From positions 3,584,001 through 3,648,000 of the forward strand of contig OY970342.1 in NCBI GenBank assembly GCA_963717505.1: a stretch of 64,000 nucleotides of DNA. Direction: 5' to 3'. The stretch comes from Candidatus Eiseniibacteriota bacterium (GTDB lineage: Bacteria; Eisenbacteria; RBG-16-71-46). Both the position numbers and the translations under genes were made by a program. The stretch's first letter is position 1. Each line of letters opens with the position of its first letter. The notes under the pieces are model-generated. The model ran no database searches and had not been told where the DNA came from. It saw only the letters and a program-made list of their open reading frames with translations. Positions 1-64,000 of the stretch are shown one piece after another.

Positions 1-294
1 CTCGAGACGTCCGGCGTCGTCGAGCTGCTCCGGCGCGGTCGACATCATTTCGAACAACGCATCCGCGCCGCCGTGTACGGCATGTTCGATCTGGTCGACC
101 AGTGACGGAACGAAGTTGAAGGCGGCCCGCACACCGGGGTGGCGCTCGAGATGGGTCGCCATGTCGCGATAGTCCTTGGTGCCGTGCAGGCGCACCCAGG
201 GCAGCAGCGCACGCCCGTCGCGCGCGCTGCGGTAGTCCGGCTGGTGGTGATGCCAGAGGAAGACGAGGTCGATTGGGCGAAGCGGCTCGTTCAT
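1..294 (-). CDS. Glycoside hydrolase family 57 (amylopullulanase-like), 5' part, runs off the window start
   Basis: Not in the ORF track. Manual translation from ATG at 294 gives MNEPLRPIDLVFLWHHHQPDYRSARDGRALLPWVRLHGTKDYRDMATHLERHPGVRAAFNFVPSLVDQI. The HQP, PWVRLHxxKDY and FNxVPSL motifs are typical of the GH57 N-terminus. Confidence 0.88.
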   Translation of the reverse strand, partial: MNEPLRPIDLVFLWHHHQPDYRSARDGRALLPWVRLHGTKDYRDMATHLERHPGVRAAFNFVPSLVDQIEHAVHGGADALFEMMSTAPEQLDDAGRLE

Positions 295-300
295 GTTGGG

Positions 301-409
301 AGACGCTCGGCAAGCTCGCTCATCATCGAGAAACGCTCGGCGGGCTCGCTGATCATCGAGAAACGCTCGGCAAGCTCGCTCATCATCGAGAAACGCTCGG
401 CGGGCTCGC
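301..409. repeat. Intergenic tandem repeat, 30-bp unit, about 3.6 copies, two alternating variants
   Basis: Units start at 301, 331, 361 and 391. They alternate between aaacgctcggcaagctcgctcatcatcgag and aaacgctcggcgggctcgctgatcatcgag. Confidence 0.95.
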
Positions 410-429
410 GCGGTCCGACGACTCGGGGA

Positions 430-1095
430 CTAGCCGGCGGCTTCGAGCTCGGCGAGGCGGATGCGGGCCAGCGTCGATTGGCTGGTGTCCGCGAATTCGT
501 CGAGGAGTCGGCGCAACCGTTGTACGGCCTGGTCGCGCTGGCCGAGCGCCAGGTAACAACGGGCGGATGCGGCGAGGAATTCAGCCGAGGATTCGCGATC
601 GAATCGGCCGACGATCTCTTCATACTGCTTGGCGGCTTCAGCGTACTGTCCGCTGCTTTCCAGCGAGTAGGCCAAGCTGCGGCGCGCAGCGTCGGCAAGG
701 ATGCCGCTCTTCTCGCGCTGGAGGTAGGTCCGGTACTCGGTGATCGCGTTCGCGTAGTCGCCGGTCCAGTGGGCGTTGTCGCCCATCAGTCGATGCGCGT
801 CCGCGCCACTCTTGGTCGAACCAAACTCTTCGGCGACCTGGCGCGCCATGTCGCGGGAGCGTGCGTACTCGCCCTGCCAGAACAACGCGGTCGCTTCGGC
901 GAGTCGCGTCGCCGCCGCCGATTCGTTGGTGGCCCGCGAACGGCTCCAGAAGATGAACAACACGCCGACGATGGCGGCTCCGGCCGCGACGCCGATGACG
1001 ATTCGCCCGTATTGGTCCCAGAGTCGACCGGCGCGGTCGATCAGGTCGGCGCCCGGATCCGAGAGCTGGCCGGTCTTGCGTGCTTCCAACGACAA
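430..1095 (-). CDS. Membrane-anchored tetratricopeptide repeat protein (YfgM-like)
   Basis: One N-terminal TM helix (IVIGVAAGAAIVGVLFIFW) followed by TPR-like helices. AGGAGA RBS lies upstream of the TTG start. Confidence 0.8.
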   Translation of the reverse strand: MSLEARKTGQLSDPGADLIDRAGRLWDQYGRIVIGVAAGAAIVGVLFIFWSRSRATNESAAATRLAEATALFWQGEYARSRDMARQVAEEFGSTKSGADAHRLMGDNAHWTGDYANAITEYRTYLQREKSGILADAARRSLAYSLESSGQYAEAAKQYEEIVGRFDRESSAEFLAASARCYLALGQRDQAVQRLRRLLDEFADTSQSTLARIRLAELEAAG

Positions 1096-1167
1096 GATAT
1101 GTCTCCTGTTACGGGTCTGACTTGAGACGCGGCTTCACTGCTGAGGCGAGGGTTCGGAGCCGCAGGA

Positions 1168-1197
1168 CAGTAAGCCAGCGTTCGGAGGGCCGTCAAG
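1168..1197 (-). promoter_or_regulatory. Putative sigma70 promoter of the TPR gene
   Basis: Minus strand reads TTGACG-N18-TACTGT in the intergenic region. Confidence 0.45.
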
Positions 1198-1224
1198 CCC
1201 TGGTCTCGTCGACCTCCTGCCCTA

Positions 1225-2408
1225 TCACCGAGTCTCCGCGCAGTGCTCGCAGCCGACGCCACCCCGGGCGCGAACCAGCAGTTCGGCCCCACGCCCACAC
1301 CCGGGGCAGGGCGGCAGACTCGGACGGCCGCGAGCCACATCGACGTCGGCCGCCACTCGGACGTGTACCGCCCCCGAGCGCAGCTCCTGTTCGAGCGTGG
1401 CGATCGGCCACGACCACTCGACCACACCCCACAGCCGGACCTCGGTGCGCAGCGCCCAGCGCTGGCGAACCTCGGCCGCGCGCCGCTCCCACTCGAGCTT
1501 GAGCGAGGTGGCGTCGGCCTGCTCGTCCAGCTCGTCGCCGTTTCCCGCGCGGCGGCGCTGACGCTCTTCCTCTTCCTCGATCCGCGACGAGAAGAACGCG
1601 CCGAGCCGACTCAGCTCCTCGTCGCGCAGCATCGACACGCGCAGCTCCCACTCGTGCTCGTGCTCGGCCAGGATGCGGTCGAGCTGATCGCGCGCCCCCG
1701 CCATCCAGCGCGCGCGCTCTTCGGGGTCGGGATCGTCGGGAATCTGATAGAGCCCATCGCGCGTGCGCACGTCGGGCACGTCGAAGCCGCGGCTCCACTC
1801 CATGAAGCCGCCCGACGGACCAAGCACACCACCCACGGCTCCTGTCCCGGCAGCCGCCCCAGCGGGTCGACCACCGCGTGGATCGACACGCGACGCTCGT
1901 AGCGCACCGGTCCGAGGCGCGGCGGTCCCCAACTCAAGCCGCGAATGCGGCAGACCGCGGCGAAGCCGTTCTCGGGAGCACCGGGTACGTGGGCGAGCGC
2001 GGTGCGTCGCGCGATCGCCGGCTCGGCGGTCGCCAGCGTCGAGGATCTTGCGTCCGGCCGAGCTGGCGGGTGCGGTGAACCAGGCCCCGCGCGGCAGCGT
2101 GGCCCGCTGCGGGTCGAACACCATGCGCACGCGCTGTCGCCGCCAGCGCTTGCGCAGCGACTCGGAGAGGTCGACCTCCCAGTCGCCGCGCGCCGCCGGG
2201 CGCACCGCGCTGCTCGAGTCTTCGAGCCAGCGGCCGACGAACTCGCGCCAGCCGTCGGGCAGCGCGGCCGCCATGGGAGCCGGCACCACGGCCGTCGCCG
2301 CATCGCGGGCCGCAGCCGCCCGCGAGGAACGAACCACGCGCGGCTTTCGCACTCGCGCGGGACTCAGGACGGCCCCCTTCGGCCGGCGCTCTGCGCCTGC
2401 ACGCTCAT
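1225..2408 (-). CDS. Hypothetical protein, YqhG-like, with C-terminal CxxC...CxxC zinc motif (frameshifted in this sequence)
   Basis: ATGA overlap with the SNF2 stop at 2405-2408. Charged helical region (EEEEERQRRR, LEWERRAAEVRQRW) and terminal CPGC...CEHC. Position downstream of a YqhH-like SNF2 ATPase mirrors Bacillus yqhH-yqhG (inference). Confidence 0.55.
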
Positions 2409-4364
2409 GTCTCCTCCCGCTCGAGCGTCGGGAACAGCATGGTCTGGAGGTCCTTCTGCTCCTGGTAGAGCCGGCGCGCCACCATCAGGTGCTGGCGCCA
2501 GCTCGGCGAAGCGCCGGTTGCGCGTCCGCAGGTTGGCCGACTCGGTCCAGCGCCGGAAGATCTCGTCCTCGAACGAGCCGTTGGGCTGCCAGGCGCCGAG
2601 GATCTCCTCCATCTCGCCGACCACCAGTTCGAACATCTTGATCTTGCGGTCCAGGATCTCGAGCACGTACGCCTCGATCGTGCCGCGCGAGGCGAGGTTG
2701 ATCACCCGCACCGGATGCGTCCTGGCCGAGCCGGTGCACGCGGCCGATGCGCTGCTCGACCCGCATCGGGTTCCACGGCAGGTCGTAGTTGATGACGATG
2801 CGGCAGAACTGGAGGTTGCGCCCCTCCCCTCCGGCCTCGGTGCTGACCAGGACCGGCGCCGCGGTGCGGAAGTGCTCGAGCGCCTCCTCCTTCTCGCGCC
2901 AGCCCAGCTCGCCGTGGAACACGGTCGGCTCGATGCCGGTCTCGCTTGAGCGCCTCGACGATCGTCTCCTGCGTGTTGCGGAACTGGGTGAAGACGATGC
3001 ACCTTCTCGTCGCCTATCCGCTGCGAGCGTGCGCAGCAGCGATCGCACCTTGCTCGGCGTCTTGCCGACGTCGCCGGCCCGCTGCGCGAACTGGCGCAGC
3101 CGCTTGGGATCGAAGCCGTCGTGGCCGTCGCGGCCGAGCCGCTCGAGCGTGGAGCGCGCCGCCGCCCACGACGAGCCCATCTCCTTCTGCAGCACCATCA
3201 GGGTGAAGTAGTGCGGCCGTCCCGGTGCGCCGGATTCGCCGCGCACCGCGTCGACCACGAAGTCGCTGACGTTGCGATAGAGCGTGCGTTCGGCCGGGGT
3301 CTGCGGCACCCACACCGTCTCGACCGTGCGCGGCGGGAACGTGAGATTGGTGTCGTTGCGGCGCGTGCGGATCATCACGGTCTCGAGCAGCGCGCGCAGG
3401 CGCGGCGTGTTGCGCGGCGTGCGCCGGTCGTGGCCGGCCAGGAAATCGCGCCGGAACTGGGCGAAGGTGCCGACGGTGCCCGGCCGGACCAGGGTCGCCA
3501 GGTTGTACAGCTCGCGCAGGTCGTTCTGGACCGGCGTCGCGGTCAGCAGCAGCAGGTAGCGCGGATTCAGGTCGTTCAGGAACTTCCAGCCCGAGCGTCA
3601 GGTGATTGCGCAGGCGATGCGCCTCGTCGACCACCACCAGATCGTAGTTGGCGCCGCGCACCCGGCGGCGGTGGCGCTCGTGGCGCGCGGTCTCGAGCGA
3701 CGAGATCACGAGCGGATGGCGACCCCACTGGCCCGCCGGCCCGCGCGAGACCACGAAGTCGAGCTCGAACTTCTCCCACAGCTCGGCGCGCCACTGCTCG
3801 CACAGCGACGCCGGCACCAGCACCAGGATCGGTGCGCACCGCGCCGCGCAGCAGGTACTCCTTGAGCACGATTCCGGCCTCGATGGTCTTGCCGAGACCG
3901 ACCTCGTCGGCCAGGATCGCGCGCCCGTTCAGGTCGCGCATGACCTTGAGGCACGCGCGCATCTGGTGCGGGAAGCGCTCGACGCCGCGCAGCGAGTCGA
4001 GCGAGACCAGGTGATCCGTGACCGGCCCAACCGGACCAGCGTTCGGCCTCGGCGCGCAGTTCGAAAGAGCGCCGCGGGTCGCACCTCTCCCGACTGCCAC
4101 CAGTCGAGCAGGTGATCGCCCTGCGGATGCCAGGTGCGCGGCATGTCGGCGGCGCGGCCCGCTGCAGCGGCGGCGCGTCCGCGGCTGGACCACCTCCCAC
4201 TCGCGCTGCGCCGACAGCCGGCGCAGCTGGCCGTCGAACACCACCTCGAGCACCTCGCGGCCGCGGTCGGTGTGGACTTCGACCACGAGGCCCTCGCCGA
4301 ACTGCGGGTGCCGCAGTCGCTGGCCCACCTGGTAGCGGGGTGTGCTCAGTTCCACAGGTCCCAT
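2405..4364 (-). CDS. SNF2-family (YqhH/RapA-like) helicase/ATPase (frameshifted in this sequence)
   Basis: Motifs across frames: [16 protein letters not shown] (Walker A), [10 protein letters not shown] (motif II), [45 protein letters not shown]. Confidence 0.92.
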
Positions 4365-5762
4365 TGCTCTCCCAGGGCCGGAATGTGCACTTCGATCTGC
4401 AGACGCTCGACGCAGCCGCTCGGCGAGGGTCGCTGCCGGGTCCAGTTCGCCGTGAACCAGGAAGACCTTGCGCGGTCTCGGCTCGAGCGACGCCACCCAG
4501 TCGACCAGCTCGCTGCTGGTCGGCGTGGGCGCTGAATCCGTCGAGCGCCACGACCTCGGCGCGGCGCCGCACCGGCTCGCCGAAGATGCTCACGGTTTCG
4601 GCGCCGTCGCGCAGCCGGCGCCCGAGCGTGCCCTCGGCCTGGAAGCCGACGAACAGGACCGTGTTGCGCTCGTTGCCGAGGCCGTGCGCGCAGGTGGTGC
4701 AGGATGCGACCGCCTTCGCACATGCCCGAGGCGGCGATGATGATGCACGGGTCACGGCGCGTCATTGAGCGCGCTGCGACTCCTCGGCCGAGCCGACGTA
4801 GCGCAGCCGGCCGAAGCCGAAGGGCGCGCCGTTTCCGGACATGAACTGCCGTAGGTCTCCTCGTCGAAGCACTCCGGGTGCTTGCGGAAGACTTCGGTCG
4901 CCTTGCTCGCCAGCGGGCTGTCGACGAACATCGGCAATCTCGGGGATCAGTTTGCGCTCCATGAGGTCGTGCAGGGTCGCGACCAGCTCCTGCGTGCGGC
5001 CGACCGCGAACGCCGGCACCAGCACCCGACCGCCGCGCTCCAGCGTGCGCCGCACCACCTGCGCCAGCTCGTTGCTGCAGTGTCTCGGCGTGCCGGATGG
5101 AGCCGGTCGCCGTACGTGCTCTCGAGCACCAGCACGTCGGCGCCCGGAGGCGCTTCCGGATCCCGCAGGATCGGCCGCCGGGCCCGTCCCAGGTCGCCGC
5201 CCATGCACGAGCCGGCGCTTCTGGCCGCCGCGACTCGAAGTCGAAGGTGGTGATCGCCGCAGCCCAGGATGTGCCCGGCGTCGAAGTACTCGACCCGGAC
5301 GCCGTCGAACAGGTTCCAGGGCTTCCGATAGGGATGCGACTGGAACGACGCCAACGTGCGGTCGACGTCCTGCGGCGAGTAGAGCGGCTCGCGTGCGGCC
5401 GCCCGCGACCGTGGCGGTTCACGTGCTCGACGTCGCGCTCCATCAGGAACGCGCTGTCGCGCCAGCATCGGCGTGCACAGGTCGGTGGTCGCGGCGGTGG
5501 CGTGGATCGGCCCGCCGAAACCACTGCGACACCAGCGTCGGCAGATTGCCGGTGTGGTCGAGGTGCGCGTGCGACAGCACGACCGCGTCGAGTCCGGCCG
5601 GGTCGAAGCGGAACGTGCGGTTGATGCGTTCGGCTTCGTCGCGGTGACCCTGATAGAGGCCGCAGTCGAACAGCCACGTGCGCTCGCCGAACGCGAATGC
5701 GATGCCGCGACCCGGTGACCGTGCGCGCCGCGCCTTCGAACGAGATCGAGCAGTTCGCTCAT
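4346..5762 (-). CDS. MBL-fold beta-CASP ribonuclease (frameshifted in this sequence)
   Basis: [81 protein letters not shown]. Confidence 0.92.
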
Positions 5763-6366
5763 CAGTAGCCGCGTAGAAGATGAGGCCGACGGCGGCCTGG
5801 AAGTCGTGTTGACCTTGGCGCGTCTGGAAGATCGGCGTGGTAGCGAACACTCACGTCCCAGGCCCAGCGAGCGCCAGAAGAATTGCTCGATCCCGCCCCC
5901 GACGCGTCACGTAGAAGCCGTCCTCCGGGAAGCTCGTCTCGTTGGAGGTCAGCTCGACCGACGGGCGTGCCAGCCCGATGCCGACGCTCAGCATCTTGGT
6001 GGTCTTCTCGCGCGTGTCGAACATCTGGTAGATGTCGAATCCGGTCATGATCAGCGTCAGGGTCTTGGCCACCGTGTCGGCCACCGCGCCCTGGAGGCGC
6101 GCATCGAACGTCTGCGACTCGAACGAGATGCCGATCGCGCGCTCGAAGCGCATCCGGTAGCGCATCCGGACCGCAAAGCTCCCACCATCCGAGAACAGGT
6201 CGCCGAGATCGCCCCCCTCGAGCAGGGTCCCGTACCCGCCCTGGACGCCGATCCCGACCTGTCCGGGCCGCGGCAGAATGATCTTGGACGCCGCCTGCGC
6301 CGGCGCGACCGCGCCGGCCGCCAGCAGAAACCCCATCGCCAACCGGATGCTCCAGCCTGACCTCAT
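5762..6366 (-). CDS. Outer-membrane beta-barrel protein (frameshifted near the C-terminus)
   Basis: Signal peptide ([25 protein letters not shown]), alternating amphipathic strands, aromatic C-terminal strand (QAAVGLIFY). Confidence 0.65.
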
Positions 6367-6395
6367 TCCCTTGCCTCCTGGTTCCGCCGTTCCAC

Positions 6396-7307
6396 TCACG
6401 CGCGTGGGTGAAACGAGCGATGCACCTCCCGGAGATAACCCCGGTCGAGATGGGTGTAGATCGCGGTGGTGGTGACCGATGCGTGACCCAGCAGCTCCTG
6501 CACCACGCGCAGGTCGGCGCCGCCTTCGAGCAGATGCGTGGCGAACGAATGGCGTAGCACGTGCGGGTGGACCGCGGCCGCGATGCCGGCGGCCCGCGCG
6601 TGCGCGCGCAGAATCTTCCAGAAGCCCATCCGGCCCAGCGGGCCCCCGCGGGCATTGAGGAACAGCATTCGTCGACGCGCGTGCGCCGGGCGAGCTGCGG
6701 TCGCCCGCGCTCGAGGTAGTCGGCCAGCGCCTGCGCCGCGGCGCGCCCGAACGGCACCACGCGCTCTCGGCCGCCCTTGCCCCACGGGTCACCGACTTCT
6801 CCTCGAGATCGACCCGCGTGCGCTCGAGTCCGCACAATTCGGAGACCCGAAGCCCGCTCGCGTAGGCCAGCTCGAGCAACGCGCGGTCGCGCAGCGCCGA
6901 GGGCGGTGTTGGCCGGCGGCTGGGCGAGCAGGCGCTCGACGTCGTCGGCGGGCAGCGCGTGCGGCAGCCGGCGCTCGCGGCGCGGCGGCGCCATCTGAGC
7001 CAGCGGGTCGGTGTCGCACCTCCGCTGGCGGATCAGGTAGGCGTGGAAACCGCGCAACGCCGAGCGCCGGCGGCTCACCGTGCTCGCCGCGAGACCGCGT
7101 CGTGCGAGCCCCGCGAAATAGCCGTCGACGAAGGTCGGCGACGCCTCGCTCCACGTTTGCGAGGTGATGCGACCGCGCAAACGCGGAGTAGTCCGCAAGG
7201 TCGCGCCCGTAGGCGTCGAGCGTGTTGGCACTCAGACGGCGACCGGTGCGCAGCTCGTCGAGATAGGCCTCGAGCGGAGCATCCAACGCGTGGCGCGGGC
7301 GGCTCAC
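6396..7307 (-). CDS. xerD: Tyrosine recombinase XerD (frameshifted in this sequence)
   Basis: [78 protein letters not shown] end. GTGA overlap with the uvrC stop. Confidence 0.85.
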
Positions 7308-9160
7308 GCGCCCCCCGCCCGTCGCTGCGCATCACCCGCTTCGGGCGCCGTGGCCAGAGCCGCCACCACCCGCTCGGCCAGGCTCATCGGAATGCGCGCG
7401 CGCACGGCGACGTCGGCGGCGGTCGCCTGGCGCAGCGCCGCGACCGAGCCGAACGCCTTGAGCAGGCGTGCGCGCCGCGCCGGTCCTACGCCCGGCACCC
7501 GATCCAGCTCGCTGCCGATCCGCGACCGGCTGCGCAGGTTCCGGTGGTAGGTGAGGCCGAAGCGGTGGGCCTCGTCGCGCAGACGCTGGAGTGCCCGCAG
7601 CGCCGGGACTGCGGCGCGACATGCGCAACGGACTCGCGGATTCGCGCACCACGGTCTCCTCGCGCTTGGCGAGGCCGATCAACGCGACCCTTCCAGTCGC
7701 GACTTCATCGAGTGCGGCGCGCGCCGCCTGCACCTGCCCGACACCGCCGTCGACCACCACCAGGTCCGGCCGCGGCAGCTCATCCGACTCGACCCGTGCC
7801 CAGTAGCGCTGCGACCGCTTCGCGGATCATCGCCGACGTCGTCGGGGCCCGGGCCGCGGATGCGCATCCGCCGATAGAGTCCGCGCCGCGCCTGGCCGTT
7901 CTCGCTGGCCACGATCGCGGCCACGGCACCCTCGGCGCCCAGGTTCGAGATGTCGAAGCACACCATGCGATAGGGCGGACTCTCGAGTCCGAGCGCGCGC
8001 TGGAGTTCGAGGATGTCGGGCGCGAATCGCGCACGCCGCCCGGCGCGACGCGCCTCGGCGTCCTCGAGGGCGTGCGCGGCGTTGCGCTCGGCGATGCGCA
8101 CCAGGCGCGCACCCCGGCCGCGATGGGCGACGCGAAGCTCGACGCGGTGACCCGAGGACTTCGACAAGGCCTCGGCGATCACCTCGGCGCCGGCCGGCAC
8201 CTCGGCCACCCAGATCCGGCGCGGAACCTCCTGACGCGCCAGATAGTGCTGGGCCAGGAACGACTCGAGGATCTCCTGCGGGCTCCGCTGCCCGGCTCCG
8301 GAGAGCACCCGGGTCTCCTTGCCGACCACCCGGCCGCCGCGGAGCAGCAGTGCGGTCACCGCTCCCCCGCTGCCGTGCCGCGCCACACCGAGCACGTCGG
8401 CGTCGCGATCGCGCCCGCGGCCGCGCACCATGTCCTGCGGGCGGCGGACACTCTCGAGCAGCGAGATCTGGTCGCGCCGGCGGGCCGCCAGCTCGTAGCG
8501 CTTCGCTTCGGCGGCCTCGGCCATCTCGGCCCGCAGACGGTCGAGCAGCTCGGTGTCGCGCCCGGTCAGGAACCACAGCAGCTGATCGACCAGCGCGCGA
8601 TACTCGGCCGGGGCGACCTGGGTCCGCGTGGTGCACGGCCCGGTGCAGCGGCGAATGTGGAAGTAGAGGCACGGCCGGTTGGTCCGGCGGTGCTCTTCGA
8701 AGTCGCGGCAGGTGCGCACCGGGAACACGCGCCGGATCTCGCGCAGGGTGCGGCGGAGCGCCTTGACGTCGGTGAAGGGGCCGAGGTAGCGCGCGCCGTC
8801 GTTCAGCACCTGGCGGGTGACCGACAACCGGGGGAACTCTTCCTGCACGCTGAGCTTGACGTAGGGGAAGCTCTTGTCGTCGGTCAGCAGGATGTTGAAG
8901 CGCGGCCGGTGCTGGCGGATCAGGGTCGATTCGAGCAGCAGGGCTTCGACCTCGGAGCCGGTCATGACCGTGTCCAGGTCCCGGGCCTGGACCTTCAGCT
9001 CCTGCCGCCAGGGGTCTTCGTCGGGGACCAGGTATTGCCGAACCCGGTTGGCCAGGCTCTTTGCCTTGCCCACATAGATCACCCGTCCGGCGTCGTCCTT
9101 GAACAGATAAACCCCTGGAACGGCGGGCAGATTCATGACCTTTTCCACCAGAAGGCTCAC
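7304..9160 (-). CDS. uvrC: Excinuclease ABC subunit C (frameshifted near the 3' end)
   Basis: LPAVPGVYLFKD..VIYVGKAKSL GIY-YIG domain, UVR domain YELAARRRDQ, CFDISN, VVDGGVGQ, C-terminal HhH (PGVGPARRARLL). Confidence 0.95.
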
Positions 9161-9281
9161 GGGACGCTCCAGCCCCCCCGCGTGGAGTGCGGGATGCAAA
9201 GACCCTACACCCGCTCCGGGAAGCCGGGCAACCGCTGAGACCCCCGAATCCTCGATCCCCCGAGGCGAAGGCCTCCAAACC

Positions 9282-9310
9282 TTGACCCCTGCCGGGTCGA
9301 AAACTATAGT
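9282..9310 (+). promoter_or_regulatory. Sigma70 promoter of rpsT
   Basis: TTGACC (9282-9287)-N17-TATAGT (9305-9310). GAGGAGG RBS at 9344-9350. Confidence 0.75.
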
Positions 9311-9354
9311 CACGGGTTCCAATCCGGCCACACAGCCCCACCTGAGGAGGATGC

Positions 9355-9612
9355 ATGCCGCACCACAAGTCCGCCGCCAAACGCGTACGGACCAACGAGC
9401 TTTCCCGCCAGCGCAACGTCGCGATCACCTCGCGCATGCGTACGGCTGTGCGCGCCGTCCGCGCCGCACGCACCCGCAAGGACGCCGAGGTCGCATACCG
9501 GCAGGCGGTTTCGGTGCTCGATCGCACCGTGGCCAAGGGCGTCATCAAGCGCGCTACCGCCGATCGCCATAAGTCGCGCCTCGCGCGCTTCGCCCGGGCG
9601 CTCCCGGCCTAG
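9355..9612 (+). CDS. rpsT: 30S ribosomal protein S20
   Basis: MPHHKSAAKRVRTNELSRQRN...LDRTVAKGVIKRATADRHKSRL, 85 aa. Confidence 0.97.
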   Translation: MPHHKSAAKRVRTNELSRQRNVAITSRMRTAVRAVRAARTRKDAEVAYRQAVSVLDRTVAKGVIKRATADRHKSRLARFARALPA

Positions 9613-9616
9613 TCGC

Positions 9617-10045
9617 GTGACCCGGGCCTCGGCCGCGCTGATGGCGGCCGTCCTGGCCACCAATCTGGCCTTGCCGGCCGCTTGCGCCTTTGCGCAGGCG
9701 GCCTCGCCGTTTCCCGAGGTCGAGTTGTCTCCCCCGCCCAAGTCCTCGCACGGCTGGGCGTATGTCTCGATGATCGCCGGCGTCGGCCTGATCGCCGGCT
9801 CGTTTCCGCTCAAGGACACGGCAGATCAGGCGTACGAGGACTACCTGGTCGCGACCGAGGCTGACGACATCGAGGAGCTCTACGACCGCTCGCGACGCTA
9901 CGACGTCCTGTCGGGGGTTTCGCTGGTGAGCGGCGAGGTGCTGCTGGCGTTCGGTCTCTACCTGCGCTTCATGCGCGCTCCCTCACACTCGCGAGTCCAG
10001 CTGTCCGCTGAGGCAGGACGATGCGCTCTGTCGCTGCGCTTCTAG
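9617..10045 (+). CDS. Hypothetical exported/membrane protein
   Basis: Signal peptide, two hydrophobic segments, C-terminal Phe. Tightly packed between rpsT and the next gene. Confidence 0.65.
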   Translation: MTRASAALMAAVLATNLALPAACAFAQAASPFPEVELSPPPKSSHGWAYVSMIAGVGLIAGSFPLKDTADQAYEDYLVATEADDIEELYDRSRRYDVLSGVSLVSGEVLLAFGLYLRFMRAPSHSRVQLSAEAGRCALSLRF

Positions 10046-11262
10046 CCCTCGGCGTACTGCTCGGCGGCTGCAGCGAGCGCGAGCGGGCCAATCCGTTCGA
10101 TCCGTCGAACCCGGGCACTCACGGGCGTCCGGCCGGGTTCATGGCGGTCGCGGGGTCGGGCTACGTGCAATTGCGCTGGCAGAGCCCGGTCGGCATCGAC
10201 CTCGAAGGGTTTCACCTCAAGCGCCGCGCCCAGGGCGACAGCGTCTATCGGGTGCTCGTCACACGCATCCAGCCGCTCTCGACCACGTTTCTCGACACCA
10301 ACGTCTCGAACGATCGCCGCTACGACTATCGGCTCTCGTACATCTTCGACGGGGAGATCTCGGCGGTCGCTGCCGAAGACTTCGCGACACCCGGCCGGCT
10401 GCGTCCGTGGGTGAGCGACGCCGGCGCATCGGAAGTTCTGCTGCTCTCGGCCGACGGGCGCCGCGTGGTGTTCGCCGAGCGCGGGTTTTCCTCCCCGGTG
10501 CCGCTCGCGGTCGACCCCGCCGACGGTCGCGTCTGGGTCGGCGACAACTACACCGGCGAAGTCACCCTGCTGCTGTTCGGCACGCGGGTTCGCATCACCA
10601 GCTTCCTGCGCCCGATCGCGATTGCGCTCGATCCGCGCGACGGCTCGGCGTGGGTGTGCGACGAGAATCTCGGCGAGGTCGGCCACTACACGCGTGACGG
10701 CGTCCGCGCGACTCCACCGCGGATCGGGCCGTTCTCCCTGCCGATCGCCTCGGCGATCGATCCGGTCGATGGCACGATCTGGGTGTGCGACAACGGAGCC
10801 CGACAGGTGCAGGTGTTCAACGCCGACGGCACCCGAAGGCGGACCATCGATACGCCTCGCCCCTCGCGCATCGCGATTCATCCGGTGACGCGTGACGCGT
10901 GGGTCACGTCGTTCGAGCAGGGCGTGGTCCTGCGCTTGCCGTACGACGGGCTCGGCTTCGAACAATTCGACGGTTTTCGCGGCCCGATCGGCATTGCGGT
11001 CGACGGTGCGCGCAATCGCGTCTGGGTGGCCGAGGCCGTGGCCGGCCGGGTGCTGGCGCTGGACACCGATGGGACCATCGAACGTGCAGTGACCGGCTAT
11101 CCCGAAGCCCGCGAAATCGCGGTCGATCCTCACACCGGAAACGCCTGGGTGGTGGTGGCGCGCACGCGGCGGATCGCGGTCGTGACCCCCGAGGGCGCCG
11201 AGATCGGGGCGGTCGAGGGCCTGGCCGGGCCACTCGGGATTGCGCTGGATCCGGGGCGCTAG
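10021..11262 (+). CDS. Lipoprotein with FN3-like domain and NHL/YVTN-type beta-propeller
   Basis: Lipobox LLGGC followed by RANPFDP. FN3-like VQLRW...YDYRL. Repeated PxxIAVDPxxGxVWV units. Confidence 0.8.
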   Translation: MRSVAALLALGVLLGGCSERERANPFDPSNPGTHGRPAGFMAVAGSGYVQLRWQSPVGIDLEGFHLKRRAQGDSVYRVLVTRIQPLSTTFLDTNVSNDRRYDYRLSYIFDGEISAVAAEDFATPGRLRPWVSDAGASEVLLLSADGRRVVFAERGFSSPVPLAVDPADGRVWVGDNYTGEVTLLLFGTRVRITSFLRPIAIALDPRDGSAWVCDENLGEVGHYTRDGVRATPPRIGPFSLPIASAIDPVDGTIWVCDNGARQVQVFNADGTRRRTIDTPRPSRIAIHPVTRDAWVTSFEQGVVLRLPYDGLGFEQFDGFRGPIGIAVDGARNRVWVAEAVAGRVLALDTDGTIERAVTGYPEAREIAVDPHTGNAWVVVARTRRIAVVTPEGAEIGAVEGLAGPLGIALDPGR

Positions 11263-11284
11263 CCATGCGGGCCCGAAGTCGAGG

Positions 11285-13594
11285 TCAGCGCACCAAAGCG
11301 ATCTTTTTCGCCTGTCCTCGTCCCCCCTCGACCACGCGCACCCAGTAGAGCCCCGGCGGCAATCCCGCCGCACTCACATTCACGCCGTGTCGCCCGGGCG
11401 CGAATCCGTACAACTCCTGCCGGCGCACGACCCGCCCCGCCAGATCGGCGATCTCGAGATGCGCCGGCGCGCCTCCTTGCAGCACGATGTCGGCGCGGAA
11501 CACGCTCGCGGCGGGATTTGGGATCAGCCGCTCGATGCCCGCCGTGGGAATGGGCGGCGACGGTAGCGGGCCCGCCGGCTCCAGCCTCCGGAAGAACACG
11601 TCGGGGTTGTAGTAGCGGCCATCGCCCCACGCGATCGCCACGCCGTAGTCGCCTGAGTGCAGGCCCATGTAGTCGCCCTGGTTGGGCGACAGATTCGCGC
11701 CGACGTCCGACCAGCCGGACGGCTCGTCGCTCATGGCACCGAGCGGGGTCCATGACCCGCCGCCGTCGTCGGAGCGCGAGGCGTAGACGTGCGACCAGGC
11801 GCCGCAGGTGACGTCGGTCTGGTCGCGCCAGTCGTACCACGCGGCATACACGCGTCCGTCCGGCGACACGGCGACTTCGGGGAACCAATTGTCGAACCAC
11901 GGGGGATCGTCGCTGACCCGCACCGGCTCGCGCCAGGATTCGCCGGGATCGCGCCCGGCGACGAACACGTCGCGATGGTCGCGGGCGCGTTCCGCGCCCG
12001 CCGCCAGCATTCCGGTGCGCATGCGATAGCCGCCCTCGGCGCCCCCGAAGCCCGCGAGGCGAACGAGGTAGACGGCCGATTGGGGCAACGTGAAGACCAT
12101 GACGCGGGGCCGGCCCGCCCACCCGGGAGCGCTGTACGCGAGTCGCATCGCGCCGTCGGCGCACATCAACCGCAACGACGCGTTCAGGTCCGGGCCGGTC
12201 GAGTCGGCGTAGAGGAATACGGTCTGCCCGCGCTCGCCGGCAAATCGGAACAGTTCGACGTCGTCGCGTTTGTCGACGACGCCGCGCACCGTCTCTCCCA
12301 CCACGATCGGGGTAGCGACCTCGGCGATGTCGTTGGGTTCGATCTCGTGACGCTCGCCACCGCCGCCGGGCGGGTCGTCGAAGTAGTTGACGCCCTCGTT
12401 CCAGGCGACGTACGCGCGTCCACGATGCGGCCCGTTCGAGCGGTCGACCGCGAGCGCCGGAAACATCAGGCCGTAGCCGCGGTCGAATCCGGGAGCACCG
12501 CTGCCGAAGTTCGGGTACACGGCGGCGACGTCCTGCTCGTCCGAGAAGGTCGCGCCGCCGTCGTCCGAGACCCGATGGCGGAAGTGATCCACGCCGAGCG
12601 ACGCGCGCGTGGTGTCCACCGCCATCCACACCACGTGGACTTCGCCATCGGGGCCGACGGCCGGGCGCGAACCCTGGACCAGGCCCTGATCGCGCGGCGA
12701 CGACAGGATATCCGGCAGCGACCACGACTGATTGTCGTCGGTCGAGCGCTGGAACTCGATCTGATCGCTCTGGTCGCGGACCTTGAGGAAGAACGTGGTG
12801 TAGCTCAGGTAGAGAGCCCCGGTCAGCGAGTCGGCGGCGATCCAGGGTTTGTCGGGCAGCGTGTCGCGCACCGCGCGCGTGAGGACCGGCGTGCCCCAAT
12901 GCAGAGCCCCACCCGAAAACTCGCCGCGCAACACGCCGATCGCGTTCTGCAGCTCGGTGGTGATCACCATGCCGGCGAAGTAGAACGCCCGCGTCCGTTC
13001 GTTGACCGTGACCACCGGATCGCTGACCCAGCGGGCGACGCGCCCGGCGATCGGCAGGTCGCCGCCGTCGACCCAGGTGCGGCCGCTGTCGGCCGACCAG
13101 CCGTAACCCATGCCCCCGATCCGGCTGCCGCCGTCGTTCCACGCGGCGACCAGGAAGGGGCCGGTTCCGGCGATCGAGACTTCGGACTGAGTCGAGAGCG
13201 GATTGCCGTCCGTCGCCGGGTTATTCACCAGCCGATTGAGCGCCCAGGGGCTCACGGCCGCCCGAGGCACCACGCGACCTGCCCCCTGAGGGCCCCCAGT
13301 TTCGTCGTGGTCGCGCGGCCGGCGCGCCCCCGAGCCCGGGGCGGGCAATCGGTTCCGCACCCGCCACGGCTTCGCCAGCTTGGCGCGCGCACCGTCGTGG
13401 AGCAGCTGGACCTGAAGCGTCTTCAGCTCACGGCGCAGGTCCTCGATCGCAGCCGCCGTGGTCGACGGAAGGTCCGGGGCGGGCGCGCGATTCGATGTGG
13501 GCGCTGCGTCGGATCCGGCGGCGTGGGGAACGGAAACACCCAGGGCGCCGGCAAGGAATGCCAGCGGAATCCAGCGTGCAGCCGCGGGTGGCAC
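11285..13594 (-). CDS. Secreted BNR/Asp-box (sialidase-like) protein with PPC-like insert and T9SS/FlgD-like C-terminal domain
   Basis: Asp-boxes SADSGRTW, STDDNQSW, SDDGGATF, SDDGGGSW. PPC-like EIEPND...DVELFRF. C-terminus IPNP...IADLAGRVVR...LPPGLYWVRV...KKIALVR. Confidence 0.8.
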   Translation of the reverse strand: MPPAAARWIPLAFLAGALGVSVPHAAGSDAAPTSNRAPAPDLPSTTAAAIEDLRRELKTLQVQLLHDGARAKLAKPWRVRNRLPAPGSGARRPRDHDETGGPQGAGRVVPRAAVSPWALNRLVNNPATDGNPLSTQSEVSIAGTGPFLVAAWNDGGSRIGGMGYGWSADSGRTWVDGGDLPIAGRVARWVSDPVVTVNERTRAFYFAGMVITTELQNAIGVLRGEFSGGALHWGTPVLTRAVRDTLPDKPWIAADSLTGALYLSYTTFFLKVRDQSDQIEFQRSTDDNQSWSLPDILSSPRDQGLVQGSRPAVGPDGEVHVVWMAVDTTRASLGVDHFRHRVSDDGGATFSDEQDVAAVYPNFGSGAPGFDRGYGLMFPALAVDRSNGPHRGRAYVAWNEGVNYFDDPPGGGGERHEIEPNDIAEVATPIVVGETVRGVVDKRDDVELFRFAGERGQTVFLYADSTGPDLNASLRLMCADGAMRLAYSAPGWAGRPRVMVFTLPQSAVYLVRLAGFGGAEGGYRMRTGMLAAGAERARDHRDVFVAGRDPGESWREPVRVSDDPPWFDNWFPEVAVSPDGRVYAAWYDWRDQTDVTCGAWSHVYASRSDDGGGSWTPLGAMSDEPSGWSDVGANLSPNQGDYMGLHSGDYGVAIAWGDGRYYNPDVFFRRLEPAGPLPSPPIPTAGIERLIPNPAASVFRADIVLQGGAPAHLEIADLAGRVVRRQELYGFAPGRHGVNVSAAGLPPGLYWVRVVEGGRGQAKKIALVR

Positions 13595-13663
13595 CGAGTC
13601 CCTTCCCTGTGCGGCCAGGCGGACCCCGCTCTTCGGAGTCCGATCGGAATCGTTCCGCCCCGG

Positions 13664-16590
13664 CTAGAAGTTGAACCCGATACTGAACTGCATCACCGGA
13701 CGGCGGGAGAAGTGCTGGAAGTCGGGCGTACTCCACACCCAGTTCCAGCGGATCGCCGGATAGTAACCCCCGAGGAGGTAAACCCCGAAACCGGCGCTCC
13801 CGACCTTTGAGTGGATGGGGCCATTGCTCAGCCAGGCGGCATCGGCGAACGCCGCTCCACCGACGTAGGGCAGGGTCCACATGCCGGGCACCGCCAGGCG
13901 CAGTCGGCGCAGCAAGGGATAGCGAAGCTCCTGCTGCACCAGCATGGTTTGATACCCCGCGAACGACCTGCGGTCGTAGCCCCGCAACGAGAACGAGCCG
14001 CCCATGTAGTAGCGCTGGGCGTCGTTGCCGCCGCTGGTCTGCGCCTGAACCCGGGTCACCGACACCACGTGCGGCACCGGCATCATGTACTGCCGCGCTT
14101 CGGCTCGAAGCGAGGTGTAGTTGCCGTCGCTGCCCGCCAGGTCGCGCGTGAAACCGGCCGAGAAGTACAGCCGCTGGCCGCCGCTCGGGCCCATCCACGT
14201 CCAACGCGTGTTGTCGTGGACGATCGAAGCGTAGTTCGAGACCAGGTCGGCGGAACCGAACTGGCCGTTCTGGTAGAAGTGGTTCTTCGCGTGGCGCACC
14301 ACCAGCTGGCCTTCGACTCGCGTGAACTTGCTGAACGGATAGCTCAGCAGGCCCTGGATTCCCAGGCGCGGCTCGCGGCGGACCACGTCCAGCTCGGCGT
14401 CGTAGATCTCGGTCAGCCGGAACACGCCGACTCCCCAGTTCAGGCGGCGCGCGCGGTTGATGTAGGTCAGCCGAGCCCTGGAAGCCGTCCCAGAAGTTGC
14501 CGAAGCGGTCGGCGTCGTTGCCCACGTAGATGAAGATCTGCTCGTTGCCGAGCACGTCGCTGAGCGCGATCTGGCCGGCTGGTTCGGCGCCGCCGCCGGT
14601 CGGGTCGTATCCAATCGCGTTCTGCACCAGGTCGAACGACAACCGGCGCTGATAGCGTGACGGCGGGTCCGAGTAATGCGCGACGGGCAGCACCGGAACC
14701 CGCGCGGGCACCGGTTCGGGCTCGATCGCCAGCGAGTCGGGATCGAATTCGATCTGGAAGGTGTGGAACGTGACCTCGTGCTGGGCGGTGAACACGAGCC
14801 CGCGGCCGTCGTTGAGCCAGTCCGGATCGGTGGCGGGCCCGATCAGGCGCGTGACACGCCGCGCCTCGGCGGCCGGCTCGGCTGGCCGCACCCACAGATC
14901 GCTCGTGCCGCCGCGCGTGGAACGGAACGCGATCCACTTGCCGTCGGGTGAGTAGACGGGCTGGCGGTCGTCACCGGACGGCGGCTCGCTGACCGCTTCG
15001 GGTCGCGGAAGGCCCGTCGCCGGCACGTCCCGCGGCGCCGCCAGAGCGAACACGGCCGGCGCGGGTGCCGCCACCGTCAGGTCGTCCTCGACCGACTCTT
15101 CGATCGCCACCGGCCCTTGCGGGGCCGAATCGACGGTGAGCGCCATGCGGAACAGCGAGTAACGTCCACCGCGATCGCCGCGGTCCGAGGCGAACACCAC
15201 CCAGCGCCCGTCCGGCGAGATGCGGGCTCGACGTCGTCGAAGTCGTCGTTGGTCAGCCGCTCGAGCCGAGCGCGATTCGCCCGACCAGCGTGACGCGGTA
15301 GAGGTCGGTGCGTCCGCCGTAGTCCTGACCGGAGAACACGATCGAACGGTCGCCGGGCGCGAGCGTCGGATCGTTGAATCGCGACCAGATGCGAGAAGTC
15401 GAAGCGCTTGACGGCCCGGCCGCGATTGGGGTCCACGAGCAGCAGGGCGTCGCGACCCCCCTGCTTGGACGACAGCACGATCAGTGCCGGACGGCGAGAC
15501 GTCGGGCCGGTTCTGGAACAGGTGGAACGATTCGAACCGGGCGACGTGCCCGCCGCGCAGCAGGCGATCGTCGCGCCGCTTGCCCTTCTTGTCGACGGCT
15601 CGCTCAGCATCAGGTCGACGCCGGTCTCGCTCGCCGCGAAGTAGCAGAAGCGGACCAGCGGAATCGGGATGGCCCTTGGCCGGCAGCACGCGCGGGCCGA
15701 GATGGTAGTAGCCGCGCCCGCTCAGGCGCTTGGCGATGTCGTCGGGCTCGTGCGCGGTGGCGACCACCGGATAGTAGCGACGCCGCAGCGACTCGAACCA
15801 CTCCTCGTCGAGCCGCTGCAGCGGTTCGCCGAACGTCGAAACGGAACGCGGTCTCGAAGTCGTCGGCCTGTGCCAGTTGTCCATCACGTCGATCAGCTTG
15901 TCTTCGCCGTAGCGCTCGGCGAGCCAGAGCAGGAAGGACTGGCCCTCCTTGTACATCAGCACCGTGCCGGTGATCGCCTCGCTGTGGGTCAGCGGCATGG
16001 CCTCGGCCCGAGATCACCGCGTCGCGCAGCAGGCCCTCGGCGTCGGCGTCCCAGGTCGTGCCGCAGTACTCGGCCAGACCCTCGATGAACCAGAGCGGCG
16101 GCAGGTAGTTCTGCGTGCGCTTGTGCTCGCGCATGACCCGCGCCGAGCTTCTCGAGCATGTAGGCGTGCGCCAGCTCGTGACGCGTCACCCAGCGCGAGG
16201 CGGGCCCACGAACCGGTGTGCGGCAGCAGCACGCGGCCCTTGATCAGCTCGGTCAGTCCGCCGGTGCCCTCGGAGATGAAGCTGGGCGTGGCGTTGGTCT
16301 GCTGGAACAGGTGGTGGACCGAGTAGAGCAGGAACGGAATCTTGCGCTGGGGCGGCAGCCGGAAGCGCGCGTCGTACTCGACGCACACGCTCTCGGCGAT
16401 ACACGGCCAGATGGCGCGCGAGGCTCTCCTCTTCGGCGTAGTAGTGGAGGCGCAGGTGCGGGGTCTCGAGGACGGCCCACTCGAGCGTCTCGTACTGGAC
16501 CTTGTTCTTGCCGAACACCTGCGCACCGGCCGACGACACGCATGCCAGCGAGACGAACAGCGAGATGCCGACGGCAAGGCGGTGCCCCAT
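13664..16590 (-). CDS. Omp85/BamA-family barrel protein with N-terminal metallopeptidase-like domain and PD40/TolB-like propeller (frameshifted in this sequence)
   Basis: Signal peptide then FGKNKVQY. HExxH (RHELAH) and PLWFIEGLAEY. SPDGRWVVFASDR repeats. C-terminal YYMGGSFSLRGY and FSIGFNF. Confidence 0.85.
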
Positions 16591-16621
16591 CACTCGACTA
16601 GGTACTCCGAGGGGGATGGTC

Positions 16622-17389
16622 CTAGATTCCGCGGCCCCGGGTCGCGAGATGTTCCAAATGATACATGCCAGCCGGCGCGCTGGCCACGAAATCGTGCGGC
16701 CGCCAGGACCCCATGGGCGAAGGCCGCCCGGTCCTGAGCGACGTGCCGCAACTCGAGCCACTCGCCCGCCCCTGCGAGCGAGGACGGTGTGGTCGCCGAC
16801 CCAGGTGCCGCCGCGCACGGCGTGAATTCCCAGTCTCGCCTGGCGGGTCGTGGCCCAACTCGGCCGGCGCGGCCGTGACGGAATCCGGACTCCGGGATCT
16901 CCCGCGTGCCGCCGACTTCACGGGCCAGCGTGAGGGCCGTCCCCGAAGGGGCGTCGACCTTGAACCGATGATGACGTTCGACGATTTCGACGTCCCACGA
17001 CTCCGGCAGGACTTCGAGGGCCGCCTCCAGGCGCGGCGAAGGGCCAGCACTCCAAGGCTGAAGTTGCTGGCAGTCAGCACTGCCACGCTCCGAGCCGGTC
17101 GCCACCACCCGGCCTTCCTCGGCCGCGTCGAGGCCGGTGGTGCCCGAGACCAGGGCCGCACCTGCCGTTACACACAGATCACATGCAGCCATCGCGCCTT
17201 CAGGCGAGCTGAAATCGACGACCACGTCGCCTGGGCGCCAATGGCTCATCCAGCTCCGGCAAACCCTTGCTTTGTGACCGGGGACGATCGATTCGACGCC
17301 TTGATCCGGAACCCGCCGGCCGCGGTCGCAGCCTCGGCGATCGCCCGTCCCATGCGCCCCGCCGCCCCGACCAGAACCAGGCCGATCAC
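16622..17389 (-). CDS. dapB: 4-hydroxy-tetrahydrodipicolinate reductase (frameshifted in this sequence)
   Basis: GAAGRMG, VVVDFSSP, VSGTTG, ASNFSLGV, EIVERHHRFKVDAPSGTAL, RAAFAHG. Start approximate. Confidence 0.92.
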
Positions 17390-17435
17390 GCCCAGCCGCC
17401 GCGGGTCACCGTGGCCCTCGATCGAGTGGTTCCGA

Positions 17436-18333
17436 TCACGCGCGGCCACCGGTGGTCGCCGCCGCTTCGAGCGCGATGCCGCTGGCGCGGGCCGCCGCCA
17501 GGATCGCCTGTTCACTCGCCGGCTCGACCGGCACCAGCGGCAGGCGCAGCTCGTTCGCCATGATCTTCATCGCCGAGAGCAGGTACTTGACCGGGCCGGG
17601 ATTGGATTCGATGAACAGCGCCTTGAACAGCGGCAGCAGCTTGCGATGTGCCGCCTCGGCCTCGCCATTCGCCCGGCGCGCGCGTGGTCGCACAGCGCGC
17701 GCATCTCGCGCGGCGCGACGTTGCCGACCACCGAGATGATGCCGCGTGGCGCCGACCGCGATCATCGGCAGCGTCAGCGAGTCGTCGCCGGAGAGCAGGG
17801 TGAGCCGGTCCGGGCCACGAGCGCGCTCGCCTGGTCGAGGCTGCCCGAGGCCTCCTTCACCGCGACGATGTTGGCAGCGTCCGACCTTCTCGAACGTCTC
17901 GGGCAGCGTGTTGGTCGCCGTCCGCCCGGGCACGTTGTAGAGGATGAGCGGCAGCTTGGTGGCCGCGCCACCGCCGGTGAAGTGCGCGACCTGCCCGCGC
18001 GGCGTCGGCTTGTTGTAGTAGGGCGTCACCAGCATCGCGCCGTCGAGCCCCAGCTCCTCGGCCATGCGCGTGAGCGCGATGCTGTCGGCGGTCGAGTTGG
18101 TGCCGGTGCCGGCGATCACCGGCACGCGCCCGCGCGCCCGCTCGCGAACGAACGCGCCACAGCGTCCGGCGCTCTTCGACCGAGCAGGTCGCGGCCTCAC
18201 CGGTCGAGCCCGAGACCACGAGCCCTTCGACGCCGCCCTCGATCAGGAACTCGACCAGACGGGCGGTGGCGTCGAGGTCCAGCTCGCCGTCCCGAAATGG
18301 CGTCACCATCGCGACGATCAGTCCTTCGAACAT
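17436..18333 (-). CDS. dapA: 4-hydroxy-tetrahydrodipicolinate synthase (frameshifted in this sequence)
   Basis: AMVTPF, GSTGE, VTPYYNKP, LYNVPGRT, VAVKEASG, LSGDD, ESNPGPVK. Confidence 0.95.
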
Positions 18334-18353
18334 TGCTTCCTCCCTCGCTCGGT

Positions 18354-19189
18354 TCACGAATGGGTGACCGGCGCGGGCTCGACCCATGCGCCCGTGAAGA
18401 CGGTTTCGACCGGCCCGCTCAGCCACACGTCATGGCCGCCGGCGACCGGACGGAACGTGACGCGCAGCTCGTCACCGCCGGCGGTCAGGATCGCGACCGG
18501 CGATGGCGCACCGTCGGCCGCGGCCGCCACGGCCGAGGCGATCGCGCCGCTGCCGCACGCCAGCGTCTCGCCCTCGACGCCGCGCTCGTAGGTGCGCATC
18601 GCGATGCGCCCGGCGCCGAGGCGCGCCACGAAGTCGACATTGGCGCCGGCCGGCTCGAAGCGCGCGTGCTGGCGCAGCGCGGGCCCCCACTCGCCCACCG
18701 GCGTCCACTCGACGCGCTCGACGCCGACCACGAAGTGCGGCACGCCGGCGCGCACGAGACGCCCCTGAAAGGTTCTGCCCGCGGCCTCGACCGCGGTCGT
18801 TCGCTCGCCGGCGGGCACGATGCCGAAGTGCAGCTCGATCCGGCCGTCGGTTGCGGCGCGCGCTTCCTGGATGCCGACCGTGGTGCGGAAACGCACGCGG
18901 CCGCTCGCGGCCGAGCCCCAGATCGAGCGCGCGCCGCGCCAGGCAGCGGGCGCCGTTGCCGCAGTAGTCGGCGGGCCGGCCGTCGGCGTTGAAGTAGCGC
19001 ATCGCGAAGTCGCACTCGGGGTCGCGCTCGATCAGCAGCACGCCGTCGGCGCCGATGCCGCGCCGGCGGTCGCAGAGCGCGCGCGACCAGCGGCTGGAGG
19101 GCATCGCCCGCCGGCAGGAACGGCGTGCGATGGTCGACCACCACGAAGTCGTTGGCGGCGCCGTGCATCTTGACGAACGGGAATTCCAT
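18354..19189 (-). CDS. dapF: Diaminopimelate epimerase (frameshifted in this sequence)
   Basis: FVKMHGAANDF, GIGADG, YCGNGARC, GVPH, GANVDF, RTYERGVEGETLACGSG. Confidence 0.95.
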
Positions 19190-19192
19190 CCG

Positions 19193-20260
19193 TCAGGGCC
19201 CTCCGCCCTCGCGGCCGCAACCTGAGCTCGATGTCGTCGAGCCGGCCGGCCGGCTCGATCACCACCCGGACCCGAGCCGTCGAGTTCTCGCGCTCGCGGT
19301 CGAACTGACCGTTCGCGTTCAGGTCGCGAAATGCTCCCAGCAACCAGGGACCGGGGTCGAGGCGCAGCTCGAAGTCGCCGTCTTCTTCGGCGTCCACCAT
19401 GACGCTGCGCGTGGTGTCGGACTCGAGCCGCGCGACGACCCGCAGCACGCCCGTGCTGTCGCCGAGCGAGTCTATCACAGTGCCGTGGACGCTCCCCAGG
19501 CGCGCGCGGATTGACGACGATCAGCTGCGATGCTGTCGGCTCGCGGGCGCCTCGGCGGTCAGCGCGAACGTGGTGTCGATCGGGGCAGCACGTCGGCGTT
19601 CGGCTCGAACGAGCGGTTGCCGTTCAGGTCCGCGAACGCCCACAGCCGGTAGCGTCCCGGGCACCGCGAGGCCGACGATCTCGGAAGCGACTCGTCTTCG
19701 TCGACGATGCCGAGCGCGTCGAAGTCGCGCGCCGTGCTGTCGGGCGCGTGCGCCCGGCCGTCGTAGCACCACAGGTAGCAGCCTTCGCTCGTCGAGACCC
19801 GCGCGCGTCGAGCTCGCCCGCGATCGAGCCGGGCGGGAAGGTCGCGCGGTGCTGAACACGACCGTGGCGCCGCTCGCCGTATCGGGTTGCCGTGTCGATC
19901 GCGCGCCGGTGCCCCGAACGAACAGCGTGTAGGTCTGCGCCGAGTCGAGCGGCTCGCGCCAGAACCAGCGTCAGCGTGCGTCCGCTCCACCGCCGCTGCT
20001 TGATCGGAACTCCGGGGGCGATCGCCACCGCCTCTCCGGTCGAGCGCGGCTCCATCGGCTCGCTGAACGTGATCGAGGGGTGGACGTCGATCGGCACCCC
20101 GGCCGCACCGGAGTCGGGTCGCTCTTCTCGACCCGCGGCGGGTCGAGGTCGGGCGGGCCGCCCGAGGGCGGCGCGATCTTGGCGCACGCCGGGAGCAGGA
20201 AGACTCCGACGCGAAGCACTGCCGCGGAGCTGCGCAGTCGGCGTGCGACGTCCCGCTCAC
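19193..20260 (-). CDS. Lipoprotein with bacterial Ig-like (Big_5-type) domain (frameshifted in this sequence)
   Basis: [30 protein letters not shown], two AFxDLNxN motifs. Ends approximate. Confidence 0.7.
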
Positions 20261-21171
20261 GCACGCGGATGCGCGCGCTGGTAGGCCTTACGCAGTCGGC
20301 CCCGCGAGACGTGCGTGTAGACCTGCGTGCTGGCCAGCGATCGGTGGCCGAGCAGCTCCTGGATCGCGCGCAGGTCGGCGCCGCGATCGAGCAGGTGGCT
20401 GGCGAACGAGTGGCGCAGCGCGTGCGGCGTCACGCCGAGGCCGGCGCGCGACCTCGGCCAGCCGGCGTCGGACCACGCGCTGGACGTGCGACCCGAGAGC
20501 CGCGCGCCGCGCGCGTTCAGGAACAGCGGCTCCGGCGCCGCGCGCCCGCTCCGCCCCGGCGCGACGCGCGCCTGCGCGGTGCGCCGGGCGACGTCGATAG
20601 CGGTCGAGCGCCGCGAGCGCCGCGCCGCCCCGACCGGCACGATGCGCTCGCGCCGGCCCTTGCCGCGCACGCGCACCAGTCGGGCGCCGCGGTCGAGGTC
20701 GCCGCGGTCGAGCCCGACCAGCTCCGACAGCCGCAGCCCCGACGAGTACGCCAGCTCGAGCAGCGCGCGGTCGCGCAGGGTGGCGGGATCGCCGCCGGCG
20801 ATGCGGTCGAGCGCGCGACCGAGTTCCTGCGCCGGCAGCGTGCGCGGCAGACGCTTCGGCAGGCGCGGGAAGGCGAGCGCGCGCGCTGGATCGCGATCGA
20901 TCACGCCGCGCCGCACGCAGAAGCGCGAGAAGCTCCGCCAGGCGGCCAGCGCGCGCGCGGCGCTCGAGGCCGCATGCCGGGTGCGGTAGAGGTCGCGCAA
21001 CGCGCGCTCGAGGCGCTCGCGTGTCCACTCGGACGGCGCCACAGGCTTGCCCGGCCCCGGCGACGCGATCGAGCACGCGGGCGATGTCGCGGCGATACGC
21101 GGCGAGCGTGTGCGGCGAGGCCCGCCGCACCGAGTCCAGCTCGGTCAGGAACGCTCGAGCGCTTCACGCAC
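20257..21171 (-). CDS. xerC: Tyrosine recombinase XerC (frameshifted in this sequence)
   Basis: [84 protein letters not shown]. Follows topA. Confidence 0.85.
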
Positions 21172-23666
21172 CGACGGCTTCCGGATCGAAGCTCGACTTG
21201 CACTTCAGGCAGCGCAGCGTGGGACCCTTCTTGGTCTCCTTCTCCACCAGGAACGGCGCACCGCAGTTCGGGCACGGCGTGATGCGCGGCCGGTCCCAGG
21301 CCGCGAACGTGCAGTCCGGATAGCGCGTGCAGCCGTAGAACGTCTTGCCGCGCTTCGTGCGCCGCTCGGCGATCTCGCCCTTGCCGCACATCGGGCAGGG
21401 GATGCCGAGCGTGAACGGCTTGCGTGAACTTGCACTCGGGTCGCCGCTCGCAGTGGATGAAGCGCCCGTAGGGACCGTTGCGCGCGACCAGACCGGCGCC
21501 GCACAGTCGGGCAGGTGCCGTCCACCGGCACCGGCAGCTCCGGCGTCGTCGACCGGACGCGTGTACTTGCACTCGGGATAGCCCGGGCAGGCCAGGAACG
21601 CGCCCGCGCCGGCCGAACTTCTTGACCAGCATCTGGCCGCAGTTCGGGCAGATCGATGTCGGTCGGCTTCTTCGACCTTCTCGCGCAGCTTCTTGACGCT
21701 GCTTCTCGGCGCGCTCGAGGTCCTTGCTCAGCGGGTTCCACAGGTCGCGCACCACCTGCTGCCACTCCTGCTTACCTTCCTCGATGTCGTCCAGCTCGTC
21801 TTCCATGCCGGCGGTGAACGCGACGTCGAACACGTCGGGGAACGTCGTTGACCAGGAGCCGGTTCACGGTGCGTCCGAGGTCGGTCGGCACCAGGCGCCC
21901 GCGGTCGCGGTTCACGTACTGCGCGGCTGGTGATGGTGGTGACGATGGTGGCGTAGGTGCTCGGCCGGCCGATGTTCTCCTCTTCGAGCGCCTTGACCAG
22001 CGACGCCTCGGTGTAGCGCGGCGGCGGCTGGGTGAAGTGCTGGAGCGGACGCACGACCTCGGGCGCCGACTCGTCGTCCTCGGCCTGCAGGACCAGCGGC
22101 GCATGCGCCAGCCTGAGCGCCTCGCCGACCGCCAGCTCCGGCAGCCGGCCGTCGCGTTCATCGTCTTCCTCGTCGACGCCGTAGAGCTTCTGGAATCCGG
22201 GGAACTTGAGCACACGGCCGCTGGCCCTGAGGCCCAAGCGTCCGGCCTCGATGTCGACCGTGGTCGCCAGGTACTCGGCCGAGGCCGCCTGCGACGCCAC
22301 GGCTCGCTTCCAGATCAGGTCGTAGAGCTTGTACTGCTCCTCGGTCAGGAACGGCCGCACCGAATCCGGTGTGCGCGCGACGTCGCTCGGACGAATCGCC
22401 TCGTGCGCTTCCTGCGCCGATTTCCGCGCCTTGAACACGCGCGGCGAGTCGGGAACGTATTCGTCGCCCAGGTTCTGGCCGAGCCAGCCGCGAATCGCCG
22501 TGATCGCCTCGTCGGCCAGGCGCGGCGAATCGGTGCGCATGTAGGTGATCAGGCCGACGCTGCCTTCGCTGCCGAGATTGACGCCTTCGTAGAGCTGCTG
22601 CGCGACCTTCATCGTGCGCTTGGCTGGCGAACCCGAGGCGGTTGAACGCGATCTGCTGGAGCGTGCTGGTGATGAACGGCGGCCGCGGATGCACCTGACG
22701 CGGCGTGGTCTCGACCTCGCGCACCCGCGGGCTGGCCGCGGCCAGCTCGGTCGCCAGCGAGCGCGCGCGCGCCTCCGCGCCCTCGCCCCGCAGCTGACCG
22801 TGCTCCAGGTCCTCGTCGCCGACCCGGACCAGCCGCGCGGTGAAACGCTCCCCCGCGCGGTTCTCGAGTCCACCTCGAGCGTCCAGTATTCCTCCGGCAC
22901 GAACGCTTCGATCTCGTCCTCGCGATCGCACAGGAGCCGGAGCGCCACGCGTCTGCACCCGCCCGGCCGACAGTCCGAAGTAGAGCGTCTTCCACAGCAA
23001 CGGGCTCACCTTGTAGCCGACCAGACGGTCGAGCACGCGCCGCGCCTGCTGGGCGTTGACCAGGTTCATGTCGAGCGCCCGCGGGTGCTCGAGCGCCTGC
23101 TGCACCGCGCGCTCGGTGATCTCGTTGAAGGTCAGCCGCTGGATCGGCTTTTTGGCCGCCTTGAGCACCGAAGCCAGGTGCCAGGCGATCGCCTCGCCCT
23201 CGCGGTCGGGATCGGGCGCGAGGTAAATGCGCTCGGCGGTCTCGGCCGCGGTCTTGAGCCGCGCGATCGCCTGATTCTTGCTCACGATCGGCACGTACTC
23301 GGGCTCGAAGTCGTTCTCGATGTCGACACCGAGCTTGCTCTTCGGCAGGTCCATGATGTGGCCGTTGGAAGCGAGCACGGTGAATTTCTTCCCGAGGAAC
23401 TTGGTCAGCGTGCGCGACTTGGTCGGCGACTCGACGATGACCAGCGATTTCCCGGCGGCACTCGCCGGCGCCTTGGCGCGCGACTTCTTCGCCTTGGCCG
23501 ACGGCTTCTCCGTCGCCTCGGGACCCTCGGTCGGGGTCGAGGCCGTCTTTGCGGACTTACTACGCGTGACCTTCGGCTTGTCTTCCGCCACTTCGGTGGC
23601 GGGCGCCGGAGCCCGACGCCGGGATCGGGCTTCGGGAGCGCGTCCGCGACGCGCCGCGGGGCTCAA
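21164..23666 (-). CDS. topA: DNA topoisomerase I with C-terminal zinc ribbons (frameshifted in this sequence)
   Basis: LVIVESPTK, DPDREGEAI, SAGRVQ, ITYMRTDS, QEAHEAIRP, GIGRPSTY-like motif, several C4 ribbons. Confidence 0.96.
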
Positions 23667-24132
23667 TGCGCGACCTCGGCGTCCAGGGCCCCACCGTCGT
23701 CCGCGTCCACGTGCAGGGCCACCCGCACCGCGACCTCGCGGGCGGTGGCGACATCCGCCGGGTGCTCGCCGGCCGTGAGCACCTCGAGGACGCGTTCGAA
23801 CTGATCCGGGTCGAGCGAACCGCGCCGGCGCAGGTCGAGCAGGAAGCCCCAGGCCTCCGGCGTCAACGACTCGCGCTCCTCGGCGCTCGGCACGCGCAGC
23901 GCATGACGCCCGGAGCCGACGATCGGGCCGACCTCGCCCGGCTCGGCATTCGGCTCGAGCATGCTGCGCAGGACCAGCAGCGCCGCGTGCAGGTCCTCGC
24001 TCCCGGCCTGGGTCTGCTCGAGCGCCTCGCCCAGGGTCTCGAACGCGAGGTCATCCCCTTCCAGGTAGGCCTCGAGCCGCTCGGCGATGCGCTGCAGCAC
24101 GCGGAGCACGACGTCCGGTGATGGGGAGTTCT

Positions 24133-24136
<4 letters not shown>
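23663..24136 (-). CDS. Smg/DUF494-like protein
   Basis: [39 protein letters not shown] resembles the Smg core. Sits directly upstream of topA with 4-nt overlaps on both sides. Confidence 0.72.
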
Positions 24137-27141
<3,005 letters not shown>

Positions 27142-27208
27142 GCGGATCAGAATAGTGGCCGTGTCAAGCGACGGGTTGCGCACACGCGCGGCGGCCAACT
27201 GATGCACG

Positions 27209-27237
27209 ACGGCCCGGCGCCGTGGGCGCCGGGCCGT
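27209..27237 (-). terminator. GC-rich hairpin downstream of the cold-shock gene
   Basis: Perfect 13-bp inverted repeat acggcccggcgcc-gtg-ggcgccgggccgt. No U-tract. Confidence 0.5.
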
Positions 27238-27261
27238 GAACGCTCCGAGTGGTCGTGGTTT

Positions 27262-27465
27262 TCAGTGGACTTTGATCACGTGGGACGCCTCCGCGCCCCG
27301 ATCGCTTTGCTTGATGTCGAATTCCACTTGCTCACCTTCACTGAGTGAGCGGAAGCCTCTGCCTTCGATCGCGGAGTGGTGAACAAAGACGTCCTGCTCG
27401 CCCTCCGCGGCAATGAATCCGTACCCCTTTACATGGTTGAACCACTTCACGGTGCCACGTGCCAT
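27262..27465 (-). CDS. Cold-shock protein (CspA family)
   Basis: MARGTVKWFNHVKGYGFI...DVFVHHSAIEGRGFRSLSEGEQVEF. GGAGG RBS. Confidence 0.96.
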   Translation of the reverse strand: MARGTVKWFNHVKGYGFIAAEGEQDVFVHHSAIEGRGFRSLSEGEQVEFDIKQSDRGAEASHVIKVH

Positions 27466-27635
27466 GGACATTCCTCCATGTAGGCCGCCGGAGCACGACC
27501 TGGAGCTGTTCGCAGGGTGCGCCCCGATCGGGACCGGGTCAAGGGGATTGCTCCCACTTGATGAATCTTTGTCGCGGGCGCGACCGGTACCGGACCGAGG
27601 CCCGGCTTCTCGGGGCGCCGAAGTCCGCGAACTGC

Positions 27636-28550
27636 TCAAGCGGCGCGCGGTTGCCGCCGGCTGTGGGCCTCGACCAGGGCACGGGCGCCGGCATGGCCGG
27701 GCTCGACGTCCAGGACCCACTGAGCCTGCTCGACCGCCTCCGGAATCCGCGAGACCGCTTCGAGCGCCTGCGCGAAGCGTACGCGGGCATCGTGGAACTC
27801 GGGGTGCAGCTCGAGGGCGCGACCCAGCGAGGCCAGGGCGTCGTCCGCCAGACCCATGCGCAGCTCGGCGGATCCCATGAGGTAATGCAGGTCGGGGTAG
27901 GCGTCGTGGTGCGCAACCACTTCCTCGATCGACGCGAGTGCTCGCTCGCAGTCCCCGGCGCGCATGTGCTCGTGGTAGCGCGCGATCCGCTCCTGCAGTT
28001 CGGGATCCGGCATCTGGAAACCGCGGCGGAGGAAAGCGTCTGCTCCCTCCCAATCGGCGAACTCCAGTCGCTTGACCCCCTGCAGGAACGCGCCGCGGTC
28101 CTGAATCGGTGCGTCCTCGGCCAACGACTTGAGCGCCAGCACGGCCTCGCCCACCATGCCGTCGCGGGCGTCGAGCAACGCCAGCTCGACCCGAGCCGCC
28201 ACATAACGAGGATTGATCTGCAGCGCGCGCTCGAGCGCGCGACGCGCGTCCAGGCGCCGCCCGTGGCCGAGCAACACGCAAGCATGGCGATGCTGGAGGT
28301 CGGCGAAGCGCGGTCGCAGCTCGGTGGCGCGCGCCAGAGCGCGCTCCGCGGACTGGAGGTCGCCGGCGCGCTCCGCGTGGCGCCCCACTTCCGCGAACGC
28401 GAGTGCTGCCGGAGTCGCCAATGCCGAACGCGAGCCGGCGGCCAGCGTCTGCTCGATCCGGCGGCACGCGTCGCGGATGCGACCGGTGCGGGCCAGCTCG
28501 ACGGCGGCGCCGAACTCCGAGGGTGCTTGATCGTCGGGCCGAGGCTTCAT
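27636..28550 (-). CDS. Tetratricopeptide repeat protein
   Basis: Repeats ALARATELRPRFADL, ALQINPRYVAA, ALELHPEFHDA. ATGA overlap with the upstream gene. Confidence 0.85.
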   Translation of the reverse strand: MKPRPDDQAPSEFGAAVELARTGRIRDACRRIEQTLAAGSRSALATPAALAFAEVGRHAERAGDLQSAERALARATELRPRFADLQHRHACVLLGHGRRLDARRALERALQINPRYVAARVELALLDARDGMVGEAVLALKSLAEDAPIQDRGAFLQGVKRLEFADWEGADAFLRRGFQMPDPELQERIARYHEHMRAGDCERALASIEEVVAHHDAYPDLHYLMGSAELRMGLADDALASLGRALELHPEFHDARVRFAQALEAVSRIPEAVEQAQWVLDVEPGHAGARALVEAHSRRQPRAA

Positions 28551-29161
28551 GCCATGGTCGCTGCCAGCAGTTTCATCGCGTATCCCGAGAACAAAGTCAT
28601 GCCCAGGTTGTCGTCGAAGGGTATCGGCAGGAACTCGACCAGACTTGCGACCAGCGCCCCGACGACCACGACGCGAACGTCGAGCAAGCCGGCCCCCGCG
28701 AGGTAGGCCGCCCAGGCCAGACAGGCGAGGAGTCCGGCCAGGGCGCCCTCGACCGTCTTGCCGAAGAACCGAATGCGTCCGTGCGCGCGACCGACCACCG
28801 CGGCCGACGCGTCGCCCAGCACCGTAAACCCCACCGCGGCGGCGGCGATCGGTCGCGGAAACAAGTCGACGGCGAGCAGGGTCGCGAGCAACAGGTAGGT
28901 GGAGCCCATGAGGGCCGTATGCTCGTGGCGTCGAATCATGTCTCCGAAGAATCGCCGGAAGAATCCGCGCACGTTCCGGTCGTGAATGCGAAACACGTCG
29001 ATCAGCATCGCGCCGGCCACCAGCAACGCCAGCAGCACCGTCCACTCGCCGCGCGATTGCGGCCACGGCAGCCATGGATGGACCATCGCCAGCGGCACGA
29101 TCAGGAACGACAGGTGGATCGCCTTGCGGCCGATTTCGGCGCGCAGTCCGGTGGCGGTCAT
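28547..29161 (-). CDS. Phytol/dolichol kinase-like (CTP-dependent) membrane protein
   Basis: RKAIH, GDASAAVVG, GKTVEG, DDNL motifs with multiple TM helices. Confidence 0.85.
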   Translation of the reverse strand: MTATGLRAEIGRKAIHLSFLIVPLAMVHPWLPWPQSRGEWTVLLALLVAGAMLIDVFRIHDRNVRGFFRRFFGDMIRRHEHTALMGSTYLLLATLLAVDLFPRPIAAAAVGFTVLGDASAAVVGRAHGRIRFFGKTVEGALAGLLACLAWAAYLAGAGLLDVRVVVVGALVASLVEFLPIPFDDNLGMTLFSGYAMKLLAATMA

Positions 29162-30033
29162 CGCCGCGCCTCGACGTAGACGTAGGCGCCGCGGCACACG
29201 CGCAGCAATACGTCGTCCCAGCGCCGGAACCAACGCGCGATCCACGGCCGCCACGCCGCCGGCATGCTCAGCTTGGGCGCCAGGTACCACCAGAACGGCA
29301 GGGTCGTGATCACGCGCGCGCCCGGAAAGCGAGCGGCCACCTGACCGACGATCGATTCCTGCGAGATGCCTTCGAACGGCGAGGCGTCGTGGAGGACGTC
29401 GCTCCCGCCGCGTTCGAGTGCGGCGCGCTTGGCCGACTCGCTGGCCAGGAACGATCCCAGCCGCCGGCGCAGACGCCACTTCTCCGGATACGGCATCGAG
29501 GTCGGCAGCACGGCGTAGAGGATTGCGGCCAGTGCCCGCGCCGGACGGGTCATGCCGATGTAGTCGATGGCCAGGAACGCGCCGCCCGGGCGCAGGACCC
29601 TTTGGATCTCGTCGAAGACGTGCGCGAGCTCGGCGATGTGGTGCAGGGAATCATGCGCGATCACGCTGTCGAACGGTCCGTCCGGAAGCCGCATGGTGTT
29701 GAGGTCACCGACCAGGAACTCGGGCTCGGGACCCGAGCTTCCGACACGCCGGCGCGCTTCCCGAATCCGCTCGGGCGAAAGATCCACGGCGGTCACCTCG
29801 AGCCCGCGGCCGGCCAGCTCGAGTGCCAGGTCGCCCTCGCCGCAGCCCAGCTCGAGCACGCGCGGACCGTTCTCGACGATGCGCGCGCGAAAGCGGCGCT
29901 CGAGATCGCCGAAGAAGATCTCCTGGAGGACAGGATCGTCCCAGATCTGGCGATTGCGCGGATCGTGCGGCGACCCGCCCCAATGGTCTGCCTCGCGGCG
30001 CGCCAGGGTCTCGTAGCGGGTCGTGCCCACCAC
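29158..30033 (-). CDS. Class I SAM-dependent methyltransferase
   Basis: VLELGCGEG, AVDLS, FDSV..SLHH, RVLRPGG. Confidence 0.9.
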   Translation of the reverse strand: MVGTTRYETLARREADHWGGSPHDPRNRQIWDDPVLQEIFFGDLERRFRARIVENGPRVLELGCGEGDLALELAGRGLEVTAVDLSPERIREARRRVGSSGPEPEFLVGDLNTMRLPDGPFDSVIAHDSLHHIAELAHVFDEIQRVLRPGGAFLAIDYIGMTRPARALAAILYAVLPTSMPYPEKWRLRRRLGSFLASESAKRAALERGGSDVLHDASPFEGISQESIVGQVAARFPGARVITTLPFWWYLAPKLSMPAAWRPWIARWFRRWDDVLLRVCRGAYVYVEARR

Positions 30034-30043
30034 CGATTCCCGA

Positions 30044-32263
30044 CTACTCGAAACGGGGCCGCAGCGAGCGGGCCGCCTGCCACGCGCCGAGGACGACTCT
30101 TACATAGTGGTGGGTCTGCCCGTAGGTGATGAGCTCACAGGCCAGCGCCTCTCCGCCCGGATCCGGCAGCTGGGCCCAGGGCCTCGCCCCGGTGGGTCCG
30201 GCGTTGTAGGCGGCGATCGCCATGGTCCTGCGTCCGTCGAAGTAGCCGGCGATGCGGTCGAGATAGCCGGAGCCCAACCGAACGTTGCGGCCGGGGCGGA
30301 ACAGGTCCTGCTCGTGCGGCAATGGCAGCCGCATCAGGCGAGCCTGTTCGCGAGCGGTGGCGAGCTTGAGCTGCATCAGGCCGAGCGCGTTGCTCGTAGA
30401 GCGCGCCAGCGTATCGAAGCGGCTCTCCTGCCAGGTGACCGCGTAGAGCAGCGCCGTCGAATCGGTCCATGCCCCGTGCGGGGCGAACAGGTCGGCATGC
30501 GCCGGCGGATACATCCAAGGCACCACGCTCCAGCGCGCGAGCGCGTCGCCCGGGGGGATCTCGTCGTAGGCCAGCCGCGCGTAGCGAATCCCCGCTCCCC
30601 ACGCGCCGGCGCCAAAGCTGACCGAGGCGGCGGCCAGGAGATGACGCCACCTCGGTTCCCCCCCGTCGACCGGCTGCGCCGACCACGAGGGCACCTGGAG
30701 GAGGTCGGGTGTGCCGGGAGATTCGTAGGGCGAGTGTCCGATGCCGGCGCTCGGAGCAGCGCTGCCGACGTCGAGTCGCCAGCGCTCGAGTGTGCGCAGC
30801 GCCTCGTCGGTCGCGCCGACCGCGACCAGGCGCGCCGCGTGTCGGATGGTCGGGTGCGGCCGCTCGGCCGCGGTCGCAATCACCCGCGGCCAATCCAGCG
30901 TCTGCAGCGACTCGCGCGCGGCCACGCGATAGAAGTCGAAGCCGGGGCGGCTGGCCAGCAACCGAAGCAAGGAGTCGGCTCGCCCACTGCTCGAGTCCAG
31001 GACCGAGATCCAGAAGACGCCGCCCTCGACCCCCGAGCGCGCGAACCAGTCGCGCGCCCGATCGACGTCGCCGTTTCGCAGGTGCTCGATGCCGACCCGG
31101 GCCGCGGCCGTCCCGGCGCCATCACCGCCTCGTTCGGCGAGCCGCGCCGCGGCCCGCAGCACTTCCGGCCCGAGTCCGCTGGTTTCGGCGACGCGAATCG
31201 CCTCGGCGTCCGCGGTGTCGGCGAGCAGCGGATCGGCCGCCAGCGAGGCGGCACGCTCGTACGCGCGCAACGCGCGGTCCGTCGCTCCCGCGTCGCGATG
31301 GATCCGCGCGCGTTCGAGCGAGATCGCGGCCCGACGATGATCCTCGGTCACGCCGTGTTCCGCCTCGGACGCTGCAGCCAGCGCCGAATCGAAGTTTCGC
31401 AGCTCGCGTAGCAACGCGGCCCGGCGAAGCGTCGCCGACCAGCGCGCGGCGTCGTCCAGTCGCGGCTCGACCGCGGACAGCCGTTGGATCGCGGCGCGCT
31501 TGTCCCCCGCCAAGGCTTCGGCCTCGGCCGCAGCCAGCTCGTCTCCGACCGGCGAGAGCGTCCCACGCGCGGCACGCCACGCCTCGAGATCTGCGATCGC
31601 CCGCAGGGCGACCGGTGTCTCCGGATGGTTCTGGACCACTCGGCGCGCCAGCGTTTCGGCGCCCGCCGTGTCCTGCATCGCCAGGCGCAGGCGAGCCCTG
31701 CGATAGAGCCACGCCGACACCTCGAGCGGAGTCCATCCTGAAGGAGAAGCCGACGCCAACAACGAATCGGCTGCCGCCGGCCGACCGGTGAGCAAATCGG
31801 TCCGGCCGCGCAACGCCTCCCATTGCCAGGGCCCCGGCGTGCGCGCCAGCTCGGCCCACATGGCATCGGCTTCGGCGAACTCGCCGCGCTGCTGAGCCCA
31901 GGTCGCCAGTCGGCCCAAGGCCGAGGGCCTCAGGTAGGGATCGTCGGTCAGTGCCGCCCACGCGAGAACGCTGTCGCGGTTGGTGCGCGCCGACCGGATT
32001 CGGCCCGCCAGGTCCGCGGGAACCACCGGCGCGTTCTCGACCCAGATTACCGAGCCATCGGCGGAGACTCGCGCCGGTTGCAACAAGCCGCCGGCCGCGG
32101 CGAGCACTGATGTCGAGTGGAGACTCGCGGCGAACAGCACCGACAGCAGGGCCACGGCAGCCCCGGTGCCGAGGCGCCCGGTTCGCCCGTTGGCGGGTCG
32201 GGTCAATACACCCAGGGAACCGGGTTCGGCGAGGGAGTCCTCAGGAGTGGAGTTCATTCCCAT
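30044..32263 (-). CDS. Soluble lytic murein transglycosylase (Slt70-like, helical repeats plus SLT domain)
   Basis: C-terminal QESRF (catalytic Glu), ALGLMQL, AAYNAG, THHYV. Confidence 0.88.
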   Translation of the reverse strand: MGMNSTPEDSLAEPGSLGVLTRPANGRTGRLGTGAAVALLSVLFAASLHSTSVLAAAGGLLQPARVSADGSVIWVENAPVVPADLAGRIRSARTNRDSVLAWAALTDDPYLRPSALGRLATWAQQRGEFAEADAMWAELARTPGPWQWEALRGRTDLLTGRPAAADSLLASASPSGWTPLEVSAWLYRRARLRLAMQDTAGAETLARRVVQNHPETPVALRAIADLEAWRAARGTLSPVGDELAAAEAEALAGDKRAAIQRLSAVEPRLDDAARWSATLRRAALLRELRNFDSALAAASEAEHGVTEDHRRAAISLERARIHRDAGATDRALRAYERAASLAADPLLADTADAEAIRVAETSGLGPEVLRAAARLAERGGDGAGTAAARVGIEHLRNGDVDRARDWFARSGVEGGVFWISVLDSSSGRADSLLRLLASRPGFDFYRVAARESLQTLDWPRVIATAAERPHPTIRHAARLVAVGATDEALRTLERWRLDVGSAAPSAGIGHSPYESPGTPDLLQVPSWSAQPVDGGEPRWRHLLAAASVSFGAGAWGAGIRYARLAYDEIPPGDALARWSVVPWMYPPAHADLFAPHGAWTDSTALLYAVTWQESRFDTLARSTSNALGLMQLKLATAREQARLMRLPLPHEQDLFRPGRNVRLGSGYLDRIAGYFDGRRTMAIAAYNAGPTGARPWAQLPDPGGEALACELITYGQTHHYVRVVLGAWQAARSLRPRFE

Positions 32264-33858
32264 TCGATCGTCGCCGGAGGCTTGCTGGTACAGTCGAAAA
32301 CGACGCGGTTCACGCCGCGGATTTCGTTCGCGATCCGCCCGGCGGCCCGGGCCAGCAGCGACGCCGGCAGGCGCGTCCAGTCGGCGGTCATCCCATCCTC
32401 GCTGTTGACCGCCCGGAGCGCGATGACTTTCTCGTACGAGCGCTCATCACCCTTGACTCCGACCGTGTGCACCGGCAGCAACACCGCGAACGCCTGCCAG
32501 GTTCGGTCGTACCACTTCGCCCGGCGCAGCTCTTCGATGAAGATCGCGTCGGCGCGGCGCAGGATTTCGAGGTCGCCGTCGTTCACCGGACCGAGGATGC
32601 GCACCGCCAGCCCGGGACCGGGGAACGGATGCCGGCCGATCAGGTGCGCCGGCAGCTCCAGCTCGCGGCCGAGGGTTCGCACCTCGTCCTTGAACAACCA
32701 GCGCAGCGGCTCGACCAGTTTCAAGTGCATGCGTTCTGGCAGGCCCCCGACGTTGTGGTGCGTCTTGATGACCTGGGCGCCCCACCCCGCCGAGGCGCTC
32801 TCGATCACGTCCGGATACAACGTTCCCTGAGCCAGGAACTCGACCGGACCGATCCGCCGCGCCTCCTCTTCGAACACCGCGATGAACTCGTTGCCGATGA
32901 TCTTTCGTTTCCGCTCCGGGTCCTCGACCCCGGCCAACCGGTCGAGAAAGCGCCGTCGCGCATCGACCACGATCACGTGCAGGCCTCGGCGAGCACCCAG
33001 CTCGTAGGCGACCTCCTCGGCCTCCCCCGCACGCAACAGACCATGGTCGACCAGCACGCAGGTCAGTCGCCGCCCGACCGCGCGATGACACAGTGTCGCG
33101 ACCACCGTGCTGTCGACGCCGCCCGACAGCCCGCAGAGAATGTGCCCGTCGGGACCCACCTGCCGGCGAATCGCGGTCACCGCCTCGCGCAGAAAACCCT
33201 TCATGGTCCAGCCGCCTTTGAGCCGCGCGACCCCGAACAGGAAGTTGTGGAGCACGCGGCGGCCGTGGGGCGAGTGGACGACCTCGGGGTGGAACTGGAT
33301 CAGGTGGAACGGGAGCTCCTCATGCCGCGCGCCGGCGAATGCGCAGTTCGACGTGTGCGCGACCCGCACCCAGCCGGCCGGCAACTGCTGCACTTCGTCG
33401 CCGTGGCTCATCCACGCCCGGAATCGCTTTGGCAGTCCGGCGAACAGCGGCGAGCGGCCGTCCTGAACGAAGGTCGCGTGCCCGTATTCGGCGCGCTCGG
33501 CCTTGGCGACCACGCCGCCCAGGAGTTGAGCCGTGGCCTGGAAGCCGTAGCAGATGCCGAGCAGCGGCTTGCCCATCGCGTAGATCGCGGGGTCGGGCAG
33601 CGGCGACTCGGCGCGATAGCCGCTCGCCGGCGAACCCGAAAGGATCAGGGCACGCGGACGACGCCGGGCGATGTCGGCGGCCGGCGTCGTTCCCGGCAGG
33701 ATCTCGGAGAAGACCCCCAGCTCACGCACGCGCCGCGCGATCAGCTGCGTGTATTGCGAGCCGAAGTCCAGGATCAGGACCAGCTCGCGCGCGGTGCGCG
33801 CGGGTGCGACGTCGGGCTTCATGGTCTCGGTTTCGGCCAGGGTCGCCTCGGGGCTCAC
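32254..33858 (-). CDS. guaA: GMP synthase (glutamine-hydrolysing)
   Basis: LDFGSQYTQLIARR, GICYG, QFHPEV, SGGVDS, IKTHHNVGG, KPPATIEWE. Confidence 0.99.
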   Translation of the reverse strand: MSPEATLAETETMKPDVAPARTARELVLILDFGSQYTQLIARRVRELGVFSEILPGTTPAADIARRRPRALILSGSPASGYRAESPLPDPAIYAMGKPLLGICYGFQATAQLLGGVVAKAERAEYGHATFVQDGRSPLFAGLPKRFRAWMSHGDEVQQLPAGWVRVAHTSNCAFAGARHEELPFHLIQFHPEVVHSPHGRRVLHNFLFGVARLKGGWTMKGFLREAVTAIRRQVGPDGHILCGLSGGVDSTVVATLCHRAVGRRLTCVLVDHGLLRAGEAEEVAYELGARRGLHVIVVDARRRFLDRLAGVEDPERKRKIIGNEFIAVFEEEARRIGPVEFLAQGTLYPDVIESASAGWGAQVIKTHHNVGGLPERMHLKLVEPLRWLFKDEVRTLGRELELPAHLIGRHPFPGPGLAVRILGPVNDGDLEILRRADAIFIEELRRAKWYDRTWQAFAVLLPVHTVGVKGDERSYEKVIALRAVNSEDGMTADWTRLPASLLARAAGRIANEIRGVNRVVFDCTSKPPATIEWE

Positions 33859-33928
33859 GAATCCCTCCAGAGTCCGGGTCGGGCGGCGTGCGAGCCGGCC
33901 CGTTCGACCGTTCCTCGCCGCAAGGTCG

Positions 33929-34330
33929 TCATTCGAGGATCACATGATACTCGGTCTCGGAGCGATCGAAGTGCCCGTTGGACAGTGAAACCACTTCGAC
34001 CCGCCCCTCGCCCGCATTCTTGAACGCGTGCAGCGTCCGCGGCTCGATGCGCACCAGGAATCCGCCGGGTCCTTCGCGCCGCTCGTGCCGGAGCTCCGAA
34101 TCCGGCGACGTCCGCCACGCGACCTCGACCGCATCGTCGTGGCGCAGGAACACGACCTCCCGCCGATCGCGGTGCAAGTGATTGCCGCGCACCTTGCCCG
34201 GCGCGATCGCGACCACGTGGATCTCGACGATGTTCCCGAGCCAGGCGAGGGTTTCCGAATCGAAGAAGAACGCCGAGCCGCGACCGTCGTTGCGGTCGTC
34301 GAGTGGCAGGATTGCGAAGGGCCCGGACAT
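33929..34330 (-). CDS. Cupin-fold protein (WxcM/FdtA-like C-terminal domain)
   Basis: DGRGS, PGKVRGNHLH...E and PRTLHAFKN cupin motifs. Confidence 0.75.
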   Translation of the reverse strand: MSGPFAILPLDDRNDGRGSAFFFDSETLAWLGNIVEIHVVAIAPGKVRGNHLHRDRREVVFLRHDDAVEVAWRTSPDSELRHERREGPGGFLVRIEPRTLHAFKNAGEGRVEVVSLSNGHFDRSETEYHVILE

Positions 34331-34349
34331 TCCGTGTCCTCGTGGGTGG

Positions 34350-35888
34350 TCAGTGCCGGAACGTGCGCCGGTCGGTGAACATCATGGTCATGCCGTGTTT
34401 GTCGCACGCCGCGATCACCTCGCCGTCGCGCATCGAGCCGCCGGGCTGGACCACCGCGGCGACCCCGGCCTGGGCCGCGTGCTCGATGTTGTCGGCGAAC
34501 GGGAAGAAGCCGTCGCTCGCGAGCGCGGAGCCTTGCAGGTCGTGTCCGCCGCGCCGCGCCTTCATCAGCGCGACGTCGACCGCGTCGACCCGGCTGGTCT
34601 GACCCGAACCGAGGCCGATCAACTGGGTGCCGCGCGCGATCGCGATCGCATTCGAGCGTGCGGCGGAGGCGACCTCCCACGCGAAACCCAGCGCGAGAAG
34701 CTCGGCTGCTGACGGTGCGCGGCGGGTGACGCATTTCCACGCGGGGGACGGGCCGTCGGGTTCTCGTTGCAAGAGCGCCCACGCGCCCAAGGTTCTCAGG
34801 CTCCAGCCCTCTGGGGTCGCAAGATCCTCAGCGGCAATGGATACCAGGCGCAGGTTCTTCTTGGACTTGAACAGGGCCTCGGCCGCCGGGTCGAACGCCG
34901 GCGCGCTCACGCACTCGACGAACTGCTGGCCGAGGACCTCGGCCGCCCGGCCCTCGATGGGTCGGTTGCAGGCGACCACCCCGCCGTAGGCCGACAGCGA
35001 GTCGGAAGCGAGCGCCGAGACGCACGCCGCCGTCAGGTCGGACGCGCAGGCCGCACCGCAGGGCTGTCCGTGCTTGACGATCACGCATGCCGGCTCGGCA
35101 AAGCGCAGCGCCAGCCCGACCGCGGCCTCGAGGTCGAGCAGGTTGTTGTACGAAAGCTCCTTCCCCTCCCGCCACGCGGCCAGTTTCGCCGCCTGGCCGG
35201 CGCGCGCGTAGAGGGCCGCTTCCTGATGCGGGTTCTCGCCGTAGCGCAGGCCGCGCGCCCGCTCGAGCGCCAGCAGGAACACCGGCGGCGGCGACTCGCC
35301 GCTGCGACGGGCCAGCTCGGCGGCAATCGCCGCGTCGTAGCGCGCCGTGCGCGCGAATGCGCGCACCGCCCATTCGCGGCGCTCGGCGGCGGTCACCCCA
35401 CGTTCCAGCGCTTCGAGTGCTGCTCCGTATTGCGCCGGATCATGCAGGACAATGACGTCGTCGTGGTTCTTGGCCGCGGCGCGCAGCAGGGCGACGCCGC
35501 CGATATCGATCTCCTCGATCGCCCCGGCATCATCGAGCGCGGCGGCGTGCTCCTCGAATGGATAGAGCGTCACCGCGACCAGATCGATCGGCTCGAGGCC
35601 GCGCTCGGCCAGAGCCACCATGTCATCGGGCTTCGAGCGACGCGCGAGGATCGGCGCGTGCACGTGCGGGTGCAGCGTCTTGACCCGGCCGCCGAGCAGC
35701 TCGGTGAACCCGGTCAGGCTCTCGACGGCGGCCACCTCGACTCCGGCTTCGGAGAGATGTCGTGCCGTGCCGCCCGACGCCACGATGCGCGTGCCGCGCG
35801 CCGCGAGTGTCTGGGCGAGGTCGGCGGAGCCACGCTTGTCGGAGAGCGAGAGCAGCGCCGTGCGCGGCCAGCCGGGCGGAGCGGTCAT
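34350..35888 (-). CDS. purH: Bifunctional AICAR transformylase / IMP cyclohydrolase
   Basis: GGRVKTLHP, IDIGG, LRYGENPHQ, LSYNN, ASDGFFPF, QPGGS, RTFRH. Confidence 0.98.
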   Translation of the reverse strand: MTAPPGWPRTALLSLSDKRGSADLAQTLAARGTRIVASGGTARHLSEAGVEVAAVESLTGFTELLGGRVKTLHPHVHAPILARRSKPDDMVALAERGLEPIDLVAVTLYPFEEHAAALDDAGAIEEIDIGGVALLRAAAKNHDDVIVLHDPAQYGAALEALERGVTAAERREWAVRAFARTARYDAAIAAELARRSGESPPPVFLLALERARGLRYGENPHQEAALYARAGQAAKLAAWREGKELSYNNLLDLEAAVGLALRFAEPACVIVKHGQPCGAACASDLTAACVSALASDSLSAYGGVVACNRPIEGRAAEVLGQQFVECVSAPAFDPAAEALFKSKKNLRLVSIAAEDLATPEGWSLRTLGAWALLQREPDGPSPAWKCVTRRAPSAAELLALGFAWEVASAARSNAIAIARGTQLIGLGSGQTSRVDAVDVALMKARRGGHDLQGSALASDGFFPFADNIEHAAQAGVAAVVQPGGSMRDGEVIAACDKHGMTMMFTDRRTFRH

Positions 35889-35928
35889 GATCTCCCCCGG
35901 TTCGCCCTTCGAAGCTGCCCGCGAACCG

Positions 35929-36882
35929 TCACAGGCCCTTCCCCATCAACCGGCGCATCGCCTCGAGATATCGCTCGCGGGTCTTGGCGACCACCTCCGC
36001 CGGCAGCGCCGGCGCCGGCGGCTCGTGGTTCCAGCCGCTCTGATCGAGCCAGTCGCGCACGAACTGCTTGTCGAACGACAGCAGGCGACCGGCCTCGTAC
36101 TCGGCACGATCCCAGTAGCGCGACGAATCCGGAGACAGGATCTCGTCGATCAAGGTCAGTGTCCCGTCGACCATGCCGAACTCGAACTTGGTGTCGGCGA
36201 GGACCAGGCCCACCCCCCACGCGCGCTGCCGCGCCTCCTCATAGATGGCGAGGCTGCGCTCGCGCAGCGCCGCTGCCGTATCGCGCCCGATGCGACTCGC
36301 GACCTCGTCGAAGGAGACGTTCTGATCGTGCCCTTCATCCTCCTTGGTCGCCGGGGTGAAGATCGCGGGCTCGAGCTTGGAGCCGTCGTGGAGCCCGGGC
36401 GGTAACGCGATGCCGCACACGGCGCCCGTCTGCCGGTATTCCTTCCAGCCCGAGCCGGTCAGGTAGCCACGCACCACGCACTCGATGTCGATGCGCTCGG
36501 CGCGGCGCACCAGATGGCTCCGGCCGCGCAGCAACTCGGCATGCTGGGCGAAGGGCTCCGGAAACTGCGCAGGGTCGTCGCTCACCAGGTGATGGGGTGC
36601 GGCGCTGCTCAACGTGCGCATCCAGTAGCCGGTGAGGGCGGTCAGGATACGGCCCTTGTCGGTGATCGGAGTCGGCAGCACGCTGTCGTAGGCCGAGAGC
36701 CGGTCGGTGGCGACCACCACCAGGTGACGAGCGCCGGCTTCGTACACGACGCGGACTTTGCCGCGACGCCACGGCGTGAGTCCCGGGATCGCGACGTCGT
36801 AGACGCCGGCGCCGTGCGCGGCGGTCTCGGATCCGGCGGGCGCGCACCGCCAGGTCGCGTGGGAAGTCCGCGAAGTGATCAT
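35929..36882 (-). CDS. purC: SAICAR synthase
   Basis: RGKVR, TDRLSAYD, ECVVRGYLTGSGW, LADTKFEFG, FDKQFVRDW. Confidence 0.97.
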   Translation of the reverse strand: MITSRTSHATWRCAPAGSETAAHGAGVYDVAIPGLTPWRRGKVRVVYEAGARHLVVVATDRLSAYDSVLPTPITDKGRILTALTGYWMRTLSSAAPHHLVSDDPAQFPEPFAQHAELLRGRSHLVRRAERIDIECVVRGYLTGSGWKEYRQTGAVCGIALPPGLHDGSKLEPAIFTPATKEDEGHDQNVSFDEVASRIGRDTAAALRERSLAIYEEARQRAWGVGLVLADTKFEFGMVDGTLTLIDEILSPDSSRYWDRAEYEAGRLLSFDKQFVRDWLDQSGWNHEPPAPALPAEVVAKTRERYLEAMRRLMGKGL

Positions 36883-37673
36883 GCGAGGAAGTCCTCCATC
36901 GTTGGGGTGGCGCCCGCGACGCGAGGCGCGGGCAGAGTTCGATGTTCACGAATCCAGGCCGGCAACGCCGAGATGTGCGGAATGGCGGCGACCCCCGCCG
37001 GCGCGTAGTCCCCATAAGGATCGAGGAGCACGGGAGTCAAACCGGCGCGGCGCGCACCGACCACGTCGACCGAGACGATGTCGCCCACGTAGATGGTGCG
37101 CTCGGCGCCGATCCCCATGCGCTCGAGCGCCAGACGGAAGATCGCTGGGTCCGGCTTCTCGATCCCCACGACGTGCGAGTCGATGACGCACTCGATGCCG
37201 TCGAGCACGTCGCAATCGCGCAGATGCTGTTCCGCGCGACCGTCGGAGTTCGAAACCACGCCGACCCGCAAGCCCATCGCGCGCACCGCGTCGACCGTCG
37301 CGCGCGCGCCTTCGGCGGGCCGGCCCCACATTCGGGCCGAGGCGCTGCGCTCGGCGATCCGCTCGCCCGCCGTCGCCAGCAGATGCTCGGGCACTCCGGC
37401 GGTCACCAGCATGCCTGCGAAGTAGGTGCGGTTGTCACCGTGGGCGCCGAGCGGCGCCGGCAGCTCGCCCGCGGGCGGCACGGGACCGGGACTGCTCGCG
37501 TCGTAGCGGCGTCGGCCCTCGACTTCGCACCGCCTCAGTCGGTGCGCCGGAACCGCGACGCCGAGGGCGGCGAGCGTTTCCGACAGCCATTCGAAGTCCA
37601 GGCGCACCAGTGTTCCGCCGGCGTCGAACAGGACGGCGTCGAGCGGCGCAGCCGAATCGCGCCGACTACGCAC
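36879..37673 (-). CDS. HAD-family hydrolase
   Basis: LFDAGGTL, VVSN, EKPDPAIF, YVGDIVSVDVVGA. Start approximate. Confidence 0.88.
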   Translation of the reverse strand: MRSRRDSAAPLDAVLFDAGGTLVRLDFEWLSETLAALGVAVPAHRLRRCEVEGRRRYDASSPGPVPPAGELPAPLGAHGDNRTYFAGMLVTAGVPEHLLATAGERIAERSASARMWGRPAEGARATVDAVRAMGLRVGVVSNSDGRAEQHLRDCDVLDGIECVIDSHVVGIEKPDPAIFRLALERMGIGAERTIYVGDIVSVDVVGARRAGLTPVLLDPYGDYAPAGVAAIPHISALPAWIREHRTLPAPRVAGATPTMEDFLA

Positions 37674-38304
37674 GGCCCATGCTCGCAGCGCCGAACACGA
37701 CGCGACGGCCCTCGACGCGCCACGCCTCGTGCAGGAACCGATCGGCGCACGCCGGATAGAGCCGGTGCTCGGCCTCGTGAAGCCGCTGTTCGAGACTCGC
37801 ACGCGTGTCGTGGTCGTTCACCTCGACCGCCTCCTGCCCCAGAATCGGTCCGCCGTCGACTTCGTCGCGCACCAGGTGGACCGTGCACCCGGTGACCCGC
37901 ACGCCGTGCTGCCACGCGCGCTCGATGGCATCGAGCCCGGGGAACGCCGGCAGCAACGACGGATGAATGTTGAGGATCCGGTCGGCAAAGGCATCGAGCA
38001 ACGTGCCGTGGAGCCGGCGCATGAAACCGGCGAGCAGGACCAGGCGAACGTCGCGCGACCGCAAGTGGTCGACCCAGGGATTCTCGTTCTCGATGCGCGT
38101 CCGGTAGCGGCCGACCGGCAGGACGACCGACTCGATCCCCAGTCGCGCCGCACGCGCGAGCGCCCCGGCGCCGGGCTGGTCCGAGACCAAAGTGACGATA
38201 CGCGCGCGCAACCCGCCCTGACGGGCGGCATGAACCAGGGCTTCGAAGTTGGAGCCGGCGCCCGACGCGAGGACCGCAATGGCCGGAGCGGAATCGGGAA
38301 GCAC
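37666..38304 (-). CDS. purN: Phosphoribosylglycinamide formyltransferase
   Basis: ASGAGSNF, LAGFMR, LNIHPSLLPAFPG, GCTVHLV..VDGGPI. Confidence 0.97.
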   Translation of the reverse strand: MLPDSAPAIAVLASGAGSNFEALVHAARQGGLRARIVTLVSDQPGAGALARAARLGIESVVLPVGRYRTRIENENPWVDHLRSRDVRLVLLAGFMRRLHGTLLDAFADRILNIHPSLLPAFPGLDAIERAWQHGVRVTGCTVHLVRDEVDGGPILGQEAVEVNDHDTRASLEQRLHEAEHRLYPACADRFLHEAWRVEGRRVVFGAASMGRA

Positions 38305-38309
38305 GCCGC

Positions 38310-38339
38310 AATGTAACAACCCGCGTGGAAGCGCGGCAA
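38310..38339 (-). promoter_or_regulatory. Putative sigma70 promoter directly upstream of purN (possibly leaderless)
   Basis: TTGCCG-N18-TACATT-N5-GTG on the minus strand. Confidence 0.45.
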
Positions 38340-38346
38340 GCGTCGT

Positions 38347-40752
38347 TCAGCGTTGGGGCAGCGGACCGCGAACCGTCGTTTCCTTCGCCTCCCGGACTCG
38401 GTGCTCGCGGCCTCGCCAATCCACTCGTCGCACTCCCCGGCCGTCGAGCGCGAACCACAGGGCGCCCTCGCGATCGGTGCGCGCGACCCGCACGCCGGCC
38501 GCCGCCAGTCGCGCCAGCACGCCGGCGTCGGGGTGACCGTAGCGATTGCGCGCCCCGCACGAGATCGCCGCGAACCCGGGACGGGTTCGCGCCAGCAGCT
38601 CGGCGCTGGTCGACGATCGCGATCCGTGATGCGCCACCTTGATCAGATCGGCGCTTCCGACCTGGAGCAGCGTCTCCGCTGCCGCGTCCACGTCCGCGAG
38701 CAGCAGCACGGCCCCGCCGGAGGTACGCAGGGCCAGGACCAGCGAACGATGGTTGCGCCCCGGCCGTTCGGGCAGCGAATCCTGAGCCGGCGGCCACAAC
38801 ACGACGGCACCGCCGCAGGAGAACAACGTGTCGCCGCGCAACACCGACCGCCAGCGCACATCGCCACCGACCGCCCGCGCCGCCTCATCGGGAAACGGGG
38901 TCGCAGCCACTGCGGCCGGAACCTCGCGCAGCACCGAGGCGACGCCGCCGGCGTGGTCTCGATCCGCGTGCGTGAGCACCACCCCACTCAATCGACGCAC
39001 CGCCGCCCAGCGGAGAAACGGCAGCACGCGCGAAGCGCCGGCATCCCCGCGCGGGTATCCGGGCCCGGTGTCGACCAAGCACCAACCTCGCGCGGAGCCG
39101 ATCGCGATGGCGTCGCCCTGGCCGACGTCGAGCACCACCACCCACGTGGTTTCCGCCGGCGGTGCGAGCGGGCGCATTCCGGCCGCCGAGATGATCGTCG
39201 CCAACAGCATCGTGCCCCCGATCAACGCCGCGCCGAGAACCCAGAGCGGAGTCTCGATTCTGCGTGCCTCGAGGGTTCGCCCCTGGAGTGCGGCGGCCAG
39301 CATCAGCACCGCGCTGCAAGCAGAAACCCACCCCAATGCCGCTCCCGATCCGGTGGCAACGAAGGCATGCGGAATCGCCGCTCCCCAGTCGCTGGCGTAT
39401 CGCAGCGCACGCGCCAGCGCCTCGCACGCGGCGAACCAGACGCGTCCGGTTCCCGGGAGCGCCAGCTCCCAAAGCGCCGCCACCCACGCGGCCGCGAGCA
39501 GCATCGCGGAAAGCGGTACTGCGACCAGGTTCGTGACCGGCGCCACCCACGCGACACCATGGAGACGCGACAGCAGGAGTGGTGCCGCGGCAATTTGAGC
39601 GCCGAGAGTGCCCGACAGTCCGTGAACCAGTCCGCGCCCTTTCGGCAGGTGGCGAACCGCGTGAAAGCCGCCGATCAGCCCGGCGGTCGCCGCGCACGAC
39701 AACTGAAAGCCCAGGTCTCGCGACCAGCCCGGCGCCACGATCAACAGACCCAGCGCACTCACGGCCAGCGCCTGCACCCCGTCCAGCGCGCGGCCGCTGA
39801 ATCGAGCCAGCGTGGCGAGTGATTCCGTGACGGCAGCGCGGGCCAGGGACGGCAGGGCGCCTGCGATCCCCACATAAAGGAGGGCGCACAGGGCTCCCGC
39901 CGCGGCGCGCACGCGAAGTCCGCCGCCGAGTGCCGCGGCGCCGACCCGCACGGCGGCGGCGAGGCCGCTCACGTGGAGCCCGGAGAGCGCGATGACGTGA
40001 ACGATCCCGGCCGCCCGCAAGCTGGCGCTGAGCTCGCTCGACATCGCGGTGCGATCACCCGTGACCAACGGTGCGATCAGCTCGTGAGCTTCGGGCGTCA
40101 GCCCGGCCGACAGTGCGCGCTCGATCGATCGCCGCCCCTGCACCACCGTCGCCCTCGACCACGACCCAATTCTCGAAGACCCGTGCGGGGCGGCCGCGAG
40201 CCCCTGGCCCTGAGCGACGACCGCCGAGGCGTCGGCGATGCCACGCGGATCGACGCCGCCCGGGTTGCGCGCCGGCCCCGGCGTCTCGAGCCGCGCCACA
40301 ATCTCGACCGAGTCCCCCCACTCGGCTCGGGTGCCGGCCGGCAACCACAGGCGCAGTCGCGAGCCACGAGGTAAGGGCGGCGTTGCGTCCGCCACGATCA
40401 CGCTCGCGAGCGGAGATTCGGACTCGCGCGCCGGGTGGCCGTCGATCGTGCCGCGAATTCGGTAGAGAGATCCTGCATCCACCGAGCGACGCTGAACCTC
40501 GAGCACCGCGACGTGGGCGGCGTATCGGCCGGCGCCGGCGAGTGCGATGGCGACCATAAGCGCCAAGTCGGCGGCGCGACCCGAGCGCAGGCAACCGCCG
40601 ATCGCGAACGGCAACGCGATCGCGAGCCACACGGCTGCGGCGGCCGGCGCCACGCCACCCAGCAGCATGCCGAGCCACATCGCGACGGCCACCGGAACCG
40701 CGCAACGTCCACCCATGCTTCGGCGCGCCGGGAAGAAGCGTGCCGGCGCCAA
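38347..40752 (-). CDS. comEC: DNA uptake channel ComEC/Rec2
   Basis: HVIALSGLHV, GFQLS, NLVAVP, and MBL domain LDVGQGDA, THADRDHAGG, HHGS, NRYGHP. Confidence 0.95.
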   Translation of the reverse strand: MAPARFFPARRSMGGRCAVPVAVAMWLGMLLGGVAPAAAAVWLAIALPFAIGGCLRSGRAADLALMVAIALAGAGRYAAHVAVLEVQRRSVDAGSLYRIRGTIDGHPARESESPLASVIVADATPPLPRGSRLRLWLPAGTRAEWGDSVEIVARLETPGPARNPGGVDPRGIADASAVVAQGQGLAAAPHGSSRIGSWSRATVVQGRRSIERALSAGLTPEAHELIAPLVTGDRTAMSSELSASLRAAGIVHVIALSGLHVSGLAAAVRVGAAALGGGLRVRAAAGALCALLYVGIAGALPSLARAAVTESLATLARFSGRALDGVQALAVSALGLLIVAPGWSRDLGFQLSCAATAGLIGGFHAVRHLPKGRGLVHGLSGTLGAQIAAAPLLLSRLHGVAWVAPVTNLVAVPLSAMLLAAAWVAALWELALPGTGRVWFAACEALARALRYASDWGAAIPHAFVATGSGAALGWVSACSAVLMLAAALQGRTLEARRIETPLWVLGAALIGGTMLLATIISAAGMRPLAPPAETTWVVVLDVGQGDAIAIGSARGWCLVDTGPGYPRGDAGASRVLPFLRWAAVRRLSGVVLTHADRDHAGGVASVLREVPAAVAATPFPDEAARAVGGDVRWRSVLRGDTLFSCGGAVVLWPPAQDSLPERPGRNHRSLVLALRTSGGAVLLLADVDAAAETLLQVGSADLIKVAHHGSRSSTSAELLARTRPGFAAISCGARNRYGHPDAGVLARLAAAGVRVARTDREGALWFALDGRGVRRVDWRGREHRVREAKETTVRGPLPQR

Positions 40753-40868
40753 CCACCAAGGTCACGCCATCGCAGTTGGATCGTGGATTCCGTGCGCAGC
40801 CGCGCAGCGGCCCAATCGCCTCGCGCGAGCGGCACCCTCCCGCGACCGCGCCAACGTGGTCGGACTGC

Positions 40869-43079
40869 CTACGGCGTGTCCGGCTCCGACTCTTCGGCGG
40901 TCTTCTCGGGCGCCGGCTTGGCGCGGACGATCCGGCGCGCCCCGAACAGCTCGGTGAAGAACTCGTCGCCGACCGGGGTCATGGCACTCACGTAGTAGGT
41001 CGCGTACCCCTGCTCGTCGATCAACGCGATCGGGAACACGGTGGAGCCGAGCAACGCGCCGGATGCGCGACGCAGTTCCATCGGGAATCGGCGCCAGATG
41101 CCCTCCGGGGTCCGCACGTGCAGCCACATCTCGCGAATGTCGCTTTCGGTCATGCCCGAGAGCGCGACCGCGAGGATGGTCGGCAGATCGCGCGACATCG
41201 GTCCGGTGGGCGAGATCCGCGTCAGCCGTGGAGCTTCGGCCCCAGCGCCGAGCACGAAGTCGGCGAATCGCTGGTTGCCGCCCGGCAAGTCGATCACCTG
41301 AACCGCGGGCTCGTCGCCCGCATGCGAGACCCGGATGCTGTGCGGCCCGCGCGGCAGTTCGAGCTCGAACGGAGTCCGGCCTCGGAACTCGCCGTCGACG
41401 TACACGCTCGCACCCTGGATCGGCTCGCCTTCGGGATCGCCCGCACGGGTCGCGCGCACGACCAGGACGCCGTTCGCCGGAACCTGGAACGGCTGGGTCA
41501 TGATCTCGCGCTCCTCGCCGATTCCGAGCTGGAATGTCTCGGTCCACGGCTCGAGCCCCGGAGCCCGGAACCGAAGCTCGTGCGGTCCGGGTGACACTTC
41601 ATCGATGGTGACCGGCGCGTAGCCGTGTTCGGTACCGTCGAGCGTGACCGTCACCGGAACGCGGGCGTCGGTCGAGACGACGCGCACGGTCCCGGAGAGG
41701 ATCGCCATGATGTTGCCGCGTTCGCCGGACACCGCCCGCACTTCGTAGTCGGCGGATCCGAGACCCGGCAAGCGCAGGGTGACGCGATGGTCGCCGGGCG
41801 CGAGGGCGAGTGTCGCCGGAGTCCGCTGCCCGGTCTCGCGCCCATCGACCACGATCTCCGCGGACCCGGGCGTGCTATCGATCGTGAACTGCACGCGCCC
41901 GCCGAACCCCGCGAACGGCGACGGAGCGCGCGCGGGTTGCGGACGCAGGGTCAGCCAACCTGCAACCGCCAGCACCAGGGTGGCGACTGCCGCCCACGCC
42001 CAGGGCCGGCGCCACAGAGGGCGCGCCGCGAGTTCGCGGGCCGAAGGCCACGCCGGGCGCATCGGGATCGCCGGGGCGCGCCACGAGCCGGAGTCGCCCG
42101 CCGCGGGCGCCGGCGGCGGGATCGCCTTCGCGGGCTGGACCAGCACGTAGTTCGACGCCGGCTCGACCTCGCCGGCCGGGATTTGTGCACGCGCGTTGGA
42201 TCCTGCATCCACCCCCCCGGAGTCGGGGGCACTCCACCCGGGAGCCGCGTTGAAATCCCCGGCACTCCAGCCTGGTACCTCTTCGCTGGGTGGGGCCTCG
42301 GCCACGCGGGCGACCTGCTCCTCGGCCTGGACGACGTCGCTCGCCCGGGCCCTCGATTCCTCGACCGGCGGCGCGACGATCGCTCGAACCGAATCTCCCA
42401 TCGCGGCGCGCGTCAGCCATTCCGGCTCGGGGGTCGGAGGAATCTCGTCGGGAATCGCAGGTGGTTCGCCGCCGAACCGCGCGGCAATCATCCGCTCCAG
42501 AGCCGCCTGAGCTTCAGCAGGATCGTCGGACCATCCGTGCCACGCGTCGGCCGGCCCGCGAGCGACATCGATCAGCACCGATGGCGAATTCGGATCGGTG
42601 CTGCCCACCGGCCAAGAGAACACCATCTCGGCCGACGCCTGGATCGGGAACACGCAGGCGTGCGCCTCGCGTCCGGAGCCGTCGCGCAGGCGAATCCACG
42701 ACGGACCCGTATCCTCGCCCACGATCAGGTGTTCGAACCGCCCTGCCCAACCCAGCGCGACGTCGTGGCCATCGTCGAAAACCACCAGTGCTGCTTCCGC
42801 GCCGTCTTCGCCCGCGAGTGGTCCGGTCACGAGTCGGGCGAGCACCTGGTGGAGCAGAGGCGGAACGATGCTCGGAGTCGTGACGCGCTGCGCCGCAGCT
42901 CGCGAGTCGCGTGCGAGGTGGGCGAGCAGCAGGTCGAGCCTCGCGCCACTCGTCCCTCCCGGCGCGCCGACCACCACCATGAGGAGGTCGGCCTCGGCAT
43001 GGCGACCGACCAAGACTTCGCCGGTGGGCCGGGTGGAAATCTGCCACCGTCCTGCCTGAACGATGCCCGCTGAAGTCAA
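40869..43079 (-). CDS. Single-pass membrane protein with C-terminal PEGA domains
   Basis: TM helix WAWAAVATLVLAVAGWL followed by three PEGA-like repeats (STPGSAEIVVDG...TP...PGDH). Confidence 0.8.
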   Translation of the reverse strand: MTSAGIVQAGRWQISTRPTGEVLVGRHAEADLLMVVVGAPGGTSGARLDLLLAHLARDSRAAAQRVTTPSIVPPLLHQVLARLVTGPLAGEDGAEAALVVFDDGHDVALGWAGRFEHLIVGEDTGPSWIRLRDGSGREAHACVFPIQASAEMVFSWPVGSTDPNSPSVLIDVARGPADAWHGWSDDPAEAQAALERMIAARFGGEPPAIPDEIPPTPEPEWLTRAAMGDSVRAIVAPPVEESRARASDVVQAEEQVARVAEAPPSEEVPGWSAGDFNAAPGWSAPDSGGVDAGSNARAQIPAGEVEPASNYVLVQPAKAIPPPAPAAGDSGSWRAPAIPMRPAWPSARELAARPLWRRPWAWAAVATLVLAVAGWLTLRPQPARAPSPFAGFGGRVQFTIDSTPGSAEIVVDGRETGQRTPATLALAPGDHRVTLRLPGLGSADYEVRAVSGERGNIMAILSGTVRVVSTDARVPVTVTLDGTEHGYAPVTIDEVSPGPHELRFRAPGLEPWTETFQLGIGEEREIMTQPFQVPANGVLVVRATRAGDPEGEPIQGASVYVDGEFRGRTPFELELPRGPHSIRVSHAGDEPAVQVIDLPGGNQRFADFVLGAGAEAPRLTRISPTGPMSRDLPTILAVALSGMTESDIREMWLHVRTPEGIWRRFPMELRRASGALLGSTVFPIALIDEQGYATYYVSAMTPVGDEFFTELFGARRIVRAKPAPEKTAEESEPDTP

Positions 43080-43160
43080 CGAACGAATCCCTTCATGCGC
43101 GTCGGGTCCTCCCGTGACGGCTGCCTGACCAATGCAACGCTAGGCCTGACGCGTAGTTGC

Positions 43161-43175
43161 TGGCACATGACTTGC
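43161..43175 (+). promoter_or_regulatory. Sigma54-type (-24/-12) promoter
   Basis: Exact TGGCAC-N5-TTGC (tggcacatgacttgc) about 180 nt upstream of the LysM transglycosylase. Confidence 0.6.
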
Positions 43176-43355
43176 GCGTACCTAGCCTTTCGGCCGGCTT
43201 TTCAGGCAACTTGACGATTCCCTGTTCACGTTGACGGGCAATGTCGGGCCCGACGGTTGCATCCTGCATGCCGGAACCACTAGCCTCCCGCCCCTTGAAC
43301 GACATCAGGGCGTGGAAGCGGCTCTCCAGCGAGGTCGAATTTGCGGCACGGATTC

Positions 43356-45185
43356 ATGAAAGGTCTGGTTTTGCTCGGCGCTGTCAGTCTGGCTGGCGCC
43401 GCTTCGGCGTTCGAGCTGGCGGCGGTCCCGGCGCCGGAAACCGACGCTTCGATTGAGTCGCCTGCGTTCGCGGACTCGGCGCGCGCCGCGTACCAGGCCG
43501 CGTGGGCCAACCGCCAGGCGGGTAACTTCGATCTCGCGGTCGAAGTCGCCGACTTCTGGCTGGAGCGCATCCGTCAGGAACTGGATCGCGGCCCCGACAT
43601 GTCGACCCGCCATTACCTGAACGACCTGCACGGCCGACTCGGCGGGCTGCGCGACGCCGCACGCAAGGACCTGCGCGACGCCGAGCAGGAGCGCGCGCGC
43701 GGCGAGAACCCGGACGCGCCGGAAATGATGGCGCCGGGCATTGGCCAGATCGAGCTCCAGACCAACCCTCAGGTCGAGCGCTACATCGAGTTCTTCACCG
43801 GCGCCGGCCGCTCCACGTTCGAGCGCTGGCTGCAAGCGCTCGGGCCGCTACATGGAGCTGTTCCGCGCGGTGCTGCAGAAGGAGGGCCTGCCGCCCGACC
43901 TGGTGCACCTGGTGTTCGTCGAGAGCGGCTTCAACGTGAACGCGCGCTCGGTCTCGGCGGCGGTCGGCCCGTGGCAGTTCCTGCGCTCGCACCGGCCGCT
44001 TGTTCGGCCTGACCGTCAATCAGTGGGTGGACGAGCGCAAGGATCCCGAGAAGTCGACGGTCGCGGCGGCGCGCTACCTCAAGCACCTCTACGCGATCTT
44101 CGGCGACTGGCCGCTGGCGCTGGCGTCGTACAACGCCGGCGAGGGCACCGTGCTGCGCGCGATCAAGCGCCAGGGCACCACCAACTACTGGGACCTGAAG
44201 CTGCCGCGGCAGACCGAGGACTACGTGCCGCAGTTCATGGCGGTGCTCGCGATCTCGCGCGATCCCGGCACGTACGGCTTCGACGCGGTCGAGCTGGACG
44301 ATCCGATGGAGTTCGACGAGGTCGCGCTTCACGGGCGCGGTCGACCTGCGCGCGCTCGCCAAGCTCGCCGACTGCAGCGTACGAGGAGCTCAAGGAGCTG
44401 AACCCGGCGGTGCTGCACCACGCGGCACCGGGCCGCGACGGCGTCACCATCGGTGCGCGTGCCCGCCGGCAAGGGCGAGATCCTGATGGAGAAGCTGCAG
44501 GGCGGCGCCGACGCTGCCGGCGGTCAACCTGACGGTCAAGCACCGCGTGCGCCGCGGCGAGACGCTGCAGTGCGATCGCCGAGCCAGTACCACGTCAGCG
44601 CCAAGCCGACTCGCGTCGCGCAACGGCATCGGCGCGCAAGCGCCCGCTGCAGCGCGGCATGGTGCTGACCGTTCCGGCCAGCATCGCCGTCCCCGACCCT
44701 GCTGACTCGAGCCGAGCGATCCGCGCGCCTCGACCGCCTACGTTCCGGCGCGCACCCGTGCGGCTCCGGCGTCGCTCGAGGCCAAGTCCGACCGCCGACG
44801 GCCGCATGACCCACACGGTGCGCCGCGGCGAGACGCTGGGCGCGATCGCCGGCCGCTACGGCGTCACTGTCAGCCGACCTCAAGCGCTGGAACCGGCTCA
44901 GCAGCAACTCGGTTCGCCGCGGCACGCGCCTCAAGATCCGCACCGGCGAAGCGCGATGACAGCCGCCGCGCTGGCGACCGCGTCGCCGGTCGCACTCGAC
45001 CCGGTCAGCGCGAGAACTCGAGCCGCCAAGACAGCGCCGCCGCAAGACCATCGTGGTTCAGCCCGGCGACACGCTGACCGGGATCGCCGAGCGACACGGC
45101 GTCACCGTCCGCGACCTCAAGACGCCTGAACGGGCTGCGGTCGTCGCGGATCATGTCGGGCCAGCGGCTCAGGCTTCCCGGCTAG
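43356..45185 (+). CDS. MltD-like lytic transglycosylase with three LysM domains (frameshifted in this sequence)
   Basis: [35 protein letters not shown]. LysM repeats [25 protein letters not shown]. Confidence 0.9.
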
Positions 45186-45254
45186 AGCGAAACTCGGCCG
45201 GCGAACTCGGCCTGAGACGCCGGCGAGCGTCGACGTTTCACCGCAGGGTCCGCG

Positions 45255-46548
45255 CTAGTGCATCGACTCCGGCCCGTCCACCACGCCGCCGGCCGGCACG
45301 TCGCGGTGAAGTCGCGCTCGGTCACGAAGGCGCCGATGCGCGCGTTGCGGCCGATGCGTGAGCCCTCCGGCAGGTGCGCGCCCTTGCCGACCACGCGTCA
45401 GCCCGCTCGACAGGTGCTCGGGGCAGGCGCGGTTCGGCGACGCGTCGTCGCCGTGGCCGACCCTGCGCCCCGTCCCCGACCTCGCACCTCCTTGTCGAGG
45501 ATCGCGCGATCGAGGACCGCGCCGCGCCGAACGACGTGTCGTGCATGACGATGCTGTCGCGCACCACGGCCCCGCGCGGCACGCTGACGCCCGGGGAACA
45601 GCACCGAGCGCACCACCTCGCCCGCCGATCACGCAGCCGTTCGCGATCAGGCTGCGCTCGCCACGCGGCCGCCGGGCTCGAACCGCACCGGCGGCCGGTC
45701 GGCGCTCTGCGTGTGGATCACCCAGTCGGGATCGGCGAGATCGATCGGCGGCCGGTCGGCGAGCAGCGCGCAGGTTGGACTCGTAGTAGGAGTCGAGCGT
45801 GCCGACGTCCTGCCAGTAGTCGGGGAAGCGGTAGGCGAACACGCGCCTCGCCGCGCGCGACCAGCCGCGGCAGCAGGTCCTTGCCGAAGTCGTGGCGTCG
45901 AGTCCGGCATCGCGGCGTCCTCGACCAGCCAGCGGATCAGCGCGTCGCGGTCGAACAGGTAGACGCCCATCGACGCCAGCCGCGAGCGCGCCTGCTTGCG
46001 GCTTCTCCTGGAAGCCGACGACGCGGCCCGTCTGCGTCGGTCTCGAGGATGCCGAAGCTGATGCGTCATGTCGGCCGGCACCTCGGTGACCGCGACCGTG
46101 ACCGACGCGCCGGTTGCGCGACGTGGAACGCGTAGAGGACGTTGTAGTCCATCTTGTAGACGTGGTCGCCCGACAGCACCAGCACCTGCTCGGTGCGGCG
46201 GCGCCGCAGGTGGATCAGGTTGCGGTAGATCGCGTCGGCGGTGCCCTGGTACCAGTCGCTCTCGACGCGTGCCGAGCGAGGGCTGGAGGATCTGGATGCC
46301 GCCGCGCGTGCGGTCGAGGTCCCACGGACGCCCGGTGCCGATGTGCCGGTTGAGCGAGGTCGGCCGGTACTGGGTCAGCACGCCGACGTCGTAGATGCCC
46401 GGAGTTCACGCAGTTGGACAGCGTGAAGTCGATGATCCGGTACTTGCCGCCGAACGGCACCGCCGGCTTGGCGCGCCGCTCGGACAGCAGGCACAGCCGG
46501 CGTGCCGACGCCGCCCGCCAGGATGAACGCGTAGCGCGAGCCGTTCAC
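45255..46548 (-). CDS. glgC: Glucose-1-phosphate adenylyltransferase (frameshifted in this sequence)
   Basis: [61 protein letters not shown]. Confidence 0.9.
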
Positions 46549-47828
46549 CGCCGAGTCCTCGGTGCGCGACGCGGCTCGCGCGATCCACGATCGCCCGGCA
46601 GCTGAGCGCCGCTCGCCGCTCGGAAGTCCCGGGCACGAGCGCCGACGCCGATCACCGCCGGCGCGATCGACGCGCGCGCCGTCGGGAATCGTCGCGTCCT
46701 TGCCGACCAGCGTCAGCCCCGTCGAGCCACGCGCAGCGTGCGGATCGCCGGACCTCGCCGCCGCCGATCTGCGCGCCGCTCGCCGACCTGCGACGTACTT
46801 GTCGAGGATCGCCCCGGTCGACCCGCGCGCCGGCGCCGATCCGGCGTGTCGGACATGACCACCGAGTCGACGATCTCGGCGCCGGGCGCGACCACCACGC
46901 CCGGAGAACAGCACCGAGCGTCGCACGCTGCCCGCGATCCGGCAGCCGTTCGCGATCAGGCTGCTCCTCGACCGCGGCCGAGGCCTCGATGCAGCACCGG
47001 CGGACGCTCCTCGTCGCGCGTCAGGATCGGCCAGCGCGGCTCGTGGAGCGTGAAACGCGGCTCGGGCGCGACCAGCTCGAGGTTGGCGCGATAGTAGGTC
47101 GACAACGTGCCGACGTCCTCCCAGTAGCCGTCGAACTCGTGCGCGAAGACGCGCACGCCGCGCTCGACCATCGGCACGCATCACGTCGAGCACCAGGTCC
47201 ACCGGACGCGCCCGCAGCAGCTCCCCGAGCACCTCGAAGTCGAACAGGTAGATGCCCATCGAGGCGAACGGTCGCGGTCGCTGCGCTCCGGCTTCTCCTC
47301 GAGCGCACGCACGCGCCCCTCGCCGTCGAACGTCGACCATGCCGAAGCGGTGCGACTGGTCGGCCGGGACGCGCGTCACCGCCAGCGTCGCGCTCGCGCG
47401 CCGGTCGCTCGTGGGTCTGCGCCAGCGCGCGATAGTCCATGCGATAGACATGGTCGCCGGAGAGCACCAGCACGCGGTCGGGACGGCGCTCTTCGATCAC
47501 GTCCCAGTTCTGCGCCATGGCGTCCGCGGTGCCGCGATACCAGCCGGCATGGCTCCGGGTCTGGTAGGGCTGCAGGATCTCGATGCCGCCGGCGCGCCGG
47601 TCGAGATCCCAGGCGCGTCCCGAGCCGATGTGGTCGTGCAGCGAGGTCGGCGCGTGCTGGGTGACCAACGCGACGTGCTCGACGTCGCGAGTGGCAGCAG
47701 TTGCTGAGCACGAAGTCGATGATGCGGTACTTGCCGCCGAAGGGTACGGCGCTGACCGCGCGCTCGGCGGTCAGGACGCTCAGACGTTCGCCGCCGCCGC
47801 CCGCCAGCACCACCGCCATGTCGGCCAT
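46545..47828 (-). CDS. Second ADP-glucose pyrophosphorylase paralogue (GlgC/GlgD-like, frameshifted in this sequence)
   Basis: [53 protein letters not shown]. 3' end approximate. Confidence 0.85.
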
Positions 47829-47845
47829 GGGCGCGCCGTGCGGGG

Positions 47846-48961
47846 CTACCAGCTCACGCTGAGCGACACCAGATGCGTGGCGTCGAGGTTCTGATCCTCG
47901 GGGAAGTCGTCCTCGTCGGAGGCGAAGAAGCGATTGAGGTTCGCGGCGTAGTCGGCGCCGAAGTGCTTGTAGCGGACACCGGCGCCGAAGGCGAGATCCT
48001 TGCCGGCGGCCCCGCTGCGCAACGCGAGCGTGTTTCGATACCAGTACTCGAGCCCGGTGCGAACGTCCCAGGTCTGACCACCGAGCGAGATCTGGCTGTC
48101 GAGGCTGCGGCGCTCGAATCCCCACGCCAGGTCGAAGCCCCAGGTCAGCGCGTGGCGCTCGGCCGGATAGAAGTTGAACGCGACGCCGGTGTCGATCGTC
48201 GGCACCACCAGCTCGCGCGTGCCGTTCGACCAGGACAGGTAGGTGGTGGTGAGGTCGTGGACCACGACGCCGATGGTCACGGCGTCGGTGGGCATGTAGA
48301 CGCCTCCGATGTCGAGCCCGGCACCGAACGAGGTGACGTGATCGCCGGGGATCGTGTCGGGAATGCTCTGGTGGACGAACTTGAGGTTGCCGCCGAACGC
48401 CCAGCGCTTGCTCGGCTGGCGCGCGAACGACAGGAGCACGGCAAGGTCGCTGGCGCTGGCGTAGAACAGGTCGTCGCCGGTGAGCAGTAGCCGCTCACCC
48501 CGATCCCACACGCCGTTCCCCTGCCCGTTGCCCGGCGTGGTTTCGTTGTTGTCGGTGCCGAAGTCGAGGAAGTCGCGACCGGCCGTCAGCCCGCCGGGAC
48601 GCGGCGTCACCGGAATGTCGTCGGTGGCCAGGCGAATCATCGAGATGCCCAGCGCCGAATGCTTGCCCTTGAGGTCGCCGAGCGGGATCACCGCCGACAC
48701 GTAGTCGTGATTGAGCAGGCTCCCGAACTTTTCCTGGTGCTGGAACAGGACCTCGCGGTAAGGCAGGTAGACCATGCCGGCGGGATTCCAGTACGAGGCG
48801 GTTGCGTCGTCGGAGATGGCGGCGAATGCGCCGCCCATGCCCATGGCGCGGGGGCCCACGGGGATCTTGAGGAATTCGCCTGCGTACTTGGTGGCTCCGG
48901 CGGGTGATGCCGCGAGCCCCAAGGCACAGACGACGAGGACGGCAAAATGGGTGGTTTTCAT
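47846..48961 (-). CDS. PorV/PorQ-family outer-membrane beta-barrel
   Basis: Signal peptide, [26 protein letters not shown]-terminal LVSLSVSW. Internal loop carries GNGVWDRGE. Confidence 0.85.
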
Positions 48962-49032
48962 GTCGTTTCGGAGGCGTCGTCCGGCCTGGTCGGAACGGCC
49001 GCAGTGAGGGTCGAGCCTAGAGGGCGGCTCGA

Positions 49033-49578
49033 TCAACTGTCAACCCGCAGCGGCACCGGACGGCTCTCGAGAATCCCCGCTTCGCTGAGCGGATGGAGCA
49101 CGCGGTACTCGCCACGGATGCGGAGCAGATCGGTCGAGACTGAAAGCGATCGCTCCTCGCGATTGCCACGCGGGCGGAATCGCACCCGGTAGGTCGCGGA
49201 GACATGGTCCTCGTCGATCGGGATGAAGCGCAGATGCTCGATCGTGAAGGCACGCGTCGCCGGGAGTCCCCACTGCATGCCGGGGAACGGCAGGTCGCGA
49301 GGGGGTCCGGCAGAACAAGCCCAAATGCCTTCGACGTCGTGATTCATCAGCGCCTCCCAGTAGGTCGCGAGGGCGGTCCCCGGGGAGCGCAGTGCCGGAT
49401 CTACCTCGCATCGCTCACCGTGGAAACCCAGGCAGCCTGCCACGAGGAGCACGACGATGATCCGACCCGACGCGCCCAGCCGTGCGTGGTCATGGGCTGA
49501 TACCCCGGAAGGCGCATCGTTCGTTCCCGGAAACGTGGTCCCGGGACTTGGAGCAGGAGGCACGAGATGGAGCCGCAA
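49033..49578 (-). CDS. Hypothetical exported protein or lipoprotein
   Basis: Hydrophobic IIVVLLVAGC then SPGTALATYWEAL (NTF2-like helix). Start uncertain. Confidence 0.55.
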   Translation of the reverse strand: MRLHLVPPAPSPGTTFPGTNDAPSGVSAHDHARLGASGRIIVVLLVAGCLGFHGERCEVDPALRSPGTALATYWEALMNHDVEGIWACSAGPPRDLPFPGMQWGLPATRAFTIEHLRFIPIDEDHVSATYRVRFRPRGNREERSLSVSTDLLRIRGEYRVLHPLSEAGILESRPVPLRVDS

Positions 49579-49866
49579 GGCGAAGTGCGGGCCTCTGAGC
49601 TTGGGAAACCCAGGCCTCCCTGGCCGCCGGAGGGAAAGTCCGGAACGATTAGTCTGCGGCCCTGTTGCGCATGAATTGTTCCCGCAGCCTCAGCAGTGGC
49701 GAGCGCAGCCACGACCTCGACGATCCTCGGAAGTGAGACCGGCATGAGGTTGGGAGACAACGACCTGGGAGATCGCGTCCTGGCGCGTCGCGCAGCGACG
49801 TCAGCCTGTGGAAATCGCGCGAGGAAGTGACCGGCTTCGGATCTGGGCGATCCAACGCACTTCAAA

Positions 49867-51602
49867 CTACGGCCGAGGTCTTTTCCCCCGCGGCTTCGGG
49901 CCGCGCCAGGGCGAGGTCGAGCCGCGCGTCGCGCCGCGAGCCGGGGGTCGCGACGGCCTTCGAGCGGGACCACGCGACGGCCCGAACGAGGGACCACGTG
50001 AAGGACCACGTGACGGAGCCACGTGAGGGCCCACGTGAAGGTCCGCGAGAAGATTCCCGAGCGGGGCCGCCCGACATACCACGTGACGGTCCACGGGGCG
50101 GCCCGAACGATGGGCGGCGCGAAGGTCCGCGGGACGGTCCCGCTGCCGAGTTCCGCGGCATGCTACGTGCCGGTCCACGCGAGGGTCCGCGAGTCGGCCC
50201 GAACGACGGGCGGCGCGAAGGACCGCGGGACGGTCCCGCTGCCGAGTCCCGCGGCATGCCACGGGCCGGCCCACGCGAGGGTCCACGAGTCGGCCCGAAC
50301 GACGGGCGGCGCGAGGGTCCGCGGGACGGCACCGCTGCCGAGTCCCGCGGCATGCCACGGGCCGGCCCACGCGAAGGTCCGCGAGTCGGTCCGAACGACG
50401 GGCGGCGCGAGGGTCCGCGAGACGGTCCCGCTGCCGAGTCCCGCGGCATGCCACGTGCCGGCCCACGCGAAGGTCCGCGAGTCGGTCCGAACGACGGACG
50501 GCGCGAGGGTCCGCGAGACGGTCCGCGGCTCGGTCCGCGACTCGGTCCGCGACTCGGTCCGCGAGACGGCCCACGAGACTCGTCGCGGGTGCGCACGCGA
50601 TCCGGCCGGCCAGCCGCGGGTCGGCCTTCGGCGCGATCTCGGAATCGCGGGCGCTCCCCTTCCGGCCGCGCGCGTCCCGTGGCGCTCGGAGTGGGACGCC
50701 AGGTTCGCGGGGCGCCGGGACGTTCGCGCCGACCTCGGGCTCCGGTGGGCCGGCGCGACTCATCGTGCGTCGCGGGCGCGACCTTCGCACGCTCGGCGTC
50801 GCGCTGCCGGCGATCGAAGCGCGACAACCGGGCCGCTCCCGCGGGCAGCGGGCGCGGCCGCGCCGACGCCGTACGCAGGCGCTCGACCTCCTCGGCCGAC
50901 AACTCGCGCCACATTCCGCGCTCGATCGGCCCCAGTCGCACCGGACCGTAGCCCGAGCGGTGGAGCTTGAGCACGTTGAGCCCGACCGCCTCGCACATCC
51001 GACGCACCTGCCGGTAGCGACCCTCGTGGATCGACAGGCCCAGAACCGCGCTGTCGTCGTCACGCGCGACCACGCGCACGCGCGCCGGAGCGCTCATCGC
51101 GTCCCGGCTCGAACTCACACCGGTTTCCAGCCGGCGCAGCTGTCCCTCGTTGGGCTCGCGGTCGACCCGCACCCGGTAGATGCTTCTCCACGCCGTAGCG
51201 CGGATGCATGAGGTGGTGCGCGAGCTCGCCGTCGTTGGTGAGGATCAGGAGTCCGCTGGTGTCGGCGTCGAGGCGCCCGACCGGGAACACGCGCGGGCCG
51301 GGGGGCAGGAACTCGCGAATCGTCCGCCGGCCCTGCGGGTCACTCAACGTCGTGATCACGCCGACCGGCTTGTTGAGCACGAAGTAGCGTGGCGTGGCGG
51401 CGCCGGGCAGCAGCCGGCCCTGCACCTCGACGCGGTCGCGATCCGGTTCGACCAGCGTGCCCGGCTCGCGCACGATCACGCCGTTGACGCGCACGACGCC
51501 CGACTCGATCAGGGCATCGCAGGCCCGGCGTGAGCCGAGACCCCGGCGCGCGAGCAGCTTGTTGAGTCTCAGACCCGCGCCCGCGGGCGGCGTGTTACTC
51601 AC
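49867..51602 (-). CDS. rluB: RluB/RsuA-family pseudouridine synthase with long Arg/Gly/Pro/Ser repeat tail (frameshifted in this sequence)
   Basis: S4 domain RLNKLLARRGLGSRR, NKPVG, VGRLDADTSGLLILTNDGE, EGRYRQVRRM. Follows scpA-scpB. Confidence 0.88.
49960..50580. repeat. Coding tandem repeat: 96-bp unit (about 4.5 copies) built from 12-bp subunits
   Basis: Anchor gaacga(c/t)gg(g/a)cggcgcga recurs at about 50105, 50201, 50297, 50393 and 50489. Encodes GPSRGPSRRPSFGPTRGPSRGPARGMPRDSAA. Confidence 0.93.
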
Positions 51603-52418
51603 GCTCGCGGCCCGGAACCGCCGGGGCCGGCTCATCCTCGAGGTCCTCGTCGTCGAAGTCCTCTTCGTCTTCGTCGTCCTCGCCCTCGAACTCCTCTTCC
51701 TCTTCGCCGTCGTCCTCGTCCTCGAACTCGTCCTCGATGTCCCCTTCGCTCGCCGGTTCGGCGTCGAGCGGCAGCACTTCGTGGCGCACGAGGTCGCCCT
51801 CGCCCGCAGCTTCAGCGGCCGCCAGATCGGAGGCGACCTGCGAGACCACTTCCAGCTCCATCATCTCGAGCTGTTCCGGCTCGCGCGCCGCGACCAGCGC
51901 GCGCAGTTCCTCGGGACGCGGCAGCTCGGTCAGGTCCTTGAGTCCGAAGTAGTCGAGGAACTCGGGGGTGGTGCCGTAGAGCAGCGGCCGGCCCACGACC
52001 TTCGAGCGGCCGCGGATCGTGACCAGGTTGCGCTCGAGCAGCGTCGCCAGCACGCCGCTCGAGTCGACACCGCGGATCGCCTCGACCTCGGACTTCGTGA
52101 CCGGCTGCTTGTACGCGATGATCGCCATGGTCTCGAGCGCGGCGCGCGACAGGCGCATGCGCTTCTTGCCGCGCAGCAGGCGGCCGACCCACTCGGACTG
52201 CTCGGCGGTGGTCACCAGCATCCAGCCGCCCGCGATCTCGCGCAGCTCGACGCCGGCACTCGCGCGTCGGCGTAGGTCTCGCCCAGCGTCTTGCAGCGCC
52301 GCGAGCGACCTCGTCGGGCGGCGTTCGAGCGACTCGCACGAGCAGCGCTCAGCGGCAGCGGCTGATCCGACGAGAACAGCAGCGCTTCAATCGCCGCTTG
52401 CAGGTCGGACGGGGGCAT
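51595..52418 (-). CDS. scpB: Segregation and condensation protein B (frameshifted in this sequence)
   Basis: AAIEALLF, LSRAALETMAIIAYKQPVT, IRGVDS, GRPLLYGTTPEFLDYFGL. Acidic tail. Confidence 0.95.
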
Positions 52419-53296
52419 CGGGTCGCTTCCTTCTCGGAGCGCGGCGACGATCGTGATGTCGCCGAAGTTCTCGTTCTGAACGACGCGTCGCCTGCCCGAG
52501 CTTGATCAGCTCGAGCAGCGCGATGAAGGTCACGATCATCTCGGCGCGCGCCCGGCACTGCAGCAGCAGCTCGGTGAACGACGACCGCGCCGCGGCTCGG
52601 CGAGCAGGCTCGCGATCAGGGCGCGATCTTGTCCTCGACGTCGAACGCCTCGGCCTGCGACCTCGTAGACCGACTTGCTCGGGCACCCGCGCCATCACGC
52701 GGTTGAGCGCGTCGAGCAGGTCGAACAGCGTCGCCGGCGCGAGCGGCAGCGGCCCGGCTTCGTCCTCGCCCGGCACCATGCCGCGCTCGAACAGCAGGCG
52801 GCGCTCGTCCTCGCGCAGCTTGAGCGTCCCCGCCGCCTCCTTGAACTGTCGGTACTCGACCAGGCGCTGGACCAGCTCCTCGCGCGGATCGCCCTCCTCC
52901 TCCTCCTCGCCGACCGCGGGCAGCGGCAGCAGCATCTTGGCCTTGATGCGCATCAGCGTCGCGGCCATGACCAGGAACTCGCCGGCCACCTCGAGGTCGA
53001 GCGCGCGCATCAGCTCGAGGTACGCGAGGTACTGCTGCGGTGATGTGCGCGATCGGAATGTCGTAGATGTCGATCTCGTCGCGCTTGATCAGGTGGAGCA
53101 GCAGGTCGAGCGGGCCCTCGAAGCGCTCGAGCTTGATGGTCACCATCCGCACGCGCTGCGGCGGGCCCGCCGCCAGGGACTCGGCCGCTTCGGCGCGCTC
53201 GGCGATCGCGGCGGCATCGAGCGGCGGATCCACCGGCACCTCGATGCTCGGCGCGTCGAGGTCGGTGGCGCCGGGCGGGCGGCGATCGTCGTTCAT
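52415..53296 (-). CDS. scpA: Segregation and condensation protein A (frameshifted in this sequence)
   Basis: [50 protein letters not shown]. 3' end approximate. Confidence 0.95.
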
Positions 53297-54360
53297 CGCG
53301 GCACCGCGGCGGCGGGCGACTTGAGGCCCATGCGCCGAGCGCACGGCATCCATGGTCTGCTCGGCGACCGCGCGCGCGCGCTGGTCGCCGTCCGCGATCA
53401 CGTCGCGCACCGCGTCGGGATCGCGCCGCAGCCGCTCGCGGCGCTCGCGCACCGGGGCCAGCGTGTCGGCCAGGATCTGCGCCAGGTGCTTCTTGTCGGG
53501 CACGCAGGCCAGCTGCCGGCGCGGCAGCGCGCGCGCGATTCGTCGGCGCCTCGCGGGATTGAACTTGCGGTGGTACTCCCACACCACGCAGCCCGGGTGA
53601 CCGTCGGTCGGGATCGGCCTCGGGGCGGCCGGGATCGTTGGCGCGCATCTTCTTGGGGTCGGTGTAGGCCTGCTTCACCTTGGCCGCGATCTCCTCGGGC
53701 GAATCCGCGAGCAGGATCGTGTTGCCCATCGACTTGCTCATGCGGCCGCCGTCGAGACCGCGCAGACGCGGGAACTGCGGTGAGCATGCGCCTCGGGCTC
53801 CGGGAACACCGGGGTCGCGGTCCTGGCAGTAGAGGAAGTTGAAGCGGCGCGCGATCTCGCGCGTCAGCTCGACGTGCGGCACCTGGTCCTCGCCCACCGG
53901 CACGTGGGTCGCCCGGTAGAGCAGGATGTCGGCGGCCTGGAGCACCGAGTAGCCGAGGTGGCCGTAGCGAGATCGTCTGCTCGTCGAGGTGCAGGTCGCG
54001 GATCTGCTCCTTGAGGGTCGGGATGCGCTCGAGCCGCGCCTTGCTCACCAGCATCGAGAGCAGCAGGTGCAGCTCGGCGTGCTCCTTCACGTCGGACTGC
54101 ACGAAGATCACGCTCTTCTGCGGATCGAGTCCGGCCGCCAGCCAGTCGACGCACCATGTCGAACGGTGTCGGACTGCAGGCGGGACGTGTCCTCGAAGCC
54201 GGTCGTGAGCATGTGCCAGTCGGCCACCATGTGGAAGTTGTCCCAGCCCTCGTTCTGCAGCCGCACCCAGTTCTCGAGCGCGCCCGACGTAGTTGCCGAG
54301 GTGGAGGCGCCCGGTCGGGCGCATGCCGGAGAGGATGCGGCCACGGCGGGCTTGAACCAC
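53293..54360 (-). CDS. trpS: Tryptophan--tRNA ligase (frameshifted in this sequence)
   Basis: [40 protein letters not shown]. Confidence 0.96.
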
Positions 54361-54482
54361 GCGATCGCGCACCTCCACAAAGCACCTCCCGTGGCCCACT
54401 CATGGATCCGCCCGGACGTGCTCACGGGCATCCGGCCATCGATTCCGAGCGCGATTCGGGCGGCCCAGGATGACCGTGTCGC

Positions 54483-54512
54483 ACACTATCGAGAATGCGC
54501 GCCGGGGGTCAA
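54483..54512 (-). promoter_or_regulatory. Putative sigma70 promoter of the trpS-scpAB-rluB operon
   Basis: TTGACC-N18-TAGTGT on the minus strand. Confidence 0.5.
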
Positions 54513-54562
54513 GGCTCGAAGCTTAAGGTAATGCATGAAGCCCAGTTCGGGTTTCGTCTGCA

Positions 54563-54591
54563 TTGCCAGTGTCGGGGTGCGCGGCTACTTT
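54563..54591 (+). promoter_or_regulatory. Putative sigma70 promoter giving a leaderless peroxiredoxin mRNA
   Basis: TTGCCA (54563-54568)-N17-TACTTT (54586-54591)-N6-ATG. No SD sequence. Confidence 0.55.
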
Positions 54592-54597
54592 GCCCCC

Positions 54598-55095
54598 ATG
54601 GACACACCGCCGCGTCCAGAGGATCTCGTTGGCCAGCCCGCTCCCGACCTTTCGCTCACCGACACCAACGGCACTCCCTTCCGACTGCACCAGTACATGG
54701 GCCGCTGCCCGCTCGTCCTGTTCTTCATCATTCGCAGCGGCACCCCCGGCTGAGTACGTGAGGTACGCGAGTTTCGCGTACATCACGAAGCGTTCCGCAA
54801 CGAAGGCATCGCACTCGCCGGGGTCAGCCGCGACCCACCCGAGAGGAACCGCACCTGGACCGAGCGGCTGGAGATCCCCTACCCCATGCTGTCCGACGCC
54901 GACGGCCAGGTCGGGCGGGCTCTCGGAATCGTGACCCGGGTCGGCATCGGGACCTGGCACCTGGAATTCTTCCGGCGCACGACGTTCCTGATCGATGCGC
55001 GGGGGATCATTTCGGCGGCGTGGGGCAAGGTGCGCGTACGCGGCCACGCCCAGGAGGTGTTGTCGGTGGCGAAGGTGGCGCGAACCCTGAAGTAG
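54598..55095 (+). CDS. Selenocysteine-containing peroxiredoxin (BCP/PrxQ family), 165 aa, Sec at codon 52 (TGA 54751-54753)
   Basis: One frame from ATG 54598 to TAG 55095 with a single TGA: VGQPAPDLSLTDTNG...LVLFFIIRSGTPG-U-VREVREFR...GVSRD...YPMLSDADG...RRTTFLIDARG...GHAQEV. The TGA occupies the peroxidatic Cys of the TxxC motif. Confidence 0.92.
54757..54787 (+). promoter_or_regulatory. Bacterial SECIS element
   Basis: CGTGA-G-GTACGCGA-[GTT]-TCGCGTAC-A-TCACG. The apical loop begins with GU and lies 17 nt after the TGA. Confidence 0.85.
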
Positions 55096-55105
55096 CCGAC
55101 CCCGC

Positions 55106-56947
55106 TCAGGCCGATTCGCCGGTCACCTTGAGGACCACCAGCGTCAAGTCGTCGCTCGGTCCGTGATCGCCGCACCACTCGATGACCGAAGCCACGATGC
55201 CATCGAGAATCTCCGTGGCGCTGCGATCCGCGAGCCGTGTGACGCACTCCTCCACCCGGCCGCTGCCGAAGTGCTCTCGGTTCGCGGACTCGGCCTCGGT
55301 GACGCCGTCGGTGTACAGCACGCAGCACGTCGCCCTGGCGCAGCGCGCATCGGCCGCTCTTCGTAGTGCGCGTCGGGCAGCACGCCGAGCGCGACGCCGC
55401 CCTCTTCGAGGTATTCCACGCGGGCCGTCGCGCCGCCACAGGATCGGCGGATTGTGTCCGGCGTTGGAGAAGATGAGGACGCGGTTCCGGATGTCGAGCA
55501 ACCCGTAGAACGCGGTGACGAACTTGCCGCGGTCGGTGCTCTCGTGAAGCAGGGAGTTCACCTTGCGCATGATCGCGCGGATCGCGAACTCGTTGCGGAT
55601 CTCGGCGAGCAGGCTCATGCGAAACCCGGCCATGATCAGCGCCGCGGGGATGCCCTTGCCCGAGACGTCGGCGATCGCCAGGCCCAGGCGGGTGTCGCGA
55701 GACGCGGATGAAGTCGTAGTAGTCGCCGCCGACCTCGTCGTGCGGACGCGTCGTGCCCGCCAGGTCGAAGCCGGCGATCGCGGGCGCGCGGCCGGCAGGA
55801 ACGAGTTCTGGATGTCGCGCGCGATCGCCAGCTCCTTCTCGAGCCGGCGCGCTCGAGCAGCTCGCGCGTCAGTCGCGCGCGCTCGACCGCCACCGCGGCC
55901 TGTGCCGCGAACGCGCGCACGCATCTCGAGATGGCCCTCGTGGTAGGCGTCCTCGAGATCGCTCTCGAGGTTGAACACGCCGATCGTGCGGCCCTCGACC
56001 ACCAGCGGAGCCGCCAGCTCGCTGCGGGTCTCGACGCGCGCGACCACGTAGCGCGGGTCGCGCGCGACGTCGGGCACGATCACCGGCTCGCCGGTCTTCG
56101 CCACCCAGCCGACGATCCCCTGGCCGACCTGAAGGCGGAACGCGTCCTCCGAGCCCGCGGGGTAGCCGATCTCGCTCACCAGCTCGAGTGCTCGCGTGCT
56201 CTCGGCTCACCAGGTAGATCGCCGCGGCGTCGTAGTCGACCACCTGGCGCAGCGAGCGCAGGATGGCCTCGATGACCTCGTCCAGCTCGAGCGGCGCCGA
56301 CAGAGCGTCCGGCTGATCTCGAGCAGCACTTCCTTCTCGAGCGCGCGGCGCTCGGTCTCCTCGTAGCAGCAGCGCGTTGTCGAGCGCGAACGCGATGTGC
56401 TCCGAGGCGCGACCTCGAGCCGGTCGAAGTCGGCGTCCGTGAAGTCGCCGCCGTCACGCGTGTCGAGGCACTCGATCGCCGCCGAACGCCTGCGCCGCGC
56501 CGGAACAGCGGCACGACCAGCGCCGACGCGGAACTCGCGGCACCGCGACCGCTCAACGCCGGCCGCGCGTCGCCGGCGCCGAGGCGCAGCGGCTGCTCCG
56601 GTGGTCATCGCCCAGCCGGCCAGACCCTGACCCCGGCCGATACGAAGGTCGCGATGACCGTCGCCGCCGGCGGCGAACTCGCGCGACACCAGGCGGCTGC
56701 CGCCGCGGCGCGACGATCCAGATGCGCACGACTCGACGCCTGCACCAGCTTGCTGAGCGTGGCGGCGCGCCGCCCGCAGCAGATCGTCAAGTCGTTGAGC
56801 GTGGAGCTGCGTCGGATGTCGGGGCTCGAGCGGCGTGCGATCCAGAGGCGTCCGATCGAGCGAGACGTCCGGCGGCACCGCGGTGCCGGAGGCCGCGGCC
56901 GTAGCACGGCGCGAAATCGACGTTCGCTTGCGCGTTGCATCGACCAT
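55106..56947 (-). CDS. GAF-domain PP2C/SpoIIE (RsbU-like) phosphatase (frameshifted in this sequence)
   Basis: Two GAF-like segments (GQGLAGW, GQGIVGWVAKTGEP), VGGDYYDF, IADVSGKG, NAGHNPP, YTDGVTEA, DDLTLVV. Start approximate. Confidence 0.9.
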
Positions 56948-57039
56948 GGCCCGCACCCGTAACACACGACTGAATCTCGCCCGGCCGACTCGCCGATACA
57001 TCAGGAGTTCGCCCGCATACCCACCGGCTGGAGACGGCG

Positions 57040-59040
57040 ATGGCCAAGGACCACAAACGCCTCGGCGACCTGCTCATCGAGGCGAAGCTCATCACCGCCG
57101 CACGAGCTCGACAAGGCGCGATCCTCGAGCAGAAGAAGTCGGGACGCCTGCTCGGCTCGACCCTGGTCTCGCATGGGCTTCGTCAGCGAGCACGAGATGC
57201 TGCAGGTGCTCCAGCGTCAGCTCGGCCCTGCCCCTGGTCGATCTCACCGAAGTCGCCGTGGACGAGCAGGCGCTGACCAAGGTCCAGCGAGGACCTGGCC
57301 AAGAAGTACATGGCGCTGCCGCTCGAGGTCGAAGGCCGCCGCACCCTGGTGGTGGCGATGGCCGATCCGCTCAACGTCGCCGCCCTCGAGGACCTGCGCT
57401 TCCACGAGCGGCATGTTCATCCAGCCGGTGCTCGCGCTCCCGCGCCAGATCCTCGAGGCGATCGAGCGCTACTACCACATCGACACCTCGATGAACGAGG
57501 TGATCCGCAACATCGTGACGAAGGCCGACGACGATCGTCGTCAATCAGCTGTCCGACGACGACGAGAACGCCAAGCATCGACGAGCTGCTGGCGCGAAGT
57601 CGAGGGCCGCCCGATCGTCCGGCTCACGAACTGGCTGCTGCACCGCGCGGTCGAGGATGCGCGCGAGCGACATCCACATCGAGCCTCAGGACAAGCGACC
57701 TGGTGGTGCGCTTGCGCATCGACGGCCTGCTCCAGGAGCTGCAGCGCCTGCCCAAGTGGACCCAGAGCGCGCTGGTGTCGCGCATCAAGGTGCTCTCGAA
57801 CCTCGACATCGCCGAGAAGCGCCAGCCGCAGGACGGCCGGCTGGTGGTCGAGATCGGCGGACGCCGCGTCGACATGCGCGTCTCGACCCTGCCGATCACC
57901 AACGGCGAGAAGGTCGTGATCCGCGTCGTCGATCAGCGCAGCTCGATCGCTCAGGCTCGAGGACATCGGCTTCGCCGACGACGACCTGGCGCGCGTTCAA
58001 GCGCGTTCCTCGACCGCCCGCAGGGCATCGTGCTGGTCACCGGTCCGACCGGCTCCGGCAAGTCGACGCTGCTCTACGCCGGGCTGCGCTACATCCAGCA
58101 CGTGACCAAGAACATCGTGACCGTCGAGGACCCGGTCGAGTGCCAGATGCCGGGGCATCAACCAGGTCCAGGTCGACGAGAAGGCCAAGAAGACTTTCGC
58201 CAGCCGCGCTGCGCGCCATCCTGCGCCAGGACCCCGACGTGATCATGATCGGCGAGATCCGCGACACGCGAGACCGCGCAGATCGCGTTCCGCGCCTCGG
58301 TCACCGGACACCTGGTGCTGACGCACGGTGCACACCAACGACGCCGCCAGCGCCGTGACGCGCCTGATCGACCTCGGCCTCGAGCCGTTCATGGTCGCCT
58401 CCTCGCTGATCGGCGTGGTCAGCATGCGCCTGGTGCGCACGCTGTGCCCGCAATGCCGCGAGCCCTACGAGGCCGACGCCGCCACCCTCAACCGCTTCAG
58501 CTGGGCCGCGAACGCCGAGGGCACGGTGACGCTCTACCGCGGCCGCGGCTGCTCCCACTGCCACGACACCGGCTATCGGGGTCGCACCGGCATCTTCGAG
58601 GTGCTCGACGTCGACGACACGTGCGCGCGCTGGTCGCAGAACGCGCGCCAACGACACGGCGATCCGCCAGGCGGCGCTCGAGAACGGCATGCACTCGATC
58701 GGCGAGGACGGCCTGCAGCAAGGTGCTCGCCGGCATGCACCACGCTCGACGAGGTCACGCGCGTGGTCTACCTGGCCGAGCAGGCCGGCAAGGTGTGCCC
58801 GTCGTGCAGCGACGGTGCTGAACCAGGAGTTCGAGTACTGCCCGAGCTGCGGCGACTTCGTCGGCGAGCACTGCCGAGCGCTGCCGCCGGCGCATGAGCG
58901 CGGCGTGGACGTTCTGCCCCCACTGCGGCATGGAGTCACGCCCCGAGGAGTCGAGCGGTGGGTCGGGCGGGGAACCCGCCACGAAGCTCGAGCGCCGCGG
59001 TCGCTCGCGGGGCGACGAGGATCTGCGCAAGGCCTCCTGA
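57040..59040 (+). CDS. PilB/GspE-family assembly ATPase with MshEN domain and C-terminal double zinc ribbon (frameshifted in this sequence)
   Basis: RLGDLLIE, ASDIHIEP, LDIAEKRQPQDG, GPTGSGKST, VEDPVE, LRQDPDVIMIGEIRD, HTND, GYRGRTGIFE. Tail CPSC..CPSC..C..C..CPHC. Confidence 0.92.
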
Positions 59041-59094
59041 CGGCTTGCCGCAGCCCGGCTTCCGGGCGGCGCGCGCACCCCTTAGTATCCGGTC

Positions 59095-59910
59095 GTGAAG
59101 CGGATCGCCATCGCGGCAGCCTTGCTCGTGGTCGCGGTTCTCGTTTGGCGCAGCCAGCTCGTTCACGTGAGCGGGTCCGAGCCGAAACCACTCGCCACCA
59201 TCCCGGCCCGCGAGCGCGCGCCGGTCGCGTTCGACGTGGCGCTGCCGGCGGTGCCGGTGGGTGTCGCCCGCGTCCGCGGCGGCCAAGGTGCGGTGCTCAT
59301 CCACTACTGGGCGCCGTGGGAGCCGAACGCGCGGGAGCAGATCCGCCACCTCGACTCGCTCGCCCGCGCGTTCGACTCGGATTCTCTCGAGGTGGTCGTG
59401 GTGTGCTTCGACCCCTACCCTTCGGTGGCGCGCTTCGTCGCGCGGCAACGCATCCGGACGCGGGTGCTGCTCGACCACCAGCGGGTACTCGCGGCAGTCC
59501 TGCCCTGCCCTGTGCTGCCGTTCACTTACGTGATCGATGCCGCAGGACGCGTGGCGGCGTCTCAGCCGGGCCCGGTCGACTGGCTCGCCGCTCCGACGCG
59601 GGACGCGCTCCAGGAGTTGCTGCGCGAGACTCCTGCCGAGCGGCTACGGACTCCCGGGCCGAGCCCCACCGACCCCGTGAGCGCGCAACCAGGTCGCGAG
59701 CGCGACGTCGTACGCCGCCCAATCCACGTTGGCCGACTCGACGTGGCCGGCGGACGGGACGCGATGGAGCGTGAACCGGTCGGGTCGCGCGGCCGCGAAA
59801 CGCTCGCTGACCTCGATCGGCACCGTCTCGTCGGCATCGCCATGAATGAGCAGCATCGGCGTCGTGAAGCGGTCGGCGTAGCGAACCTGAACCAGATCTT
59901 CCCAACGTAG
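59095..59910 (+). CDS. Membrane-anchored TlpA/ResA-like thioredoxin-fold protein lacking CxxC
   Basis: VLIHYWAPWEPNA, VLLD, LPFTYVIDAAGRV, GPVDW. The 3' end is uncertain because the ORF overlaps the convergent hydrolase by about 265 nt. Confidence 0.75.
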   Translation: MKRIAIAAALLVVAVLVWRSQLVHVSGSEPKPLATIPARERAPVAFDVALPAVPVGVARVRGGQGAVLIHYWAPWEPNAREQIRHLDSLARAFDSDSLEVVVVCFDPYPSVARFVARQRIRTRVLLDHQRVLAAVLPCPVLPFTYVIDAAGRVAASQPGPVDWLAAPTRDALQELLRETPAERLRTPGPSPTDPVSAQPGRERDVVRRPIHVGRLDVAGGRDAMEREPVGSRGRETLADLDRHRLVGIAMNEQHRRREAVGVANLNQIFPT

Positions 59911-60768
59911 CCCGCTGCGCAGGGACGCCACCGTCTTCCCCCATTCGGTGATCACCGGCGGAACGCCGCGCTGTTCGCCGGCCAAGGCGAGGACCGCGTT
60001 CCAGTCGAGCGCGGGTGCGTCGAGCACCGCGGCGCACGCCAGGTCGCGGATCTCGGATCGGCGCAGGAACTGGGCGACGATGCCCCCGCCCATGCTGCAG
60101 CCGACCAGGACCACGCGTTTCGCTCCGTGGTCGCGCGCGAACCGCACCGCGTCTTCCAAGTCGAGCCACTCGGTCGCTCCCAGGCGGTAGCGGCCGCCCG
60201 CCACCTGCGGCGCTCCCTCGTCGTTCCGATAGGAGACGATCAGGCACGGCAGACCGAGCGAGAGGTAGGTCGGAAGCATGCGCAGCACTTCGGCGCGCGT
60301 CGCTCCGCGTCCGTGAAAGAAGAGCGCCCAGGTCGAGTCGGTCCCGGGGATCCGCCACGCCGGCAGTCGACCGACCCGCGAGGGAACCTCGACCTCCTCG
60401 AAGTCGACGCCGAGCCAGTGGCGCGGATCGGCGTCGCGCGCGAATCCGGCGAGTCTCGCGAACGAGTCGGGCGGCGTGCCGAAGCGCAGGCGGAATCGAG
60501 TGACGACTTGGGCGTCGGCGACCGTGATCAGCGGACCGATCGCGCCGTAGCCGCCGTCCCACTCGATCGCCCAGTCCCCCGGGCGTCGGGCTTTATCGGT
60601 CGGCGCGAGCACGATCGTCGAATCCGTGACGCCGAGCACGACCTGGCTGTTGCGTGCCGGCTGCGTATCGGGTCCGAGGATCTCGTTCGAGTAGTGCCAG
60701 CCCACTCCCGACGCCGCGATCAGCAGCAGAACCGTCAGGATCAAGAGCACAACACGTAAACGTCGCAT
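59644..60768 (-). CDS. Exported alpha/beta hydrolase
   Basis: N-terminal TM or signal, FFHGRG, GCSMGG nucleophile elbow, LIHGDADETVP, AGHVES. Confidence 0.9.
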   Translation of the reverse strand: MRRLRVVLLILTVLLLIAASGVGWHYSNEILGPDTQPARNSQVVLGVTDSTIVLAPTDKARRPGDWAIEWDGGYGAIGPLITVADAQVVTRFRLRFGTPPDSFARLAGFARDADPRHWLGVDFEEVEVPSRVGRLPAWRIPGTDSTWALFFHGRGATRAEVLRMLPTYLSLGLPCLIVSYRNDEGAPQVAGGRYRLGATEWLDLEDAVRFARDHGAKRVVLVGCSMGGGIVAQFLRRSEIRDLACAAVLDAPALDWNAVLALAGEQRGVPPVITEWGKTVASLRSGLRWEDLVQVRYADRFTTPMLLIHGDADETVPIEVSERFAAARPDRFTLHRVPSAGHVESANVDWAAYDVALATWLRAHGVGGARPGSP

Positions 60769-60956
60769 CACGACCCCCCGGTGACGCCGCCAGCATACCG
60801 ACATGGGTGCAGGACGCACGACCGACTCGGGGACCGGGGGAAAACCGGGGTACTTCCCCCAATCACAGAAGTCCGCGCCCCCCGGCCGAATCGCGCCGGG
60901 GATCCGAAGACTCCAAAGGCCATGCATTCCGTGCCGCAGCATGGGAGTTCGGAAAG

Positions 60957-61460
60957 ATGGACTGGGGAGCCGTGTTGGCGTGGGCCGGCGGCATCGCCTC
61001 GACGGTGATGGTTCTGCTGCTGCGGGCGCACATCGAAGCCCGCAAGGAGGAGCGTCGGACGCGACGAACGTCGAGCTTCATGGATCGGCAGCGGCGCATC
61101 GACACCGATCGCGCGATCTACCAGCGACGGCTCACCACGCTCGTGCGCTCGAATCTGGCGGCGTACATTCGCACGGGAAGCTGGCGCGTACACGAAGCCA
61201 ACCTGGTGCAGAACCTCGAGCATGGAGCCTACGAGGACTTCGTCGACCCCGAGGTCAACGCGGCGTGGCTGCTGCTGATCGCCAAGAGCGTCGAGCTCGC
61301 CAGGAAGCGAAAGGCCGGGACCATCGGCCCGGCGGACATCGAGGACTACAACGTCGTGTACCGATCGTGGGAGGATGCCGCCCATCGGTCGTTCGGACCG
61401 TTGCCGGAAACGGGACACGCGGAACACGGGAACCAGTCCGAGCGTTCGGATGTCGCATGA
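60957..61460 (+). CDS. Hypothetical protein with N-terminal TM helix
   Basis: MDWGAVLAWAGGIASTVMVLLL followed by a charged helical region. Codon pattern resembles neighbouring genes. Confidence 0.6.
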   Translation: MDWGAVLAWAGGIASTVMVLLLRAHIEARKEERRTRRTSSFMDRQRRIDTDRAIYQRRLTTLVRSNLAAYIRTGSWRVHEANLVQNLEHGAYEDFVDPEVNAAWLLLIAKSVELARKRKAGTIGPADIEDYNVVYRSWEDAAHRSFGPLPETGHAEHGNQSERSDVA

Positions 61461-61491
61461 GCCCGGAGTCGGGCCTTCCAAAGGAGGGAAC

Positions 61492-62034
61492 ATGGATACG
61501 GCTGGCGGACCGACTCCGATCGGTGGCACCAAACCCTGCCCCGCCTGCGGCGAAGCCATTCAGGCGAACGCGCTCAAGTGCCGCTTCTGCGGTGAGGACA
61601 TCGAGGCGTTCGTCGCCAAACGCAGGAGCGAAGTCGAGCAATCGTTGTTCGCCGGCCACCCGGCGGCGCTCTACTCGGTCGGGCGCTGGGCCCTGACCCT
61701 CGTGACGCTCGGAATCGCCGGGCTGTTCTACTGGATCGCCAGCCGTTCGACCCGGTTCGAAATCACCACTCAGCGGGTGCGGATCGAGCGCGGGCTGTTC
61801 TCGCGCTCCCGGCAGGACACCGAGCTCTACCGGATCGACGACATCGTGCTCGAGCAGCCGTTCGGCATGCGATTGCTCGGCCACGCGATCCTCTACCTGC
61901 GTTCGACCGATCGCAGCACGCCCGACGTCCGGCTCTACGGCGTTCCAGGCCTCGGAACGATCGGCGACACGCTGCGCGAGTGCTCGCTTCGGGAGCGGGA
62001 ACGTCGCGGCGTCCGGGTGTGGACCAAGGCCTGA
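61492..62034 (+). CDS. Bacterial PH-domain (bPH_2-like) membrane protein with N-terminal zinc ribbon
   Basis: AAGGAGG RBS. CPACGE...CRFCGE, hydrophobic segment, FEITTQRVRIERGLFSR...ELYRIDD...Q. Confidence 0.85.
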   Translation: MDTAGGPTPIGGTKPCPACGEAIQANALKCRFCGEDIEAFVAKRRSEVEQSLFAGHPAALYSVGRWALTLVTLGIAGLFYWIASRSTRFEITTQRVRIERGLFSRSRQDTELYRIDDIVLEQPFGMRLLGHAILYLRSTDRSTPDVRLYGVPGLGTIGDTLRECSLRERERRGVRVWTKA

Positions 62035-62045
62035 ACCCATTCGAT

Positions 62046-62073
62046 CGGGGCGGCCCCCGGAGGAGCCGCCCCG
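62046..62073. terminator. Hairpin between convergent genes
   Basis: cggggcggc-N10-gccgccccg inverted repeat just after the PH-gene stop. Confidence 0.5.
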
Positions 62074-62127
62074 CTGGTGTGTGACTTCGCCCTAGATGCT
62101 CTTCGCTTCGCTAGCAACTGCCGCGAA

Positions 62128-62766
62128 TCAACCCTTTCGGACGGCAACGCTCTCGCTGATTACGAACTTCATGACCGTCCCGTTCTCGAGCACCACCTGA
62201 TATCCCTTGGACGCGGCCACGGCGCCGGCGCCGATCGCGCCGCCGATCACCGCGCCGGTGCCCGGCTTGTCGTCGATCGCCTCGCCGAGGATCGCGCCCG
62301 CAGCCGCGCCACCTGCAATTGCGCCAAGGTTGCGCGCGCGCGGGGAGCCGGCAATGACTGGCTGGGCACTCGCGTGCAGCGAGGTCTTGTGGTCGCCAAC
62401 CCGAATCGACCTCACCCCGAGTTCCAGCCGTGCCCGGCTCCCGCGCTGCGCCTCTTCGGTCGCCACGACGACGCCTTCGACGATCGCGCCTTGTGGGATG
62501 GCCTCCTCCCCATCGATCACCACCGGGTTCACGACGACGCCTTGCCACCCGTCGCCGCGTCGCGCGGTTTCGGACGACAGCGTTTCGTCCAACCGCACGC
62601 TCAGCGACGCGCCGACCGGCACCTGGACGTGCGCCCCGGCGAACAGCCCCAGGAATCCTCGTTTCCCGCTATTCGACGCTGGACTATCGTCGGTTGCTCG
62701 GCAGCCCACGGCGGCGAGGACAACCAGCGCCAGGGCGGTCAGGCAATGCCAACGGATTCGTCTCAT
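62128..62766 (-). CDS. Lipoprotein with glycine-zipper motif
   Basis: AAGGAG RBS, lipobox AAVGC, VPVGASLSVRLDETLSS, IAGGAAAGAILG...GAVIGGAIGAG. Confidence 0.8.
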   Translation of the reverse strand: MRRIRWHCLTALALVVLAAVGCRATDDSPASNSGKRGFLGLFAGAHVQVPVGASLSVRLDETLSSETARRGDGWQGVVVNPVVIDGEEAIPQGAIVEGVVVATEEAQRGSRARLELGVRSIRVGDHKTSLHASAQPVIAGSPRARNLGAIAGGAAAGAILGEAIDDKPGTGAVIGGAIGAGAVAASKGYQVVLENGTVMKFVISESVAVRKG

Positions 62767-62860
62767 GTCGTTCTCCTTTCGAGGGGTCGGTTGCGCGCTC
62801 GCACGCTCGACTCGCAGTCGCCAACCCTCTCGCGAGCGCGCAACCTCAGTGGCGGCCGGT

Positions 62861-62875
62861 GCACTGGACGTGCCA
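62861..62875 (-). promoter_or_regulatory. Possible sigma54-type promoter of the lipoprotein gene
   Basis: Minus strand TGGCAC-GTCCA-GTGC (one mismatch to consensus), about 95 nt upstream of the ATG. Confidence 0.45.
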
Positions 62876-63047
62876 GCGCCAAGTCGTTGAAAGAACGTGG
62901 CGCGAGCGAGCGGAGATTCCCCAGAGTTGTAAGAGCTGGATCGATGGCGTGTAGCGGGTACAAAAGGGCAGCCTCGGGAGGTCCATGGATGGCCCCGGCT
63001 CCACCGAATTCGGGCGCTCGACGAACGAGCGGGCAAGGAGCGCTGGA

Positions 63048-63365
63048 GTGAGATCACGCAACGCGACCGCGTGGCACGTCTACATGGTCCGGACTCGCGA
63101 CGGCGACCTCTACACCGGGATCGCCACCGATGTCGCGCGGCGCCTGGCCGAGCATCGAGCCGGCAAGGGCCGGGGATCTCGCTTCTTGCGCGGCCGTGCG
63201 CCGCTGGAGGTCGTCTACGTCCGCAAGCTCGGAGAGCGCGGCCTCGCACTGCGCGTCGAGTGGCGCCTCAAGCGGCGCCCGCGGCCCGAAAAACAGGCGA
63301 TCGCCGAGGGTCGATGGACCAAGCGCTCCCTGCTTCGAAGGTTGGGAATTCCCGGGTCGCGGTGA
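63048..63365 (+). CDS. GIY-YIG nuclease (YhbQ/UPF0213 family)
   Basis: WHVYMVRTRDGDLYTGIATDVARRLAEH...GSRFLRGRAPL...ALRVEWRLK. Confidence 0.9.
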   Translation: MRSRNATAWHVYMVRTRDGDLYTGIATDVARRLAEHRAGKGRGSRFLRGRAPLEVVYVRKLGERGLALRVEWRLKRRPRPEKQAIAEGRWTKRSLLRRLGIPGSR

Positions 63366-63371
63366 AGGACG

Positions 63372-64000
63372 TCAGCGGGCGGCCGCCGAGAACTTCACCG
63401 CACCACTCTCGGGGGCGTCCGGCTGGACCACGACCGCGCACTGGATGCGCGCCGGGTCGCCGAGCACCAGCGGCGGCAGCTGGCGCATGATCGTGGCCGC
63501 GATCGCGTTGGCGGCATCGGCGCTGCGCGCGGTGATCGCGACCCGGATCGGGCGGGTCGGCTCCACCGACTGATTGAGCCAGGTCGCAACCTCGCTCACC
63601 GCGGGAGCCGGCGCGGACGCAGGGATGGAGCCGATCGCGGCCGGGCTGGACGGCGGCGCCAGCATCGCACCCGAGCAGACCAGCACCGGGCCCGCGGGCG
63701 TAGTCATGCGGTAGGCGTTGAGCTGGAATCCCTCGCCGACGAAGTTTCGCTTGTTGCCGGCGCGATCGAAGGCTTCGAAAACGTACGAGTAACGCAGGCC
63801 CGGCGTCGCCGGCTCGCCCTGTGCCGAGCGTCCGTCCCAGACGATCTCTTTCGGCGGGTCGCCCTTTCCCTGGAACGTGGTCAACGCTTCGCCGCGCGCG
63901 TTGGCCACGATGAGCTTCCAGCGTTCGACGCCTTCGACCTGGGGCCGAAAGCGGGCGACCGCGCCGGGTACGAACTCGCCGAGCCACGGCCGGGCGACGA
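63372..64000 (-). CDS. Protein with FlgD-Ig-like domain, 3' part (5' end outside the window)
   Basis: WKLIVANARGE...IVWDGRSAQGE...YSYVFEAFDRAGN. Confidence 0.65.
   Translation of the reverse strand, partial: VARPWLGEFVPGAVARFRPQVEGVERWKLIVANARGEALTTFQGKGDPPKEIVWDGRSAQGEPATPGLRYSYVFEAFDRAGNKRNFVGEGFQLNAYRMTTPAGPVLVCSGAMLAPPSSPAAIGSIPASAPAPAVSEVATWLNQSVEPTRPIRVAITARSADAANAIAATIMRQLPPLVLGDPARIQCAVVVQPDAPESGAVKFSAAAR

Follow-up and report, generated by a model that had tools for sequence, protein, structure and literature searches.

An in-frame UGA codon in a genome of Candidatus Eisenbacteria lies within an intact gene that probably decodes it as selenocysteine (Sec) and encodes a peroxidase with a single Sec, a BCP/PrxQ fold and an outside reductant. 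The step on which this reading depends, SelB-dependent insertion of Sec at the UGA, is very likely on the comparative and genomic evidence. The gene lies in a window of 64,000 nucleotides (contig OY970342.1, positions 3,584,001 to 3,648,000), and coordinates without a contig or locus label are positions in this window. As the gene is mis-called across a whole uncultured family, whose database entries are fragments without the active site, the result corrects the annotation of that family as well as of a single locus.

Gene structure and annotation

The plain track of open reading frames places two separate frames here, 54535-54753 and 54886-55095, which the preliminary description had joined into one gene of 165 amino acids interrupted by a TGA at 54751-54753. 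This joining holds, as the two frames are the halves of one 165-aa frame, 54598-55095, with a single internal TGA, read in translation as IIRSGTPG-U-VREVREFR. The features discussed below are as follows.

54563-54591, plus strand: predicted promoter, TTGCCA (54563-54568), 17 nt, TACTTT (54586-54591), 6 nt to the ATG (inferred)
54598-55095, plus strand: coding frame of the 165-aa BCP/PrxQ-fold selenoprotein, ATG to TAG, translated with TGA as U
54730-54732, plus strand: Ile45, at the position of Pro in Pxxx(T/S)xxC by alignment to BCP structures
54742-54744, plus strand: Thr49, the T of TxxU
54751-54753, plus strand: in-frame TGA, codon 52, predicted Sec52 at the peroxidatic position by alignment to the BCP/PrxQ Cys
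54757-54787, plus strand: whole hairpin by folding, including a 5-bp lower stem (54757-54761 with 54783-54787) that is not conserved
54763-54781, plus strand: predicted SECIS upper stem-loop by folding and comparison, 8 bp here and 7 conserved, loop GUU at +18
54976-54978, plus strand: Arg127, at the catalytic Arg position, aligned with the R of ERSTF in 5enu

The start codon is supported by an ATG or GTG 50-51 codons upstream of the TGA in 11 of 12 TGA genes. A leaderless mRNA beginning at the ATG, as suggested earlier, is favored by the promoter pattern, since TTGNNN-(15-19)-YANNNT-(4-9)-start is found in 16 of 28 TGA orthologues and at 71 of 20,000 random ATG/GTG triplets, a control that represents random triplets rather than real gene starts. 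The particular TTGCCA/TACTTT site, which matches at 8 of 12 positions, was not listed by a consensus promoter scan, which counts against this part of the description. No signal peptide was seen at the N-terminus by inspection.

That standard annotation would miss the gene was also borne out: databases carry C-terminal fragments that begin after the TGA. Among the 120 protein-search matches listed, 65 are such fragments, many named 'peroxiredoxin Q/BCP', and 58 of these 65 carry R[E/G]FR inside their first 12 residues. The full-length family proteins among the listed matches are five Cys forms (P0003-P0007) and one Gly form (P0002), and one further Cys form, P0122, occurs among the 50% representatives. 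P0002, on a 1.6-kb contig, has Gly at the Sec position (NGSPGGLRE) and represents either a one-base error or a dead variant. One fragment, P0044, is identical to the orthologue of genome G017; its NCBI label is an acidobacterial genus, and the genome search places G017 in the family of the window.

Fold and active site

The protein matches PF00578 (AhpC-TSA) with 103 bits against a cut-off of 26, and its domain carries the T/SxxU motif, with Thr in 24 and Ser in 4 of the 28 TGA orthologues. Its best solved relatives are BCP/PrxQ proteins; aligned to them, U52 takes the place of the peroxidatic Cys, T49 and R127 match the Thr and the catalytic Arg, and I45 occupies the Pro position. An AlphaFold model, built from 13 sequences with Cys standing in for Sec, has a pLDDT of 91 and TM scores of 0.83-0.88 to PrxQ structures at 30-33% identity. 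Sequence, predicted structure, and the best NCBIfam matches thus all place the fold and nearest relatives in BCP/PrxQ. No NCBIfam peroxiredoxin model reached its cut-off, the scores being 88.7 of 260 for NF053650 and 71 of 140 for NF006960. Also below their cut-offs were the models for PrxU (NF040737, 33.9 of 270), which we take to be of the AhpC/Prx1 type, for SelL-related proteins (31.5 of 120), and for WAxxUGC proteins (30.3 of 300), and Prx-SUH (NF045827) gave no match.

The conserved Arg of the preliminary description can be placed firmly by alignment, as R127 is invariant in 13 of 13 aligned sequences and is predicted to be the catalytic Arg. The replacement of the motif Pro by Ile likewise proved to be general: the residue seven positions before the predicted peroxidatic Sec is Ile in 21, Leu in 3, Val in 3, Thr in 1, and Pro in none of the 28 TGA orthologues, while among 200 ordinary BCP matches examined the motif Pro is present in 179 of the 185 with a readable motif. 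According to PMC4749874 this Pro is absolutely conserved, and its absence from all 28 orthologues therefore suggests that the chemistry of these proteins may differ.

The earlier observation that the protein has no CxxxxC resolving Cys stands and is extended by Arg at +5 in 28 of 28 orthologues, with the correction that the protein does contain one Cys, C37, which is not conserved. It also has no resolving Cys in helix 3 and so is not an atypical 2-Cys PrxQ of either kind. Eighteen of the 28 orthologues are without a further Cys across the scanned region, and a subgroup has Cys at +32 (2 of 28 genomes and 19 of 58 listed database fragments). According to the same source, about one third of PrxQ proteins have no resolving Cys (PMC4749874); one-Cys PrxQs are thus common, and its absence here is, taken alone, ordinary. 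The genome also encodes an ordinary 2-Cys BCP (G000:C1:972012-972458).

The predicted SECIS element

The TGA is followed by a hairpin in which GTACGCGA (54763-54770) pairs with TCGCGTAC (54774-54781) around GTT (54771-54773), so that 17 nt separate the TGA from the loop G, and the loop stands at +18. In a 50-nt stretch the hairpin has a minimum free energy of -21.3 kcal/mol (z = -3.7, with 0 of 200 shuffles as good), and in an 80-nt stretch z is only -1.5. In the folding output the loop appears as UUU, with a G-U closing pair, at equal energy. The string TGA-N12-CGCGAGTTTCGCG occurs once genome-wide. Among the 87,245 genomic TGA triplets, 81 (0.093%) are followed at a similar distance by a stem of at least 8 Watson-Crick pairs with a G-started loop, and the rate after genomic TGC is 0.094%. 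Since the two rates are equal, the hairpin alone is rare without being diagnostic, and comparative support is needed.

This support comes from the upper stem. The GTT loop and the four inner pairs are kept in 28 of 28 TGA orthologues, although these four pairs never vary and also encode R-E-F-R and so are uninformative on their own. Among the outer pairs, 15:29 is kept in all 28 through five pair types, 14:30 is kept in 27, and 13:31 holds in only 8, while at the closing position 24 orthologues have A-U, 1 has G-C, and 3 have no pair. In both TGC orthologues the stem is broken. RNAalifold retains only the 7 upper pairs. The hairpin had been described with an 8-bp upper stem, a GUU loop, and a 5-bp lower stem, all of which are present in this gene, but the lower stem (CGTGA/TCACG) is not conserved in the orthologues, as its pair 9:35 holds in 1 of 12 and pair 11:33 in 4 of 12. 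The covariation that had been proposed as a check was found in the outer pairs: for the first 12 sequences, which are kin and not independent in these statistics, the 9 cells with two-sided changes and the covariation score of 0.234 were matched in none of 500 shuffles and in no slid control. Counted by pairs, two-sided changes (3) did not exceed the shuffles (143 of 500).

Codon choice in the loop also points beyond the protein. The Phe of the loop is encoded by TTT in 12 of 12 genes, compared with 3 of 75 other Phe codons in the same genes and 1,188 of 16,132 Phe codons genome-wide, a bias that reflects a constraint other than the encoded protein. The element thus has the layout of a bacterial SECIS: a stem-loop immediately downstream of the UGA, an apical loop containing G, and conservation that exceeds what the protein requires. 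The 5' arm starts at codon +5, where 2-Cys BCPs encode their resolving Cys, and the SECIS core is only 2-4 substitutions away from the ordinary C-D/G-F/L-R codons in 10 of 10 Cys BCPs checked from the Eisenbacteria order.

Selenocysteine machinery of the host

The preliminary description had supposed that the host has Sec machinery, and selA, selB, selD, and the tRNA-Sec gene are all found in the genome assembly (4.16 Mb, 87% complete). SelA scores 489 bits and SelB 345 bits. The tRNA-Sec, with a UCA anticodon and a score of 67 bits, is the only UCA tRNA among the 49 found and has a long variable arm and a G discriminator. This G73 is presumably the seryl identity element of tRNA-Sec. The selD gene carries its own in-frame TGA (CAG-U-AAK), followed by a hairpin with a G-started triloop at +18, a geometry shared with the peroxiredoxin hairpin. 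selD (G000:C1:3020964-3022153) directly precedes the tRNA-Sec gene, an arrangement shared by G020, G108, and G152.

Two other frames of the genome have an internal TGA followed by a hairpin. One (G000:C1:725926, minus strand; L201:257-2407, minus strand) exceeds the TIGR01591 cut-off and has its TGA in CNRT-U-HAP, as expected for the FdhA selenoprotein, the alpha subunit of formate dehydrogenase. The other (G000:C1:357997, minus strand; L200:562-1248, minus strand) is MerB-like, with 94.6 bits to PF03243 and its TGA in DLVFT-U-RNMLFF; it lies below the cut-offs of the MerB and SaoL models and is likely, judging from its sequence, to be another selenoprotein of the host.

Distribution of the gene and exchange of Sec and Cys

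A first survey of 41 relatives gave 12 orthologues, besides this gene, that are clear of ordinary BCP, 11 with TGA and 1 with TGC. A search of 206 genomes of the phylum with a protein profile then gave 30 full-length members, all in the family of the window (30 of 89 genomes), and at E<=1e-35 none of the 117 genomes outside this family gave a match. The codon is TGA in 28 of the 30 (17 genera) and TGC in 2 (one genus), and the other TGA orthologues share 38-58% identity with this protein and have no further stop within the matched stretches. The alternation of Cys and TGA codons that had been put forward as a check is therefore present, the hairpin follows TGA, and the in-frame UGA is aligned with the catalytic Cys of homologues. 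The flanking genes are each present at 26 of 29 loci. In three low-depth contigs from two other public runs, no difference was listed at codon 54751-54753. In 23 of the 28 TGA genes the terminal stop is TGA as well, and no hairpin core follows it, which indicates local recoding in which one mRNA uses UGA in both ways. A scan of genome contigs with the single protein gave no match, and a scan with the alignment gave 14 loci.

A divergent TGA member, L196 (HLRTPG-U-AHTLREFR, in G108), has no Glu at +3, has Cys at +47, and is apparently without the catalytic Arg (LFQTASF). In G108, which is 97% complete, a tRNA-Sec and a piece of selD were found, and selB was not found at E<=1e-70.

The Cys members of the family carry extra Cys residues, C-4 and C+53 in P0003-P0007, L190, and L194 and C-5 in P0122, and they too are without the motif Pro, so that Sec on its own is a less convincing explanation for the loss of Pro. 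In a tree from which 19 of 58 rows were left out (L040, P0002, and 17 long-branch or redundant outgroups), the Sec group forms one clade in 2% of bootstrap trees (AU p = 0.317). A further tree joins L196, a TGA member, to the main Cys group as its sister (100/98). These trees favor a reversion from Sec to Cys, though they do not prove it.

Loss of the Sec trait by the host was rejected as the origin of the Cys forms, as G020 and G152 keep Sec genes. Both have a tRNA-Sec and a TGA-containing selD, and in addition selA was found in G020 and the SelB wing domain in G152; neither genome (82-83% complete) yielded a full selB at E<=1e-70.

Alternative explanations

That the TGA reflects an error, a pseudogene, or a change of code is very unlikely. 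A true stop, whether in a pseudogene, in a gene split into two chains, or through an assembly error in a contig rich in frameshifts, might be suspected from the neighboring genes of the window, which are broken into several frames, and from the 110-aa downstream protein that gene callers propose from a GTG or ATG just after the TGA. This is highly improbable given that the diverged orthologues of 28 genomes share the TGA and no other stop, that 97 metagenome loci (selected by pattern) have the same TGA, that the contigs of two other runs agree at the codon, and that the downstream piece has no catalytic residue. Still less probable, to the point of being negligible, is a genome-wide reassignment of TGA to an amino acid, as nothing was found in its favor, the terminal stop of most orthologues is itself TGA, and the other AhpC/TSA genes of the genome have no internal stop (17 of 18 matches). 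A third way around Sec is that a suppressor-type tRNA or near-cognate misreading places Cys, Trp, or some other residue at the UGA, with the hairpin only stimulating readthrough. UGA-reading Cys tRNAs exist in a few bacteria, and a Cys is accepted here in relatives (2 of 30 genomes, P0003-P0007, and P0122), but the sole UCA tRNA is the tRNA-Sec with its long variable arm and G discriminator, selA and selD are present, and the hairpin has the SECIS geometry of selD, all of which makes readthrough improbable. Taken together, these three explanations account for only a slight share of the probability.

A different question is what the Sec protein does. It may be a specialized single-selenol redoxin rather than a general peroxidase, acting for example on protein or lipid hydroperoxides, in an oxidation relay, or on sulfur or selenium species. 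The loss of the motif Pro throughout the TGA orthologues, the long branch of the clade (100/90), and the failure to reach any peroxiredoxin equivalog cut-off are consistent with such a role, as are the normal BCP that the genome retains and the invariants of the family's own (Trp at +35, +68, and +90, Arg-Arg at +74/+75, Arg at +96, and His at +98, in 12 of 12). These features are set against the T/S and catalytic Arg that are kept, the match of the fold to PrxQ, and the occurrence of similar departures among ordinary Cys BCP matches, 6 of 185 of which also have no Pro and 12 of 158 of which have an Arg before the catalytic Arg. A specialized function, and equally the examples given of it, is on balance rather unlikely, and a one-Sec peroxidase is preferred.

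Proposed mechanism and significance

If the gene encodes a one-Sec peroxidase, a leaderless mRNA would begin at the ATG, and SelB with Sec-tRNA(UCA) would bind the hairpin, whose GUU loop lies 18 nt beyond the UGA, and insert Sec52. When selenium is absent, the ribosome would stop at the UGA and release a 51-aa piece. In the complete protein, the selenolate of Sec52, placed by T49 and R127, would attack a hydroperoxide to form a selenenic acid, which an external thiol, either small or on a thioredoxin-type partner, would resolve, recycling the Sec as in 1-Cys peroxiredoxins. The ordinary 2-Cys BCP of the genome may cover when selenium is short.

More tentatively, and with the chances leaning against it, the family could be a natural one-selenium peroxiredoxin in which the Pro and the resolving Cys were given up because Sec makes both unnecessary, the SECIS was built on the resolving-Cys codons, and the gain of Sec and the loss of the resolving Cys were one linked, repeated step. 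Such a step is suggested by the same core in seleno-BCP lineages that do not group with the Eisenbacteria clade and by the new nearby Cys (C-4, C+53, or C-5) of members that would have returned to Cys. Against it stand the Cys members without Pro, the selection of the core by pattern, and the AU p of 0.32 for the Sec-to-Cys direction. As natural Sec and Cys versions exist at one locus, in genomes that have all retained Sec machinery, the family offers a test of whether selenium removes the need for the Pro or the resolving Cys. It also offers a minimal 7-bp SECIS with natural compensatory changes on the catalytic helix.

Neighborhood of the gene

Upstream lies a divergent gene (53000-54310, minus strand), which we take from its HIGH/KMSKS-like motifs to resemble a tryptophanyl-tRNA synthetase; Pfam gave no match in the piece of it that was submitted. 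A promoter-like TTGACC-16-GATAGT (54485-54512, minus strand) faces this gene, and a GGGTCAAG-like stretch recurs at the upstream promoter-like site in several orthologous loci. Between 45000 and 59000 many genes are split across frames (glgC-, scpA/scpB-, pseudouridine synthase-, and PilB-like genes and a SpoIIE phosphatase, named by eye except for SpoIIE), which suggests indel errors in the assembly. The pseudouridine-synthase-like frame (49900-50700, minus strand) has a C-terminal tail with several near-identical repeats of about 32 amino acids (GPSRGPSRRPSFGPTRGPSRGPARGMPRDSAA). A second AhpC-TSA-like redoxin (59095-59910, plus strand; G000:C1:3643266-3643559) has HYWAPW-E-PNA where CxxC is expected and is thus apparently without a redox Cys.

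Comparison with known selenoperoxiredoxins

Seleno-peroxiredoxins were already known as a class, as the preliminary description had said. Among the prokaryotic selenoprotein families in PMC9312934 (Table 1) is a Sec-containing Prx that belongs to COG1225 (Bcp) and carries TxxU, its motif is given as PxxxTxxU (PMC13188914), 43 Sec-Prx genes are reported from Sargasso Sea data (PMC1088965), and five Cys-to-Sec conversions had been inferred by 2006 (PMC1794560). The gain is therefore one for specialists. No paper on Eisenbacteria with selenocysteine or peroxiredoxin was found, though subscription papers and supplements may list such genes, and none of the literature listings points to a seleno-BCP without the Pro.

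The Eisenbacteria proteins share with the Sec-Prx family (listed representative WP_011365628.1) the PF00578 domain, the BCP-type fold, Sec in TxxU, a SECIS right after the UGA, and Cys homologues. They are set apart by the published motif PxxxTxxU, since they have Ile, Leu, Val, or Thr in place of its Pro. Failing both this strict motif and the curated BCP cut-offs, the protein is filed as a variant rather than a standard member. PrxU of Eubacterium acidaminophilum, which reviews cite as the experimentally shown case, is also a Sec-containing peroxiredoxin, but its model has 233 positions, compared with the 165 amino acids here, and is missed by a wide margin in bits.

With Cys-type BCP/PrxQ proteins (Xanthomonas PrxQ 5iiz/3gkm, Burkholderia 5enu, and M. 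tuberculosis BcpB 5epf) the protein shares its predicted fold, its length, the active-site T and Arg, and the beta-hairpin before the Arg, whereas it has Sec for Cys, no Pro, Arg at +5, and no conserved Cys. The nearest parallels are the seleno-BCPs of metagenomes. A pattern scan gave 97 TGA loci, 83 of them distinct, of which 17 belong to other BCP lineages of the type xxxGTPG-U-TxEARGFR, with the SECIS core on codons +5 to +8; as the scan pattern imposed the core, these loci show that such genes exist and not how common they are. They include at least three other seleno-BCP lineages among L071-L158 (e.g., L079, L083, L096, L098, L123, and L158). A single origin of these seleno-BCPs and the Eisenbacteria clade was rejected (AU p = 0.018 under LG+G4). 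The metagenome proteins resemble the Eisenbacteria protein in the site of the TGA and in the pattern-selected core, but they lie outside its long-branched clade and most keep the Pro (12 of 17, with Ser in the other 5, all close kin). What is new in comparison with these systems is a clade of Ca. Eisenbacteria without the motif Pro, mostly without a second Cys, and with its SECIS on the resolving-Cys codon.
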